Assembly: GCA_043778225.1 (NCBI GenBank)
Contig: JAYWGM010000015.1
Coordinates: 55,031 to 119,030, forward strand
Source: Deinococcales bacterium
GTDB taxonomy: Bacteria; Deinococcota; Deinococci; Deinococcales; JAAFIG01
Reading direction: 5' to 3'
Length of the DNA stretch: 64,000 nucleotides
Positions 1-64,000 of this stretch are shown piece by piece. The translations under genes were made by a program, and so were the position numbers. The notes beneath the pieces are model-generated. The model made no database searches and had not been told where the DNA came from. It saw only the letters and a list, made by a program, of their open reading frames with translations. How positions within the stretch are numbered: the first letter of the stretch is position 1; each line of letters opens with the position of its first letter.

Positions 1-2
1 TC

Positions 3-389
3 CGCGACAGAAGCCACCACACCCTATTCATAGACGCACGAAAACTCGGATACATGGAAACTCGAGTCAACCGCAATTTTACCGACACAGACATTGCCCA
101 AATAGCCGATACCTACCACAACTGGCGCGGCGACGGACAACAACAATACACAGACCAAGCCGGATACTGCAAAAGTGCAAACCTTGAAGAAATCAAAACC
201 CACGGGTATGTTCTAACCCCCGGACGATACGTTGGCATAGAAGCCCAAGTACCAGACAGCGAACCATTTGAGCAAAAAATGCAACGCCTCACCCAACAAC
301 TCCAGACCCAATTTGAACAAAGCACCATTCTCGAGCAACAAATCAAAAATAATCTGGAGAAACTAGGCTATGCCCTACAACCCAAATAA
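3..389 (+). CDS. hsdM: Type I restriction-modification methyltransferase subunit M, C-terminal part (truncated by window start)
   Basis: Frame is open from base 3 (RDRSHHTLFIDARKLGYMETRVNR...). It carries the typical HsdM C-terminal motifs LFIDARKLG, GYCKSA..EEI..HGYVLTPGRYVG and FEQKMQRL, and lies upstream of hsdS/hsdR. Confidence 0.93.
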   Translation, partial: RDRSHHTLFIDARKLGYMETRVNRNFTDTDIAQIADTYHNWRGDGQQQYTDQAGYCKSANLEEIKTHGYVLTPGRYVGIEAQVPDSEPFEQKMQRLTQQLQTQFEQSTILEQQIKNNLEKLGYALQPK

Positions 390-443
390 ACACCACCAAC
401 AAGGCATCAGATGATAAAAACCACGAAATTTATAATTTGGGTT

Positions 444-471
444 TGAATAATTTTTTTGTAACTCGAGCCAA
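444..471 (+). repeat. 28-bp direct repeat, copy 1 (left of DUF1016 gene)
   Basis: TGAATAATTTTTTTGTAACTCGAGCCAA; 26/28 identical to 1580..1607. Confidence 0.85.
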
Positions 472-518
472 AACAAGTGATCAACAGCGAATTGATAATT
501 TACCCTAAGGATTCTAAT

Positions 519-1586
519 ATGGCGCTTACACGCAAAAAAAACACAACTAAACCAGTAACTCAGGGTTTACAAGGTTACGAAGTATTCATTAAAGAATTAA
601 AACATTACATTCAACAAACCCAAGTGCGTGTCGCCATGACCGTTGGGCGCGAAGTATCCCAGCTTTACTGGCAAGTAGGTCAAAAATTTGTACTTGCCCA
701 ACAACAACATCAATGGGGCGATAAGATTTTAGAACAAGTTGCGGCTGATCTAAAAACAGCTTTTCCTGGGGTACAAGGTTTTTCAAAAGCCAATTTATAC
801 CGCATGAGAGCCTTTTTTTTAGCTTATCAAGATCAGAATTCAATTGTCGCACAAGCTGTGCGACAATTGCCTTGGGGTCATAATGTTGTTTTGTTACAAA
901 AAATTAAAAATCCTAACGAACGGTTATGGTACGCACAGCAAATTCTCGAGTTTGGAATGAGTCGTTCAATACTAGAATTACAAATTCAAAATGGGCTATA
1001 TCACCGGCAAGGTAAAGCCCTGACTAATTTTTCGACCACATTACCACCACTTCAATCTGATTTAGCGCAACAAATTCTGAAAGACCCCTATAATTTCGAT
1101 TTTTTAACCCTAGGTCAAGATGCCCATGAATTATCACTTGAACGAGGTTTACTCGAGCATCTGAAATTATTTTTACTTGAACTTGGTGTTGGCTTTGCTT
1201 TCGTGGGAAGTCAATATCATCTCGAGGTGGGTGCAGAAGATTTTTATATTGACTTATTATTTTATCATTTGAAATTACGGGCTTTTATTGTGATTGAACT
1301 TAAAGCCCGAGAAGTAAAACCTGCCGATATAGCCCAAGTAATGGGTTACGTGGCTGTCGTGGATGAACAATTGCGACATGAATCGGATGCGTCTACAATT
1401 GGTTTGGTTTTAGGTAAGGGCAAAAAATCGGTTATGGCAGAGTACGTTCTAAAAAATGTTAAAGCTCCGATTGGAATTGCTGAGTATTTTACAGCCGAGA
1501 CGTTACCAAATGACCTCGAGGCGGATTTGCCAAGTGTGGAGTTGCTTGAGGCGGAATTGGCTAAGTTGGGTGGTCTGGATGAATAA
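519..1586 (+). CDS. DUF1016/YhcG family PD-(D/E)XK nuclease-domain protein
   Basis: Motifs LYWQVG..I, WG.K.LE..A.DL, GFS..NL..MR.F, LPWGHN, KDPYNFDFL, LLELG.GFAFVG.Q, DLLFYH.KLR.F.VIELK. ATG at 519 is preceded by TAAGGA (ORF track starts at 477). Confidence 0.93.
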   Translation: MALTRKKNTTKPVTQGLQGYEVFIKELKHYIQQTQVRVAMTVGREVSQLYWQVGQKFVLAQQQHQWGDKILEQVAADLKTAFPGVQGFSKANLYRMRAFFLAYQDQNSIVAQAVRQLPWGHNVVLLQKIKNPNERLWYAQQILEFGMSRSILELQIQNGLYHRQGKALTNFSTTLPPLQSDLAQQILKDPYNFDFLTLGQDAHELSLERGLLEHLKLFLLELGVGFAFVGSQYHLEVGAEDFYIDLLFYHLKLRAFIVIELKAREVKPADIAQVMGYVAVVDEQLRHESDASTIGLVLGKGKKSVMAEYVLKNVKAPIGIAEYFTAETLPNDLEADLPSVELLEAELAKLGGLDE

Positions 1587-1607
1587 TTTTTTTGTGGCTC
1601 GAGCCAA
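1580..1607 (+). repeat. 28-bp direct repeat, copy 2 (right of DUF1016 gene)
   Basis: TGAATAATTTTTTTGTGGCTCGAGCCAA; overlaps the DUF1016 stop codon. Confidence 0.85.
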
Positions 1608-1616
1608 GGCGAATTT

Positions 1617-2888
1617 ATGAACAATGTAACTGTATACCGTTTCTCTGATTTATTTGAGAAAATAGTTGATAATCGAGGTAAGACAGTACCGACTGAAGAT
1701 TCTGGGATGCCGCTAATCGCAACGAATTGTATTAAAAATGATTCGTTGTATCCTGTATACGAAAATGTCAGGTTTATTTCTGATGAGACGTATAAAACTT
1801 GGTTTCGTGGACATCCAGAACCTAATGATCTAATTTTTGTTTTGAAAGGCTCACCGGGGCGCGTATGTATAGCCCCTGATCCAGTAGATTTTTGCATTGC
1901 ACAGGATATGGTGGCTTTACGTCCTGACGATACGAAAGTTTATTGGAAATTTTTATTTGCTCTTTTAAGATCATCAGAAATGCAGTCTAAGATTGGGAAT
2001 ATGCACGTTGGCACTTTAATTCCACATTTCAAAAAGGGTGATTTTGATAATTTGTATTTGTCTATTCCAGATAGAAAAACTCAAGAATTTATTGGGGATT
2101 TATATTTTTTAATCTCGAGTAAAATCGAATTGAACCGTGCTACCAATGCTACGCTCGAGGCTTTGGCGCAAACCCTTTTCAAATCTTGGTTTGTGGATTT
2201 TGATATTGTGAAAGCCAAAGCGCTTGGTCTCGAGCCAAAGGGTGTGGATGCCAGTACAGCCGCATTATTTCCAAGTGCTTTTGTTAGCTCGAGCATGGGC
2301 GAAATTCCAGAAGGCTGGGAAATAAGAGGAATAGATAGTATTGCAGATTTTTTGAATGGTCTTGCGATGCAAAAATACCCTCCAAAAAGCAATTTGTCAT
2401 TACCTGTTATTAAAATTGCCCAACTTCGTAAAGGTGATACTGTCGGCGCTGACCGAGCGAGTACAGAATTGCCAGAAGATTACATTATACAAGATGGAGA
2501 CGTACTTTTTTCATGGTCGGGAAGTCTGGAAGTCGTGATGTGGACAGGTGGAATTGGCGCACTGAATCAGCATTTATTCAAAGTTACTTCTCAGGAATAC
2601 CCAAAATGGTTTTATTACCTTTGGACGCTCGAGCATTTAGCGGAATTTAGACATATTGCCGAAAGTAAAGCAACGACAATGGGACATATCCAAAGAAAAC
2701 ATTTGAGCCAAGCTCGAGTGAATGTCCCGCCTCGAGAAATCCTTGATAAGCTCGGAGCAATTTTAGAACCGCTTGTTGAAAATATGTACTTAAATAACCT
2801 TGAATCTAAACGACTTACCACTACTCGAGATTCGTTGCTTCCTAAGTTGCTGTCTGGGGAAATTGAAGTTGGAGACATAATCATATGA
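1617..2888 (+). CDS. hsdS: Type I restriction-modification specificity subunit S
   Basis: Two TRDs separated by KIELNR.TNATLEALAQTLFKSWFVDF and G.IPEGW; C-terminal RDSLLPKLLSGEI. Confidence 0.95.
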   Translation: MNNVTVYRFSDLFEKIVDNRGKTVPTEDSGMPLIATNCIKNDSLYPVYENVRFISDETYKTWFRGHPEPNDLIFVLKGSPGRVCIAPDPVDFCIAQDMVALRPDDTKVYWKFLFALLRSSEMQSKIGNMHVGTLIPHFKKGDFDNLYLSIPDRKTQEFIGDLYFLISSKIELNRATNATLEALAQTLFKSWFVDFDIVKAKALGLEPKGVDASTAALFPSAFVSSSMGEIPEGWEIRGIDSIADFLNGLAMQKYPPKSNLSLPVIKIAQLRKGDTVGADRASTELPEDYIIQDGDVLFSWSGSLEVVMWTGGIGALNQHLFKVTSQEYPKWFYYLWTLEHLAEFRHIAESKATTMGHIQRKHLSQARVNVPPREILDKLGAILEPLVENMYLNNLESKRLTTTRDSLLPKLLSGEIEVGDIII

Positions 2889-3931
2889 AGTTTCTTCAGG
2901 CAGAATTTGAACAAGATTTACTCGCAGAGATTGATGATAGTGGAGCAATCCGTATTGGCGAATCTTTATTTAGTCCTGTTGATATTTTGAGTAGTGACCA
3001 AGAAGCGTATGAAAACGAACTGACACTGTGGCGATCAGAGGTGTGGTTGCCACCAAAACTCGAGAAATTAAAGAAAATTCTTGAACTTGAAAATAACCAG
3101 CATCGGTTTGCAGATTTACTCGAACTCTTATTACGGAACAAAGTTGTCCCATTTGTTGGTTCTGGTATGTCCGCTTCTTCAAGTATGCCAATGTGGACAA
3201 AGTTTTTATGGCAACTTCAAACACAATCTACTTTGGCTGCAACAGATCTACAGGCTATGATTGATGCTGGGAATTATGAAGATGCGGCTTCGGCACTGAT
3301 TGCTAATATGCCCAATCCACTATTTAACGAAAAGTTAGAGCAGACATTTCGAGCAAGACAATTAGATAATGTTGTAGGTGCGGTCAAGTACCTACCACGT
3401 ATTTTTGCTTCAACTGTTGTAACTACAAATTATGACAACATTTTAGAATTGGTTTTTCAGGATTTGGAAATTGAATTTGACGAAATTTTATTTGGGAAAC
3501 GAATAGAAGACCACTCAGAGTTTCGTCGTAATGAACAACGTTGCTTATTGAAATTGCATGGCGATTTTAGAAGACCATCTACTCGAGTTTTAACTAAGCC
3601 TGAGTACGACTCATGTTATCAAGAGGGTAGTGCTTTCAAAGCAGAATTATCTCTTATTTATCAGGCAAATTCATTGTTGTTTCTTGGCTGTAGTTTACAG
3701 AATGACCGAACAGTTTCTTTGTTGGCTGAGGTTGCATCAAGAGACCCAACTATGCCACGTCATTATGCTTTTTTGGCTTCACCAGACACCCCAGAAGATA
3801 GAATAAGACGTGAACATTTTTTAACAGACCGAAAAATTTTTCCTATCTGGTATCCTGTTTTAGAACATAATCACGATGAACCAATCGAAGCGCTTTTAAT
3901 CGGTTTAATGCAAGGTTTAGGGAAAATATGA
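2885..3931 (+). CDS. SIR2-like (SIR2_2) domain protein, putative NADase defence effector
   Basis: Motifs [40 protein letters not shown] overlaps with both hsdS and hsdR. Confidence 0.85.
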
Positions 3932-6900
3932 GTCAAAATTTTAACGAAAATACTGTTGAACAAGCCACGCTCGAGTGGTTGCGTGGTCTTGGTTACGAGT
4001 ACGAATTTGGTCCGAGTATTGCGCCAGAAGAAAAACGTGCCGAACGAGCTTCTTTTCGTGAGGTGTTGCTCCTCGAGCGTTTGCGGGTTGCTTTGCAGCG
4101 TTTGAATCCCACTGCTCCTCTAGCGGCACTCGAGGAGGCGGTACGGCGTGTTTCCACACCAGAATTTCCTGCGTTAATGCAGAACAATCGGGCGTTTCAT
4201 AGGTTGCTTGCCGAGGGTGTCGAAACCGAGGTGCTGCAAGATGGTGTGTTGCGTGGTGTGCTGGTGCGTTTGGTGGATTGGGATAATGTGGATGCCAATA
4301 ATTGGTTGGTGGTTAATCAATTAACGGTTGTGGATGGGCAGATTAACCGTCGTCCAGATGTTGTGGTGTACTTGAATGGGTTGCCAATTGCGGTCATTGA
4401 ACTTAAAAACGCGGCGGATAAGAAAGCCACCATCGAAAATGCGTATCAGCAGCTTAGGACGTATCAAAATCAAATTAGTCGATTGTTTGTTTTTAATGCC
4501 TTGTTGGTTATTTCCGATGGTGTGCAGGCTCGGCTTGGTTGTGTTGGGGCAGAAATGGAGCGTTTCCAACCGTGGAAAACTGTTTCTGGTACAGAATTAC
4601 TGCCCGAATCTCTGGAGACGCTGATTAAAGGTGTCTTTGACCGTTCGCGTTTACTAGCGTTCCTGCGTGGTTTTATTGTTTTTGAGGATTTTGGCTCGAG
4701 TATTCAAAAGAAAATTGCGGCGTATCATCAGTTCTTCGCGGTGCAAAAAGCCTTGCAGAGTACCGTAGTGGCTTCAAGTGCGGCTGGCGATGGCAAAGGC
4801 GGTGTGGTCTGGCATACCCAAGGAAGCGGTAAGAGTTTAACAATGGTGTTCTTCGCGGGTGGCTTGGTGCAAAGTGCAGCGCTGGCAAATCCAACCATTG
4901 TTATTTTGACAGACCGTAACGATTTAGACGATCAGTTATTTGGGACATTCTCGAGGTGTAAGGATTTGTTGCGTCAAACGCCTGTACAAGCGGGTAATCG
5001 GGCGGATTTGCGGGGGTTACTCGAGCGTGAGGCGGGTGGGGTGGTTTTTACAACCATTCAAAAGTTCTTACCCGAGGAACGCGGTGATAAATTCCCAAGG
5101 TTATCGGCGCGGCGTAATATCGTGGTTATTGCCGATGAAGCGCATCGCAGTCAGTATGGTTTTGAAGCCAAAGTGGATTTGCAAACAGGGGATTTGCGTT
5201 ATGGTTTCGCGCAGAATGTACGCGATGCGCTACCAAACGCTACTTTTCTTGGTTTTACGGGTACGCCAGTCGAAAGTACCGATAAGAACACCCGAGGTAT
5301 TTTTGGTGAGTACATTGATATTTACGATGTGCAACGGGCAGTGCAGGACGGCGCGACTGTGCCTATTTATTATGAGTCTCGGTTAGCTAAACTCGATTTG
5401 CTCGAGTCGGAAAAACCGCGTTTAGATGATGATTTTGAAGAAGTAACCGAGGGCGAAGAAGCCTTTAGTAAGGAAAAACTGAAATCTAAATGGGCGCAAC
5501 TCGAGGCGCTGATTGGTACGAAAAAGCGGCTTGAGCAAATTGCAGCCGATTTGGTGCAGCATTTTGAAGCACGGCAAGATGTGTTGCTTGGTAAGGGCAT
5601 GATTGTTTGTATGAGTCGCCGTATTTGTGTGGATTTGTACAATGAACTGATTAAATTGCGTCCGACTTGGTTTGGTGCGTCTGATACAGAAGGTGTGCTT
5701 AAAGTGGTGATGACAGGTGCGGCTTCTGACCCTGACGATTGGCAACCGCATATTCGTTCTAAAGCCAGACAGCGTGATATTGCCGAGCATTTTCGGGATG
5801 ATACTTCCAATCTTAAATTGGTCATTGTGCGTGATATGTGGCTGACAGGTTTTGATGTGCCGTGTTTGCACACCATGTACTTGGATAAACCAATGCGTGG
5901 ACATGGGTTAATGCAGGCGATAGCTCGAGTCAATCGGGTTTTTAGTAATAAGCCAGGTGGTTTGGTCGTGGATTACCTTGGTTTGGCGAATAATTTGCGT
6001 GAGGCATTGGTCACGTACACCAGTAGCGGTGGGCAGGGTGCGCCGACGCTTGACCAAGAAGCGGCTTTTGCAGTGATGCAGGAAAAACTTTCGATTTGCC
6101 GTGGTTTATTTCATGGTTTTGATTACTCGGATTTTATGACTGGTTCACCATCTGATCGGGTGGCGATTCTGCCCGAAGCTCAGGATTTTATTTTGGCTCA
6201 AGATCGCGTAAAAGGTAAGGAACGCCTGATTAAAGCCTCGCTTGAACTTGCCAAAGCCTTTGCGTTGTCTGTACCACTCGAGGAAGCATTGGCTTTGCGT
6301 CAAGAAATTGTGTTTTTTCAGACTGTCCGCGCTATTTTCGAGAAACGCGAAGGTACAACCAATCAAGCTGCCAGTTCAGATTTGCACGATGCGATTCAGC
6401 GTTTGGTTGAACGGGCAGTTGCGCCCGAAGGTGTGATTGATATTTTTGCGGCGGCAGGTTTGAAAAAACCTGACATCAGTATTTTATCGGATTCTTTTCT
6501 GGCAGATGTGCAAAATATGCCGCAACGTAATTTAGCCGTAGAACTGCTCGAGCGTTTAATGAAAGACGAAGTGAAAACAGGTTCTAAACGCAATTTGGTA
6601 CAATCCAAGGCTTTTTCGCAAAAACTCGAGGCTGCCTTATTAAAGTATCAGAATCGGGCAATAGAAACAGCGCAAGTTATTGAAGAACTAATTGCCTTGG
6701 CTCGAGCTTACCGTGATGTGCAAAACCGAGGCGAAAGCATGGGGCTTGCCGAAGATGAAATTGCTTTCTACGATGCTTTACAAGTCGGCGACCCTAGTCA
6801 AATCATGGCGGATGATGTGCTGCGGACTATTGCTTTAGAAGTAGCACAAACTGTGCGGAACAACACCACAATTGACTGGGCGGTGCGTGAACAAGTCCAA

Positions 6901-7029
6901 GCAAATTTGCGGCGATTGGTTAAACGTGTATTGCGTAAATACGGCTATCCACCTGAGCAGCAAGAAGCAGCCACAAACACGGTTTTGGAACAAGCCAAAT
7001 TACTGGCACAATTGAATCAGGAGACGTGA
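3928..7029 (+). CDS. hsdR: Type I restriction endonuclease subunit R
   Basis: [20 protein letters not shown] nuclease motif, WHTQGSGKS Walker [32 protein letters not shown]. Confidence 0.97.
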
Positions 7030-7073
7030 CCTAAGAAGGTACGCTGTACACCTCTAAGTGCTAAAATCTGTTT

Positions 7074-9059
7074 ATGCCTTTGCAACTTTCGGTCTGCGAT
7101 TACCCCGAACACCTCCCACCCGAAGAATGGGCGCAATTCCCTAAAAAAATGCGCCAACTGGGGCTAACTTTTGTGCGAATTGGCGAATTTGCATGGTCAA
7201 AGCTCGAGCCAAGCGCTGGGAATTACCAATTTGACTGGCTGGATATTGCCATCGAAGCCCTCCACGCTGAAGGGCTAAAAGTGGTACTCGGCACGCCAAC
7301 CGCCACACCGCCAGCTTGGTTGGTGCGTCAATATCCGAGCATTTTGCCTGTAGATATTGAAGGGCGAACTCGAGAATTTGGCTCGAGACGGCATTATGAT
7401 TTCTCGAACGATGTCTACTGGCAGCACTCAGCCCGAATTGTCGAGGTCTTGGCAAAACGCTATGGAAATCATCCAGCCATGGCTGGCTGGCAAACCGATA
7501 ACGAATATGGCTGCCATGATACGACCCGCTCGTATAGCCAACAAGCCAAAGAAAAATTTCAGGGCTGGCTCGAGCAAAAGTACGTCTCGCTCGAGGCGCT
7601 GAATACCGCTTGGGGAGCAGTTTTTTGGTCGCAGGAGTACACTGCTTGGGGACAGATTGGCTTGCCAAATTTAACCGTTACCGAAGCCAACCCAAGCCAT
7701 ATTTTGGATTTTATGCGTTTCTCGAGTGACCGTGTAGCAAGCTACGACCGAATGCAGACCGAGATTATCCGCGCTCACAGCCCAAATCGTTTTGTGACCC
7801 ACAATTATATGATCTTCTTTTCGGATTTTGACCATTACAAGGCTGCTGCACATCTGGATTTTGTGACTTGGGATAATTACCCGACGGGGATGCTCGAGTT
7901 TTTTGCGCCGCATGGTACATCTGAGGAAACCAAGAACAAATTTGCCCGAACTGGACATCCAGATTTGGTGGCACTTAACCACGATATTTACCGAGGCTTA
8001 AAGAATAAGCCGTTTTGGGTTATGGAGCAGCAATGCGGACAGGTCAATTGGTCGCCGTATAATCCGTTGCCCGCCCCCGGGGCAGTCCAGCTTTGGACAC
8101 TCCAAGCCATGAGTCATGGGGCAAATGTGGTTTCGTATTTTCGTTGGCAGGCGGCTCGAGAAGCCCAAGAAGATTATCATTCGGGCTTGTTGCGTCACGA
8201 TGGCTCAGAAGACCGTGGCTACGCTGAGGTCAAACGCCTTGCGCCGCACCTCGAGAAATTGTCCGATGAATTAGCGCCATGCCGTGTTTGTATTTTGCAC
8301 GATTACGAATCTTTGTGGGCTTACGATGTCCAAAAACACCATGCCGACAGTTCGTATTGGTCGCAGATGATGATGTACTACACCGAACTGCGTCAAGTCG
8401 GTGTGGATGTGGATGTGCTGCACCCGATGTCAGATTTAAGCGCCTATGGTTTGATTATTGCTCCAGCCTTGATTATTGGTTCGCTCGAGTTAGCCAATCA
8501 CCTCGAGCAGTACGCCCAAGCTGGCGCAACCGTGGTTTTTGGTACACGTACAGGGTTTCGTACTTCTACTGGCGCAGTCCCCAAAGAAAACCCAATGACC
8601 AAATTGGCTGGGGTTAAAGTCAAGAACTTCGATAGCCTGCGCCCCGGTTTACACTCGAGCATCGAAGCCTTTGACCAAAGTTTTGCCACCCACACTTGGA
8701 ATGAATCGCTCGAGTTACTTGACCCAGACATCCGCGTTTTAGGCACATTTTTTGACGACCCACTGTACAGCCAAGCTGGCATCACTTACCGACCCATGAA
8801 CACCGGCGGAATTATGTACATTGGCGTTTGGGGCGAGAAAATCGTTAAGCGCAGCCTCGAGTATGCGCTTTTTCGGGCTGGCATCAGCCATCAAGAACTC
8901 GAGCCGGGTTTGCGCCTGACACGGCGCGGCGGCTTGGTTTATGCCCAAAACTGGACTCGAGGTGGAATTTCTTTGCCCCTAGACCCAGACACCGAATTTG
9001 TCTATGGCGACAGCCTGATCGAGCCTTATGGCGTAACGGTCTACAAAGATAAGGAGTAA
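7074..9059 (+). CDS. Beta-galactosidase, glycoside hydrolase family 42
   Basis: [47 protein letters not shown] motifs. Confidence 0.93.
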
Positions 9060-9165
9060 TGCAAATTTAAGTTAAGGTATCAATCCAAGAAAACCGTGTG
9101 TAGGGGCAGACCCCCGCGTCTGCCCTGCTAGGAATTAGTTCAAAGTAATTTGGCTTTGGTACTTA
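9055..9165. repeat. 111-bp dispersed element (REP-containing, MITE/REPIN-like), copy 1
   Basis: Near-identical to 55274..55384; contains GTAGGGGCAGACCCCCGCGTCTGCCC, a GTAG-led palindrome. Confidence 0.85.
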
Positions 9166-9276
9166 AAAGTGAATAGCTGCATCCTAAAACCGATAAAAAG
9201 TACCAAGGTTTAGGGCGATTTTTGCCTTAAAACCAATCAACCCGTTTTGTTCCTCGGACTGCTGTAAACTAGAGCC

Positions 9277-9864
9277 ATGGCAGATGCAACTTCTCGCAAA
9301 GAACAAATTTATAGAGCTTCGGCAAAACTCTTTTCGGAGCGCGGTTATCATGCCACCAGTATGCGTGATTTGGCTCAGGCGCTCGGTGTCCAAGGCGGGA
9401 GTTTGTACGCTCATATCTCGAGTAAAGAAGAATTGCTCTGGGAAATTGTCAATCGGGCTGCTGATGAATTCGATGCGGCGCTCGAGCCAATCCGCGACAG
9501 CCGCTTAAACGCCAGCGAAAAACTCCGCGCTGCCCTCGAGGCGCATTTTAAGGTGATTTCCTTAAACCGTGAAATTGTGACGGTCTTTTTTCATGAATGG
9601 AAGCATTTACCAATTGTCAAAATGGAAGAAATTACGGAGCGCCGTGCCAGTGTCGAACGGATTTACCGCCAAATTCTCGAGGAAGGCGTAAAAAATGGGC
9701 ATTTTCGCAAAGACTTGGATTTTAGGTTAGCCAGTTTGCTGTCCTTATCGAGTGCCAATTGGACGTACCAATGGCTCAATCCCAACGGGCGCTTATCGGC
9801 AAAAGAAGTCGCCGATTCTTTTTGTGCCATGCTCTTGGATGGATTTAAGAAGCCTCAGGGCTGA
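9277..9864 (+). CDS. TetR/AcrR family transcriptional regulator
   Basis: LFSERGYHATSMRDLAQALGVQGGSLYAHISSKEELL HTH. Confidence 0.93.
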   Translation: MADATSRKEQIYRASAKLFSERGYHATSMRDLAQALGVQGGSLYAHISSKEELLWEIVNRAADEFDAALEPIRDSRLNASEKLRAALEAHFKVISLNREIVTVFFHEWKHLPIVKMEEITERRASVERIYRQILEEGVKNGHFRKDLDFRLASLLSLSSANWTYQWLNPNGRLSAKEVADSFCAMLLDGFKKPQG

Positions 9865-10601
9865 ATTATACCAATCATTCCACCGAACTCGCCGTCGTCG
9901 TCTCGAGTTTTGGGGATTCGCATCGCGGAAATACTGCCATCTAAGTACAGGGCGTTTTGGCATTTTAAGATGTCGCGCATAAACATGGCGGTGTCGTAGA
10001 AATTGACCCAATCATCGCTAATCACCAAATGGACTTTTGATCTTGACTCGACCCCAATTATGTTGCGTGGCAAGCGATTAAAACTGTTTTTTTGAAAGGC
10101 GCTATGGATTTTGCCGTTTCTGACCAACATTGGACCAGACTGTGTTGCTTCGAGCGCAGCAGGGGCTAGGCGTTGATAGTCGAGCGTCTCGAGGATACGC
10201 GCCCCAGATTTCTCGAGAAAAAATACACCGTTGGGTTGAAGATAAAAATTGCCATAACCACTGCGCCGCGTTTTTAATGGATGCAGCACTTTTCCACGTT
10301 CGATGTGTAAGCCCAGTGGGGCTTGGGAAGTATCAAAAATCCCTGCATTCATGGCAGTCAACAAACGAATTTTATTTTTTACAAGGTGTTTCTCGAGGTT
10401 TTTAAGGCTCGAGAATGGCTTGCCTTGCGGGTTTTTCCAAAACATTTTCAGTTGTACTTTGGTTAAGTCGGCACTGACTACCGTAAATCGTGTGCCATTG
10501 TACTCGAGTTGACGAATCTCAATCCCCAAAGTTTGCGGCGCGGCGCGGCTCGAGGTCATACCAAGAAAAATAGAAATCAAGAAAAGGAATCGAATCGCCA
10601 C
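9855..10601 (-). CDS. Secreted phosphodiester glycosidase (NAGPA/YigE-like) family protein
   Basis: Signal peptide; AMNAGIF, GNFYLQPNGVF, ATQSGPMLV, NALYLDG motifs. Confidence 0.8.
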   Translation of the reverse strand: MAIRFLFLISIFLGMTSSRAAPQTLGIEIRQLEYNGTRFTVVSADLTKVQLKMFWKNPQGKPFSSLKNLEKHLVKNKIRLLTAMNAGIFDTSQAPLGLHIERGKVLHPLKTRRSGYGNFYLQPNGVFFLEKSGARILETLDYQRLAPAALEATQSGPMLVRNGKIHSAFQKNSFNRLPRNIIGVESRSKVHLVISDDWVNFYDTAMFMRDILKCQNALYLDGSISAMRIPKTRDDDGEFGGMIGIIQP

Positions 10602-10623
10602 GTCGCTCAGTTTAAGCCATGTT

Positions 10624-12093
10624 TTAATTTAAGACCAACTGCCCAACTCGTACCAGACCATCATCGCTTGGAATATCCTCAGGCAGAATGCTCGAAAGGG
10701 CTTGGTCAGAAATTTCATCGACGGTTTCTGCCACACGGTTGGCTTGTTGCTCGAGAATCCGTTCAAATAAATTGCGGGCAAAGCGGGCATTGCCAAAGTT
10801 TTTAGCCGGGTTTTCGAGGGCGCGTTCAAAAATAAGTTGACAAATTTGACTGGCTCGAGGGTCGAGGACATAACCATCATCGCTTGCCATCTTCTCGAGG
10901 ATAACCAGCAGTTCTTCAGCTCGAAAATGCTTAAATTCAAAAAACCGATTGAACCTTGAGCGCACCCCCGGGTTGGACTCAAGAAAACGCTGCATTTCGT
11001 CGTGGTAGCCAGCAATCACGACACAAAGGCGGGTGCGCTGGTCTTCGAGCCGCTTTAATAGGGTTTCGATCGCTTCATAACCAAAGTCGCGGTGTCCAGA
11101 CTCACCATCGCGTGGCGCAAGGGCATAGGCTTCGTCAATAAACAGCACCCCATCGAGCGCTCGGTTGACCAATTCATCCACTTTCATGGCGGTTTGACCA
11201 ATATAGCCAGCCACCAGACCAGCGCGGTCGGTTTCGATTAAATGCCCGCGTTTCAAAAAACCAAGCTGTTTATAAAGCCGCCCGACCAGCCTTGCGACTG
11301 TGGTTTTTCCTGTACCCGGAGGTCCGGTCAAGACCAAATGGAGGCTCATATCGGCGGTTTTTAAGCCGCGTTCTTTGCGCTCGAGTTGAACTCGTAAAAA
11401 GTTTTTGAGGTGCTTAAAACTCTGCTTAATTTCGCCTAAACCAATTAAGGTCTCAAGTTCAGCCGTGACGGACTCGAGTGAATCGGTATCGAGCGCTTCT
11501 AAGGCTGCTCCTTCTGGCAAAGGTGGCGGGGTATCGCTCGGGTCGTTGGTGCTGATAAATAAACTATGGAAAGCAACTTTATTGGCATGATAAACCACAA
11601 AGCCAGTATTTTTCCCGCTCACTTCTAACAATTCGCCAGCCCCATGGGTATGCACGACTGTGCCATTGATTAAAAAAGAAATGTTTTCGCCTTGGCGCTG
11701 TAGCTCGAGCAGATTGACTGCATTCCACTGATAAATCACTTCTGTACGAGTCCAAGCCACAATCACTTGATATTCGCCATTTTTATATTTGGCAATCCGA
11801 AAATGTCCATCGCCTGAAATCACAAATTCAAAGCAATTATTGGCGTTTTCTACACCCCACAAAATGCCGTAGCCGTTGTTGTCCACGCCCTCGAGTTTTT
11901 GGGTCACCAAATGTAAACGAAAGGCGGGTTTATCGTAATAATCGCCACAGTCTTTCCAAACCATCCAACTGCCTTCGGCTCGACGATGCTCAAAAACATA
12001 GCGCTCTGGCTCGAGCCGCAAAATATAATCGGCGGTTTCTCCAGTAAACCAGGCGTGCTGATTATCAGCAAAACGATCCTCGAAAATCACCAT
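10624..12093 (-). CDS. CbbX/SpoVK-like AAA+ ATPase with N-terminal beta-rich domain
   Basis: LIGL.EIK, HLVLTGPPGTGKTTVAR, DRAGLVAGYIGQTA, GVLFIDEAYAL, NPG.RSRF, FGNARFARN. Confidence 0.88.
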   Translation of the reverse strand: MVIFEDRFADNQHAWFTGETADYILRLEPERYVFEHRRAEGSWMVWKDCGDYYDKPAFRLHLVTQKLEGVDNNGYGILWGVENANNCFEFVISGDGHFRIAKYKNGEYQVIVAWTRTEVIYQWNAVNLLELQRQGENISFLINGTVVHTHGAGELLEVSGKNTGFVVYHANKVAFHSLFISTNDPSDTPPPLPEGAALEALDTDSLESVTAELETLIGLGEIKQSFKHLKNFLRVQLERKERGLKTADMSLHLVLTGPPGTGKTTVARLVGRLYKQLGFLKRGHLIETDRAGLVAGYIGQTAMKVDELVNRALDGVLFIDEAYALAPRDGESGHRDFGYEAIETLLKRLEDQRTRLCVVIAGYHDEMQRFLESNPGVRSRFNRFFEFKHFRAEELLVILEKMASDDGYVLDPRASQICQLIFERALENPAKNFGNARFARNLFERILEQQANRVAETVDEISDQALSSILPEDIPSDDGLVRVGQLVLN

Positions 12094-12178
12094 GGGTCTA
12101 TTCTACAAAGTTTTTGGCACAATTTTTTCTCATCCGATTTTGGTGGCAGACGATAAGAAATTTCGGTAAGCTCTGCCG

Positions 12179-12628
12179 ATGAGATTTTTTCTAATGGTTT
12201 TTTTGGCTTTTCTAGCGGTTTCTTGTACGCCCAATGAGCGAATTGTTTCTGAGATACCAAGTTATGCGGGGATTTATGCCCGAATCACGATTGAAGGTGC
12301 GGACTCCATCGAAAGTTTGACCCAAATTACGGTTTCAATGCGAGAAAAAGCAGCGGGTCATGGTTTTATTTTTCGGGCATATAACTCGGGCAGCACCTCG
12401 GTCAATGCCTTATGGATTCGGGTGGCTGGTCAACAGGCACAGACTTATTTTCGAGCAGATGAAATTCGTGAAAACGACAAGAAAAACCGTGTCGTATTTA
12501 CCCTCCTGACCGACCCAAGCCCACCACCCTTAAAAGAAGTTTTTAACGACAGCCTTGGCTCACTGCTTTCTGATTTGGCAGACCGCTTAAAGTTGCCGCT
12601 CAGTCAATTTAAGGTCGAACTGAGGTGA
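12179..12628 (+). CDS. Hypothetical lipoprotein
   Basis: Signal peptide with lipobox-like LAVSC; 4-bp overlap with tsaB. Confidence 0.65.
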   Translation: MRFFLMVFLAFLAVSCTPNERIVSEIPSYAGIYARITIEGADSIESLTQITVSMREKAAGHGFIFRAYNSGSTSVNALWIRVAGQQAQTYFRADEIRENDKKNRVVFTLLTDPSPPPLKEVFNDSLGSLLSDLADRLKLPLSQFKVELR

Positions 12629-13155
12629 AAATTTTGGCACTCGAGACCAGCACCCCGTTTTTGGTCTTGGGTTGGCTGGATGGCAGCAATCAGCGCGAAC
12701 AAGCACACCCTGTTGAACGCGCCCATGCCGAGCAAATATGCAACCATCTCGAGCAATTTAATGTGCCTCGAGCCGATTTAATTGCAGTTGGGGCTGGACC
12801 CGGTTCATACACTGGGGTGCGTCTGGCTGCCAGTTTTGCCCTTGGTTTGGCTCGAGCTTGGAACGCCAAAGTGGTGCGTGTCCCAACCCTAGAAGCCATA
12901 GCAGTCCAAGAAACTGGCATTGTGGCGGTCAGTGTCAATGCTTTTCGGGGCAATGTCTACAGTGCAATTTACGAAGTTGGCTCGAGTCTGACCACCCTTG
13001 TGCCACTCGAGAAACGCCCACGTGCCGAATTTCAAGCCCTGATTCCAGTTGGGGCGCAGCATCTCGAGGATGTCGCCCCGTCTGGAATTGGTTTAGCCCA
13101 ACTTGCCCAAAAGAGACTGGTCTCGGGTCAGAACCTCGAGTTGCTGTATTTATAA
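12625..13155 (+). CDS. tsaB: tRNA threonylcarbamoyladenosine biosynthesis protein TsaB
   Basis: MKILALETST, HAE, IAVGAGPGSYTGVR, VPTLEAIA. Confidence 0.9.
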   Translation: MKILALETSTPFLVLGWLDGSNQREQAHPVERAHAEQICNHLEQFNVPRADLIAVGAGPGSYTGVRLAASFALGLARAWNAKVVRVPTLEAIAVQETGIVAVSVNAFRGNVYSAIYEVGSSLTTLVPLEKRPRAEFQALIPVGAQHLEDVAPSGIGLAQLAQKRLVSGQNLELLYL

Positions 13156-13605
13156 CTAGCTGCCCCGACCGACCGTACTTTTATCGCTCGGTTTCTCGAG
13201 GGCAGTGCCAGTCGCGTTCATCTCTGAGCGCCCACTAAAAACCGCCCCAGATTCGATGTCGAGGGCTGTGGCTTTGACATCGCCAATCAGTTTGCCGCTT
13301 TTGGTGATTGTGATTTTGCCTTTGGCGACCACATTGGCTTTGACACTGCCATGCAGAATTAAGTTATCGCATTCGATATTTTCGCCTTCAACGGCTGCGC
13401 CCGCCGAAATCTCGAGGTTGCCTTTTATTGCCACATTGCCATTGACGTTGCCATCGCAACGCATTGCACCACTCGAGACCACATCGCCTTTGATGATTGT
13501 GCCTTTTTCGATGTAGGTGTAGCCAGCCCCTTGGGCGTTGGCTGCTTGGTTTTTTTGTTGCTGGTTGCCGCGTCCAATCATGATTCTCTCCAAAAAGTGG
13601 TTCAA
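13156..13605 (-). CDS. Bactofilin (polymer-forming cytoskeletal protein)
   Basis: Beta-helical repeats TYIEKGTIIKGDV...RCDGNVNGNV...L.IESGAVFSG. Confidence 0.88.
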   Translation of the reverse strand: MNHFLERIMIGRGNQQQKNQAANAQGAGYTYIEKGTIIKGDVVSSGAMRCDGNVNGNVAIKGNLEISAGAAVEGENIECDNLILHGSVKANVVAKGKITITKSGKLIGDVKATALDIESGAVFSGRSEMNATGTALEKPSDKSTVGRGS

Positions 13606-14576
13606 CGAGGTAGCTCGAGGCTATCAAATTGAGGACGTTGACGATTTAAGAAACTGCTGGGGTTAATCGGGGTGTTACCCACTCGGACTTCGTAATGCAG
13701 ATGTGGTCCAGTGCTGTTGCCCGTGCTGCCAACCAAGCCAATCAGGTCGGTACTCGAGACTTGTCTGCCAGCCTTGACATTGAGTTTAGAAAGATGCCCA
13801 TACAGGGTCTTATAGCCGTAGCCATGATTAACCACGATATGCAGTCCATAGCCAAGGCTGCTCCAGCCAGCCGTCTCGACCACACCCGGGGCAGTCACGC
13901 GCACATCTGCGCCGAGGTTGGTAGCAATATCCCAGCCAGTGTGCTTTTCGATTCGCCCATTGCGTGGCGAGGCTCGAGTGCCAAATCTAGAAGTGATTCT
14001 GCCGAGGGTGGGAAAACCTGCTGGGATAGCCGCTTCTTGGCGCATCTTGTCATCAAGCGGGACGAGGGTTTTGGCAAAACGTCTGTCGGATTGTTGCAGT
14101 AAATCATCGAGGGCAGTAAGCAATAAAAAAGGGTCTTTAATCTCGAGGTTGCTTGCGCCGCCGCCCGGTTTTAGGCTGGTTCGCTCGATTTTCGAGACCC
14201 CTGCACGATTTTCGACCGCGCCAAGCCGAGTTTCAAGCTCGAGTAAGCGTGTACCAAAGACTTGAGTTTTGCGGCTGAGGGCTTCAACTTTGCCTTTTTC
14301 AAGCCCAAGTTGGCGCTCGAGGCTGGCTTTGTCGAGTTGTAGCTTGGTTTTTTCGGCAAATAAGGCAATGTTGGTCTGGACACTGGCAGCCAAAAGTAAG
14401 GGTGCGCCAACTGCACCAATCCCAATACATAAGCCAAGCACCGCCACAACCGCCAACCATGTCCAACGAAAGCGCAAACGGTGCGATTGTCCACTGTCTG
14501 GAATCACCAAGACGGTCATGCCACTTTTGGTGGTTTTACGTTTAATCAGGCTATCGGTCGGTTTTTTCCAGAACAT
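13602..14576 (-). CDS. M23 family peptidoglycan metallopeptidase with TM and coiled coil
   Basis: ITSRFG.R..P, HTGWD, YGHLS, GSTGNSTGPHLHYEV. Confidence 0.92.
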   Translation of the reverse strand: MFWKKPTDSLIKRKTTKSGMTVLVIPDSGQSHRLRFRWTWLAVVAVLGLCIGIGAVGAPLLLAASVQTNIALFAEKTKLQLDKASLERQLGLEKGKVEALSRKTQVFGTRLLELETRLGAVENRAGVSKIERTSLKPGGGASNLEIKDPFLLLTALDDLLQQSDRRFAKTLVPLDDKMRQEAAIPAGFPTLGRITSRFGTRASPRNGRIEKHTGWDIATNLGADVRVTAPGVVETAGWSSLGYGLHIVVNHGYGYKTLYGHLSKLNVKAGRQVSSTDLIGLVGSTGNSTGPHLHYEVRVGNTPINPSSFLNRQRPQFDSLELPR

Positions 14577-14611
14577 CGCCCGTAGAGTCTAGCCTAAAAT
14601 TTGGCTGGGGG

Positions 14612-14860
14612 CTAGGTTTTTTGCACACGCCAAGCCTCGGGAATACTTTGACTCGAGACCAAGAGAATTTCGGCTTGGTACTGGGCTGTGCCATCGCGCA
14701 ACATGGTATTGAGTTCTCGTTCAATATTTTGCTGAATTCGGCGCAGCATCGTGCTTTCGGTATTTTCTAGTCCGCGAGATGCCAAAAAGTCACGGTGAAA
14801 CTTAGGGAGTTCTTCGAGCGGAATGCTTGCTTCTAGTTTGCGCCAATCTATCCATTGCAT
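14612..14860 (-). CDS. Hypothetical protein
   Basis: 82-aa ORF fills the gap in the same orientation as the M23 gene; a TAGACT -10-like hexamer lies just upstream. Confidence 0.6.
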   Translation of the reverse strand: MQWIDWRKLEASIPLEELPKFHRDFLASRGLENTESTMLRRIQQNIERELNTMLRDGTAQYQAEILLVSSQSIPEAWRVQKT

Positions 14861-14986
14861 AAGTTCAGTCTAGTCTATGAAAATTTAATCAGCATAAACT
14901 TTTCACGAATTAGATAATCGTGAATCTATTCACATAACTATATCAGTTCTTTTGAGCTTCTTAGCATCAAGATTTCCAAATAAGAG

Positions 14987-15754
14987 GTGTGGTACAAATC
15001 TATCAAAACAGGTATAGTGCTGCTCGTGGCAGATGACAAAGATCGTCCGGTGTACGTCATCAGCGTGGCAGCCGACCTCGTGGAGATGCACCCGCAAACC
15101 TTGCGATTATATGAGCGCAAGGGCTTAATTCGTCCTGGGCGCTCGAGTGGCAAGACCCGCTTGTACTCCGAGCGCGACATCGAATACTTGCGCGAAATTC
15201 GTCGGCTTACCCAAGAACTTGGTGTGAACTTGGCGGGGGTCGAAGAAATCATGAAGTTGCGCTTTGAACTTGACGAAGTGCAGACCAAATTTGAAGGCGA
15301 AATTTATCGGCTCGAGGGGGCAATTCGTGCTGAATTCGATGCCCAAATTGCCAGCGTTGAGTCCGACGACCCCAAAGACAAAGGCGTTTTTGTGATTAGT
15401 GTAGCTGCCGACTTGGTGGATATGCACCCACAGACCTTGCGCCTTTATGAGCGTAAAAACCTGATTCGCCCCAAGCGCTCGAGTGGTAAAACCCGTTTGT
15501 ATTCCGAGCGCGATGTGCTGCACTTAAAAGACATCAAACGCCTGACCCAAGAACTTGGCGTAAATCTGGCTGGCGTAGAAGAAGTGATGCGTTTGCGCTT
15601 TGAACTCGATGATGCCCAAGACCGACTCGAGCGCGAAGCCTTGCGTCTGCAACAAGAAATTGCCGACCGCATCGAACTGATGAAAGGTCATTCGTTGCCA
15701 TCTTCAAAACCACCACCTAAAACAAAGCCTAAACGCAGTAAAAAGATAACTTAG
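14987..15754 (+). CDS. hspR: Heat-shock repressor HspR, tandem two-MerR-domain form (true start may be a GTG slightly downstream)
   Basis: Two copies of [39 protein letters not shown]...[14 protein letters not shown]. Confidence 0.9.
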
Positions 15755-17067
15755 GCTTGGCGCTCGAGCCACCAGCCAAGCTCGAGGGCGGTGCTGTCGT
15801 CACCTCGAGCCGCCACAATTTGTAAACCTACGGGTAAGCCAGATTCGCTGGTAAACGGCACAGAAAGTGTTGGTAAGCCCACCAAACTAAAAGGTAAGGT
15901 CAGTTCGATAAAAGCATCGCGGTGTGTTTTTATGCCAGACTCGAGCAGCACTTCTTGTGTGCCGCGAATCGGTGCAGCCAGTGGCGCAGTTGGTAGCACC
16001 AGTGCATCTATTTGGTGCAGTGTGTTCTCGAGTCCAGAGCGCACCAAACGGCGTTCGGTTCGAGCTTGTAAGTAGGCACTGACGGTGGTCTGTCTCCCAG
16101 CTTCAAGGGCGGGTAGGATATTTACCGAAAAGCTTTGTGGCTCACTTTCCAATGCCAGACGATGCACAAAAGCGGCTTCTGCCCGAACAATCGTGCTGTA
16201 GCAACCACTGGCTAAATCCAGATGCTCGGGTTGCACATCAATAATCGTTGCGCCAGCTTTTTTGAATTGCTCGAGTTTGGCTTCAAAATCAGTCCTGACC
16301 GAATCTCCTAGCCGTCCCTCGAGCCAATGCCGTGGTACACCGAGCCGAATTCCTGCTAAGTTGTTGAGGTGGCGCAACGGCAAATTGCGGTGCGCCAAAA
16401 CCTCAAGCATCGTGTGGGCATCGGTCACAGAGTTGCTTAAAATCCCAGCGTGGTCACAGGTGGTGCTTAAATTCAGTGCGCCATCCAGAGGAATCCAGCC
16501 AAAGGTTGGCTTAAAGCCAACAATCCCACAAAAACTGGCTGGAATTCGCACCGAGCCACCCGTATCCGAACCCAAACTGGCAAGCCCAACCCCTAAAGCC
16601 ACCGCCGCCGCACTGCCACTGCTCGAGCCTCCAGCTTGTCGGGTTGAGTCGAGTGGATTTTTAACATCGCCCGTGGCGAAATTCTCGCCAGTAATCCCCA
16701 AAGCAATTTCGTGCATATTGACTTTTCCAAGAATAATCGCGCCAGCCTCGATTAGATTCTGTACGGCGGCCGCATGGCGATTTGGATTTTGAAATTCGAC
16801 TGGTAAATTGGCTCGAGTTCCGCCCTTGGTCGGCATTTGCGCTACATTAAATAAATCCTTGACCGTGATTGGAATACCATGCAATGCGCCCGATGTTGGC
16901 TGTGCATCGGCGGCTTTGGCGGCGGCTCTGGCTTGGTCGGCAGCTAAATAGGCAAATATGTTTGTGTCAGTCTGCTTCTGGGCGTTCTCGAGGGCAGTTT
17001 CGACCAGTTCTAGGCTGGTAATTTTTCCGACGGCTAAATCGGCTCGGGTTTCTAAAATAGATTTCAT
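15751..17067 (-). CDS. Amidase signature family protein
   Basis: [37 protein letters not shown]. Confidence 0.92.
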
Positions 17068-17129
17068 GCCATTATCGTACTAGAATTGGGTTAAAACAGT
17101 TCACAATTAAATAAGTTAGACTGACCACG

Positions 17130-18413
17130 ATGAAAGCGGTATTAAAATTCGTATTGATGGTGTTTGTTTTGGCTGGGTTGGCATTGGCGCTGCAACAGCA
17201 CCAAGAACCGCTTGCACCGTTACCAGAAGATAATGCTGAACTGACGGTTTGGAGTGTTGCTCCCGGACTCGATGAAATCGGACAGTTGTTCCAATCGCGT
17301 CACAATATCAGATTGCAAATTCGCACCTTTAACAGTGGTACTGAATTGTATAAAAGTCTGCAACTTGCTCTTAAAAACGGCGAAGCAACCCCAGATGTGG
17401 CACGGGTTGAGTACGCTTTTCTTCCTTGGTTACAGCGCCATAACGGCTTACTCGAGTTACCCAAAACCCCAGATTTTTTTGCGCCATGGGCAGCCGCTCA
17501 AGTTTCTAGCCTCGGGGCGGTTTATGCTGTGCCGCAAGACATCGGAGCAATGGCATTGGTCTACCGCCAAGATATTTTTGAGCGCTACAACGTAACTGCA
17601 CCACGCACTTGGGCAGATTTTGCAAGAATTGGCGAAACCTTGGCTGCCCGCAGCAATAACCAAATTAAACTGACCAATTTTGACCGCTCGAGTTTGTTTT
17701 TGGCTTCTTTGGTTTGGGCGCAAGGTGGGCAATTCTGGACTCGAGACCAAAGCGGCTATACCCAAACCCTCGATACGCCAATTTCGAGACAAGTTTTAAC
17801 GTACTGGGGTGGTTTAATTCGTAAAAATATCGTCAGCACCACCGCCGAGTACAGCGTTGAACATTGGAATGCACTTCGCAGTGGGCGTTTGGCTTCTGCC
17901 ATCGTGCCAGCTTGGGCGCTTGGCGCATATGCCCGTAACCTCGAGCCAGCCATTGCCAAAGGTGCAGTCTATCGCTTAGCGGCTTTGCCTAGTGCTGGGC
18001 GCAGCAGCACTGGAAATTTGGGCGGCTCGAGTTTGGTGGTCGCTAAAGCCACAAAGTACCCAAAAGCAGCCACGGCTTTTGCTTTGTTTGCCGCCACATC
18101 TGCCGAAGCCATCACCCAGCTTTGGACACAAGAAGCCCGTTTACCTGCCATGAAAACTGGTTTTGATTTACTCGAGACGACCCAAGCAGCCACGGTGGTT
18201 TTTGAAGAAAATCCAGCTAAAATTTACGAAGCCGCCTCTAAAGTCATTCCAGAGCGTTTTGAATGGTCGCCGTGGTTGCCGACGGCTGATGCGGTCTACC
18301 GTAAACTCTTTGATGCGGCACTCGAGAATAAAATTTCTTTTGGGCAACTCTCAGCCCTTTGGCAAAATCAAAGCCTCGAGTTGGCATGGCGAGAAGGTTT
18401 TGCGGTGCGTTAG
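17130..18413 (+). CDS. ABC transporter sugar-type substrate-binding protein (no permease adjacent)
   Basis: Signal peptide; VYAVPQD.G.MALVYR.DIF, PRTW.DF, GGSSL.V motifs. Confidence 0.8.
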   Translation: MKAVLKFVLMVFVLAGLALALQQHQEPLAPLPEDNAELTVWSVAPGLDEIGQLFQSRHNIRLQIRTFNSGTELYKSLQLALKNGEATPDVARVEYAFLPWLQRHNGLLELPKTPDFFAPWAAAQVSSLGAVYAVPQDIGAMALVYRQDIFERYNVTAPRTWADFARIGETLAARSNNQIKLTNFDRSSLFLASLVWAQGGQFWTRDQSGYTQTLDTPISRQVLTYWGGLIRKNIVSTTAEYSVEHWNALRSGRLASAIVPAWALGAYARNLEPAIAKGAVYRLAALPSAGRSSTGNLGGSSLVVAKATKYPKAATAFALFAATSAEAITQLWTQEARLPAMKTGFDLLETTQAATVVFEENPAKIYEAASKVIPERFEWSPWLPTADAVYRKLFDAALENKISFGQLSALWQNQSLELAWREGFAVR

Positions 18414-18467
18414 GCTTAGCTCATAAAACCACATTCTTTACTGCCTATCTCGAGGTAGAATCAAGGC

Positions 18468-19526
18468 GTGGGAATTCTTGTCTGGCTGATTATTATTAAC
18501 GTCGCGGTTTTTGTTCACGAACTCGCCCATTATTTGGCGGCTCGAGCGCAAGGGGTGAATGTTAAGGCGTTTTCAATTGGCATGGGTCCGATTTTATGGC
18601 GGCGAGATTGGAAAAACACCGAATGGCGGGTTTCTTTGCTGCCAATTGGTGGCTATGTGGATATAGATGGTTTAGCCCCAAACCAATACGACGACCAAGG
18701 CAGACCAATTCCACCAACCCATGGTTTTGCTCGTCTGGGCTATTGGGGTAAATTTGCAGTTTTGTTTGCAGGACCACTTTCTAATATCATTTTAGCAGTG
18801 CTTATTGTTGGATTTGCGTTTTTGGGACAAGGCAAAGCAATTTTAGGGGAACGAATCCAGCTTGGGGTACAACCCGCCTCTCAAGCCGAAAAAACAGGTC
18901 TTCGAACCAACGATTTTTTACTTAAAATCAACGGTCAAGTCGTCAAAGACACCGATACAGTCCGCGCTCATTTACAGACCAATGGTCAGCGTATTTTTAC
19001 GATTGAACGGGCTGGGAAAATTCTCGAGGTCAAGTTTGATTGGACACCGACCGTTTTCCCAGAACAAACCCGTCCCAAATTTGGGGTCTCGATTGGGCGT
19101 GAAGCGCGCTATGAGCCAATGCCGATTGGTGAAGCCTTTGGACAAAGTGCCACGACCTTAATCGGTGGGATTCCACAGTTTATAGAAGCCATTGTTGGCG
19201 GCATTTTCCGCACGGTCACATTGCAGCGCGATGAAAATTTGCAGGGTCCAGTTGGAGCGGTCAGTGCCACCGCCGAAGTTGCACGCCAAGGATTTTTTCC
19301 AGTCTTGTTCTTGGCTGGCGTAATTAACCTGTCTTTGGGTCTTTTTAACCTTTTACCAATACCTGGCTTAGATGGCGGTCGAATTCTACTCTCGAGCATT
19401 GTGGCTTTGCGCCGTAAGCCTTTTGCGCCCGGACAAGAAGAAAAAATTAACTTTGCTGGCTTTATTTTTGTGATGGTCTTTATTCTCTTGGTGACTGTCC
19501 AAGATATTAGTAAATTGGTGCGATGA
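18468..19526 (+). CDS. rseP: RseP-like M50 intramembrane metalloprotease with PDZ domain
   Basis: HELAH, FSIGMGP, LPIGGYV, AGP..N, NLLPIPGLDGG. Confidence 0.9.
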   Translation: MGILVWLIIINVAVFVHELAHYLAARAQGVNVKAFSIGMGPILWRRDWKNTEWRVSLLPIGGYVDIDGLAPNQYDDQGRPIPPTHGFARLGYWGKFAVLFAGPLSNIILAVLIVGFAFLGQGKAILGERIQLGVQPASQAEKTGLRTNDFLLKINGQVVKDTDTVRAHLQTNGQRIFTIERAGKILEVKFDWTPTVFPEQTRPKFGVSIGREARYEPMPIGEAFGQSATTLIGGIPQFIEAIVGGIFRTVTLQRDENLQGPVGAVSATAEVARQGFFPVLFLAGVINLSLGLFNLLPIPGLDGGRILLSSIVALRRKPFAPGQEEKINFAGFIFVMVFILLVTVQDISKLVR

Positions 19527-20173
19527 ATCCAGAGCCGCAACCAAAGATGATTACGGTTTTGATTCCGGCTTTTAATGAAGCCAAAACTGTGGCAAATGTG
19601 GTTCAGGTGGCTCGAGAAGCTGGTTTTTTGCAGATTTTTGTAATCAGCGACGGCAGCACTGACCAAACCGTGATTCAGGCTAAAAATGCTGGTGCAAAGG
19701 TTCTTGAACTCTACCCAAATCAGGGTAAAGGAGCAGCCGTCAAAGCTGGCGCATTGCAAGCCACGAGTCAGTATTTACTGCTGCTCGATGCGGATTTACT
19801 TAAACTCGAGGTGCAACACCTACACGCCATGCTCGAGCCAGTCCAACGTGGGCAAGCCGATACCACGGCTGGGCTTTTTGTTGGTGGTGGTGCAATCACC
19901 GATTTTGGCAACCGAGCCACACCACAATGGAGCGGACAACGCCTGATTCCACGCCAAACGATTTTATCAGCTAGAAACCTCGAGACGGCTGGCTATGGCA
20001 TCGAAGTGGCAATCAATGACCAGATTGCGCTCGAGCAATTAAGACTCGAGTACATAGACTTAAAAGGTGTCTCGCAGGTGATAAAAGAGCAAAAACTAGG
20101 GCTGATTGCTGGTTTAGCCCGCCGTCTTAAAATGTACTGGCAAATTCTGCGCTACAGCACCAGCAAACGCTAA
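19523..20173 (+). CDS. Glycosyltransferase family 2
   Basis: VLIPAFNEA, SDGSTD, NQGKGAA, LLDAD. Confidence 0.9.
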   Translation: MNPEPQPKMITVLIPAFNEAKTVANVVQVAREAGFLQIFVISDGSTDQTVIQAKNAGAKVLELYPNQGKGAAVKAGALQATSQYLLLLDADLLKLEVQHLHAMLEPVQRGQADTTAGLFVGGGAITDFGNRATPQWSGQRLIPRQTILSARNLETAGYGIEVAINDQIALEQLRLEYIDLKGVSQVIKEQKLGLIAGLARRLKMYWQILRYSTSKR

Positions 20174-21165
20174 TCGCGTGGTGTCTGGAAATGCTTGAGC
20201 AGCATCTTTGGACTTAAACTGAGCAGTGTATGCACCACGGCTGGGTCAAACTGCGAACCCGCACCACGCTCCAAACGCGCTCGAGCTTCGGGGATTGGCA
20301 ATGCTGCTCGGTACGGTCGGGTCGTGGTCATGGCATCAAAAGCATCCACCACCGAAATAATTCGCCCACCCAAAGGAATATCGCTTTCGCCTAATTTATC
20401 GGGGTAGCCCGTGCCATCCCAGCGTTCATGATGAGCCCGTACCATCGGTGCAACTTCATCGCCTTGAGGTAACTTGGCGGCGATTTCTGCGCCGTGAACT
20501 GGGTGTAAACGCATAATATCCCATTCTTCGGGGCTTAACGCACTGGGCTTACGCAAAATACTGGCTGGAACGGCGATTTTACCAATGTCGTGCAGCAAAC
20601 CAGCCGCCCGAACGGCTGCCACTTCTCGAGAAACCCGACCCATCTGCAATGCCACATGACCCGATAAGTAGCGCAACCGCTCGACATGAAGAGCAGTGTA
20701 CGGGTCGTGCTTTTCGACAGTTTGTGATAAAGACTTCATGATTCCATAATGGTCTTCAATGCCCAGACTTTGCAGGTATTTACGGCACATTCGCTCGACT
20801 CGAGTCCGAATCCCTCGAGAATTCCAAGGGGCAGCCACAACATCGTCTGCCCCAATCAATAATAAATGATCTTCTAAATCGAGTTGTTCGGCACTGAGCA
20901 TCACCAGAATTGGCACATTGGTGTGTGGGTCGGATTTAATGGTGCGAATTAAATGAGGCGTGTACCCCTCGGCGGGTCCTAAAATGACACCATCAATCAC
21001 ACCACTGGCACATAGACCAATCACTTCTTCGGGTGTAAAGGCTGGGATATAACTCATTCCAATGCTTTGTAACTCGAGAAACTCTGGGTTGAGAACTGTG
21101 GTGTCATAAGCCAGCACAGCCACACGCATTGGGCGATTGATAATCACATTATCCTCGTAGTTCAT
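20170..21165 (-). CDS. HD-GYP cyclic-dinucleotide phosphodiesterase with degenerate receiver domain
   Basis: DPYT..H, LLHDIGK, IL.KP..LS.EEW, HHERWDGTGYP, VVDAFDAMTTTRPYR, GAGSQFDP; N-terminal REC-like fold. Confidence 0.9.
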   Translation of the reverse strand: MNYEDNVIINRPMRVAVLAYDTTVLNPEFLELQSIGMSYIPAFTPEEVIGLCASGVIDGVILGPAEGYTPHLIRTIKSDPHTNVPILVMLSAEQLDLEDHLLLIGADDVVAAPWNSRGIRTRVERMCRKYLQSLGIEDHYGIMKSLSQTVEKHDPYTALHVERLRYLSGHVALQMGRVSREVAAVRAAGLLHDIGKIAVPASILRKPSALSPEEWDIMRLHPVHGAEIAAKLPQGDEVAPMVRAHHERWDGTGYPDKLGESDIPLGGRIISVVDAFDAMTTTRPYRAALPIPEARARLERGAGSQFDPAVVHTLLSLSPKMLLKHFQTPRD

Positions 21166-21168
21166 AGA

Positions 21169-23121
21169 CTAATTAACGCGGAACTTCATCTCGCGCTTTA
21201 ATTGCGCTAAGGTGGGCGGCAATTCACCGACTTCATGTAAAAACTGCGATTCGACCTTACTCATGGCTTTGCGGCTTGCCAGTGCGCCTTCGACTTCCCC
21301 GGTGGCACGAACCAACAATTCGTTGAGCGATTCATCCAATGGTTCAACTTTTAATAACCGTTCTGTTAAGCGCCGACAGGCTTGGAAGTCTCCAGATTCA
21401 TACATTTCTTGCACCAATTTTAAGCCACTGCGAACCAATAACCATTCCATGTTTGCTCGAACCTCCTCGATCCACTGTCCCTCGAAGCCGCGCATAAATG
21501 GACCACGGCACAACTCGAGGGCTTGGTAGAACTCATTTTCGGAAGGGGCGTGTAGCAATTGCATAGCTTGGTTGTAATCGAATTCGAGTGGTATATTTCC
21601 AGTATCAACAGAATAGGACTTGGTAAAACGATCGTAAGCAAACTTGATAGAAGGCACAGCTTGATTCAGTTCATAACGCGAAGTATGAAAGTAATTGCGG
21701 GCTGCTTCGACATCTTTGGAGTCTTCAAAAACCTCGCTCAGGATTTTCTCGAGTGAACTCTGTGGGTAAATTAGCAAGTAAGCCATAACTGCAAAGGAAC
21801 GTTGGAGCTTACAACTAATCGGCTGACCATTGAGCGAAACCATCGGTGAACCTAAAGAAAGAAACGAAATCGTATCGGGCAGGGGGCGCGAAAAAAGAGC
21901 TTGGCTTGGGATACTGGAGCCTTGCAAAGAAAGCATCCCATAACTCGAGGCAACCTCAGTTAGTACACTTAAATCACCAATAAAACGCTTTTCTAGCTCG
22001 AGAAATGCCGAACTTTCGGTGATGCTGACAATATCGGTTAAAGAATCTAAAATTGTCGTGGCTTTGGCGGCGTGTCCAAGTTTGGCGTGTGCATAGGCTA
22101 ATTGTAACAAAGTCCAACCCAACTCGCGCCGCCACTCGAGGTCGGCAAAGGTGGCTTGAGACAATTCTAAAAAGGGGATGGCTGTTTCATATTCGCCGAG
22201 TGCATTGTGGTACTGCCCTTTGCGGTGAGCAAAGAGGGCTTTTTCGGATTGTTGCTCTGCAAAAAGCTCAAACTGAATAAACTTACTTCTAGCAAAAGTG
22301 TACTCTTGTTTATAGATAATTATCCCTATTAAGTTGAAATATACACGACAGATACTGGATTTATAATCAATTTGTGCCTCTGGACAGTTGGTTATACTCA
22401 ATAAGCCAGTTATGGATTCTTCTACCTGTTGGTCTACAAATGCCAGAAGATTGGATACGATGCTTCTATTGACTCTTAACTGAGGATTGGTATTTTCACT
22501 AAATTTCTCAAGTAAATCTCGAGACTGCCGATACTGTCCTAGATAAAATAAAATCTGCGATTTACTCAAATTAAGGTAGGATTTCCAAATCTCTGATGCG
22601 CCTGCGATTGAATTATCAATAATTCTAATTGCTTCATTGTCTAACCCACGCAGATGCAAAACTGTAGAGAGACTTTGAGCGATGGTTTGTACCAATGAGC
22701 CTATATTTTTTTCTGTCTGTGCCTCAAACCAAACCTCTTTTAGCATTTGTTCGGCTTGGCAAAGTTTGTTGTTGCGAAATAGAACTTCGCCTTGGATGTA
22801 TCTAAGTTGTAATGACTCTTTTTTTAAGAGTTTTGTCGTATCAATTTGTCGAATTTCATAGTCAATATTTTCAAATTTATTCTGAACCACAGACAATTGA
22901 ATCAAGTCAACAGCTGCCCCATTTTCTTGTCGTTTTGAAGCGCGGCGCAGGTATATCTCAGCTTGTAAGAAGTCGCCAAGACCCCAGAAAGCTCGTCCGA
23001 TGAGCCTATCCTCTTGTGGCGTTGGTGAAACTAAGCCGCCATAAACGCTTATGGCTTCTTGATAGCGCCCAGACTGTACAAGTGGTTGTATTGGAGGACT
23101 ATACGTGGTTGCAAGGCTCAT
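21169..23121 (-). CDS. TPR-repeat protein with C-terminal winged-helix + BTAD (SARP-like) transcriptional-regulator module
   Basis: Helical TPR-like N-terminal ~400 aa. C-terminus has SLGSP.V.LNG, MAYLL..P, YFHT.RY.L, GPFM.GF...W.EE.R, and LLKVEPLDE. ATG at 23121 has an AAGGAA RBS (ORF track extends to 23172). Confidence 0.8.
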   Translation of the reverse strand: MSLATTYSPPIQPLVQSGRYQEAISVYGGLVSPTPQEDRLIGRAFWGLGDFLQAEIYLRRASKRQENGAAVDLIQLSVVQNKFENIDYEIRQIDTTKLLKKESLQLRYIQGEVLFRNNKLCQAEQMLKEVWFEAQTEKNIGSLVQTIAQSLSTVLHLRGLDNEAIRIIDNSIAGASEIWKSYLNLSKSQILFYLGQYRQSRDLLEKFSENTNPQLRVNRSIVSNLLAFVDQQVEESITGLLSITNCPEAQIDYKSSICRVYFNLIGIIIYKQEYTFARSKFIQFELFAEQQSEKALFAHRKGQYHNALGEYETAIPFLELSQATFADLEWRRELGWTLLQLAYAHAKLGHAAKATTILDSLTDIVSITESSAFLELEKRFIGDLSVLTEVASSYGMLSLQGSSIPSQALFSRPLPDTISFLSLGSPMVSLNGQPISCKLQRSFAVMAYLLIYPQSSLEKILSEVFEDSKDVEAARNYFHTSRYELNQAVPSIKFAYDRFTKSYSVDTGNIPLEFDYNQAMQLLHAPSENEFYQALELCRGPFMRGFEGQWIEEVRANMEWLLVRSGLKLVQEMYESGDFQACRRLTERLLKVEPLDESLNELLVRATGEVEGALASRKAMSKVESQFLHEVGELPPTLAQLKREMKFRVN

Positions 23122-23172
23122 AAATTTGGCTTCCTTATGATTATTGAAACTAAGCGGTACGGAGGAACACAT

Positions 23173-23283
23173 ATGAAAAAAATTATTAGCTTGATTCTGG
23201 TTGTAGTCGGTTTTGCCTTCAGTGGTGTCGCATCTGCTACTTTCGGTGGAAACATTCCCCCAGAAGTCTGCTCGAAGTGCTAA
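23173..23283 (+). CDS. 36-aa secreted propeptide (MKKIISLILVVVGFAFSGVASA|TFGGNIPPEVCSKC), candidate signalling peptide
   Basis: GGAGGA RBS at 23161; classical MKK-hydrophobic-ASA signal peptide; own terminator; divergent from the TPR regulator. Confidence 0.8.
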   Translation: MKKIISLILVVVGFAFSGVASATFGGNIPPEVCSKC

Positions 23284-23333
23284 GACAGGATACTACAACT
23301 TTCTAATACACTCTGGTCAAAATACACATTAGC

Positions 23334-23370
23334 TTCGGCGGGTTTCTCTAACCGCCGAACTATTTTTATT
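23334..23370 (+). terminator. Rho-independent terminator after peptide gene
   Basis: TTCGGCGG...CCGCCGAA stem followed by TATTTTTATT. Confidence 0.7.
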
Positions 23371-23409
23371 ATGTACCCTGTCGTTGGGTGAGAGTCTATA
23401 GACTAAGAG

Positions 23410-24345
23410 TCAGACTACAGTCTGGTTCTGAAAAATCTGCTCGAGACCCGAGGCAATATCCACCAAACTCGAGACCGCCATAAAGTGCTTTGCGCCTTGA
23501 CCAACGGCTGCGAATGGAACTGGGTTGCGGGTGTGGGTTTTGATACGTAAGTCCTCAAAGTTGCCGTGGTCGGAAGTGACCAAAAAAAGCGTGTCCTTTG
23601 CTTGGAACTCGAGACACGCCAAACAAAAAGACTCGAGCCGATGGGCAAACGCCATAGCCTCCTCGAGATTCATTTTATGCCCAAGGTGGTCTGTCCACCA
23701 TTGGTCAAAGACCGTGACTTTGGCTTGACTACCCATAAATAAAAATGCCCATTGGCGGATTTGCTCGAGATTGTTAGGCTGATTGGGCAAATGCAGCATG
23801 GGGGCTATGCCAATGCCGTTGGCTTGTTCTATGCCAATGCTTGTGGCTTGTTCAGTGCCAATACCCTTGGCTTGTTCAGTGCCAATGCCAGCTTGTTTAG
23901 TGTCAGCTTGCTCGAGGGTTGCTCCTGCGGCTAAGGCGCTGGTGGCAATCGCATTGAGGCGAACTTTGCCATTTTGTAGTGCTTCTAAATAGCTATTCGG
24001 GTAATAATTGGCGAGTCGGACATTGCCAAGGCGCTTGAAAATGCTTTGCTCGAGTAATGGGCGCAAACTCGGACTGACCCAAGGTCCATAATGAAACCCC
24101 AAATGGGCGGCGGCATTGATACCTGTCAGAATTGTGGTCTGTCCGGTGCCACTTTGCGGTAAGCCCGTAATCCCCAAATTGGCATCGATTGGTCTGGTTA
24201 TACATTCTGAACTCGAGGTAAAGTTGGGCGTGCTGATGCCTAGTTTTTGTAAGGTTGGTAACTCGAGACCCGCAAAAGGGTGGGCGATGGTGTCGTTGGG
24301 TTCTCGTAAACCCACGCCGTCCAGCATTAACCAAGCAACTCGCAT
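23410..24345 (-). CDS. Alkaline-phosphatase-superfamily metalloenzyme (phosphoglycerate mutase/phosphopentomutase-like)
   Basis: LMLDGVG, DANLG..GLPQSGTGQT, TDHLGH, VTSDHGNFED...THTRNPVP. Confidence 0.82.
   Translation of the reverse strand: MRVAWLMLDGVGLREPNDTIAHPFAGLELPTLQKLGISTPNFTSSSECITRPIDANLGITGLPQSGTGQTTILTGINAAAHLGFHYGPWVSPSLRPLLEQSIFKRLGNVRLANYYPNSYLEALQNGKVRLNAIATSALAAGATLEQADTKQAGIGTEQAKGIGTEQATSIGIEQANGIGIAPMLHLPNQPNNLEQIRQWAFLFMGSQAKVTVFDQWWTDHLGHKMNLEEAMAFAHRLESFCLACLEFQAKDTLFLVTSDHGNFEDLRIKTHTRNPVPFAAVGQGAKHFMAVSSLVDIASGLEQIFQNQTVV
23807..23912. repeat. Intragenic degenerate 24-bp tandem repeat (about 4 units; EQAxGIGT)
   Basis: RTGCCAATNCNNNTGGCTTGTTCW units; protein reads KQAGIGTEQAKGIGTEQATSIGIEQANGIGI. 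Confidence 0.8.
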
Positions 24346-24470
24346 ATGTTAGAGCATAACGCACTTTTGAATAGCTTGCCTCAAACTCTGACATTGAGTA
24401 TGAGTTTTAGCGATTACGGTATAAATTGAAAGTATTAAGAATTTTGTCAGTTTTGCCAATGTAGACTGCC

Positions 24471-24803
24471 TTGGTGAAAAAACCTATCTCTGCCACAGAA
24501 ACCGCCCTTCGTATGATTGGTCGTAAAGGCACATTCTTGATTCTTGAAATGCTACTGAAAGGTGCTACACGCTTTACCACGCTCGAGAAAGCCTTAAAAG
24601 TCAGTCCAAGAACGCTGTCTGAGCGCCTAAAAGAACTCGAATCATACGATGTGGTGAGCCGTAAAGCCTTTCCCGAAGTACCGCCACGAGTTGAGTACAG
24701 CCTGACCGAAAAAGGCGAAGCTCTACACCTTGTCTTTGAAGGTATCCGCGAGTGGACAGAAGCCTTTGAGAAGCCTAAAAAGAAAGCTGTCAAGAAAAAA
24801 TAA
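24471..24803 (+). CDS. HxlR family winged-helix regulator
   Basis: RFTTL...L.VSPRTLSERLKELE...VSRK.FPEVPPRVEYSLTEKG. Confidence 0.9.
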   Translation: MVKKPISATETALRMIGRKGTFLILEMLLKGATRFTTLEKALKVSPRTLSERLKELESYDVVSRKAFPEVPPRVEYSLTEKGEALHLVFEGIREWTEAFEKPKKKAVKKK

Positions 24804-24811
24804 TTTGTAAA

Positions 24812-24839
24812 AAAGAGGAAAAGTTTACTTTTCCTCTTT
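24812..24839. terminator. Bidirectional terminator between convergent hxlR-like gene and aroG
   Basis: Perfect inverted repeat AAAGAGGAAAAGT-TT-ACTTTTCCTCTTT. Confidence 0.7.
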
Positions 24840-24844
24840 ATGAT

Positions 24845-25918
24845 TTACTTTGCAGACACCGATTGTTGAACCCGACGAATTCGTGTGGCGGTGGCTAAAT
24901 TCTCGAGAACCGCCACGGTTTCATCCCAAGCAATACAGGCATCGGTCACCGAAACGCCATACTCGAGCGGCTGGTTTGGAATTAAATCCTGACGACCAGC
25001 TTTTAAGTGGCTCTCGAGCATTAAGCCGATAATTCGGGTGTCGCCAGCCGCGATTTGTTCGGCAACATTGGCAGCCACCGGAATCTGGTTCTCGTGCTTT
25101 TTACTCGAGTTGCCGTGCGAGCAATCAATCATCAGCCGTGCAGCCAAGCCAGACTTGGCAATCTCGCTGCTGGCGGTTTCGACGTTGGTTGCGTCATAAT
25201 TTGGAGTTTTGCCACCGCGCAGAATCACATGGCAATCCTCGTTCCCGCCAGTCGAGATAATCGCACTATGACCAGCTTTGGTAACCGACAAAAAATGGTG
25301 TGGCTGCGAAGAGGACTTGATTGCATCTACCGCAATTTTAATGTTGCCATCTGTGCCATTCTTAAAACCAACCGGGCAACTCAGCCCACTGGCGAGTTCA
25401 CGATGCACTTGGCTTTCGGTGGTACGCGCTCCAATTGCACCCCACGCAATTAAATCGGCGATGTACTGGGGGCTGATGGTATCGAGGTATTCGGTCGCGG
25501 CTGGCAATCCAAGTTCGTTAATCTCGAGCAATAATTCTCGAGCCACCCGCAAGCCAGTGTTGATTTCAAAGCTGCCATCGAGCTTTGGGTCATTGATTAA
25601 ACCTTTCCAGCCAACGGTGGTGCGCGGCTTTTCAAAATAGACCCGCATCACAAGCTCGAGGTCGTTATGTAAGCGGTTCTTGACCTCAAGTAATTTATTG
25701 GCATATTCAAGGGCAGCTTTGGTGTCGTGAATCGAGCATGGACCGACCACCACCAAAAGGCGGTCATCCATGCCGTGCAGAATTCGGTGCGAGGCTTGGC
25801 GTGAGTTAAACACGGTTCGAGCCGCGTTTTCCGAAATGGGAAATTCGCGCATGATGTGGGTTGGTGGGGCGAGTTCATGAATGGCTTTAATTCGGACATC
25901 ATCGGTGTTGTGTGGCAT
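24845..25918 (-). CDS. aroG: 3-deoxy-7-phosphoheptulonate (DAHP) synthase, class I-alpha
   Basis: GPCSIHD, MRVYFEKPRTTVGWKGLINDP, IGARTTESQVHRELASGLS, DCSHGNS. Confidence 0.95.
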   Translation of the reverse strand: MPHNTDDVRIKAIHELAPPTHIMREFPISENAARTVFNSRQASHRILHGMDDRLLVVVGPCSIHDTKAALEYANKLLEVKNRLHNDLELVMRVYFEKPRTTVGWKGLINDPKLDGSFEINTGLRVARELLLEINELGLPAATEYLDTISPQYIADLIAWGAIGARTTESQVHRELASGLSCPVGFKNGTDGNIKIAVDAIKSSSQPHHFLSVTKAGHSAIISTGGNEDCHVILRGGKTPNYDATNVETASSEIAKSGLAARLMIDCSHGNSSKKHENQIPVAANVAEQIAAGDTRIIGLMLESHLKAGRQDLIPNQPLEYGVSVTDACIAWDETVAVLENLATATRIRRVQQSVSAK

Positions 25919-25932
25919 ATGCTCCTTTTTCC

Positions 25933-25962
25933 ATAAAAAAACCGCCGAATTTATCGGCGGTT
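25933..25962 (-). terminator. Attenuator terminator upstream of aroG
   Basis: AACCGCCGA-TAAAT-TCGGCGGTT stem followed by a T run on the minus strand, just upstream of the aroG RBS. Confidence 0.8.
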
Positions 25963-25983
25963 TAGTTGGGTCTTAAAACAAAT

Positions 25984-26049
25984 TTACGTCCCCTCAGCCG
26001 CCGTGTCTGGGGTAAAATAGAAGCCATAAAACGGCGAACGTGAACGCAT
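25984..26049 (-). CDS. Phe/Tyr-rich leader peptide MRSRSPFYGFYFTPDTAAEGT
   Basis: 5 aromatic codons in 6 (FYGFYF), directly upstream of a terminator and an aromatic-pathway gene. Confidence 0.8.
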   Translation of the reverse strand: MRSRSPFYGFYFTPDTAAEGT

Positions 26050-26056
26050 GGACAAT

Positions 26057-26728
26057 TTATACCGCTTGGTGTACCAAAAATGCAAGTGCCGAAGCTCGAG
26101 CCGAAGCCGATAGGATAAAATGTAACGCACCAAATAATTCGGGTAAATCATCCACAGTAAAACTTTGGACGTGCTTGGTAAAAACACGCTCCTCAAGTTT
26201 TGCAAACTCCCAGACTTTACCATCAGTCACAATGCCATAAACGATTTTGGTGGTATCGTCGTTGATTTTTTGGGCGGCGATAAGTTCGGCTAAACACTGC
26301 GCCCATCCTTCTCTTGACCCTAAACACGCACCTGACGGGCAGGGTCGCTGTTCAAAGTCGTTCTTTTTGGCTTCTGCTACCAAAATTAAAGGTGTCTCGA
26401 GAACCGTTTTACCAAGCTCAGATTTCGTTCCAATTAAGTAATCGGGAGTACCGCTCAGCGCCGTATCAAAAAAAATGGCTTTTTGAATCCAAAGTGAAAA
26501 CTTATCCACAAAACTCTTGTACACTTCGCGCAGCACAGGAAAAATAATCGTTTCAGAACGAGCAGCCTCTGAAGTAAATACATCCAAATTCTCTAAGCTA
26601 AACTCGAGTTCAGAACGAAAACCAAGCGAAGGCTCGAGACCAGAGGCAAGAATAAAATGTTCCTCGAGATACCTAACTTGATAGGCTTGTTGCACCTGCG
26701 AAATGCTTTTGAAATCACTGAACGCCAT
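26057..26728 (-). CDS. Hypothetical protein, restriction-endonuclease-like fold (paralog of 61281..61877), with 13-aa insertion
   Basis: MAFSDF, SE.ARSE..IFP.L, LSG.PDY, VAEAKK, QC.AEL.AA, YG.VT.G.VW.F. Confidence 0.75.
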   Translation of the reverse strand: MAFSDFKSISQVQQAYQVRYLEEHFILASGLEPSLGFRSELEFSLENLDVFTSEAARSETIIFPVLREVYKSFVDKFSLWIQKAIFFDTALSGTPDYLIGTKSELGKTVLETPLILVAEAKKNDFEQRPCPSGACLGSREGWAQCLAELIAAQKINDDTTKIVYGIVTDGKVWEFAKLEERVFTKHVQSFTVDDLPELFGALHFILSASARASALAFLVHQAV

Positions 26729-26782
26729 GCAGCAATTGTACTTTGAATTGGTGAGCCTAGGTCTTGAGGGTGTCCCAAAAAG

Positions 26783-27391
26783 TCATAGTTCATCCTTGTA
26801 TTTGACCAATAATTCCTCGAGGGCTTCGCGCAGTACGCTGGCTTCGGTGCGACCTGTGGCGCTGCTTAATTTACTCAGTCGCTCGAGTTGGGCTTTTGGA
26901 TAAAAGTTACTTTTCAGGGTCATTTTATCTTCAACATAAATCGCCACGCGGCTGCGTCCTTCGCGTTTAGCGCGGTACATCGCTTCGTCGGCACAGCGCA
27001 TCAGGTCAGCAATGGTTTTGGCGTGTGGTGGCTTGGCGGCAATGCCAACACTCAGTTGGATTTTTCTCGGGATTTCGGCACTGACATAGTTGCTCGAGAA
27101 ATGATTGCGAATTTCCTCGAGCAGAATCAAGGCACTCTCGGCGGTGCTGTCTGGAATGGCGGCAGCGTATTCGTCGCCGCCGATGCGTCCCACAATTGCA
27201 TTGGCTGGAAGGCTGCCGCCTAAAGTTCGCTCGAGACTGCGAAGCACACTATCGCCAGCAGCATGACCAAGGCTGTCGTTGATTTCCTTAAAGTGGTCAA
27301 GGTCTATTAAGGCGAGGGCAAGATGGACGTTATCGAGGGCATTCAGGGCTTGCTCGAAGTCGTGACGATTGAGAACGGGTAGATAATTCAT
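26783..27391 (-). CDS. GGDEF domain protein with C-terminal ribbon-helix-helix domain
   Basis: IDLDHFKEINDSLGH.AGD, RIGGDEY, ADEAMYRAK..GR; C-terminal TLKSNFY...LERLSKLS..TGRTEASVLREALEELL. Confidence 0.85.
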   Translation of the reverse strand: MNYLPVLNRHDFEQALNALDNVHLALALIDLDHFKEINDSLGHAAGDSVLRSLERTLGGSLPANAIVGRIGGDEYAAAIPDSTAESALILLEEIRNHFSSNYVSAEIPRKIQLSVGIAAKPPHAKTIADLMRCADEAMYRAKREGRSRVAIYVEDKMTLKSNFYPKAQLERLSKLSSATGRTEASVLREALEELLVKYKDEL

Positions 27392-27508
27392 GTGTACTCC
27401 TGATGTAAGATATTAAACATATATATACTACGCACAACCTATATATGTCAAATGTATCTTGTTCTGAGGCTTGCATCTCTTGTCACGTCTCGAGTAACAT
27501 AGGCTTAC

Positions 27509-28180
27509 ATGGAAGCCCATCATTATCTCCAAGCACTCGGATTGACCGAATACGAAGCTCGAGCCTACACTGCCTTATTGGCTCTAGGACGCGCTCAGCC
27601 CGCTAAAATTGCACGCCACAGCAATATCCCACGCCCCAAAGTTTACGAAACCTTAGAGCGGCTTGAGGCTCGAGGCTTGGCGACCCGCACCCAAGTTTCG
27701 CCGCTCGAGTATGCGCCGCTTTCGGCTCGTGAGTACATTACCCGAGCCGACCGCGAATTTAAGGGCAGACTCGAAGGACTCGAGCGCAGCCTCGCTCGAC
27801 TTGCGCCCGAACCAGCCCCCGAAGCGGTCTATCCTTTGCGTGGTGAAGCGGCGACGCTGGCACTGGTCGAAGACATTGTGCTGAACTCGAGTCGAACGCT
27901 GCATATGGCTGGCGAACCCGAATTGGTGGCACGTTTAGCCGCCAAGACTGCACGTGCAGTCGTCGTGCATTCCTCGAGTTTAGAGCATCTGCCCCAAATT
28001 GCGGCGGCTGGTCAGCGCCCACTTTTGGTGGCTCGAGATGGCGAAGCGGTGGTTATTGCCCACCTGACCGAAGATGCCGCCCAAGTTCATGGGGTACATT
28101 CGCATAACCCAGTGATTGTGCGTCTGGTTGAGGGCTATATTGAACTGGCTGGACTCCATAAAGACAAAAAGAAAAAATGA
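27509..28180 (+). CDS. TrmB family transcriptional regulator
   Basis: LQALGLTEYEARAY.ALL, IA..S.IPRPKVYETL..LE.RGL. Confidence 0.88.
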   Translation: MEAHHYLQALGLTEYEARAYTALLALGRAQPAKIARHSNIPRPKVYETLERLEARGLATRTQVSPLEYAPLSAREYITRADREFKGRLEGLERSLARLAPEPAPEAVYPLRGEAATLALVEDIVLNSSRTLHMAGEPELVARLAAKTARAVVVHSSSLEHLPQIAAAGQRPLLVARDGEAVVIAHLTEDAAQVHGVHSHNPVIVRLVEGYIELAGLHKDKKKK

Positions 28181-28219
28181 CCCATATCCGGCTCATTGCA
28201 AAAATGTAGAATCTCCAGC

Positions 28220-28393
28220 ATGGGTATTCTTACGGTCTTGTGTGGTGTTTTGATGTTGGCAATTGGACTTGTTGGTGTGGCTAAAAAACAGAGTTTGCTG
28301 CCCGAAATTAAACCTTCCGAAGCGGCACTGGTCACGATTCCAATGGGCTTGGTGATTTTGGTGCTTGGGATTATTATTCAGACCAAAAGCTGA
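28220..28393 (+). CDS. Small membrane protein
   Basis: Two hydrophobic segments; ATG at 28220 follows a TAGAAT -10-like hexamer. Confidence 0.55.
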   Translation: MGILTVLCGVLMLAIGLVGVAKKQSLLPEIKPSEAALVTIPMGLVILVLGIIIQTKS

Positions 28394-28424
28394 AGCTCGA
28401 GTCAATGCGTTAGAATGCTGACAA

Positions 28425-29891
28425 ATGAAACATATTCTTGCCTTAGACCAAGGAACAACTTCGTCTCGAGCCATCGTTTTTAGTGAGGATGGTCGGATTG
28501 TCAGCCGTTCACAAAAAGAACTGACCCAGATTTATCCACAACCCGGTTGGGTCGAACACGATGCCAACGAGATTTTAAGCACGCAATTACAAACCGCCCG
28601 AGAAGCCTTGTCCGGGGTGTTGGGCGAAGTCGTGGCGTGTGGGATTGTCAATCAGCGCGAAACCACTGTACTTTGGGAACGCAGCACAGGTAAGCCGATT
28701 CATAACGCGATTGTCTGGCAAGACCGTCGCACGGCGGCTTATTGCGACCAACTCAAAGCCCAAGGTCTGGCAGAAACCTTCAAACAAAAGACTGGTTTAT
28801 TACTCGACCCTTACTTTAGTGGTACAAAATTGCGTTGGTTGCTCGAGAACATCGAGGGTGTAAGACAACGTGCCGAAGCTGGCGAACTGGCATTTGGCAC
28901 AGTAGATTCTTGGCTGATTTATAATTTAACTGGCTTTGAAGTTCATGCCACCGATGTCACCAATGCAGCGCGGACATTGCTTTTCAACATCCAAACGCTC
29001 GAGTGGGATACCGAAATCCTTGAGTTACTAAATATCCCCCAAGCTGTTTTGCCCGAAGTCCGCGCCTCGAGTGCCAGTTACGGTACAGCCAAAGCCCTCA
29101 ATAACCTGCCAATAACAGGTGTGGCTGGTGACCAACACGCGGCGCTGTTTGGTCAGGCTTGTCTCGAGCCTGGAATGGCAAAAAATACTTACGGCACAGG
29201 TTGCTTTATGCTGCTCAACACGGGTTCTAAAATTGTCTCGAGTGCTTCAGGGTTGCTGACCACACCCGCTTGGAAAATTGGCGACTCAGCCACCTATGCG
29301 CTCGAGGGCAGCGTTTTTATTGCAGGAGCGGTGGTGCAGTGGCTACGCGACGAGATGAAGTTTTTTAGCGATGCCAAAGAGGTCGAGACGCTGGCGGCTA
29401 GTGTGCCGGACAACGGCGGGGTTTATCTTGTGCCAGCCTTTGCGGGACTGGGCGCACCACATTGGGATGCCTATGCTCGAGGCACAATTATCGGACTGAC
29501 CCGTGGCACAGGCAGGGCGCACATTGCTAGAGCCGCACTTGAGGCGGTGGCGTTTCAGACCAAGGATGTGTTGGAGGCAATGCAAGCCGACAGTGGGGTC
29601 AAGCTCGAGGCATTGCGGGTGGATGGTGGCGCAACCAGCAACGACCTTTTGATGCAGTTTCAGGCTGATATTTTGGGTGTACCAGTCGAGCGCCCGCGCA
29701 TTACCGAAACCACGGCGCTGGGTGCGGCTTTTCTGGCGGGTCTTGAGTCTGGGCTAATGAATTTAGATTCAATTGCTGGTACGTGGCAACTCGAGCGACG
29801 TTTTGAGCCGAATATGAACGAATCCGAACGCGAAAAGCTCTATACAGGCTGGAAAAAAGCCGTTGGTCGCGCTAAGGCTTGGGCAGAGTAA
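28425..29891 (+). CDS. glpK: Glycerol kinase
   Basis: [60 protein letters not shown]. Confidence 0.97.
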
Positions 29892-30017
29892 GCAAAATAG
29901 GTGTTTTCCGCAATCATCTAAGGGCTACCACCCTAGTGCCAACAAGTTTTTAGAATGTAAAATAGGGTCTTGACCTCGAGCCGAACAGGTGCAGGGGTAT
30001 TTTGCCACGGAGTTTAT

Positions 30018-31805
30018 ATGAAAATTCAGCCACTCTTCACTTTCATTTTTACCTTTGGTGCATTGTTTGTCTCGTGCCAAAGCAGTGTAGTTAGCCCTAT
30101 CTCGAGCCAGAAGTCTTTTGGTCAGGTCGAAATCGACTTTGGCAATCTAAAAACCCAAGCTGGCAGTTTTCAATCAGAAACTGGAATCGTGATTAACCCA
30201 ATTGCTTCGGCAGTGGTTTGCACCGATGCCACCAGCAATGTTCGCTATATCTACCGCAGTTTTACCGTGACCAATACCACTGGCTCGAGTTTAGAAAATT
30301 TGCAGCTTCATGCCTATAAAAAACTAGGTAACGTCAACTCGAGCGCCTTAAAAAACATTGTGGATTTTGGTGGCAACACAAATTCGAGCTTGGTCAGTTC
30401 GGTTCAGCCGCGTCATGGGCTGGGCAGTTGTACAACTGCGCCGTTTGCACCAGACCCAGCCAAAGCTGATTTACAAGTCTACTCGAGTGCCGAAATTACT
30501 GCTCGTACCACCAGTGCAGGCACAAACTTAGACTCAGGCGAGCTTTTACTGGGTTATGGCTATTTGGCGCGGCAGCGCGGCGCACAATCGGTCTCCGACT
30601 CCGATGACCGCACCATCGCCAATAATGAATCCGCCACCGTGACCATCGGCTTAAAAGTTCCGAACACTGCAAATTCGGTTTACAGCTTTAGCATGACGTT
30701 TTTACTGTTTACCGACATGGTGCGCGAATTGGTACAAACCCCAGAAGATGTCTTGGCTGGCACGACCGCAGGTTTGGCAGCCCTGCCTGTTGGTACGGCT
30801 CGAGTTTCTTTGTTGGGTGGTGCAGCTTGCGGACTGAGTGGTAACAACCGTTATCAAAAACAAATTGTGATTGCTGACACAGGCTCGACCCAACGCTTTG
30901 ATGCCGAAACTCAAAACCCAGCTGGCGCAGTCATTGTCATCTCGAGTAATGCTGATTCTGGATTGGGCAGTTTACGCACCGCCATCAGCGACGCACAGTC
31001 AATCGGTATCTTTTGTTTTACCCAGCCGATTGCCCTGAACAGCAGTTTAGTGATTGACAAGAACATTTATTTGCTGGCTGGAGAAAATGCAGCGCTGAAT
31101 GGGACAAATTCTACCACTGGAATTATTTCGGTAAGCTCGAGTGGCAATCTGTGCCTTTATAGTGTGACCGTGGAAAACGGACGCGACACGAACGGCACTG
31201 GTGGGGGTATCAAAAATGCTGGGACTACCACATTGTTTGGCACTCGAGTGCAGAATAACCGCGCCGCACCAAGCACCCAAGGTGGTGCAGCCCAAGGCGG
31301 TGGTATCCAGAATTCTGGCACATTGACTTTGCAGTACAGCAAAATCTCGAGCAACATAGCCCAAGGTGCGGATACGACCTCAGTCATTGCGGCACCTAGT
31401 AACGATGTCATCCTCAATGGGGAAGTCGGTGGTCATGCAAGAGGTGGTGGCATTTACAGTACAAACGCAGTTACATTGCAAAGCAGTTTGGTCAGTAACA
31501 ATGCCGTGCTTGGCGGAAAAGGAGCAAATGGTTTCGACGCTTATGATTTTGGTGCTGACCGTGATTGCGATGGTAGACCTGGCAACGGCGGCAACGGCGG
31601 AGATGCCTTGGGCGGCGGCGTTTATTTAGGAACCGGTGGAACATTAAACGGTGCTGCTTTGGTCAGTGGCAATTTGTATACATCGGGCATTGGCGGTTCG
31701 CCAGGCAACATACCAGTCCTTGCTCTCCGTGATTGTATACTATTTGCTGGAACAAGCGGTGCGCTTGGGCTTGGGTCAAATGCAACGGCAAATGTCGCAC
31801 CATAA
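30018..31805 (+). CDS. Large surface lipoprotein with Gly-rich parallel-beta-helix-like repeats
   Basis: GGAG RBS, signal with FVSC lipobox, ADSGLGSLRTAI motif, repeated GGGI.N.G.L.L..S.ISN.A. Confidence 0.7.
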   Translation: MKIQPLFTFIFTFGALFVSCQSSVVSPISSQKSFGQVEIDFGNLKTQAGSFQSETGIVINPIASAVVCTDATSNVRYIYRSFTVTNTTGSSLENLQLHAYKKLGNVNSSALKNIVDFGGNTNSSLVSSVQPRHGLGSCTTAPFAPDPAKADLQVYSSAEITARTTSAGTNLDSGELLLGYGYLARQRGAQSVSDSDDRTIANNESATVTIGLKVPNTANSVYSFSMTFLLFTDMVRELVQTPEDVLAGTTAGLAALPVGTARVSLLGGAACGLSGNNRYQKQIVIADTGSTQRFDAETQNPAGAVIVISSNADSGLGSLRTAISDAQSIGIFCFTQPIALNSSLVIDKNIYLLAGENAALNGTNSTTGIISVSSSGNLCLYSVTVENGRDTNGTGGGIKNAGTTTLFGTRVQNNRAAPSTQGGAAQGGGIQNSGTLTLQYSKISSNIAQGADTTSVIAAPSNDVILNGEVGGHARGGGIYSTNAVTLQSSLVSNNAVLGGKGANGFDAYDFGADRDCDGRPGNGGNGGDALGGGVYLGTGGTLNGAALVSGNLYTSGIGGSPGNIPVLALRDCILFAGTSGALGLGSNATANVAP

Positions 31806-31849
31806 AGTCTGCCCTCGAGTTTTATTTTGTAATCGGGTAGACTGCCCTA

Positions 31850-33730
31850 ATGCTGGTTGCATTAGATAACGTCGAAAAATTTTACGGTTCGCAGGATATT
31901 CTGCTCGGTTGTAGTCTCACCATTTACGAAGGCGAACGCCTCGCGGTGGTTGGGCGCAATGGCGCTGGCAAAACCACCATCCTCAAACTCCTGTCGGGCG
32001 CAGAAGAACCGACCACGGGCAAGGTGGTTCGTACTCCCGGTCTGTCGGTGAGGGCATTAGCCCAAGACCCAGAATTTCCGTCCAAGCAAACGATTCTTGC
32101 GGCAGTCGAATCTGCCTTTACCGAATTTGATGCGATAGAATCCGAGATGCGAGCCTTAGAGCCGTTTCTCGAGGACGAAGACAAGATGCACGAGTACCAC
32201 GAACTCGAAGAGCATTACCGCTTGCGTGGAGGTTATGCCCGCAGTACACGGCGCGATATTGTTTTAAGTAGCCTTGGTTTTTTGGGGCGCGAAAGCGAAA
32301 TTGTGGATGGTTTATCCGGTGGCGAGCGCACCCGCTTGGCATTGGCACAGATTTTGGTGGCACAGCCCGAATTGCTGCTCTTGGACGAACCGACCAACCA
32401 TTTAGACATTGTGATGCTCGAGTGGCTAGAAAGTTTTTTGCGTGGTTATCCCGGCGCAATTTTAATGATTTCGCATGACCGTGCTTTTTTGGATGCAGTT
32501 GCCACCGAAACTGCGCTGGTTTTTAATAAAAATGTCAAACGCTATCCGGGCAACTACAGTGCCTTTAAGGTTACATGGGAAGCCGAGCGCGAAGTGCATG
32601 GGCGGACTCGAGTCAACCAACTTAAAGAACTTGGGCGCTTAGAAGCCAGTGCCGAGAAAACTCGTCAATGGGGACACAGCAACGAAAAACTAGCGATTCG
32701 CGCTCGAGCGATGGCAAAACGTGCTGAGCGCTTTGCCGATACAGTGCTAGACCAGTTGGCGGCTGAACAAGGCACGGCAACTGTTGGTTTTGCCGCTTCT
32801 GAAACGGGCGAGATTATATTTCAAGGCAACCATATCACCCGTGGTTTTGGTGAACGCAAATTGTTTTCGGGCATTGAAGCGACCATCCGAAAAGGTGAAC
32901 GAATTGCAATTATTGGGCGCAATGGTGCAGGAAAATCCACGCTGCTAAAAACCATGTTGGGTTTTGAACCATCGGATGATTCGCGCAGTGCCGTCCGCCT
33001 TGGCTCGAGGGTCAAACTTGGCTATTACGATCAGCAGTTGCGTGGCATAGACCCAAACAGCACGCTGTTTCTTGAGGTTAAGCCTTTTTTTGAAAAAGAC
33101 CAGATGGTCTTTGACACGTTGGGTGCGTATTTATTTCCGCACAGCAGCAAAGACAAGAAAATCTCGATGCTCTCGGGTGGCGAAAGAGCGCGACTGGCTC
33201 TGCTCAAACTTTCGTTACAAGAATGTAATTTTTTAGTTTTGGACGAACCGACCAATCATTTGGATATGGAAATGCTCGAGAAGCTCGAGACTGGTTTAGC
33301 CAATTTTCCCGGTACGCTAGTCATGGTTTCACATGACCGACGTTTTATCGAAAATGTAGCCAACGAAATCTGGATTGTCGAGGATGGTAAATTGTTTACT
33401 TATCCGTACACCTATGCGATTGCGCTTGAGAAACACAAAGCCGCCACTACACCAACGCCGATTCTCGAGGAAAAAATAGCGGTCGTGGCAGCAGTGCCAA
33501 AAGCCAAGGCAAAAACCAATCCTTGGAAACTGGGTGTGGAAATGAAAAACCTCGAGACTCAAATCGCGGCGCTCGAGGCAGAACAATTGGCAGTACAAAG
33601 CGAATTGGGCAGCCCTAAAGTGGGTTCGGATTTTGCTGCCCTTGGGAAGCGTAATGTTGAGATTGACCTACAATTATCCGAGGCGATGAATCGCTGGGAA
33701 GAAATCTCGCAATTGTTGGCTTTGGTGTAG
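31850..33730 (+). CDS. ABC-F family ribosome-associated ATPase
   Basis: Two ABC domains (GRNGAGKTT / GRNGAGKST, LSGGER, LLDEPTNHLD), no TM, C-terminal coiled coil. Confidence 0.92.
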   Translation: MLVALDNVEKFYGSQDILLGCSLTIYEGERLAVVGRNGAGKTTILKLLSGAEEPTTGKVVRTPGLSVRALAQDPEFPSKQTILAAVESAFTEFDAIESEMRALEPFLEDEDKMHEYHELEEHYRLRGGYARSTRRDIVLSSLGFLGRESEIVDGLSGGERTRLALAQILVAQPELLLLDEPTNHLDIVMLEWLESFLRGYPGAILMISHDRAFLDAVATETALVFNKNVKRYPGNYSAFKVTWEAEREVHGRTRVNQLKELGRLEASAEKTRQWGHSNEKLAIRARAMAKRAERFADTVLDQLAAEQGTATVGFAASETGEIIFQGNHITRGFGERKLFSGIEATIRKGERIAIIGRNGAGKSTLLKTMLGFEPSDDSRSAVRLGSRVKLGYYDQQLRGIDPNSTLFLEVKPFFEKDQMVFDTLGAYLFPHSSKDKKISMLSGGERARLALLKLSLQECNFLVLDEPTNHLDMEMLEKLETGLANFPGTLVMVSHDRRFIENVANEIWIVEDGKLFTYPYTYAIALEKHKAATTPTPILEEKIAVVAAVPKAKAKTNPWKLGVEMKNLETQIAALEAEQLAVQSELGSPKVGSDFAALGKRNVEIDLQLSEAMNRWEEISQLLALV

Positions 33731-33784
33731 TCTTGCACAGCAAGCGCTTGATGCCATAAAGTAGGCACATCTCAGGGGGCATAC

Positions 33785-34750
33785 ATGGTTTTTGATGCGG
33801 TTTCGTTTATTCTTGGTGGTTTGGTTTTTGGAATTCTGGCTTGGTTTGTACAGGCATATCTCGGACGTGTACAACTTGGTCAGGTGAAAAGTGAATTGCG
33901 TGAAGCCAAACAGCAATTATCTGGGGTCAAACTCGAAGTTGAACGGGTCAGAACCCAATTGACCGAGAAAATGGCGCTGACCTCGAGCCTTGAATCCTCC
34001 AACACCGAACTGACCAAGCGTTTGCCAAAACTCGAGGGATTCGAGCGAGCCAATGCCGATTTGCGGCTGCAAATGCAGGGCTTTGATAATCTTAAACAAA
34101 AACTGGGCAATGCTGAAACAGAATTAAGCATTCTGCGCCAAAAAGCTGGAGAATTTGATGCTTTGCAAAACCGCTTTGAAGCCTTGCAAACTGAATTCTC
34201 AAGCCTTAAAACCAAAACTTCTGGTTTTGAAATGATTCAGGCAAAAGCGGCTCGTACCGACGAACTCGAGCAGAATATTGGTGCATTTGAACTCGAGAAA
34301 GCCGAGCAATTAAAAATTGTGCAAGCCGCACTGCTAAAAGCCAGCGATGCCGAAGCTGCCCAACAAAAACTCCGTGCCAGTTTGCAAGAAAGTGTTGCCG
34401 AAGTTGCTCGGACTCGGGCTGGAATGCAGCAATTTGAGGGCTTAAAAACCCGAATTGACGAACTCGAGGCGCGTGGGGTATCCAACGAAACCCAAGCCAA
34501 ACTCGATGGACTCGAGACCGAACTCAGCGCCTATAAAGCTCGAGTGGCGCAACTCGAGACGGCTGGGAATGCTGAACTTGAATTGGCTCGAGTCAAAATC
34601 CAAGAACTCGAGCAAGCTCAGCAGATGGTTGCCGAAGAAATTGTTCCGAGTGCAGTAGAAATTGAGTCCGTCGAGACATCTCTAATCCAAGAGCCGCAAA
34701 ACGAACTTGCCCAAAACACTGAGCCTACAACCGATTCAACTGCCAGCTAA
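33785..34750 (+). CDS. Membrane-anchored coiled-coil protein
   Basis: N-terminal TM followed by long heptad-rich region. Confidence 0.75.
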   Translation: MVFDAVSFILGGLVFGILAWFVQAYLGRVQLGQVKSELREAKQQLSGVKLEVERVRTQLTEKMALTSSLESSNTELTKRLPKLEGFERANADLRLQMQGFDNLKQKLGNAETELSILRQKAGEFDALQNRFEALQTEFSSLKTKTSGFEMIQAKAARTDELEQNIGAFELEKAEQLKIVQAALLKASDAEAAQQKLRASLQESVAEVARTRAGMQQFEGLKTRIDELEARGVSNETQAKLDGLETELSAYKARVAQLETAGNAELELARVKIQELEQAQQMVAEEIVPSAVEIESVETSLIQEPQNELAQNTEPTTDSTAS

Positions 34751-35320
34751 ACCAAGCGCATCGGCTTTGGCACGTAGTCCAGCTAAAACATTTTCGATGT
34801 GTGTTTCTAAGGTAAGTTCGGGCATGATGCCTTGAAGCTCCTCAAGTCCTAGCGCAATGTCTTCGCGGTTTACGCCTTTAGCAAAAGCCTTGTCTTTGAG
34901 TTTTTTCTTGACGCTTGCGACCTCGAGATTATGAATACTTTTATCGGGGCGCACATAGGTGGCAGCCGTACAAAAACCACAGAGTTCATCCACCGCAAAA
35001 AGTGCAATGGCGAGTTTGCTGACTCGAGCCACACCACTGCCGGTGTAATGCCCTAAAATTGCCTCGAGCATGGTTGGTGTTAAATCGGTGTTTGTCCGCA
35101 AATAATTCACGCCCCAAAAAGGATGACCATTTTCGCCCAAATCTGGATGCGATTCATAATCAAAATCGTGTAACAAGCCCGTGACTGCAAATTCAGTTTC
35201 GTCGCCCTCGAGAATTTTGGCGTAATGCACCATCGCCGCTTCGACCGCCAGCATATGTTTACGCAAGGATTCGGATTGTGTAAATTCGCAGACCAATCTA
35301 AAGGCTTCATCTCGAGTCAT
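34736..35320 (-). CDS. HD/HDIG domain hydrolase
   Basis: SLRKHMLAVEAAM, GLLHDFDYE, LFAVDELCGF, KKKLKDKAFAKGVNR. Confidence 0.88.
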   Translation of the reverse strand: MTRDEAFRLVCEFTQSESLRKHMLAVEAAMVHYAKILEGDETEFAVTGLLHDFDYESHPDLGENGHPFWGVNYLRTNTDLTPTMLEAILGHYTGSGVARVSKLAIALFAVDELCGFCTAATYVRPDKSIHNLEVASVKKKLKDKAFAKGVNREDIALGLEELQGIMPELTLETHIENVLAGLRAKADALGLAGS

Positions 35321-35335
35321 GAGCAGCAGTCTAAC

Positions 35336-35896
35336 TTACTCGAGCGGTGGGAGTTGCGCGTAGAGACCAGATAGTACGATTTCAAATTCTAAACTCGGAA
35401 ATTTTAGTACAGCCTCACCCTCAAGTTTTTTATAACGCCAATCTGAGCCATCCCTCGAGTACACTTCGGCGATTTCTTCGGTTTGTGAAAGTAAAACGTA
35501 CTGCTCTAAACTTGGTATTTGCTGATAAGCCTGCCATTTTTCGCCACGGTCTATGGCTTCGGTGCTGCTCGATAGAATTTCAATGATAATTGTTGGGTGA
35601 TACTGGACTCGAGCCTTTTTTTCGGCACTTTGTTTTACAAAATAAATATCTGGGTAGTAGCCACGCCCAGAAGGTGTTTGTAAGCTGACATCGTTATAAG
35701 TGTAGTAGCCGCGTTTTAAGGCGTGTTGCAGAATCATTGCAATTAAAAACAAAGCCATTAAATTATGCCTATCAGTTCCACCAGCCATAACAAACAGATT
35801 ACCATCTACAAACTCATGGCGTTCTTGGCTGTGGCTTTCAAACTCGAGGTACTGCTCGAAAGTTGTGGCGGTTTTGACTGGCATTTCTCGAAGCAT
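35336..35896 (-). CDS. Uma2 (DUF820) family endonuclease
   Basis: RHEFVDG.LF.MAGG...HN, YYPD, IIEILS.STEAIDRGEK, Y..IPSL..Y. Confidence 0.9.
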   Translation of the reverse strand: MLREMPVKTATTFEQYLEFESHSQERHEFVDGNLFVMAGGTDRHNLMALFLIAMILQHALKRGYYTYNDVSLQTPSGRGYYPDIYFVKQSAEKKARVQYHPTIIIEILSSSTEAIDRGEKWQAYQQIPSLEQYVLLSQTEEIAEVYSRDGSDWRYKKLEGEAVLKFPSLEFEIVLSGLYAQLPPLE

Positions 35897-35916
35897 AAGA
35901 AAGTATACTCGCTTTT

Positions 35917-37065
35917 ATGTTTGAGTTTTTAACCACTGCCACATCTGGTCGCTCGAGAGTAGCGACATTTTCTACACCATTTGAAACCGTGACCACGCCA
36001 ATGTTTATGCCAGTTGGCACACAGGGGAGTGTCAAGAGTTTATCGGCACGGGATTTACGCGAAATTGGCTCGCAGATGATATTAGGCAATACTTACCACT
36101 TAATTTTGCGTCCTGGACTCGAGATAATGCAGCAATTTGGCGGTTTACGTGGTTTTACAGCTTATCCTGGTGCATTTTTAACCGATTCTGGTGGTTTTCA
36201 AGTCATGAGCCTTGGGCATATGCGAACTATTACCGAACATGGTGTGGTTTTTAAGAACCATATTAACGGCGACAAGCTCGAGATGACTCCAGAAAGCAGT
36301 GTAGCAGCCCAAGAAGCGATAGGAGCGAACATCATCATGGCATTTGATGAATGTCCACCGCACCCTGCAACCTTTGACTACGGCAAGGCGAGCTTAGAGC
36401 GTACCGTGCGGTGGCTCGAGCGCTGCTTACAAGCCAAAACCCGAGATGACCAAGGTTTGTTTGCAATTGTCCAAGGTGGAATTGACCTCGAGTTACGCCG
36501 CCGTAGTCTCGAGGCAACCCTGCCATTTGCCACACCCGGCTTTGCGATTGGCGGCTTAGCCGTAGGGGAGAGCAAAGAGGAAATGTACCCCAGTGTGGAC
36601 TTTGCGACCCAACATTTACCGACCAATAAGCCGCGCTACCTGATGGGGGTTGGTTTCCCCGAGGACTTGGTTGCCAGCATTGCACTTGGGGTGGATATGT
36701 TTGATTGTGTGTATCCGACTCGCACGGCGCGATTTGGCTACGCACTGACTTCCCAAGGGCGCTTAAATTTGCAAAATGCCAAGAACCGCACCGACCCCGC
36801 GCCGCTCGAGGCAGGCTGCGATTGCTATGCTTGTCAGAATCACTCGAGGGCTTATATTGCCCATTTGCTCCGTGCCGAAGAAATGCTTGCGCCGCGCTTA
36901 CTGAGCTTGCACAATTTGCGCTTTTTGCACCGAATTACTGAGGCGGCTCGAGCCGCGATTTTAGAAAATAACTACCATGATTGGGCGCTCGAGTGGGGAG
37001 AACAGTATTTTAAGAACAGTATTCCAGCTTGGTTTGTACAAGCCATAGAATCTGGACGTGGTTAA
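35917..37065 (+). CDS. tgt: tRNA-guanine transglycosylase
   Basis: TPMFMPVGT, NTYHL, TDSGGFQV, MAFDEC, IVQGG, GGLAVGE, DMFDCV.PTR, C.C..C zinc site. Confidence 0.96.
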   Translation: MFEFLTTATSGRSRVATFSTPFETVTTPMFMPVGTQGSVKSLSARDLREIGSQMILGNTYHLILRPGLEIMQQFGGLRGFTAYPGAFLTDSGGFQVMSLGHMRTITEHGVVFKNHINGDKLEMTPESSVAAQEAIGANIIMAFDECPPHPATFDYGKASLERTVRWLERCLQAKTRDDQGLFAIVQGGIDLELRRRSLEATLPFATPGFAIGGLAVGESKEEMYPSVDFATQHLPTNKPRYLMGVGFPEDLVASIALGVDMFDCVYPTRTARFGYALTSQGRLNLQNAKNRTDPAPLEAGCDCYACQNHSRAYIAHLLRAEEMLAPRLLSLHNLRFLHRITEAARAAILENNYHDWALEWGEQYFKNSIPAWFVQAIESGRG

Positions 37066-37496
37066 TTGCTCGAGTCACGAAACGGATTGAGGATTTGCAA
37101 ATCACCATATTTTTGCGTATGGTTCAGGTCTTCAGTCCATAAAATACTGCAACCTAATTCGAGTGCCGACGTGACCATCAATGCGTCCCAAAAAGAAATA
37201 TTTGTTTCTTGAAGTAACTGGGTTGCGGTGATTACAGTCATTGGGCTAGGCGAATGAACTATCCATTCGCTGTAATCTTTAAGAACTTGATTTGCTTCTA
37301 AAATTGAAAGTGGATGTGCAATTTTTCGCGTTACATTCACAAAAAACTCTTGCATCACTTGAATACTCAAACAACCTGTATGTTCAAACCAAAGTCGGTC
37401 AAGTAATTGCTTGGCGAATTGGTGTTTATGTGTGCTGCTTGGATCAAAAGCATAGATAAGTATATTGGTATCTATAAATTCGAGTTTAGCGCTCAT
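37062..37496 (-). CDS. PIN domain toxin (VapC-like)
   Basis: FIDTNILIYA, SIQV.QEF, SFWDAL...A, LWTEDL. Confidence 0.9.
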   Translation of the reverse strand: MSAKLEFIDTNILIYAFDPSSTHKHQFAKQLLDRLWFEHTGCLSIQVMQEFFVNVTRKIAHPLSILEANQVLKDYSEWIVHSPSPMTVITATQLLQETNISFWDALMVTSALELGCSILWTEDLNHTQKYGDLQILNPFRDSSN

Positions 37497-37728
37497 AGGC
37501 TTGTTCTCGAGTTGGCATTGGGTCACCTGGATTGCGTAAAGGTCGTGCATTTTCCATCATCATTTTTTGTCGTTCCCAAGCGGCTTGATAACTGTCATTT
37601 TGAGTTGTGCTACGGGTTAAGCCTTCAATAACCAAGCTCGTTATACTTGTACCACGTTCTGCCGCGACACTTTTTGCTTTTTTAAGCAGATATTTTGGTA
37701 GTCGAAGGGTTACATTTTGGGTTTCCAT
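37486..37728 (-). CDS. Ribbon-helix-helix antitoxin (VapB-like)
   Basis: NVTLRLP..LLKKAK.VAAERGTSITSLV; overlaps the PIN gene. Confidence 0.85.
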   Translation of the reverse strand: METQNVTLRLPKYLLKKAKSVAAERGTSITSLVIEGLTRSTTQNDSYQAAWERQKMMMENARPLRNPGDPMPTREQAYER

Positions 37729-37770
37729 ACCAAAATACTAGCACATTTTGCACGTATCTGTGTGCAATTT

Positions 37771-38889
37771 TTAGAGAATACTTGCCCAGATTTCATCGGC
37801 AATTCGGTACACGGCTTTGGCATCGGCTAGTTTTTTAACCCCAGCTTCTAACTCCTCGAGTTTATGTGGAGTAGAAAGCACATCCTCGAGTGCGGCGGCA
37901 ACGTTTTTAGCGCCTTCGGCATACAGCCCAGCACCTTCTCGTACAACGTATTCGGCATTGGGAGATTCTTGAAATTTTATTGCACCGTTGATAATCATAG
38001 GTGTGCCAAGCGCGGCGGCTTCGGTAATGGTGGCGGGTCCGGCTTTAGAAATCAGTAAATCGGCGGCTCGTAAAAAGACATCAAATTCAGAAGTAAAGCC
38101 GTAGACCAAAGTCTTTTTCTTCCAAGGTACAGCCTCAAGCGATTCTTTTAAGGTTTTATTTTTTCCAGCCAGCACCACCAATTGCGAATCGGCGAGGCTC
38201 GAGTCTATGGCTTTGGCGGTCTCGAGCAATGGACCCATGCCGTCGCCACCACCGACCAGAATAACGATTTTGGCGGATTTATCCCAGCCAAGTTTTTCTC
38301 GAGCCTCGAGTTTAGTCATGGTCATTTTTGAGAATCTTGGGTGCATCACTGGACCAGTTAAAATCAGTTTCTTCGGGTCTAGCCCAAGCTCGAGACCACG
38401 GTCATAAGCTGGTTGGACTGGCACAAGGGTTTTGTCGGCTCGAGTGTCGTACCACAGAATGGTTGGCAGGGCATAATCGGTAATGACACTGATAAATGGG
38501 GTAGCTAATCCAAGTTTTCGCAAGGCATAAACGCTGGGGCGGACAAAAACACTGTGAACACAAACCACAATATCGCTTGGGTGGCGCTTATACAGGTGCT
38601 TGATGCGTGGGTACATATTGCGTTCGTACAGCTGAGCAGCCAGTTTATTCTTAAAGAGTCTATCGCCAATCCAGTATTGGGCTTCGTAACTGGCGGGGTG
38701 AAAATTGACCCATTTGCCGTATGTGGTCGGCATGGTGTTAAACGGATATGGTGTGTAACTTTGCCACATATCCACCATTTCAAATACAAACTCGCCCGCG
38801 TGTTTTTCCTCGAGTGCGGCGGTTATTGCATTGCAAGCTGCCCGATGCCCACCGCCAGTGTCGGACATCAAGAATAAAATGCGTTTCAT
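37771..38889 (-). CDS. MGDG synthase/UgtP-like diacylglycerol glycosyltransferase (GT28)
   Basis: SDTGGGHRAA, VITD, GGGDGMG, ADLLISKAGPATITEA. Confidence 0.88.
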   Translation of the reverse strand: MKRILFLMSDTGGGHRAACNAITAALEEKHAGEFVFEMVDMWQSYTPYPFNTMPTTYGKWVNFHPASYEAQYWIGDRLFKNKLAAQLYERNMYPRIKHLYKRHPSDIVVCVHSVFVRPSVYALRKLGLATPFISVITDYALPTILWYDTRADKTLVPVQPAYDRGLELGLDPKKLILTGPVMHPRFSKMTMTKLEAREKLGWDKSAKIVILVGGGDGMGPLLETAKAIDSSLADSQLVVLAGKNKTLKESLEAVPWKKKTLVYGFTSEFDVFLRAADLLISKAGPATITEAAALGTPMIINGAIKFQESPNAEYVVREGAGLYAEGAKNVAAALEDVLSTPHKLEELEAGVKKLADAKAVYRIADEIWASIL

Positions 38890-39938
38890 GGTTTAGTCTC
38901 GAGTTTTTTGGCAGCTTGAGCCGTCGCCTGTGCCAGTACAGCCGAACCACCAATAAACGGACCAATTAAGTAATACAAGTAATATGATAAAACCCGCCAA
39001 ATCAGCACAAATGGCACGACCGCTTCTTTGGAAATCCCAAGCGCAGAACTGCTTGTACCAAGCACGATTTCAAAGTATCCAGCCCCACCGGGGGTTGGAA
39101 TAAAGAAACTAAAATAGACCAGCAAGACTTGGGCTGCGATTAAGCCAAAGTTATCCACTGTATAACCAAGTGCTGCCAAAACCAAATTGGCGGCAGCAAA
39201 ATGAAATGTAAAATTAAGGAAGGTGGATAAATGCAGTTTGACTTGAGTCGAAAAAGACAATTGCCGCATTTGCCCCATCGCCTCGGCGGTTTCAGCAATA
39301 AAACGCAATGCACTGCGCTGAAAACGTTTTAGAAATTTAAGGTTGCAAATCATAAAAACCAATTTCTCGAGCCGATGAGCTTGGTATGCCACACCATAGG
39401 CTAAGCCAATGGCGATGACTGTTCCAATAGCAACCAGCAGACCTAAAAACGAGCCAATCACGGGGAGATTTAAGTTGATACCAGCAAAGTACAAATAAGC
39501 AAAAGATAATGGCAGAGCATAGGCATAAAAAACAAGGTCAAGCGAAACAGAAAAAATTGCTACCGCCGTGGCGCGTCTCGAGTCGGTATACTGCGATAAA
39601 TACCACGCCATCGCCACATTTGCCCCACTGGCACTGGGTGTGGTGGCTGCACCAAACAAATACAGCAAAAAGGCGCGGGTAGCTCGAGCAAGGGTTACAT
39701 TTTTGTTGTTTGATAAAAGTTGAATGCGCCAACCAGCCACCAACCACCAAGCCACCACCGATGCTACAAAAACAATCGCCCAAAGTGGATGAATCTGAAC
39801 GGTGCGGCTAAATTCTTCGGGGTTAAATTCTTTACCCAGACTGAGCAGACCAAAGACACCCAGCGCCGAGAAAGCCAGTGTAATGAGTAAGGCTTGAATC
39901 GCGTTTTTCACATTTGACCTCGAGACAGCATAAAACAC
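38886..39938 (-). CDS. Lysylphosphatidylglycerol-synthase-TM (flippase-like) membrane protein
   Basis: Multi-TM; TPSASG, FIPTPGGAGYFE, LIWR..SYYL. Confidence 0.82.
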   Translation of the reverse strand: MFYAVSRSNVKNAIQALLITLAFSALGVFGLLSLGKEFNPEEFSRTVQIHPLWAIVFVASVVAWWLVAGWRIQLLSNNKNVTLARATRAFLLYLFGAATTPSASGANVAMAWYLSQYTDSRRATAVAIFSVSLDLVFYAYALPLSFAYLYFAGINLNLPVIGSFLGLLVAIGTVIAIGLAYGVAYQAHRLEKLVFMICNLKFLKRFQRSALRFIAETAEAMGQMRQLSFSTQVKLHLSTFLNFTFHFAAANLVLAALGYTVDNFGLIAAQVLLVYFSFFIPTPGGAGYFEIVLGTSSSALGISKEAVVPFVLIWRVLSYYLYYLIGPFIGGSAVLAQATAQAAKKLETKP

Positions 39939-39964
39939 GATAACATTTCGCGGCTCGAGGTGGC

Positions 39965-41203
39965 TTAATTGCGAAACAGCACTTGTTCTTTGCTAAAGTT
40001 GCGAAGCGCTAAGAATGCTGTTCCGACGGCAAAAATCAGGTTGGCAATCACAATGACTGCTATAATTTCTGGTGTGGCTTTGCCTTTGACAATATCAAGT
40101 ATTCCCAAAGTGCTGCCAATGATGGGTGTGGCATACAATAAGGTGCTGCGAGCAATAAAATCGCCAAACTGCATCCCGATTGACACAAACTGAGAAATGA
40201 TTTGTAAAGGCACAAGATACGTCTGGGCTTCCTTGAACGAACGCGCATAAATGCCAATCGAGACCAAAATACCAGATAACATCAGCGCCACTGTAATTCC
40301 AATCAAGAACATCGATAAAAATCCTTCTACCCCGAGATTTAAGTTACCACCAAATAAAGCGCTGATTTCGCTCGAGTCGCTAGAACCAAATTGCTTGAGG
40401 ACAATTGGGCTGAGTAACCCAGAAACCACAAAAGCCGAGACCTGCATGACTACACCAAACAGAGCAAACAAGGTGACTGCCAGTAATTTACCCAGCACGA
40501 CCTCGAGCCGCTTGACAGGGGAGACCAGCAGAATCTCAAGGCTACCGCGTTCTTTCTCGCCAGCCGTGCTGTCCACTGCCACGGTACTTGCGCCACCCAG
40601 AATCGCTAAGAAAATAAACATCGGGAATAAAAAAGCAAAGACCCCGCCGGAACGCTCCGAAACGGTTTCGGCATTGACCGCCGAAGCCCTAACTGGCTCG
40701 AGGGTCTCGGGCGTAAGTCCAACCGAAGCCAATTTTTTAACCACCAAAGACTTTGAGTAATTTTGAATCGCATCCTCAATTTTATTGCGAACCACCGAGG
40801 CTTTCTGATTGCTAAATTTAACAAAGACTTGAATATCCACTGGCTTTCCACCAGCCGAATTGGGTACACCGTTTTTGGGTATCGAAAGCGCCGCTTCGAC
40901 CTCGCCATTTTGGACAGCCTCGAGTGGCTTTTGAATCGGTTTGAGTTCGACCCCTGCGCCACCCGTCCCAGACTCGAGCAAAGTGCGTAAGGCTGGCGGC
41001 ATTTGGGCAATGTTTTCTACCCCCACAATTTGTTTTTTCTGAACTTCGCCACCAAATAAATTGCCAAACAGCAATGGAAACCCAATAATAAAGAGCGGAG
41101 TCATGATAAATGGCAAGATGATGCTGGCGCGAAACGCCTTGACATCCCGCACTGTAGAAAGTAACTCTTTATACGCTACGCGCCAAATAAAGTGAAAACG
41201 CAT
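39965..41203 (-). CDS. ABC transporter permease (NatB-like)
   Basis: KEL...RD, DSTAGEKERGSLE.LL.SP, GKLLAV, ARSFKEAQ.Y. Confidence 0.88.
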   Translation of the reverse strand: MRFHFIWRVAYKELLSTVRDVKAFRASIILPFIMTPLFIIGFPLLFGNLFGGEVQKKQIVGVENIAQMPPALRTLLESGTGGAGVELKPIQKPLEAVQNGEVEAALSIPKNGVPNSAGGKPVDIQVFVKFSNQKASVVRNKIEDAIQNYSKSLVVKKLASVGLTPETLEPVRASAVNAETVSERSGGVFAFLFPMFIFLAILGGASTVAVDSTAGEKERGSLEILLVSPVKRLEVVLGKLLAVTLFALFGVVMQVSAFVVSGLLSPIVLKQFGSSDSSEISALFGGNLNLGVEGFLSMFLIGITVALMLSGILVSIGIYARSFKEAQTYLVPLQIISQFVSIGMQFGDFIARSTLLYATPIIGSTLGILDIVKGKATPEIIAVIVIANLIFAVGTAFLALRNFSKEQVLFRN

Positions 41204-41931
41204 TATGCCACACCCCTTGTGAGTCTAAAGAAGGCTTCCTCGAGATTGCTTGCTCTAGTTTTGGTTTTTAGATGCTCGAGGGTGTCTTCGGCAATTAACT
41301 TTCCGTGGTCAATAATCGCCGCCCGTTCGCAGAGTTCTTCGGCTTCGGACATGATGTGGGTGCTGTAGAGTACCACTCGGTTTGAATTTTTATAGCTGCG
41401 TGCAAACTCGAGAACCGCCCGACGCGCCACCACATCTAAGCCGTTGGTGGCTTCGTCCAGAATCAAAACACTGGGGTTATGAATCACGGCTCGAGCAATC
41501 ACAATTTTTTGTTTCATACCGGTGCTGTACTCGCCAGCCCGGCGGTTTAAGAGTTCGTTCATCTCGAGCGCATCGGACAGTTCTTTAATGCGTTTTTCGG
41601 TATCTAATTTGCCCATGTTGTAGAAACCAGCAAAATACTCGAGAATCTCTTTACCCGTCAGGCGGTCGTATAAGCCCATGCCGCCATTGACCACACCAAT
41701 CGTGCGCCGTACCTCCTCGGGTTGGCGTTTGGTGTCAAAACCTGCCACAGTAGCCGTGCCACTGGTTGGCTCGAGCAAAGTTGCCAGCATTCGTAAGGTC
41801 GTGGTTTTACCTGCGCCGTTTGGACCAAGAAGTCCGTAAATCTCGCCAGCTTTGGCTTGAAATGAGAGGTTATCCACGGCTATGACTTTTGGGGAATATC
41901 GCTTACTTAGATTCTGAACGTCAATCATCAC
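41203..41931 (-). CDS. ABC transporter ATP-binding protein (NatA-like)
   Basis: GLLGPNGAGKTT, YSTGMKQK, ILDEAT.GLD, STH. Confidence 0.9.
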   Translation of the reverse strand: MMIDVQNLSKRYSPKVIAVDNLSFQAKAGEIYGLLGPNGAGKTTTLRMLATLLEPTSGTATVAGFDTKRQPEEVRRTIGVVNGGMGLYDRLTGKEILEYFAGFYNMGKLDTEKRIKELSDALEMNELLNRRAGEYSTGMKQKIVIARAVIHNPSVLILDEATNGLDVVARRAVLEFARSYKNSNRVVLYSTHIMSEAEELCERAAIIDHGKLIAEDTLEHLKTKTRASNLEEAFFRLTRGVA

Positions 41932-41985
41932 TTCTTACTTTACGAGACCCAAGATGAAAAAGTTGCGATGTGGTGAAAGTTCTAC

Positions 41986-44112
41986 TCAGTCATTGCCACT
42001 GACACCCATAATCCCCTTACTGCGCCCAGTTTGTAGATTCTCGAGCATTAGTTCTGCAACGTCCTTAATTGCCACACCACTGTCTTGGGCTTCTGGGGTG
42101 CTTTGCAACATGGATTTACAAAACGGACAGCCAACAGCCACGGTCTTTTCGGCTTGACTCGAGACTGTATTTTTAATTTCCCGCATTCGGTTGTCCGAGA
42201 CCCGTTCTGTGCCGTGTTCTTCTTCTTTCCAGAATTGCCCACCGCCCGCGCCACAGCAAAAACTCTTATCGCGACTTCGTTCAAGCTCGAGAATTTCAAA
42301 GCCAATGTTTTTAAGGTTCTCGCGTGGCGCATCGTAGACCCCATTGTGCCGTCCTAAATAACATGGGTCGTGATAGGTGATGTTGCCACTCGAGAAATCG
42401 CCCATTTCGAGTAATTTATCCGAGACCAATTGCTCGAGGTAGGTGGTGTGGTGCATAACTGTGTAATTGCCGCCAAGTTGTGGGTACTCGTTGCCAATCA
42501 TGTTCATGCAGTGTGGGCAGGTGGCAACAATCAGTTTTGGCTGGACACTGTTTAGGGTTGCGACGTTTTTATTCGCCAGTTCTTGATACAAGTATTCGTT
42601 GCCCGTGCGCCTTGCGGTATCGCCAGTGCAGCTTTCTTTTTTGCCCAGCACCGCAAAATTGACTTTGGCGGCTTGCAGCAATTGCACAAAGCTCCTCGAG
42701 ACTTTCTGAGCGCTCGGGTCGTAAGTTGCAGCGCAGCCAACCCAGTACAGCACGTCTGGATTTGGATTTTGCTCGATGGTTGGCACATTTAGACCATCTG
42801 CCCATTCCATGCGTTTTTCGCTCGAGATTCCCCATGGGTTGCCTTGGCGCTCCATGCCCGTAAAAGCGTTTTGCAGTTGCTTTGGGAATTCCCCAGCCAT
42901 CATCACCCGCTCACGGCGAATATCAATAATATCGAGCATTTGTTCATCCTGCACAGGGCAAACCTGCATACAAGCGCCGCAAGTGGTACAGCCCCAAACC
43001 GATTCTGGGTTAATGGCAAACTCGAGTAAGGGTCGTGGCGAAGCATGACCCTCGAGAAAACTTGGGCGCAACTCAAACGGGCTGCCAATCAAGGTGTTGA
43101 GTTCCATGCGCTTGTTAATCTCGAGTGCGGCTGGACTGAGCGCCTTGCCGGTCGCATTAGCAGGGCAGACATCTTGGCAACGATTGCACTGAATGCAGGC
43201 ATAGGCATCTAAAAGCCTTGGGAAACTTAAATCCTCGAGCCTTAAAGCTCCAACTTTAGGTTCGTCGGACTCCAGAATACTTAAATCCATGAATGGAATC
43301 ACACCACTCGAAACGGGTTGCCCAGCTTGCCGTCGCTCGAGTGCATAATTAAAAGTCGCCATCGCAATATGAATGTGTTTAGACCGAGCAAAATAGGGAA
43401 TGAAAACCAGAATGCTGCCAAGCGCTCCCCAGAAAGTGATGTGAAGCCCAACAATTAAACTGCTCTCGGAAGGGGCTAAGGTGGCAATGGCGGCTGCCAT
43501 CAGAGAAGCAAATGGCTGAAATACATCTGGGCTTGTGCCAGACTCGAGCAATTTTAGTCCTTGTCCAACAAAGCGCATTCCAACATGAAAGGTAATAAAA
43601 GCCGAAACAATGCCACTATCGGTGGGAATCTTGCCATTTTGCACTGCCTTGTGCAGCAGGGTGCGCGGATTAAAGGAAAAAGTCTTTGCGCCACTGGCGG
43701 TAAAAAAGCGACGAATCCAGAGTCCAATCACGCCAAGTAAAATTGCCCCTGTCAACAAGTCTGCACCGAGTAAATAGAGGGCGGTGTACCATGTATCGCT
43801 TTTGACGTGGAAACCAAAGAAACCCTCGAGTCCATCTACGATATTGACCAGTAGATAGTAAGTAAAACCCAGAAAAATCCCAGAATGTAAAGCGCTGACC
43901 CAAAAGCGGTCTCTAAAAACTCGAGACATCGTGATGGTTGTCCAAAGCGCCGCGCCAATGCGGTTTGGAAGGTTGTCAAAGCGGTCTTCGGTGTCTTTTG
44001 CGCCGCGTTGAATGGCGAGGAAAATTCGGTAAAAATAGAGCATTCCCCACGAACCAAAAAAACCAGCCATGAGAATAAAAACAATTTTCTCGAGAATCGA
44101 TAGTTCAAACAT
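41986..44112 (-). CDS. Membrane-bound Fe-S oxidoreductase (FadF/heterodisulfide-reductase-like, CCG domains)
   Basis: N-terminal TMs, CIQCNRCQDVCP and CTTCGACMQVCP, YHDPCYLGR, CCGAGGG. Confidence 0.9.
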   Translation of the reverse strand: MFELSILEKIVFILMAGFFGSWGMLYFYRIFLAIQRGAKDTEDRFDNLPNRIGAALWTTITMSRVFRDRFWVSALHSGIFLGFTYYLLVNIVDGLEGFFGFHVKSDTWYTALYLLGADLLTGAILLGVIGLWIRRFFTASGAKTFSFNPRTLLHKAVQNGKIPTDSGIVSAFITFHVGMRFVGQGLKLLESGTSPDVFQPFASLMAAAIATLAPSESSLIVGLHITFWGALGSILVFIPYFARSKHIHIAMATFNYALERRQAGQPVSSGVIPFMDLSILESDEPKVGALRLEDLSFPRLLDAYACIQCNRCQDVCPANATGKALSPAALEINKRMELNTLIGSPFELRPSFLEGHASPRPLLEFAINPESVWGCTTCGACMQVCPVQDEQMLDIIDIRRERVMMAGEFPKQLQNAFTGMERQGNPWGISSEKRMEWADGLNVPTIEQNPNPDVLYWVGCAATYDPSAQKVSRSFVQLLQAAKVNFAVLGKKESCTGDTARRTGNEYLYQELANKNVATLNSVQPKLIVATCPHCMNMIGNEYPQLGGNYTVMHHTTYLEQLVSDKLLEMGDFSSGNITYHDPCYLGRHNGVYDAPRENLKNIGFEILELERSRDKSFCCGAGGGQFWKEEEHGTERVSDNRMREIKNTVSSQAEKTVAVGCPFCKSMLQSTPEAQDSGVAIKDVAELMLENLQTGRSKGIMGVSGND

Positions 44113-44170
44113 GATGCCTCCTCATTGGAATGGTGCAAGTCTAACAAATCTGAGGATTACAAAGAATGAA

Positions 44171-44575
44171 TTAGGCAACAAAACGAATTTCCTCAAAAAT
44201 ATCTGATTCTAAGCTCTCGAGTTTTTCTGAATTTTGCTGATGCAGTGGTCTAAAAGTATTTGTCGTGATGACGAAAAAACCCAGCGTGTTTTCCTTGTGC
44301 CAGCCTTGACTTATTAGCTCCGCAAATCCTGATGCCTTGCCATCATGAGCAATCAGCAAGTAGTGGCTTGGGTTTTCTTGGCAATGCTGTTCTATTTTTT
44401 CTAAAAGCTCGAGTTTTTGCCCTTGAGTTACCATGCCTCTGGCAACAAGCGAGATTATTTTTGGTACATCTGGGATTCCAGTCTCGATGATGCTTGCGCC
44501 CACAAAATCTATTTCTATTCCGACTTTTAATTGTTTTTGCTGCATTTTTTCCTTCAACTTGAAATTGTGGTGCAT
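44171..44575 (-). CDS. Hypothetical protein
   Basis: 134-aa ORF filling the gap downstream of ychF. Confidence 0.5.
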   Translation of the reverse strand: MHHNFKLKEKMQQKQLKVGIEIDFVGASIIETGIPDVPKIISLVARGMVTQGQKLELLEKIEQHCQENPSHYLLIAHDGKASGFAELISQGWHKENTLGFFVITTNTFRPLHQQNSEKLESLESDIFEEIRFVA

Positions 44576-44603
44576 AAAGTTAATCTATGCACCACAATTT
44601 AAT

Positions 44604-45689
44604 CTAAACATTAAACAAGAAATTCACCACATCACCATCGCGCATTTCGTACTCTTTGCCTTCGCTTCTGACCCAGCCTTTGGCTTTAGCAGCCACCAAA
44701 TTCCCTGCTTCGATTAACTTTTCCCATTCAATCACTTCGGCGCGAATAAAACCACGTTCAATATCGGTGTGAATCTCGCCAGCCGCTTGCGGTGCTTTTG
44801 TGCCTTTTTTAATTGTCCAAGCTCTGGTTTCTTTTTCGCCAGCCGTGATAAACGTTTGCAAGCCCAAGGAATGAAAACCAACTTTGACCAGTCGCTCGAG
44901 ACCAGATTCGGTCAAGCCCAGTGTCTCGAGGAACATGGCTGCTTCCTCTGGCTCAAGGTCGGCAATTTCACCTTCGATTTGCGCCGAAATTTTAACCACA
45001 TCTGCGCCTTCTTTGGCAGCATACTCGCGTACCGTTTTTACATGGTCGTTGTCTTCGGCTAAAGTTTCTTCGTCTACGTTCATCACGTACAGCAAAGGTT
45101 TAGAGGTAATCAGACCAAGTTCTTTTGGAATCTCGATACCCGTCAAACGGGCTGGGATACCATCGGCAAGCGGTTTGAGAATCGCCTCGACTTTCTCGAG
45201 CAACTCGGCATCGTCTTTGCTGCCTTTGGCGTTTTTGCGTAGGCGGTCAATTCGTTTTTCTAAAGTTTGTAAATCTGCCAGTGCCAATTCGATGTTGATA
45301 ATTTCGATGTCCTCGAGCGGATTAATTTTACCCGCCACATGGATAATATCTGGATTTTCAAAGCAGCGCACCACATGAGCAATAGCGCTGACTTCGCGGA
45401 TGTGTGCTAAAAATTGGTTGCCAAGCCCTTCGCCAGAACTTGCGCCTTTGACTAAGCCCGCGATGTCCACAAATTCAACATGGGTTTCGATAATTTGCGG
45501 CACACGCTCGCCTTTGCTGTAGAGCTTAGAAAGTTGGTCAAGTCGAGTGTCGCGCAGACTGACCATACCAATGTTTTTATCTATGGTTGCAAATGGATAG
45601 TTGGCGCTCAGTGCGCCCGCTTTGGTGATGGCATTAAAAAGTGTTGATTTTCCGACATTGGGCAAGCCCACGATTCCAATTCCTAACAT
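44604..45689 (-). CDS. ychF: Redox-regulated ATPase YchF
   Basis: GIVGLPNVGKSTLFN, NYPFATI, DIAGLVKGAS.GEGLGNQFL, IHTD.ERGFIRAE; GGAGGA RBS before ATG 45689. Confidence 0.96.
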   Translation of the reverse strand: MLGIGIVGLPNVGKSTLFNAITKAGALSANYPFATIDKNIGMVSLRDTRLDQLSKLYSKGERVPQIIETHVEFVDIAGLVKGASSGEGLGNQFLAHIREVSAIAHVVRCFENPDIIHVAGKINPLEDIEIINIELALADLQTLEKRIDRLRKNAKGSKDDAELLEKVEAILKPLADGIPARLTGIEIPKELGLITSKPLLYVMNVDEETLAEDNDHVKTVREYAAKEGADVVKISAQIEGEIADLEPEEAAMFLETLGLTESGLERLVKVGFHSLGLQTFITAGEKETRAWTIKKGTKAPQAAGEIHTDIERGFIRAEVIEWEKLIEAGNLVAAKAKGWVRSEGKEYEMRDGDVVNFLFNV

Positions 45690-45810
45690 ATGTCCTCCAA
45701 CTCGAGGATTCTCGAGCAAACTTTGAAACAATAGCAAATACTTTGTGTAAACAACAGTGATAGACAAGACTTCGCAAATTTGCTAATATAACCATACACA
45801 TGGAGCGCTT

Positions 45811-46005
45811 TTGAAAGTCCGTGAAATCAAGAAATTACTTGTAGAACAAGGGTATTTTTTTCATCGCTATGGAAAAGGAGACCATGAAATCTGGATCAAT
45901 CAAGCTGGACATAAAATCACACTTGGAGATGGGGCAAACGGTGTTGAACTTGGTATTGGAATCGCTAACAAGATACTGAAATCTATAGGAGTAAAACGCA
46001 AATGA
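45811..46005 (+). CDS. hicA: HicA family toxin
   Basis: MKVREIKKLL..QGY.F.R.GKGDHEIW, dsRBD-like HicA motif. Confidence 0.85.
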   Translation: MKVREIKKLLVEQGYFFHRYGKGDHEIWINQAGHKITLGDGANGVELGIGIANKILKSIGVKRK

Positions 46006-46451
46006 AATACTTGGCTGTTATTGGTAAAGCTGCACCGCGCAGTTGGAATGCGTTTTTTCCTGATTTTCCTGATGCTTTTACAACAGCATCTTCGAGGAGT
46101 GCATTGCTGAACAAATTATCGGAATTACTGGGATTATGCCTTGAGGAATATCCTGTGCCAACCGAAAGAATCCAGCTTTTTGATCAAATTCACCCTGATG
46201 ACCTTGAAGGGTTGTCGGAGGTTGAGACTACCCTGATTACCGCACTCGAGATAAACCCTGTGAGTCTAGAAGTGGCTCGGGCTATTGACCAAAGTCAACT
46301 CACACCATCCGAAATTGCCAAGCGAATGAAAACTACGCCAAGTTCAATTTCAAGAATGCGAGATCCAAAATACTCTGGTCATAGTATTTCGGCACTTTCT
46401 AGGTTGGCTGAGGCTGTTGGTGCAAAACTAACAGTGCGCCTCGAGAGGTAA
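46002..46451 (+). CDS. hicB: HicB family antitoxin with C-terminal HTH
   Basis: KYLAVI...W.AFFPDFP.AFT; C-terminal LT.SEIAKRM.TT.SSISR. Confidence 0.85.
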   Translation: MKYLAVIGKAAPRSWNAFFPDFPDAFTTASSRSALLNKLSELLGLCLEEYPVPTERIQLFDQIHPDDLEGLSEVETTLITALEINPVSLEVARAIDQSQLTPSEIAKRMKTTPSSISRMRDPKYSGHSISALSRLAEAVGAKLTVRLER

Positions 46452-46460
46452 TGGTCTGAT

Positions 46461-46571
46461 ACACCCCGAGACGTGATGCACCGTACACCCCGAGACGTGG
46501 GACTCGGCACACCTCGAGACGTGGGACTCGGCACACCTCGAGACGTGGGATTCTGACTCGCCTCGAGACGT
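46461..46571. repeat. Intergenic 24-bp tandem repeat (about 4.6 units)
   Basis: ACACCYCGAGACGTGGGACTCGGC units starting at 46461, 46485, 46509, 46533 and a partial unit at about 46557. Confidence 0.88.
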
Positions 46572-46603
46572 TCGTATCTATGGCTTGGCGTTAGAATAAA
46601 GTC

Positions 46604-47056
46604 ATGAAAGCGCCTACTTTTAAGCTATCTGACCAAAATAATGTAACCCACAGCCTCGAGCAGTACCACGGTAGCTGGTTGGTGCTGTACTTTTATCCAA
46701 AAGACGATACCCCCGGTTGCACCAAAGAAGCCTGTTCTTTCCGCGATGGCTTAGGCAACTTAACCGCGCTCGGGGCAAAAGTGTTTGGAGTCAGTGCCGA
46801 CAACGTGGACAGCCACGGCAAATTTGCAAGCAAGTACAACCTCAATTTTCCACTTTTAGCCGATGCTGGCGCAGAAATTGCTAAAGCATATGGAGCTTAT
46901 GGCGAAAAAAATATGTACGGCAAGATTTTTACTGGCATTTTGCGCCATACGTTTTTAATCAATCCAGAAGGCGAAATCGTTAAAACGTGGAAAAAAGTGA
47001 TGACCGATAGCCACGCTGCCGATGTTGAAAAAGTTTTACGTGAGGCACAGGCGTGA
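46604..47056 (+). CDS. bcp: Peroxiredoxin Bcp
   Basis: VLYFYPKDDTPGCTKEACSFRD. Confidence 0.94.
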   Translation: MKAPTFKLSDQNNVTHSLEQYHGSWLVLYFYPKDDTPGCTKEACSFRDGLGNLTALGAKVFGVSADNVDSHGKFASKYNLNFPLLADAGAEIAKAYGAYGEKNMYGKIFTGILRHTFLINPEGEIVKTWKKVMTDSHAADVEKVLREAQA

Positions 47057-47739
47057 ATCTCGAGGCACTTAAAGAACAAGCTGGTATTAAAGCCGTGGAC
47101 TATATCGAAACAGGTATGACGGTTGGACTAGGGACTGGCAGCACTGCCAAACACGCGATTCTCGAGTTGGGGCGGCGCTTAAAGGCTGGGCGCTTGGCAG
47201 ATATTATCGGTGTAGCCACCAGCCTTGAATCCGAAAAACTGGCGCTCGAGTGCGGTATTCCACTGATGGAACTCAGTGCGGCTGGGGTTGACCTTGCCAT
47301 AGACGGCGCAGACGAAATAGACCCGAACCTCGAATTAATCAAAGGCGGTGGCGGTGCGTTGGTGCGTGAAAAACTGGTCGAATTTAGCGCCAAACGCTTT
47401 ATTGTCGTGGCAGACCACACCAAACTTGTGCCGTACCTCGGTTATAAATGGGCTGTGCCGGTCGAAATGATGCCATGGGGTTCTCGAGCCACGATGGTGA
47501 AACTGGCGGATATTGCGCCGCAGGTGCAAGTGCGTTTACGTATGAAGGATGGGCAAACGGTCTTGTCAGACAACGGTAATTTTATTGCCGATTGCAAATT
47601 TAGGGAAATTATAGACCCTCGAGAACTCGATGCCAGAATGCGCCATATTCCAGGTGTGATTGGCACAGGTCTATTTGTTGGTTATGCCGACATGGCAATT
47701 ATTGCTGGAGAAAACGGTCTCGAGATTTTTAAGCGCTAA
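47053..47739 (+). CDS. rpiA: Ribose-5-phosphate isomerase A
   Basis: VGLGTGST, IDGADEID, IKGGGGALVREK, SDNGNFI.D. Confidence 0.95.
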   Translation: MNLEALKEQAGIKAVDYIETGMTVGLGTGSTAKHAILELGRRLKAGRLADIIGVATSLESEKLALECGIPLMELSAAGVDLAIDGADEIDPNLELIKGGGGALVREKLVEFSAKRFIVVADHTKLVPYLGYKWAVPVEMMPWGSRATMVKLADIAPQVQVRLRMKDGQTVLSDNGNFIADCKFREIIDPRELDARMRHIPGVIGTGLFVGYADMAIIAGENGLEIFKR

Positions 47740-47807
47740 ACGGCAAGTTTCATTGCAAAATTTAGACAAGGTTCGGTTTTGGTATCGCTATTACTCCTTG
47801 TTAGTTG

Positions 47808-47838
47808 GTTAATCAGTCAAAATACGCGACTGATTAAC
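47808..47838. promoter_or_regulatory. Perfect 11-bp inverted repeat upstream of P450 (operator or terminator)
   Basis: GTTAATCAGTC-N9-GACTGATTAAC, about 20 bp upstream of TATAAT. Confidence 0.55.
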
Positions 47839-47869
47839 TTAATTTCGTGTGATAAGTATAATACTTACC

Positions 47870-49090
47870 ATGCAAACCCATCATCTCGAGTTGAACAACC
47901 CAGATTTTATTCGTAACCCGTACCCGTTGCTCGAGGAATTACGCAACGCCAAGCCGATTTTTTTTGATACCACTTGGAATAAAGTCTTTGTGCTGCGCTA
48001 CGACCATATCTCGAGCTTACTGCGCGATAAACGCCTTGGGCGCAGTATTTTCCATGTTCTTAGCCGTGACGAATTGGGTTTTCCACCGCCAGATGCTCGT
48101 TTAACTGCTTTTGATGCCTTCCAAGAACATCATATTTTGGATATGGAAGGTCGCGGGCATACGCGCCTTCGTGGCTTGGTGCAAAAAGCCTTCACGCCCT
48201 CGAGGGTCGAGAATCTGCGCCTGAGAATTCGAGATTTGGTGGCACAGAGTTTTAATCATTTGCCACAAACTTTTGATGCGGTGCGTGATTTTGCTGAGCC
48301 GCTTCCGGTCACGGTGATTGCCGAATTGCTTGGTGTGCCGCAAACCGACAGGCATTTGTTGCGCCCATGGAGCGCCGCGATTGTTAAGCTTTACGAACTG
48401 GGGTACTCGGACGAAACTGCCATGGCTGGTAACACGGCGGTTCTCGAGTTCTCGAGCTACATCCAAAGCCTTGCCAATCTGCGTCGGACAAAGCCAGAAG
48501 ACGACCTGATTTCGGCACTGGTAGAAGTCGAGGAAGCAGGCGAGAAGTTATCCAATGCCGAATTGGTGGCAAACTGCATACTATTTTTGAATGCGGGTCA
48601 TGAAGCCACGGTCAATGGTCTCTCGAGTGCGCTGTTGGCACTGCACAATCACCCGAGTGCTAAAGCCGAATTGGTGGCTGCCACCAGCCAGCCAGACAAC
48701 GCCAAAATCTGGCAGACTGCCATAGACGAACTGCTGCGCTTTGATACGCCACTGCCAATGTTTGAACGCTGGGTTCTCGAGGACATGGAATTTGCTGGGG
48801 TGCAGCTTAAAAAAGGAATGGAATTGGCGCTACTCTATGCCAGTGGCAACCGCGACCCAAATAAATTCGAGCATCCCGACCAGATGATGCTGACCCGAGA
48901 ACCAAATATGCACCTGACCTTTGGGCTTGGCACACACTACTGCATTGGTGCGCCTTTGGCTCGGCTCGAGATGGGTGTGGCGCTGCGGATGTTTCTGCAA
49001 AAATTCCCAAATTATGTTGTCCCAAAGCAGTCACTCGAGTATACAGGTTTTGTGATTCGTGGCTTAAAGCACTTGATTGTGGAGACTTAA
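47870..49090 (+). CDS. Cytochrome P450
   Basis: HTRLR, AGHEAT, DELLRFD, heme motif HLTFGLGTHYCIG; ATG at 47870 follows TATAAT. Confidence 0.94.
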   Translation: MQTHHLELNNPDFIRNPYPLLEELRNAKPIFFDTTWNKVFVLRYDHISSLLRDKRLGRSIFHVLSRDELGFPPPDARLTAFDAFQEHHILDMEGRGHTRLRGLVQKAFTPSRVENLRLRIRDLVAQSFNHLPQTFDAVRDFAEPLPVTVIAELLGVPQTDRHLLRPWSAAIVKLYELGYSDETAMAGNTAVLEFSSYIQSLANLRRTKPEDDLISALVEVEEAGEKLSNAELVANCILFLNAGHEATVNGLSSALLALHNHPSAKAELVAATSQPDNAKIWQTAIDELLRFDTPLPMFERWVLEDMEFAGVQLKKGMELALLYASGNRDPNKFEHPDQMMLTREPNMHLTFGLGTHYCIGAPLARLEMGVALRMFLQKFPNYVVPKQSLEYTGFVIRGLKHLIVET

Positions 49091-49091
49091 A

Positions 49092-50072
49092 TTATTCTTC
49101 AAAGACAATTTCGCTCAGGTCGGCATTGAAGTTAAATTGTGTGCCGCGTTGCTCGAGTAGGTCGCTGAGTTTTAGGCGTTTGCCTTGGTAAAGTAAACGG
49201 TCGTTATCAGCTTTGCCTGTCCGCAAGTATTCAAAAAAAGTTAGGTCGGTTTGTTGTTTTTGTTGAGCGGTAAAGTATTTGTCCATACGTCGGTAGAGCT
49301 TTGGGAGAATCAGTGCGCCGTTCTCACCGATGTTCTCAAAACTGGGGGCGCTGAAGTCTTGACTTTGGTCTAGTTTCCAGATACCAGCATTGGTTTTTCT
49401 GGCTTGTACCACGGCTTTTTTGAACGCTTCACGGTGGGCTTTTGGTTGAGATAAATACATTTCTGGGTAGGCAAAACCCTGCTCGAGCAACTGGTAATTC
49501 AGGCTGGTCTCGAGCCATTCGGCTTTAATTGGGGTGCGGCTTTCTTGGCTGTATGTCCAATCTTTTTCGCGGTAAACGTAGACCACGGGGCGACCGTTTG
49601 TCCCGTTTGGTGCGGCTCGAGTCAGTAGCACAGCACGGATGCGGTTTGGTGTGGCTTGACGAACTTCTTTGCCTTTTGGGGTGTATTCAAGATTTTTATA
49701 GCCCAAGTAACTGAGGGTGTAATCTCTGGCTTCTTTTCCGTAGGGCTGACGATTATCGCCGTCACCAAATTCGGGGGTGTCAATGCCTTCAAATCTAAGT
49801 TGAACACTGTTTTTCTTGTCTGGGTCGGTTTGGTTATTGTTGCTTGGTGTGTCCAGGTAGGCACGGTGAATACTTTGGGCATTCTCGAGTAAATCCCAAT
49901 CTTTGGTGTTATTGGCAATAAAACGGGCGCTGTCGCCGTCAGGACCATAGCTTTCGACCACAAATGCGCTTTTGACGACGGTATATATACTACTGTCAGG
50001 TGCTTGGAGTGGTTGAGCAAAGGCGAGCGAGGTGAACAGCATCAGTGCAAGGCTTGATTTTCTGGTGTCCAT
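49092..50072 (-). CDS. Secreted thermonuclease (SNase)-family protein
   Basis: Signal peptide; PDGDS, LRFEGIDTPE, GRPVVYVY, NYQLL.QG.A, A......GIW. Confidence 0.8.
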   Translation of the reverse strand: MDTRKSSLALMLFTSLAFAQPLQAPDSSIYTVVKSAFVVESYGPDGDSARFIANNTKDWDLLENAQSIHRAYLDTPSNNNQTDPDKKNSVQLRFEGIDTPEFGDGDNRQPYGKEARDYTLSYLGYKNLEYTPKGKEVRQATPNRIRAVLLTRAAPNGTNGRPVVYVYREKDWTYSQESRTPIKAEWLETSLNYQLLEQGFAYPEMYLSQPKAHREAFKKAVVQARKTNAGIWKLDQSQDFSAPSFENIGENGALILPKLYRRMDKYFTAQQKQQTDLTFFEYLRTGKADNDRLLYQGKRLKLSDLLEQRGTQFNFNADLSEIVFEE

Positions 50073-50112
50073 TTCGCTCCTAGCGTAACATAATAACTGG
50101 CTGAGATGATCT

Positions 50113-51231
50113 GTGGGTTACACTGACCACGTGTCTAAGACTGCGACTGTGGCTGGTTTCCTTGCGTTTTTCTTGATAGGTGCGATTCAAGCCTTTTATG
50201 GACCTGCCCAATTTGCGTTGCGTGAACGCTTTGCGATAGATGCCAGTGCGGTCAGCTTTATTGTTTCGGCACATTTTTTGGGTTCAATGACAGGTATTTT
50301 ACTGCTGTCCCCACTCGAGCGGATTCTGGGTTGGCGCAAAGTCTTGCTGCTTGGCTCGAGCCTATTGATTACTGGTTGCCTAAGTGTTGCATTTGCCCCA
50401 ATTTGGATACTGGCGCTGCTTGGTGCAGTCATTATTGGGCTGGGCTTTGGCAGCATGGATTTATCGTTCAACACCATTTTCTCGACCGGTTTTGGTAACA
50501 ACAGCACCGCCATGACCAACATCCTGAATGCACTTTTTGGGGTCGGGGCAATTGTCGGACCTATTCTGGTCAGTGCTTTTCCTAACGACTCGAGAACTCC
50601 GTTTTTGATTGCGGCAGGTGCGACGCTGATTCTGATGCCACTTTTACTTGGCTTACGTGCCACCAAACTCGAGCAAGCCACGACTCGCTTTGTGTTTACG
50701 GGCTTGTTTGGCTTATTTGTGCTGATGTTTTTTGTCTATGTTGGGGTCGAGGTCAGTGCTGCCACGCTCGAGCCACGGCACTTAAAAGATGGTTTGGGTT
50801 TAAGCGAAAGTAGTGCCGCCCAATGGAACGCGCTCTACTGGGGTGGAATCACCGCCTCGAGAATTTTAATTGTACCGATTGCCTTGCGCTTAAAACCGCC
50901 AGTGATTGTGATGGGCAGTGCCGCAGTTTCCCTGATTGGCTTGGCGCTGACCTTTATCCCAAGTTTTGCGCCCTATGCCTATATTATTGCTGGGCTTGGT
51001 TTTGGTCCGATTTTTCCAACTGGTTTTGTCTGGCTGACCCAAGCCATCCCCTCGAGCGTGGCGGCGGCGAGTTTGGTGGTGGCGGCGGCTAATTTGGGGG
51101 CGGTGCTGATTCCACCAATTGCCTCGAGTCTTGCCACCGACCCAAACAACATTCCAGTCATCATCACGATTTTGGGTCTGCCGTTGTTGATTTTGGCGGT
51201 TTTACTGGCGCGGCGCAGTCAAAAAACCTAG
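50113..51231 (+). CDS. MFS transporter
   Basis: About 12 TM; LNALFGVGAIVGP, YVGVE, GPIFP. Confidence 0.88.
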   Translation: MGYTDHVSKTATVAGFLAFFLIGAIQAFYGPAQFALRERFAIDASAVSFIVSAHFLGSMTGILLLSPLERILGWRKVLLLGSSLLITGCLSVAFAPIWILALLGAVIIGLGFGSMDLSFNTIFSTGFGNNSTAMTNILNALFGVGAIVGPILVSAFPNDSRTPFLIAAGATLILMPLLLGLRATKLEQATTRFVFTGLFGLFVLMFFVYVGVEVSAATLEPRHLKDGLGLSESSAAQWNALYWGGITASRILIVPIALRLKPPVIVMGSAAVSLIGLALTFIPSFAPYAYIIAGLGFGPIFPTGFVWLTQAIPSSVAAASLVVAAANLGAVLIPPIASSLATDPNNIPVIITILGLPLLILAVLLARRSQKT

Positions 51232-52605
51232 CGCCGTGGCTCGAGCCAGCACCGCCTTGGTTTGTGCGCCAATGCCCTCGAGCGAATCGGCATATTTGAG
51301 CCAGTTGTACGGGCTTTTTGGGCGCACCGCAATCCGCTCAGACAACATCGCTTGGGCAAGTTCGTATTTCTTGCCACGCAGTGCAGCCTCGATTAAGGTT
51401 TTTAAGACCACATCGCGCTGGGCATGAGAACCGCCGAATTCGTGGATTCGCCGCCGAATCGGATAGAGCAGGCTGATTACGGTTTCAAAATGTCCGCGTT
51501 CAAATGCCAAAATCGCTTTGCAAACTGGCAGTCCAATATCCCTTGTCATGGCGGCGTTGTTGACAGTGCTAGCTGGGTTACGCTCGAGCCAACGCTCGCG
51601 GCTTTGAATCAGGGCTTGGGCTTGTTGCTCCCAGCCAGCGCCAACCAGTGCCATGACGGCGTGCATATCATTAAAGGCATAATAGGCGGGTTCGGTACGG
51701 TGTAGCCATTTTTCGGCAAGTCTCGAGAAACGCGCCGTTTCAGAATGTCCCTCGAGTCGTAAGCGCCACAAAAGCGCACTGGCATCGAGCAATTGCAAAG
51801 CCAGTCCGCCGTTAGAATCGTTAAAAAGCACCGCATCAAAAATGTTCAGAACCCGCGCAATATCGCCAGCCTCGAGCGCAAACAGGGCGTAATGCCACCA
51901 GTTGTGAATAATAAAATAATTGCCTGTCGTCCAATCGTTTGCCCTTGCATCGTAATACTTCATGCCATCACTAAAACGCGCAGTTTCCTCAAAAGTATGC
52001 CCAACCGCATGAAGCGCCCAAACATCCTGTGGGTTGCGCTCGACCGCTTCAAAGCCAACCTCAAACGCCCGATCGTGTTGATTCATTTCCTCTAAGCCAA
52101 ACGCCAACATTCCCAGTACATTGGCGTAATTCTTATCGCTTCTATCCCAAGCCCCTAAAACCTGCGCTGGACGGTCACGCAGCATTCGGCTGTTGCCCGT
52201 AAAAAAATCGATTTGATGCCCGACTGCCAGTGCCAATAAATCCCGTGGGTGCGCGATGGTTACTTCCTCGAGAATCCGCCCAGCCTCCAAAAAATTGCCT
52301 TCTAGCAGCGCTTGAGCCGCAGCCAGATGCCCACGTTCTCGAGGTAAGGCATTGGGCGGGATTTGAAAAGTTGCAAAGGCTTCTCGAGCCGCCAGCGCAT
52401 CAAGAGGTTCTGTGCCAAGCACCCCCAAATAGGCTTTCAGCGCCCAACCCAAGGCATTGTGTGGATCGGATTCGAGCGCCAAGTTCAGTTCGGTTGGCAT
52501 TGCACCGCGAAAATGCAAAAAGCAATCCAGCGCGTTCTCGAGGTGGGTTACGGCTTGGCGCGAGGTGGCACTGGTGGTATTTCCAAGCGAATCGGAGTAT
52601 GGCAT
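51202..52605 (-). CDS. TTC38-like tetratricopeptide repeat protein
   Basis: HPRDLLAL, GMLAFGLEE, NP.DVWA.HAV.H, HNWWH.AL, DASALLWRL, GGSHAQRDV. Confidence 0.88.
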   Translation of the reverse strand: MPYSDSLGNTTSATSRQAVTHLENALDCFLHFRGAMPTELNLALESDPHNALGWALKAYLGVLGTEPLDALAAREAFATFQIPPNALPRERGHLAAAQALLEGNFLEAGRILEEVTIAHPRDLLALAVGHQIDFFTGNSRMLRDRPAQVLGAWDRSDKNYANVLGMLAFGLEEMNQHDRAFEVGFEAVERNPQDVWALHAVGHTFEETARFSDGMKYYDARANDWTTGNYFIIHNWWHYALFALEAGDIARVLNIFDAVLFNDSNGGLALQLLDASALLWRLRLEGHSETARFSRLAEKWLHRTEPAYYAFNDMHAVMALVGAGWEQQAQALIQSRERWLERNPASTVNNAAMTRDIGLPVCKAILAFERGHFETVISLLYPIRRRIHEFGGSHAQRDVVLKTLIEAALRGKKYELAQAMLSERIAVRPKSPYNWLKYADSLEGIGAQTKAVLARATALGFLTAPRQ

Positions 52606-52653
52606 GGCTTATTTTGACACAGACCCGAATAAAAAATTCGCTATAATGCCACA

Positions 52654-53214
52654 ATGTCGCGCCCAATAGCTGTGCAAACTGCACCAAGTTTTGAAGCGTT
52701 TTTGGAATTTTTAGAAACGACCCAAGAACGTTACGAATTTGTAGATGGTAATCTATTTCAAATGCCTGGCGGAACAGAACGTCACAACTTAATAGCCGGA
52801 AGAATTATCGCGGCAGTTTTTGCTGTTGCCACAGAACACAACTGCCGACTTTTGTTTAGCGATGTTGCCCTAAAAACACCAGACGAAACAGGATATTTTC
52901 CAGATGTGATGCTGATTTGCGACCCATCAGATAATCAAGCTCGAGTGAAACGAAAACCATGCCTGATTATCGAAATTTTATCGCCAAGTACCGAAGCCAT
53001 TGACCGAGGCGAAAAACTGCGCCGCTACTGCCAAATTCCAAGTTTACAGACCTATATTTTGCTCAGTCAAGACCAACCCTGTGCCGAAGTGTACTCGAGA
53101 CTCGAAAACCAAACATGGCAATACGAAATTCTTGAGCAAGGTGGCTTAAAACTGTATCCACTGCCGCTCGAACTTCAAATAGAATCGCTTTACGCCAATT
53201 TGCCAAGCGATTAG
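52654..53214 (+). CDS. Uma2 (DUF820) family endonuclease
   Basis: RYEFVDG.LF.M.GG..RHN, YFPDV, IIEILSPSTEAIDRGEK; paralog of 35336..35896. Confidence 0.9.
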   Translation: MSRPIAVQTAPSFEAFLEFLETTQERYEFVDGNLFQMPGGTERHNLIAGRIIAAVFAVATEHNCRLLFSDVALKTPDETGYFPDVMLICDPSDNQARVKRKPCLIIEILSPSTEAIDRGEKLRRYCQIPSLQTYILLSQDQPCAEVYSRLENQTWQYEILEQGGLKLYPLPLELQIESLYANLPSD

Positions 53215-53381
53215 CCACTTGGAATTGCGCCGCGCAAAGCAGTCCAGTACCCAGCCAAAGCATCGCGCCCAGCTTGGGTAATCTTAAAACTGGTGACTGG
53301 AACTTTGCCGCGAAAGGCTTTGATCACCTCGAGATAGCCGACTTGCTCGAGTTTGGCGGTGTGGCGCGATATGATGTCCAC

Positions 53382-54323
53382 ATGAGTGATATTCAGCTTT
53401 TTTACTTGAATTCAGAAACCGCCAAACGCCTAGAGCATCAGCCCTTTAAGCTCGAGAAAGATTTACAGAAATTGTTTGAAAGACACTTGCAGGAATTGCT
53501 GGGCGTTCAATTCTTGGCAACGGAATTTATAACTGATATAACCCATGCAGGACGAATAGATACTGTTGGAATTGACGAAAACTTAAATCCTGTCGTGATT
53601 GAATATAAACGTGACCGTAACGAAAATGTTATCAGTCAAGGATTATTTTATTTGGACTGGCTTGTAAACCACAAAGCAGATTTTAAGTTATTGGTTCTCG
53701 AGAAACTTGGAAAAAGTGTAGCCGAAAAAATAGATTGGACTTCGCCGCGTTTAATTTGTGTTGCCGAGACTTATGGTAAATATGATTCTTACGCTGTTAA
53801 GCAAATGAATCGCAATATTCAATTGCTTGTTTATCGTCGTTATCCCAATGATTTATTGATACTTGAATTAGTCAGTGATGCACTTGTGGTCAATGTCACC
53901 AAAACCGTAAAAAATACGCTCCAGCCTCAACGTGTAGAAAGTGAAATTGCTGAACCTTTAGAGATAAAAACTGTTCGTCAAGACTTAGCAAAATCAAATG
54001 CTCAGGTTCAAGAGGTTTATTTGTCTTTAGAAACGTTTATTCTCGACTTAGGCGATGATATAAAACTTAAAGAATTAAAATTTTACTTTGCTTTCCAGAA
54101 GATTAAAAATTTTGTTTGCGTTACACTCTTTAAGTCAGTTTTACACCTTTGGCTCAAACTTAACCCAGATGAAATCGATTTGAGCCAATATACAGTAATA
54201 AAGGCTGCTGATATGCGAAAAGTCTCCCACTGGGGGACAGGTGATTTACAACTCGAGCTTCGGTCGCTTGAAGACCTCGAAATCGCTAAACCACTCATTG
54301 AACGTGCCTATCAAGAAAATTAA
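53382..54323 (+). CDS. NucS/DUF91-like endonuclease fused to DUF5655 domain
   Basis: LEKDLQ.LFE, GRIDTVGIDEN..PVVIEYKR, QGLFYLDWL; C-terminal K.YFAF..IKNF.C...HWGTGDL; ATG at 53382 after TATGAT. Confidence 0.8.
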   Translation: MSDIQLFYLNSETAKRLEHQPFKLEKDLQKLFERHLQELLGVQFLATEFITDITHAGRIDTVGIDENLNPVVIEYKRDRNENVISQGLFYLDWLVNHKADFKLLVLEKLGKSVAEKIDWTSPRLICVAETYGKYDSYAVKQMNRNIQLLVYRRYPNDLLILELVSDALVVNVTKTVKNTLQPQRVESEIAEPLEIKTVRQDLAKSNAQVQEVYLSLETFILDLGDDIKLKELKFYFAFQKIKNFVCVTLFKSVLHLWLKLNPDEIDLSQYTVIKAADMRKVSHWGTGDLQLELRSLEDLEIAKPLIERAYQEN

Positions 54324-54366
54324 AGCAAACTTGTACCATCTCGAGAAAAGCACTACACTCTCGAGT

Positions 54367-54561
54367 ATGACTCTAACTCGAATTACAATCAATCCAGCCC
54401 AAATGAACGGTCAGCCTTGTATTCGGGGAATGCGTTTGACCGTGCATCGCATTTTGAGTGCTTTAGCAACTTATCCAAACAGAACAGAATTATTTGCTGA
54501 TTACCCCGACCTTGAAGAAGCCGATATTCAGGCAGCGCTCGAGTTTCAGCCAAGGCTCTAG
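54367..54561 (+). CDS. DUF433 family protein (antitoxin-like, orphan)
   Basis: RITINP.QMNGQPCIRGMRLTV..IL..L....EL..DYPDLEE.DI.AALEF. Confidence 0.8.
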   Translation: MTLTRITINPAQMNGQPCIRGMRLTVHRILSALATYPNRTELFADYPDLEEADIQAALEFQPRL

Positions 54562-54594
54562 CGCACTGAAAGCCAAACAGCGCAGACTAAGCCC

Positions 54595-55266
54595 ATGCAA
54601 AAAGACAAAATTCGCATCACCAATCCAGAAGCCGCCCAAGCCCTTCGCAGCTCGAGTATTTTGCAGTATTTTCTTGAGGCTGCTAATCCGAGTGAGGTTG
54701 CCAAAAAAGCAGGTATCGCCGCCAATTTGGTGCATCATCATGCCAAAAAAGCCTTGGGTCTGGGGTTATTGCTCGAGATGAAGCGTGAAAAGAACAAAGT
54801 ATTTTACCAATTGGCGGCTCGCACTTTTACTTACCCTCGAGATTTATTGCCTGTCGAGCAACAAGAAGTGGAGGATATGAAATTGCTCAGTGCTGCTTTT
54901 TTGGCTGCCTATCAGCGTTCAGACGCACTGCTGGCATCCCAAGACCCCGATTACCATGTTCATGGTTTTGCTGATTCACACATTCCACGCCCAAAAGTCG
55001 AACCTTTTATGCCAAACATACTCGAGAAACACCCAGCCCATTTTCATTCTCGGACGCTGAATTTGGGTCGGGAGCGTTACCAGCAATTGGTGCAGGAAAT
55101 CTCTCAAGTGCTTGAGCAAGCCCAATCCGAAAAAAGTGCTGACTCGAGCCGTTGCACCATTGCAGTTTTGGCGTTCGATGGCGCTTGGCATGAAGGACAC
55201 CAAGATTCAGACCACATCAACAGTTTTGTGCCACTGCGCCCATTACCCAAAAACCAATCAGAATAA
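54595..55266 (+). CDS. ArsR-like winged-helix protein
   Basis: PEAA.AL....IL.YF...A.PSEVAKK.G....LVHHH...L.LGLL. Confidence 0.7.
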   Translation: MQKDKIRITNPEAAQALRSSSILQYFLEAANPSEVAKKAGIAANLVHHHAKKALGLGLLLEMKREKNKVFYQLAARTFTYPRDLLPVEQQEVEDMKLLSAAFLAAYQRSDALLASQDPDYHVHGFADSHIPRPKVEPFMPNILEKHPAHFHSRTLNLGRERYQQLVQEISQVLEQAQSEKSADSSRCTIAVLAFDGAWHEGHQDSDHINSFVPLRPLPKNQSE

Positions 55267-55273
55267 ATTAAGT

Positions 55274-55384
55274 AGTAATGCAAATTTAAGTTGAGGTATC
55301 AATCCAAGAAAACCGTGTGTAGGGGAAGACCCCCGTGTCTGCCCTGCTAGGAATTGGTTCAAAGTAATTCGGCTTTGGTACTTA
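55274..55384. repeat. 111-bp dispersed element (REP-containing, MITE/REPIN-like), copy 2
   Basis: Near-identical to 9055..9165 (a few substitutions). Confidence 0.85.
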
Positions 55385-55396
55385 GAACCTAAAGCC

Positions 55397-56119
55397 TTAG
55401 CGCAGTGCCTCGAGCGTGGCAGCCACAACCGCTTGGGTGGCTTTTTCGGCAGAAATTGTGGCTGGTTTGTCGCCGCTCTGCTCGCCATAATCGCCAAATT
55501 GGGCATGGTTCATGCCCTTAATTTCAACATACTTGGTACTCGAGGGGGAAAAGATTTTGGTCGAAATCACTTTTTGGGGGGTTGCTAAGCCGTCTTCCGA
55601 GCCACTAATCGAAGTGACGGGTATTTGGCTGCTCGAGAAATCAAAACTTTTATCGCAATACGCCGCCCAAAAAATCAGTCTGGTGACATTGCCTTTGTTC
55701 TTGGCGTAGTTGCAAGCCATTGCTCCACCCAGTGAATGCCCAGCAATAGCCCAACCAATTTCAGGATTGCTGGCGATAATGCTGTTGGCTGCATTGATGT
55801 TAAAAACCGCAAAATTGAGTGGCATTTTCATGATGTAGACCAAATGTCCAGCCTCGGCAATGGCGCGAAGCGGCACGGCATAGGCTTCTGGGGAAACTCG
55901 AGCGCCGGGGTAAAAAATCAGTCCAGTTTTGCCAAACGTCTTGGGCTTAAAGAAAATGCTGCTGTCGGTGTTCTCGACTGTTAAATCGTTGCCTGAGGTC
56001 ATGGCAGCCAGCGCAAGACGCTCGGCAGGTAGCGGTCTCGAGACCACAAAAACTACTGCACCGAGCGCGGCAAAAATTGAACCGACAACAATTAGGGTAT
56101 TGCGTAACCATTTGGGCAT
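55397..56119 (-). CDS. Alpha/beta hydrolase family protein
   Basis: GLIFYPGA.V, AGHSLGG nucleophile, DG, GMNHAQFG.YG. Confidence 0.9.
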   Translation of the reverse strand: MPKWLRNTLIVVGSIFAALGAVVFVVSRPLPAERLALAAMTSGNDLTVENTDSSIFFKPKTFGKTGLIFYPGARVSPEAYAVPLRAIAEAGHLVYIMKMPLNFAVFNINAANSIIASNPEIGWAIAGHSLGGAMACNYAKNKGNVTRLIFWAAYCDKSFDFSSSQIPVTSISGSEDGLATPQKVISTKIFSPSSTKYVEIKGMNHAQFGDYGEQSGDKPATISAEKATQAVVAATLEALR

Positions 56120-56130
56120 GGGTAGAGCAT

Positions 56131-56195
56131 AGGTTAAAAGGGCAAAGGGTTAAAAGGGCAAAAGTTTAACCCTTTTACCTTTTTGCCTTTTAACC
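56131..56195. repeat. Short-unit inverted/direct repeat hairpin (likely terminator)
   Basis: GGTTAAAAGGGCAAA x2 followed by the complementary TTTGCCTTTTAACC. Confidence 0.6.
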
Positions 56196-56897
56196 TTTCT
56201 TAGCTGGTTGACTTGGGCGAACTTCGACTCGAGAAGGCAGGGTTCGGGCTGGCATGGCGAGTAAATCCACAATAATCTGGGCGATGTCCTCGGGTTGAAT
56301 TTTCCAAGCGTCGTTTGGGTTTGGGGTGTGGTTGTTAAAATAAGTAGCTACACTGCCGGGCATAATTTGCGTGACTTTAATGCCCAATGCCCTCAGGTCA
56401 AGCATGATGCTTTCAGAAAAGCCATTTAAGCCAAATTTGCTGGCGTTGTATGCCGAAGCCGAAGCAAAGGGGTTTTTTCCAGCCAAACTCGAGATTGTAA
56501 AAATGTAGCCTTGGCTTTTTTGTAGGGCTGGAATACTGGCTTTGACACTGTAAAATGCGCCCGTTAGGTTGGTTTCGATAACACTGTTCCAATCCTCGAG
56601 CGTTAAATCTTGAACGGGCTTAAAAATGCCAACCCCAGCATTAGCAACCAAGCAATCCAAAGTGGAAAATTCTCGAGTTGCGGTTTCGACAGCCATCTCT
56701 AGGCTGGCATAATCCCTGACATCAGCGACCACACCAACGGCTCGACCAGCTTGTAAGCTGTTCAGGGTTTGGGTAGCTTGCTCAAGTTCGTCGCCATGAC
56801 GCGAGGTGATGACCACATTCCAGTTATTATGTACCAACGCGGCGGCGATGGCGTAGCCAATTCCTTTACTTCCACCAGTAATCAGAGCAGTTTTCAT
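56190..56897 (-). CDS. SDR family oxidoreductase
   Basis: TALITGGSKGIG, ANAG, ISSLAG, YNASK. Confidence 0.92.
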   Translation of the reverse strand: MKTALITGGSKGIGYAIAAALVHNNWNVVITSRHGDELEQATQTLNSLQAGRAVGVVADVRDYASLEMAVETATREFSTLDCLVANAGVGIFKPVQDLTLEDWNSVIETNLTGAFYSVKASIPALQKSQGYIFTISSLAGKNPFASASAYNASKFGLNGFSESIMLDLRALGIKVTQIMPGSVATYFNNHTPNPNDAWKIQPEDIAQIIVDLLAMPARTLPSRVEVRPSQPAKKG

Positions 56898-57132
56898 AGA
56901 CTCGAGTATGACCGATTTTTGCCATAACCGATGTACCACAAACCACAGCTTGCGATGTATCCTAACCACAGCTTTTGACTTTCGGTATTCCAATACAGCA
57001 CAATGGTGCTATGGCTTTTGTAAATTGGTTTGAAAACTCACCCAAAATTGGAATTTGGCAAGAATTTGAAGTACAAAAGTCGGCTTTTCCTCAGCCCAAA
57101 GAAGCTGTGCAGTATCGTATACTGGTTAAACC

Positions 57133-58083
57133 ATGACGCAGAGCTTCGTGCCACTCGAGGTGGCTGGATTTACCCACCCCGGACAAGTTCGGGAATTAAA
57201 CGAAGACACTTGGGCGCGAGAAACACTGCCCTACGGCGAATTATTTTTGGTTGCCGACGGCATGGGTGGACACCGCACGGGCGAAGTCGCCTCAAATATG
57301 GCAACCGAATCGTTGGTGGTTGCCATGCGTGAACTTGCCGATGTGCCAACCCAGAGTTTGCCTCGAGCCATGCAGCGCAGCAACTTGGCGGTTTTCCAAC
57401 ACGCCAGCCGCAAAGCTGAATCACGCGGTATGGGGACAACCATGACTGCGGTGGTGGTGGATGGGAACGCCGCAATTTTTGGTCATGTTGGCGATTCACG
57501 CGCTTATTTAATTCGTGGTAGCCGCATCGAACAACTGACTCGAGACCATTCTTGGGTTGCCGAGCGGGTACGCCAAGGGCTGTTGTCCGAAGAAGAAGCC
57601 CGCGACCATAAATGGCGCAATGTGATTACCAATGCGCTCGGCTCGAGACCACAACTGCGACTCGATTTATTTGGCATGAATTTACTCGAGGGCGATATGA
57701 TTATGCTTTGCTCGGATGGGTTATCCAATCTGGTCAGTTCGCAACAAATGCTGCAAGTGGCGCTTGAACACGCTTTTGACCCGATCGAAGAAGTCACCCA
57801 AGAATTGGTTCGCTTAGCCAACGAGGCTGGTGGTCACGATAACATCACCTGTGTGGTGGCTCGAGTCAAACGGCTGATGCCACGCAGCAAACCGTACCCA
57901 TTGCCACAATTGCCTAAAGATGAAGGTTATTCGCCAGATTTACAAGAAGACCCAACCAGTACGATTATTTATGAAGGTAGTGCGGTTCAGGCTTCACAGC
58001 GCCGTTGGTTGCTGCCGTTGGCGATTGTGCTGTATGTGGTGCTTTTTGGGGCGTTGTTGCTGCTTTTGGGTGGGGCAAAGTGA
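57133..58083 (+). CDS. PP2C (Stp1/PrpC-like) Ser/Thr phosphatase with C-terminal TM
   Basis: G.VRELNED, VADGMGGH..GEVAS, MGTT, HVGDSRAY, LT.DHS, LCSDGL, GG.DNIT. Confidence 0.93.
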   Translation: MTQSFVPLEVAGFTHPGQVRELNEDTWARETLPYGELFLVADGMGGHRTGEVASNMATESLVVAMRELADVPTQSLPRAMQRSNLAVFQHASRKAESRGMGTTMTAVVVDGNAAIFGHVGDSRAYLIRGSRIEQLTRDHSWVAERVRQGLLSEEEARDHKWRNVITNALGSRPQLRLDLFGMNLLEGDMIMLCSDGLSNLVSSQQMLQVALEHAFDPIEEVTQELVRLANEAGGHDNITCVVARVKRLMPRSKPYPLPQLPKDEGYSPDLQEDPTSTIIYEGSAVQASQRRWLLPLAIVLYVVLFGALLLLLGGAK

Positions 58084-59267
58084 TTGCAATTGACCAAACC
58101 GAATTGGTTCGTTTGGCACAGCATCTGGTGCAAATGGATTCGGTGGCTGCGCCTAACCGTCCACACGAAGAAGCCGTGGCGAGGTACTTAGCCAATTATC
58201 TCGAGCAACTTGGTTTTGTGGTGCAACTCGAAGAAGTTGCTCCGCAACGCCTGAATCTGATGGCGAGTTTTGACACAGGCAAACTCGGGAAATTGCTGAT
58301 TCTCGAGGGTCATACCGATGTCGTGACCGAAGGCGACTTGAGTGCATGGCATAAAGACCCATTTTCGGGCGAAATTGCCGATGATTGCTTATGGGGGCGT
58401 GGCAGTGCCGACATGAAAGGTGGTTTGTCGGCAGCAATTGTGGCGGCTACGGCTGTTCGGGCGCTTTTTCTCGAGGGAAAACTAGATTTGGCTGGCGAGT
58501 TGCGCTTGCTGATTCCTTGCGATGAAGAAGGCATGATGTCGGGCATTAAACAAATGGTGCGCCATGGTTGGCACACAAAAAATGGATTGCCTGCCGACGG
58601 GGCAATCATCTGCGAACCCGAAGAACTCGAGCTTTGCCTGTTTCAACGTGGGGGTATTCGGGTTGCGATGCGCTTTATCGGTAAACAAGCCCACGGCGCA
58701 ATGCCCTATGCTGGCATCAATCCAATTCCATGGTTGGCACAAGCGATACAAGCCATAGGTCGGCTTGAAGCTGAACTGCAAGTTATTGAGCATCCAGTGT
58801 TGGGTAAGCCGTATATCACCCCAACCGTTCTCGAGGCGGGCAGTCTGCCACAGCTTAATGTCATGCCCGGCGAAGCACTTTTAGCCCTCGATATTCGTAC
58901 CATCCCCGGTGTAGACCACAGCCAAATCCATGCAAAACTGCAAGCCATTTTACAAGAAATTCCAAATGCCAAATCGACTTACCAGATTATCGATGACCGC
59001 CCATGGACGCACACCGAACCCAAGGCAGAAATTGTGCAGGTTCTCGAGACCGCCAGTCGTCTGGTTTTGGGGCGTGAACCACGTTATGGTGGTGTTCCCG
59101 GTACAACCGATGGCACTTTTTTACACGCGGCGGGTGTGCCGATTGTCACGGTCGGTCCGGGTGACCGCGAAATACCACATCAGGCAAATGAATTTGTGCA
59201 AATTTCTGAGCTCATTTTGGCGGCAAAATTGTATGCTCAATCAATTGCTTTATTTTTAGTGGCGTAA
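58080..59267 (+). CDS. M20 family metallopeptidase (DapE/ArgE-like)
   Basis: EGHTDVV, GRGSADMKGG, DEE, EP, GKQAHG, GTTDG, H..NE; GTG at 58080 overlaps the phosphatase stop. Confidence 0.9.
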   Translation: MIAIDQTELVRLAQHLVQMDSVAAPNRPHEEAVARYLANYLEQLGFVVQLEEVAPQRLNLMASFDTGKLGKLLILEGHTDVVTEGDLSAWHKDPFSGEIADDCLWGRGSADMKGGLSAAIVAATAVRALFLEGKLDLAGELRLLIPCDEEGMMSGIKQMVRHGWHTKNGLPADGAIICEPEELELCLFQRGGIRVAMRFIGKQAHGAMPYAGINPIPWLAQAIQAIGRLEAELQVIEHPVLGKPYITPTVLEAGSLPQLNVMPGEALLALDIRTIPGVDHSQIHAKLQAILQEIPNAKSTYQIIDDRPWTHTEPKAEIVQVLETASRLVLGREPRYGGVPGTTDGTFLHAAGVPIVTVGPGDREIPHQANEFVQISELILAAKLYAQSIALFLVA

Positions 59268-59358
59268 GAATCTTGAAAGAGAATTTTGATACACTACAAA
59301 TGTAGAAAATATCACACAGGATAACGCAATCGTCGGTAGACCTTCTGTACGGAGCAAT

Positions 59359-59787
59359 ATGAGCTTACTCGAGAACCTAAAAAATACCTTGCAAAACGGT
59401 TGGAATGTCGCCAAAGAAAAAGGCGAACTTGGCGCTCGAATCGGACGCTTACGCCTTGATTTGGTACGGCTTGAGCGCGAACGCAACCAGCAATTTGCAC
59501 GTCTTGGGCGGGCATATCATGCCAATGCTGCCGATACGGATGGACTTGCGCCTTTGCTGCTCGAGATTGACCGTTTGACCCAAATCATGCGTGACCGCGA
59601 GAGCGTTATGGCGCAACTGCTCGAGCAAGACAGCACTACCAAAGAGCTAAAAGACGCAACTTCGGATGATGTTATCGACTTTGCGGCAACTGAACCCATA
59701 ATCGTTGCGGCAACTGAACCCACAATCGTTGCGGCAACTGAACCCATGAGCCTTGCGGCAAGTTCAAACGAAGATAAAATTAACTAA
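59359..59787 (+). CDS. Hypothetical coiled-coil protein with C-terminal repeats
   Basis: GGAG RBS; GRLRLD...LERER....ARLGRAY. Confidence 0.7.
   Translation: MSLLENLKNTLQNGWNVAKEKGELGARIGRLRLDLVRLERERNQQFARLGRAYHANAADTDGLAPLLLEIDRLTQIMRDRESVMAQLLEQDSTTKELKDATSDDVIDFAATEPIIVAATEPTIVAATEPMSLAASSNEDKIN
59681..59762 (+). repeat. Intragenic 24-bp tandem repeat (about 3.4 units; AATEPxIV)
   Basis: TTGCGGCAACTGAACCCAYAATCG units at 59681, 59705, 59729 and a partial unit at 59753. Confidence 0.88.
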
Positions 59788-59906
59788 ACTATTAGGAAAT
59801 TAAAGACACAACAGCTTATTTTCCCCTTGGAATGAAAATAATTTCTAGGCTTTCCTGCATTTTGCGCTAAAATAAGGTATCATCCTGCACGTTTAGAGGT
59901 GACACC

Positions 59907-61250
59907 ATGCCAACTACAAAAGCCGAAGTCTTAAAAACCCTAGAAGCTGAAAAAGTCCGCTTTCTCCGCCTTCAATTCACCGATGTGCTTGGCGTTGCCA
60001 AAAATGTCGAAGTTCCAGTCAATCAATTTGAAAAAGCCCTCGACGGTCAAATTATGTTTGACGGCAGCAGTATCGAAGGGTTTACTCGAGTCGAGGAATC
60101 CGATATGTTGCTGCACCCCGACCTCGAGACTTTTCGGGTCTATCCAGTTTTTAGCGAATCCGATGCCAAGCGTGGACGGGTGGCGCGAGTGATATGCGAT
60201 ATTGCCTTGCCCGACGGTAAACCCTTTGAAGGCGACCCGCGTTTTGCCTTAAAGCGAATGATCGAAAAAACCACCAAAGCTGGTTTTGATCGTGCTAATT
60301 TTGGACCCGAACTCGAGTTTTTCTTGTTTCAGCGCTCTGCCAATGACACCGCCACGACCATCACCCACGATGCGGCGGGTTACTTTGACCTTGCACCACT
60401 CGACAAAGGCGAGGAAGCGCGACGCGATATGGTCAATCATTTGCTCGACCTTGGCTTTGAGGTCGAGGCGGCTCACCACGAAGTTGCACCTGGACAACAT
60501 GAAATAGACTTTAAGTATGCCAACGCCCTCGAGACCGCCGATGCGATTTCAACTTTTAAGTTTGTGGTCAAGCGGGTCGCCTTGGCGCATAACCTCCATG
60601 CAACCTTTATGCCCAAACCTGTAGCGACCATGCCCGGAAGCGGTATGCACCTCCATTTAAGTTTATTTAAGGGTGAGCAGAACACTTTTCTTGACCCCAA
60701 AGGACAATTTCAACTCTCCAAAACCGCCCAGTTCTTTATTGGTGGACTGCTCGAACACGCGGCTGGCATGGTGGCGATTACCAACCCAATCATCAACAGT
60801 TATAAACGCCTTGTACCGGGTTTTGAAGCCCCGACCACGATTGCTTGGAGTGCTTCAAATCGCAGTGCGATGATTCGTGTTCCAGCCCGTCGCGGCGTTG
60901 GCACACGCACTGAGCTGCGGATTCCAGACCCAGCCGCCAACCCATACCTCGCATTTGCTGCGATTCTCGGTGCGGGGCTGCACGGTATTCAAGCCAAGCT
61001 CGAGCCACCGCCACCGATTCAGCGCAACATCTACGACATGAGTGTGCGTGACAAGCGTAAGCACAAAGTCAAAAATTTGCCAACCACGTTGCGCGAAGCC
61101 TTAAACGAACTCGAGTCTGATCGCACCATCCGTGATGCACTTGGCGACCATATCTACAGCCATTTTTTACACGCCAAGCGGGCTGAGTGGAAATTGTATG
61201 CAGCTACGGTTCACGAATGGGAACTGACGCGCTATCTCGAGATGCTTTGA
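59907..61250 (+). CDS. glnA: Glutamine synthetase type I
   Basis: FDGSSIEGF, ESDM.L.PD, GPELEFF, HHEVAPGQHEIDF, ATFMPKP, GSGMH.H, NSYKRLVPG, NRSA.IRVP, E.R.PD..ANPYL. Confidence 0.96.
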   Translation: MPTTKAEVLKTLEAEKVRFLRLQFTDVLGVAKNVEVPVNQFEKALDGQIMFDGSSIEGFTRVEESDMLLHPDLETFRVYPVFSESDAKRGRVARVICDIALPDGKPFEGDPRFALKRMIEKTTKAGFDRANFGPELEFFLFQRSANDTATTITHDAAGYFDLAPLDKGEEARRDMVNHLLDLGFEVEAAHHEVAPGQHEIDFKYANALETADAISTFKFVVKRVALAHNLHATFMPKPVATMPGSGMHLHLSLFKGEQNTFLDPKGQFQLSKTAQFFIGGLLEHAAGMVAITNPIINSYKRLVPGFEAPTTIAWSASNRSAMIRVPARRGVGTRTELRIPDPAANPYLAFAAILGAGLHGIQAKLEPPPPIQRNIYDMSVRDKRKHKVKNLPTTLREALNELESDRTIRDALGDHIYSHFLHAKRAEWKLYAATVHEWELTRYLEML

Positions 61251-61280
61251 GTCCTCATACCAAAGGCGTAAAATTCGGTT

Positions 61281-61877
61281 ATGGCTTTTACCGATTTTAC
61301 GCTCGATGTCGTGCTGGATAAATTTAATCTTCTACCAGACAGACTCGAGCTATTCTCTAAACTCGAGCCGATGCAACCTTCAGCTTGGTTACTCGAGACG
61401 CTAGAACGCTTTGAGCCAATGGCTTTTACTTCAGAAAAATCACGTTCAGAATTTATTATTGCTCCCATATTAGCCGAGGCTCGAAGCAACGCCAAGAACA
61501 TTTTTACAATTTACTCTGGACAGCGTTTAGATGCCGACTCGAGTTTGGGTTTGACGGGCGAGTGTGATTTTATTTTTGCAAAAAGCCCATCAGTATTTGC
61601 ACTTCGTGCGCCAATTGTTAGTGTACTGGAGGCTAAAAAACAAGATGTTGAAGTTGGGCTTGGGCAGTGTGTAGCACAACTGCTGGCTGCACGACACTTT
61701 AACCAGAAACACGACACCAATTTTCCAAGGTTGTATGGTTGTGTGACCACTGGTGAAATTTGGCAATTCTTGAGTCTTGAGGAAAATAAACTGATTTTAG
61801 ACACCAATCGTTATAGGCTCGATTCTCTACCCGAGATTTTAGGTATGTTTAAGCAAATTCTCGAGACCTATATCTGA
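61281..61877 (+). CDS. Hypothetical protein, restriction-endonuclease-like fold (paralog of 26057..26728)
   Basis: MAFTDF, SEKSRSEFIIAPIL, LTGECDF, LEAKK, GLGQCVAQL, YGCVTTGEIWQFL. Confidence 0.8.
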   Translation: MAFTDFTLDVVLDKFNLLPDRLELFSKLEPMQPSAWLLETLERFEPMAFTSEKSRSEFIIAPILAEARSNAKNIFTIYSGQRLDADSSLGLTGECDFIFAKSPSVFALRAPIVSVLEAKKQDVEVGLGQCVAQLLAARHFNQKHDTNFPRLYGCVTTGEIWQFLSLEENKLILDTNRYRLDSLPEILGMFKQILETYI

Positions 61878-61890
61878 AAAATTTAGTTTT

Positions 61891-62220
61891 TCATAAATGA
61901 CTGTTCAGCATAAAACCCAGAGCAAATCCAATTGCATTTTCTACCTCGAGTAATCGTTCAAATTTTAATTGGCAAACCAAACCATCTAAACGTTCTATCG
62001 GCACAGTCAGTAGATTATCGAAATTAACCGCACAAGGCTCGAGCATTCCGTCGTCTTGATCAAGATAAACCTCGCTGGGAATGTTGCGAATGTTGGTGGT
62101 GATGGGTGCGACGACTACGTTCTTTAGGAGTCCAAGTGCAGAATCTCGAGTCAGAATCAGTACGGGACGACGTTTATTGGGTGGTTCAAAAGTAAACCAG
62201 CGAATCTCACCGCGTCTCAC
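61891..62220 (-). CDS. mazF: PemK/MazF family toxin
   Basis: MRRGEI.W......KRRPVLIL.RD......VVVAPITT. Confidence 0.9.
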   Translation of the reverse strand: MRRGEIRWFTFEPPNKRRPVLILTRDSALGLLKNVVVAPITTNIRNIPSEVYLDQDDGMLEPCAVNFDNLLTVPIERLDGLVCQLKFERLLEVENAIGFALGFMLNSHL

Positions 62221-62462
62221 AAATCTAAGTCCATTGGTTGCGCTGCGATTAAATCTGAAAATTCGTCGTTTTCTGGAATTCGGGTATAGCCTTCATGGTG
62301 TTGTTGCTCGAGCAATGCAGTATTTTTTGGCATTTCTTGTCTGGCTAGATTCTCGAGTTGTTGTGAAACACTGCCAAGCCCACGAATCCGTCGGATACTT
62401 AGAAACTCGAGGACTTCTGGGGATATGTAAATTGTGGTTCGGCGTTTCTCAAGGGTTTGCAT
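62217..62462 (-). CDS. Antitoxin (RHH-like) partner of MazF
   Basis: KRRTTIYIS.E..E.L; 4-bp overlap with toxin; TATGAT 6 nt upstream of ATG. Confidence 0.75.
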   Translation of the reverse strand: MQTLEKRRTTIYISPEVLEFLSIRRIRGLGSVSQQLENLARQEMPKNTALLEQQHHEGYTRIPENDEFSDLIAAQPMDLDL

Positions 62463-62486
62463 AACAACATCATAACATAACAACAT

Positions 62487-62513
62487 AAAATCCCCTCGAG
62501 TCTCGAGGGGATT
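62487..62513 (-). terminator. groEL terminator
   Basis: AATCCCCTCGAG-T-CTCGAGGGGATT then TT on the minus strand, about 20 bp after the groEL stop. Confidence 0.75.
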
Positions 62514-62532
62514 GCTCTTGTGGGGTGATTGC

Positions 62533-63999
62533 TTAGAAGTCCATGTCTCCGCCCATACCGCCAGGTCCGCCGGCTGGTGCGTGGCTGTGTCCTTCTTTGC
62601 GTTCTGGTCGGTCTGCAACTATCGCTTCGGTGGTCAGGATTAAGCTGCCGATGCTGGCTGCGTTTTGTAGGGCAGTGCGGGTGACTTTGGCTGGGTCTAC
62701 AATCCCAAATGCCATCAGGTCGCCGTATTCGCCAGTCGCGGCGTTAAATCCGTAACCGCCTGTACCGCCGCTCACGATAGCATTGACAACAACGCTGCCT
62801 TCGTAACCTGCGTTAATTGCAATTTGACGGGCTGGTTCTTCCAAAGCACGCATCACGATTTTTGCACCAGTGGCTTCGTCGCCAGTTAATTTCTCGAAGA
62901 CTGCTTTGACGGCTGGGATAACGCGCAAGAGTGTCACGCCGCCGCCCGGTACCATACCCTCTTCAACGGCAGCCCGTGCAGTCGAGAGTGCATCTTCGTA
63001 GCGGTGCTTTTTCTCTTTGAGTTCAGTTTCGGTGGCCGCACCGACGCGGATCACGGCGACGCCGCCCGCGAGCTTGGCCAGACGCTCGTTGAGCTTCTCT
63101 TTGCTGTAGTCGCTGTCGGTCGTCTCGATCTCGCGCTTGATCGCGTTGATACGCGAGTCGATCTCGTCCTTCTTGCCCAGACCGTCGATGATCGTCGTTT
63201 CGTCCTTGGTGATGCGGACGCGCTTGGCGCGGCCCAGCATGCCCATCGTGGCGTTCTCGAGCTTGAAGCCGAGTTCTTCGGCGATCAGTTGTCCGCCGGT
63301 GACGGCGGCGATGTCCTTGAGCATCTCCTTGCGGCGATCCCCGAAGCCCGGCGCTTTGACGGCCGCGACGCTCAGCGTGCCGCGCAGCTTGTTGACGATC
63401 AATGTGGCCAGCGCTTCGCCTTCGACATCTTCGGCGATAATCAGCAGTGGCTTACCGCTCTGCGCGACTGGCTCGAGGACGGGCAGCAGGTCTTTGAGGG
63501 CAGTGATTTTCTTCTCGTTAATCAGGATGTATGGGTCTTCCAAGATCACTTCCATCGCGTCGTTGTTGTTGATGAAGTACGCGCTGACGTAACCCTTGTC
63601 AAACTGCATGCCTTCGACGACCTCGACCTCGGTCTCGAGGGTCTTGCTCTCCTCGATGCTGATGACGCCGTTCTGGTGTCCAACGCGCTCCATCGCGTCG
63701 GCGATCTGCTCGCCGATACTCGCGTCGTTGGCGCTGATGCTGGCGACCTCGTTGATGCCCTTGCGGTCATTGACGGGGACGCTCATGGCTTTGATGCTCT
63801 CGACAGCCGCTTCGACGGCTTTTTCGATGCCGCGCTTGAGCGCCAATGGGTTCGCACCCGCCACGACGTTACGCAGGCCCTCGCGGACGATCGCTTGACC
63901 CAACACCGTCGCGGTGGTCGTGCCGTCACCGGTGATGTCGTTGGTCTTGCTGGCAATCTCGATCAGCAGCTTCGCGCCGATGTTCTCGAGCTTGTCCTC
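62533..63999 (-). CDS. groL: Chaperonin GroEL (5' end beyond window)
   Basis: [71 protein letters not shown] tail. Confidence 0.98.
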
Positions 64000-64000
64000 C

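Follow-up and report, generated by a model that had tools for sequence, protein, structure and literature searches.

The RRNPP(A) systems of Bacillota and their phages (Rap-Phr, NprR-NprX, PlcR-PapR and AimR-AimP) pair a Sec-type propeptide gene with an adjoining gene for a cytoplasmic TPR-type receptor, which bears an N-terminal HTH or, in Rap, a three-helix bundle. Sensing of peptide signals by receptors in the cytoplasm is regarded as a hallmark of Bacillota; according to the introduction of PMC10075063, oligopeptides serve as signals in that phylum and small molecules in the others. The locus analysed here lies within a 64,000-nucleotide stretch of DNA (the window) from a Deinococcales bacterium and has a similar composition, in that a Sec-type propeptide gene adjoins the gene of a putative cytoplasmic TPR-type receptor. 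On the other hand, the host belongs to Deinococcota, the two genes are arranged divergently, and the output part of the receptor is a C-terminal SARP module. An RRNPP-like cassette of peptide signal and receptor with a SARP output, built from other parts than the Bacillota systems, is our favoured explanation and one that we hold to be moderately probable; it is supported by comparative and structural evidence. No paper describing such a cassette was found in the literature.

Anatomy of the locus and fold of the putative receptor

Table 1. Features of the locus, with positions in the window
Feature	Position	Strand	Remarks
Propeptide gene	23173..23283	+	36 codons plus stop; encodes MKKIISLILVVVGFAFSGVASATFGGNIPPEVCSKC
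Signal-peptide-like part, codons 1-22	23173-23238	+	ends A-S-A
Tail TFGGNIPPEVCSKC, codons 23-36	23239-23280	+	14 residues
GGAGGA ribosome-binding site (RBS)	23161-23166	+	6 nt 5' of the propeptide ATG; kept in ortholog alignment
Terminator-like hairpin (23330-23362) plus U-rich tail	23330..23375	+	3' of the propeptide ORF
Putative receptor/regulator gene, 650 aa	21169..23121	-	start is the ATG aligning with ortholog starts
Sensor superhelix, residues ~10-400	21922-23094	-	Pfam TPR families, AF2 model
SARP module (OmpR-type winged helix + BTAD), residues 415-650	21172-21879	-	Pfam, AF2, Foldseek
Gene of predicted HD-GYP phosphodiesterase (331 aa)	20170..21165	-	begins 3 nt past the receptor stop; degenerate receiver-like N-terminus
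Candidate regulator-binding direct repeats TACAAGTGGTTG (23077-23088) and TATACGTGGTTG (23100-23111)	23077..23111	+	predicted

The original prediction described a 111-nt ORF with a GGAGGA RBS, a signal peptide, a 14-residue tail and its own terminator, and each of these items is present in the sequence (Table 1). The N-terminus of the propeptide consists of MKK, 17 uncharged hydrophobic residues and A-S-A, which fits Sec type I criteria; in the window as in the family, signal peptides were called by a heuristic (charged start, hydrophobic stretch, small residues at -3 and -1). Searches of Pfam and NCBIfam gave no family for the window propeptide. The terminator hairpin has an 8-bp G+C-rich stem (-18.8 kcal/mol, z -3.4 versus shuffles), and this stem, TTCGGCGG/CCGCCGAA, is kept in four of five orthologous loci; it was overlooked by a simple terminator scan because its loop is 10 nt. 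In the ortholog alignment of the mini-ORF, indels come in threes and the RBS, start and stop are all kept. The orthologous propeptides retain the frame, the start and PPxxCxxC, and the CxxC to which attention had been drawn, a possible disulfide pair, is invariant in all five.

The start codons of the propeptide and receptor genes are separated by 51 nt, and this divergent spacing, together with the 650-aa TPR protein and the HD-GYP gene 3 nt beyond it, is borne out as originally described. Several TPR families match the putative receptor in Pfam, as does BTAD at residues 528-607 (E 1.3e-6). In the AF2 models (pLDDT 94.1 for the receptor and 94.3 for the C-terminal domain model), helical repeats occupy residues 10-400 and are followed by a winged helix (418-514) and the BTAD helices (515-650), and no signal peptide or membrane helix is seen in the receptor model. 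The N-terminal HTH or Rap-type bundle of the RRNPP(A) receptors is absent, the repeats starting at approximately residue 10.

By superposing the superhelix on known structures with VIA-align, domain III (DIII) of MalT (PDB 1hz4) was found to be the top match (residues 30-370, Z 28.8, 343 residues, rmsd 4.0). Pheromone-bound phage and Bacillus Rap proteins align at Z 27.3-28.4, NprR at Z 27.4 and 25.5, and AimR at Z 22.6-23.9, each over about 330 residues. MalT belongs to the STAND ATPases and senses maltotriose. Because the best match is a sugar-oligomer sensor, the superhelix fold alone does not imply a peptide ligand, and as MalT DIII ties with the Rap proteins to within 1 Z unit, the type of ligand cannot be told from the fold. 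The receptor profile matches NprR (E 2.6e-15) and RapJ (5e-11), yet many unrelated TPR proteins score better; sequence similarity to the RRNPP(A) receptors is at the level of the TPR repeat, and the present cassette is known from sequence and models.

The C-terminal 246 residues are matched as a unit by AfsR (TM 0.70-0.73) and EmbR (TM 0.68-0.69) in Foldseek, and chains of these two proteins are the only six hits at E <= 0.001. Thus, the protein shares the winged helix and BTAD module with AfsR of Streptomyces and EmbR of Mycobacterium and a TPR sensor with AfsR. In contrast to these SARP regulators, the sensor precedes the module, which lies at residues 415-650 of 650 rather than at the N-terminus; no NB-ARC/ATPase domain is present; and the gene has as its partner not a biosynthetic cluster but the gene of a putatively secreted mini-peptide. 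The inverted architecture proposed earlier, a Rap/NprR/AimR/MalT-DIII-like superhelix followed by an AfsR/EmbR-like SARP module, is therefore confirmed.

The same architecture would also suit a regulator and its target. In that case, the TPR-SARP protein would activate the mini-ORF as a pathway-type activator, which SARPs are in Streptomyces, the TPR part would sense something else, and the exported peptide would itself act outside the cell, perhaps as an antimicrobial, as a metal-binding peptide acting through CxxC, or as a factor of the surface or matrix. Pairs of a regulator and its divergently transcribed target are common in general, and the non-peptide ligand of MalT, the top structural match, also speaks for this possibility. 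An excerpt of PMC11301090 further describes activation of adjacent target genes as the classical role of SARPs. SARP activators bind direct repeats overlapping the -35 region of the promoters they control. The direct repeats of the window are 23 nt apart from start to start (not 22), lie within the first codons of the receptor, and are followed by an 8-nt spacer and a -10-like hexamer, ATAAAT (23120-23125). The geometry matches that of the AfsR sites, for which the excerpt reports direct repeats placed 8 nt before the -10 (PMC11301090), and the window repeats are regarded as candidate sites. Across the family, 7-mer direct repeats at 11 or 22 nt occur in 43 of 84 peptide-gene upstream regions; out-of-phase spacings give 13 regions, and the same repeat count in shuffles averages 13.5 and never exceeds 26. 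This enrichment speaks for a regulatory link within the favoured cassette. Against it count a consensus promoter scan that gave nothing above shuffles, and the coding position and 23-nt spacing of the window repeats. The phased repeats also fit simple activation of the peptide genes and are silent on sensing.

RpfG, an HD-GYP phosphodiesterase, is a quorum-sensing output of the DSF system in Xanthomonas, and at the window locus a predicted HD-GYP enzyme likewise lies downstream of a putative receptor of a cell-cell signal. The protein matches HD_5 (E 3.1e-39) and contains the LLHDIGK and HHERWDGTGYP motifs, while its residues 33-157 give only weak response-regulator matches. In contrast to the DSF system, the link would here be transcriptional, through an operon with the receptor, and not a phosphorelay, and the receiver-like domain looks degenerate. 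In keeping with the idea of an HD-GYP output, an HD-GYP gene follows the receptor in the window and in all four orthogroup loci with enough downstream flank (L013, L015, L025 and L038), but no HD-GYP gene was found behind the two receptor paralogs of the same genome. Because it is missing there, HD-GYP is a putative output of the window orthogroup and not of the whole family. In other loci, a convergent HD_5 gene follows L020, and a PAS-GGDEF gene follows the peptide gene in L017-L019.

Conservation of the pair and evolution of the tails

The pairing of homologous receptors with an adjacent small secreted ORF had been set in advance as a test of the prediction, which survived it. Among 107 receptor loci, in four coded families from 79 Deinococcales genomes, a divergent signal-peptide mini-ORF was found in 89, while the co-directional strand over the same stretches gave 23 of 107, although all such locus counts overstate the evidence because loci from related genomes are not independent. 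An ATG with an RBS-like motif is present at 76 of the 107 loci (76 of the 89 mini-ORFs), versus 10 of 1682 control regions, namely the upstream regions of long ORFs of the own genome scanned by the same rule. Five of the 89 candidates are doubtful (L080, L083, L091, L098 and L100), 18 of the 107 loci have no candidate under the strict rule, and five other loci (L019, L051, L073, L076 and L104) pass a looser rule only. The pairing is more than chance. It also occurs in cultured named strains, namely Deinococcus sp. KNUC1210, D. taeanensis TS293 and D. metallilatus. As in the RRNPP(A) systems, several divergent pairs occur per genome; in the own genome, all three receptor paralogs are paired with a mini-ORF, and the three tails are unrelated to each other.

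The mini-ORFs are very short, the PLSDB gene tables for two named Deinococcus plasmids do not list them, and four of eight family peptides looked up are not in a 15-billion-protein collection, all of which would be expected if they were chance ORFs in a divergent promoter region and no genes at all. However, the excess of ATG and RBS over the controls, the frame that survives indels and the conserved terminator argue against this view. In addition, pN/pS is 0.28 (14 close pairs, family-wide), an indication that the mini-ORFs evolve as coding sequence, and signal-peptide features are kept although the sequences are unalignable between clades. The chance reading is thus already contradicted by the comparative data, and we consider it highly improbable.

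The family mini-ORFs have a median length of 40 aa and a median tail of 16 aa, and A-x-A precedes the tail in 51 of 84. Tails are rich in glycine (23%) and proline (12.5%) and often start with D/N/E-P, which sets them apart from the RRNPP(A) peptides; because of this composition and because some reach 60 aa, further processing has to be postulated. In 4 of 84 tails a unit of at least five residues is repeated exactly in tandem (mean 0.005 in shuffled tails), and by eye a unit of 6-9 residues is repeated in L025, L038, L092, L093, L094, L105 and L108. Tandem copies of a putative mature unit are a further likeness to RRNPP(A), since tandemly duplicated pheromones are described for phage Phr propeptides in an excerpt of PMC11343458. 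Tail motifs are common within receptor clades and different between them, and the similarity between tails correlates better with TPR identity (rho 0.49) than with SARP-domain identity (rho 0.32), which is a descriptive comparison because the pairs are not independent.

These results bear on the regulator-and-target explanation. Cys pairs recur in several tail classes, as might be expected of peptides with a job of their own. However, tails of the f5 subfamily are as short as 7 residues and would make poor effectors, the tandem units suggest that short peptides are released, similarity between tails goes more closely with the sensor than with the DNA-binding domain, and three paralogous receptors in one genome face three unrelated tails. 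Moreover, among 24 neighbour ORFs from 22 loci, which are diverse, no maturase, immunity or exporter gene recurs beside the pairs. It is therefore unlikely that the peptide is simply a target of the regulator, and the signal-and-receptor reading remains the preferred one.

Proposed signalling circuit and its significance

Starting from what is directly established, namely the anatomy of the locus, the conservation of the pair, the coding evolution, the tail-clade agreement, the two folds and the HD-GYP synteny, we infer the export, cleavage, import and binding of the peptide, the sign of regulation and the cyclic-di-GMP output. The 36-aa pre-peptide would be exported by Sec and cleaved after A-S-A, so that the 14-residue tail, or a trimmed form of it, would build up outside the cell. 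The tail peptide would then re-enter the cell, probably via an Opp/Dpp-type permease, and bind the concave face of the Rap/NprR-like superhelix in the cytoplasmic 650-aa protein. Binding would alter the engagement of the direct repeats in the divergent promoter region by the SARP module. Finally, this would set the expression of the peptide gene, as feedback, and of the receptor/HD-GYP operon, through which cyclic-di-GMP turnover may be changed.

The Deinococcales envelope has an outer membrane and an S-layer, which an exported peptide would have to cross twice, and re-import is less obvious than in monoderm Bacillota. This lends some weight to the idea that the peptide is a signal but its neighbour is not its receptor: the peptide may be read by an unlinked surface sensor, or the TPR part may bind the unprocessed pre-peptide inside the cell as feedback on production or export, and the TPR-SARP protein would only drive peptide expression. 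Signalling genes do lie beside some pairs (a response regulator adjoins L022, besides the PAS-GGDEF genes mentioned above), but no sensor kinase recurs among the same 24 neighbour ORFs. Furthermore, the fold is that of cytoplasmic peptide-binding receptors, the genome encodes 14 SBP_bac_5 peptide-binding proteins, which make import into this host possible, and if tail and TPR domain never came together, nothing would account for the match between tail and sensor. Such a division of roles is, in our opinion, quite improbable, and a receptor that binds the re-imported tail is preferred.

The recurring pair points to peptide cell-to-cell signalling in a phylum where none has been described. The wider proposal is that Deinococcales possess a phylum-wide peptide-pheromone family, in which Sec-exported mini-peptides, some with tandem active units, are re-imported and read by a cytoplasmic sensor with a Rap/NprR-like superhelix and a SARP activator, often in several orthogonal versions per genome, with HD-GYP/GGDEF wiring to cyclic-di-GMP turnover in some lineages; the RRNPP logic would then have been assembled independently outside Bacillota, in a diderm-type envelope. 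We regard this proposal as evenly balanced between acceptance and rejection. It is directly testable, as cultured named strains carry the pairs. If true, communication of this kind would extend to another deep lineage of bacteria, one whose envelope differs, the same logic could be built on a SARP output domain, and nature would offer many pairs of peptide and transcription factor that appear to be orthogonal. In the window orthogroup, a signal of cell density would moreover have a path to cyclic-di-GMP, by which biofilm behaviour may be affected.

Organization of the locus and coding status of the mini-ORF

The original prediction, made from the sequence alone, had proposed a secreted propeptide, its TPR receptor and an HD-GYP output. 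The elements on which it was built, i.e., an RBS, a 111-nt ORF of 36 codons, a terminator, a divergent start 51 nt away and an HD-GYP gene beginning 3 nt past the receptor stop, are all present in the sequence.

Features of the candidate propeptide-receptor locus and its surroundings
Feature	Coordinates	Strand	Remarks
Propeptide gene	23173..23283	+	36-codon ORF encoding MKKIISLILVVVGFAFSGVASATFGGNIPPEVCSKC
GGAGGA	ends 6 nt before propeptide ATG	+	read in the sequence
Hairpin (followed by a U-rich tail), 3' of propeptide gene	23330-23362	+	-18.8 kcal/mol, z -3.4 vs shuffles
Receptor gene, 650 aa	21169..23121	-	Pfam: several TPR families; BTAD at residues 528-607
HD-GYP gene, 331 aa	20170..21165	-	HD_5 E 3.1e-39; motif HHERWDGTGYP
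Convergent neighbour, 311 aa	23410..24345	-	metalloenzyme-superfamily, phosphomutase-like protein (Pfam PF01676)
ORF, 223 aa	26057..26728	-	no Pfam match
GGDEF protein, 202 aa	26783..27391	-	GGDEF domain and C-terminal ribbon-helix-helix (RHH_3) match (Pfam)

Longer readings of the mini-ORF (74 aa and 48 aa) were rejected, as ATG 23173 and its RBS are conserved in orthologs; similarly, a 667-aa receptor was rejected, as the ortholog alignment begins at ATG 23121. Scans for consensus promoters and terminators returned 5 matches vs 4.6 in shuffles and 5 vs 4.1, respectively, none above the shuffles, and no RNA sequencing run was listed as containing the stretch, whereas two DNA runs do contain it and may be where it came from. 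The N-terminus of the HD-GYP protein bears weak similarity to a receiver domain. As for the surroundings, the translation of the convergent neighbour contains an imperfect internal tandem repeat (…GIGTEQAKGIGTEQATSIGIEQANGIGIA…), and its ortholog at L013 (L-numbers denote homologous receptor loci) has 279 aa, i.e., 32 residues fewer; the GGDEF protein, 5.6 kb from the HD-GYP gene, reads as a fusion of a diguanylate cyclase with a small DNA-binding fold.

In the window's orthogroup (five loci), the start, RBS, stop and terminator of the mini-ORF are conserved, indels are multiples of three, and the motif P-P-x-x-C-x-x-C is invariant. The conserved signals, together with a pN/pS of 0.28 over 14 close pairs family-wide, argue against a chance ORF, which we consider very improbable. 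In a large protein collection, four of the eight peptides looked up were found, unnamed or labelled 'hypothetical protein' or 'Lipoprotein'. The mini-ORF is present in two named Deinococcus plasmids and missing from the PLSDB gene table, which is itself incomplete. Cultured strains with such a pair include Deinococcus sp. KNUC1210, D. taeanensis TS293 and D. metallilatus. No Pfam or NCBIfam family was found for the window propeptide, and none matched at threshold for any of the 53 peptides searched (out of the 84 retained), whose sub-threshold matches were to signal sequences of other proteins only.

Recurrence of the pairing and anatomy of the predicted precursors

The genome containing the window (107 contigs, 89% complete) encodes two more full-length receptor paralogs, of 28% and 22% identity, and both face a divergent mini-ORF of the same build with an unrelated tail, the tail being the residues after the predicted signal-peptide cleavage site (...GFA/NPESHLGGSGGGGGITSR and ...ALA/NGLPSVAGGK). 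Searching with a profile built from the three paralogs gave hits at E <= 1e-10 in 240 of 364 Deinococcota genomes; partial hits are counted here, as is one unpublished genome, G324, which served no other purpose. The set used below comprises 107 distinct receptor loci, each with 400 nt or more of upstream sequence, and covers 79 genomes and four coded families. L007, L008, L009, L011, L030, L034, L053 and L096 were dropped as duplicates, as 5'-truncated (three loci) or for want of a usable start (one), and L004-L006, loci of the same genome as the window that match the C-terminal part of the receptor only, were left out.

A fixed rule was applied: K or R in the n-region, a hydrophobic core free of charges, small residues at -3/-1 and a non-hydrophobic tail of 5-60 aa. 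The presence of small signal-peptide ORFs beside homologous receptors, which the original prediction had named as its own check, is borne out: a divergent mini-ORF was found at 89 of the 107 loci, vs 23 of 107 when the co-directional strand of these stretches is read instead. One with ATG and an RBS-like motif occurs at 76 of 107, vs 10 of 1682 for regions that precede long ORFs in the window's genome, although these locus ratios overstate the evidence because related genomes are not independent. The start is ATG in 88 of the 89 candidates, five of which are doubtful (L080, L083, L091, L098, L100). At a further five (L019, L051, L073, L076, L104), a candidate is convincing under a looser rule only, and when loci with none or a doubtful candidate were rechecked by eye, L088 alone gained one. 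The mini-ORF is kept while sequences diverge past alignment. Among phage contigs, a low-sensitivity scan gave 55 pattern matches with no relative among them.

The 84 retained peptides have a median length of 40 aa. Their tails, with a median of 16 aa (range 3-60), follow A-x-A in 51 peptides and begin with D, N or E in 56; G (23%) and P (12.5%) are abundant in them. In some peptides, tandem units make up the entire predicted tail (AGLEHR x2, SGAERR x2, VNDYGIF x2, GGAKDFGQ x2, K[DN]NFGV x2 and AASSGTFPP x3), and exact tandem repeats occur in 4 of 84 tails vs a mean of 0.005 in shuffled tails. Shorter receptors (about 530-560 aa) are accompanied by 33-aa propeptides with 7-residue tails such as GLHYSQR, a subfamily found in L099-L118. 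Judged from sequence, this tail anatomy is that of precursors predicted to release short peptides; PMC11343458 describes tandemly duplicated pheromones in Phr propeptides. A RiPP precursor was rejected, there being no recurring maturase among the 24 neighbouring ORFs examined at 22 loci, as was a lipoprotein, since no Cys follows the cleavage site, despite the one UniRef record labelled 'Lipoprotein'.

Several loci depart from the simple arrangement. At L020, two tandem propeptide genes (-440..-321 and -205..-86 from the receptor start) with slightly different tails, DPIGGGSGGGSVTPHP and DPYSTGLGSGGGSARP, precede a single receptor, and L059 and L072 likewise have two. At L027 and L031 (genomes G273 and G271), the open receptor frame reaches 1273 and 1303 aa and contains one TGA in frame, which reflects either an in-frame upstream gene by chance or a read-through/fused form. 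For L030 (G138:C276) and L023, two receptor-family genes stand in tandem on a single contig, and one of them has an internal TAG; a separate 348-aa BTAD protein adjoins the pair at L023.

Fold of the putative receptor and its proposed links to peptide and DNA

The predicted TPR N-terminus and SARP-like C-terminus were confirmed, with Pfam TPR/BTAD assignments, models and fold matches in agreement. In the full receptor model (pLDDT 94.1), the helical repeats span 10-400; a beta-rich winged helix (418-514) comes next, and then helices (515-650). Foldseek with the whole model ranked generic eukaryotic TPR proteins first, and only re-ranking by VIA-align brought out MalT, Rap and NprR, each over ~330 residues of model 30-370: MalT domain III (Z 28.8), Rap proteins with bound pheromones (27.3-28.4) and NprR (27.4, 25.5), followed by APC/C subunits (about 25) and AimR (22.6-23.9), values to be read knowing that repeat proteins often give high Z and that the top rows are tied within 1. 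On the basis of the model, the N-terminal part would be a sensor superhelix of the MalT/Rap/NprR kind, a fold that does not in itself say 'peptide binder'. The C-terminal 246 residues modelled alone (pLDDT 94.3) match AfsR with TM 0.70-0.73 and EmbR with 0.68-0.69, and AfsR and EmbR chains are the only six Foldseek hits at E <= 0.001; in the receptor, then, the sensor comes first and the SARP module last, reversing the AfsR order. A complex prediction of the receptor with the whole 36-aa propeptide, run without controls, scored 0.02 (mark 0.32), which counts neither for nor against the pairing.

In a FastTree tree of 92 receptors, tail motifs are common within receptor clades and change between them, and the three paralogs of the window's genome fall into three clades, each spanning several genomes. 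For tail similarity, rho is 0.49 with sensor-part identity and lower, 0.32, with SARP-part identity, which is descriptive only because the pairs are not independent. It is quite unlikely, in our estimate, that the peptide is a signal sensed elsewhere than by the protein encoded next to it. Peptide uptake is possible, given the 14 SBP_bac_5 genes of the window's genome.

In the -150..-31 stretch before the peptide genes, 7-mer direct repeats spaced by 11 or 22 nt occur in 43 of 84 regions, vs 13 for out-of-phase spacings and a mean of 13.5 (maximum 26) for mononucleotide shuffles; a control stretch within receptor genes shows 3-nt coding periodicity instead. In the window, the direct repeats TACAAGTGGTTG and TATACGTGGTTG lie 23 nt apart, with ATAAAT 8 nt after the second, and PMC11301090 places the direct repeats of AfsR sites 8 nt before the -10. 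By analogy, the window repeats are a candidate autoregulatory site. A regulator plus a regulated secreted product, rather than a signal and its receptor, is an alternative that we hold to be unlikely.

Genomic neighbours and relation to known systems

Downstream of the receptor, the HD-GYP gene is found in the window as well as at all four orthogroup loci with enough flank (L013, L015, L025, L038), and it is not found behind the other two paralogs of the genome. In other clades, a convergent HD_5 gene lies at L020, and at L017, L018 and L019 (one receptor clade) a PAS-GGDEF diguanylate cyclase gene directly follows the propeptide gene on the same strand, which, from gene content, is a second, independent putative link of the cassettes to c-di-GMP. 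Immediately past the propeptide gene and on its strand, L028/L119 (Deinococcus sp. KNUC1210 plasmid) and L037 have an S8 subtilase gene. Seen at 2 of the 22 loci inspected, it may encode a processing protease or lie there by coincidence. Other neighbours are of many kinds.

No description of the system was found in the literature on Deinococcus quorum sensing, RRNPP, SARP/BTAD and signalling peptides. Deide_19260 is a receiver-SARP protein whose architecture differs from that of the receptor, and the 'SARP' of DR0724 is an unrelated eukaryotic domain. In the main-text passages of a D. radiodurans small-ORF proteomics paper, only three signal-peptide SEPs are predicted and SARP/BTAD is unmentioned. 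As leads only, ESM Atlas neighbours suggest similar-sized TPR-BTAD proteins in other phyla, among them Chloroflexota and Pseudomonadota.

Compared with SARP regulators, the receptor has a true SARP module in an atypical position; compared with RRNPP systems, the cassette has neither an N-terminal HTH nor a host in the Bacillota, two of the traits that define them. Comparative and structural evidence supports the proposed peptide circuit, and we consider that the locus is probably an RRNPP-like cassette of signal and receptor. As known here from genes and models, such a cassette would work like RRNPP, with no claim of common descent.
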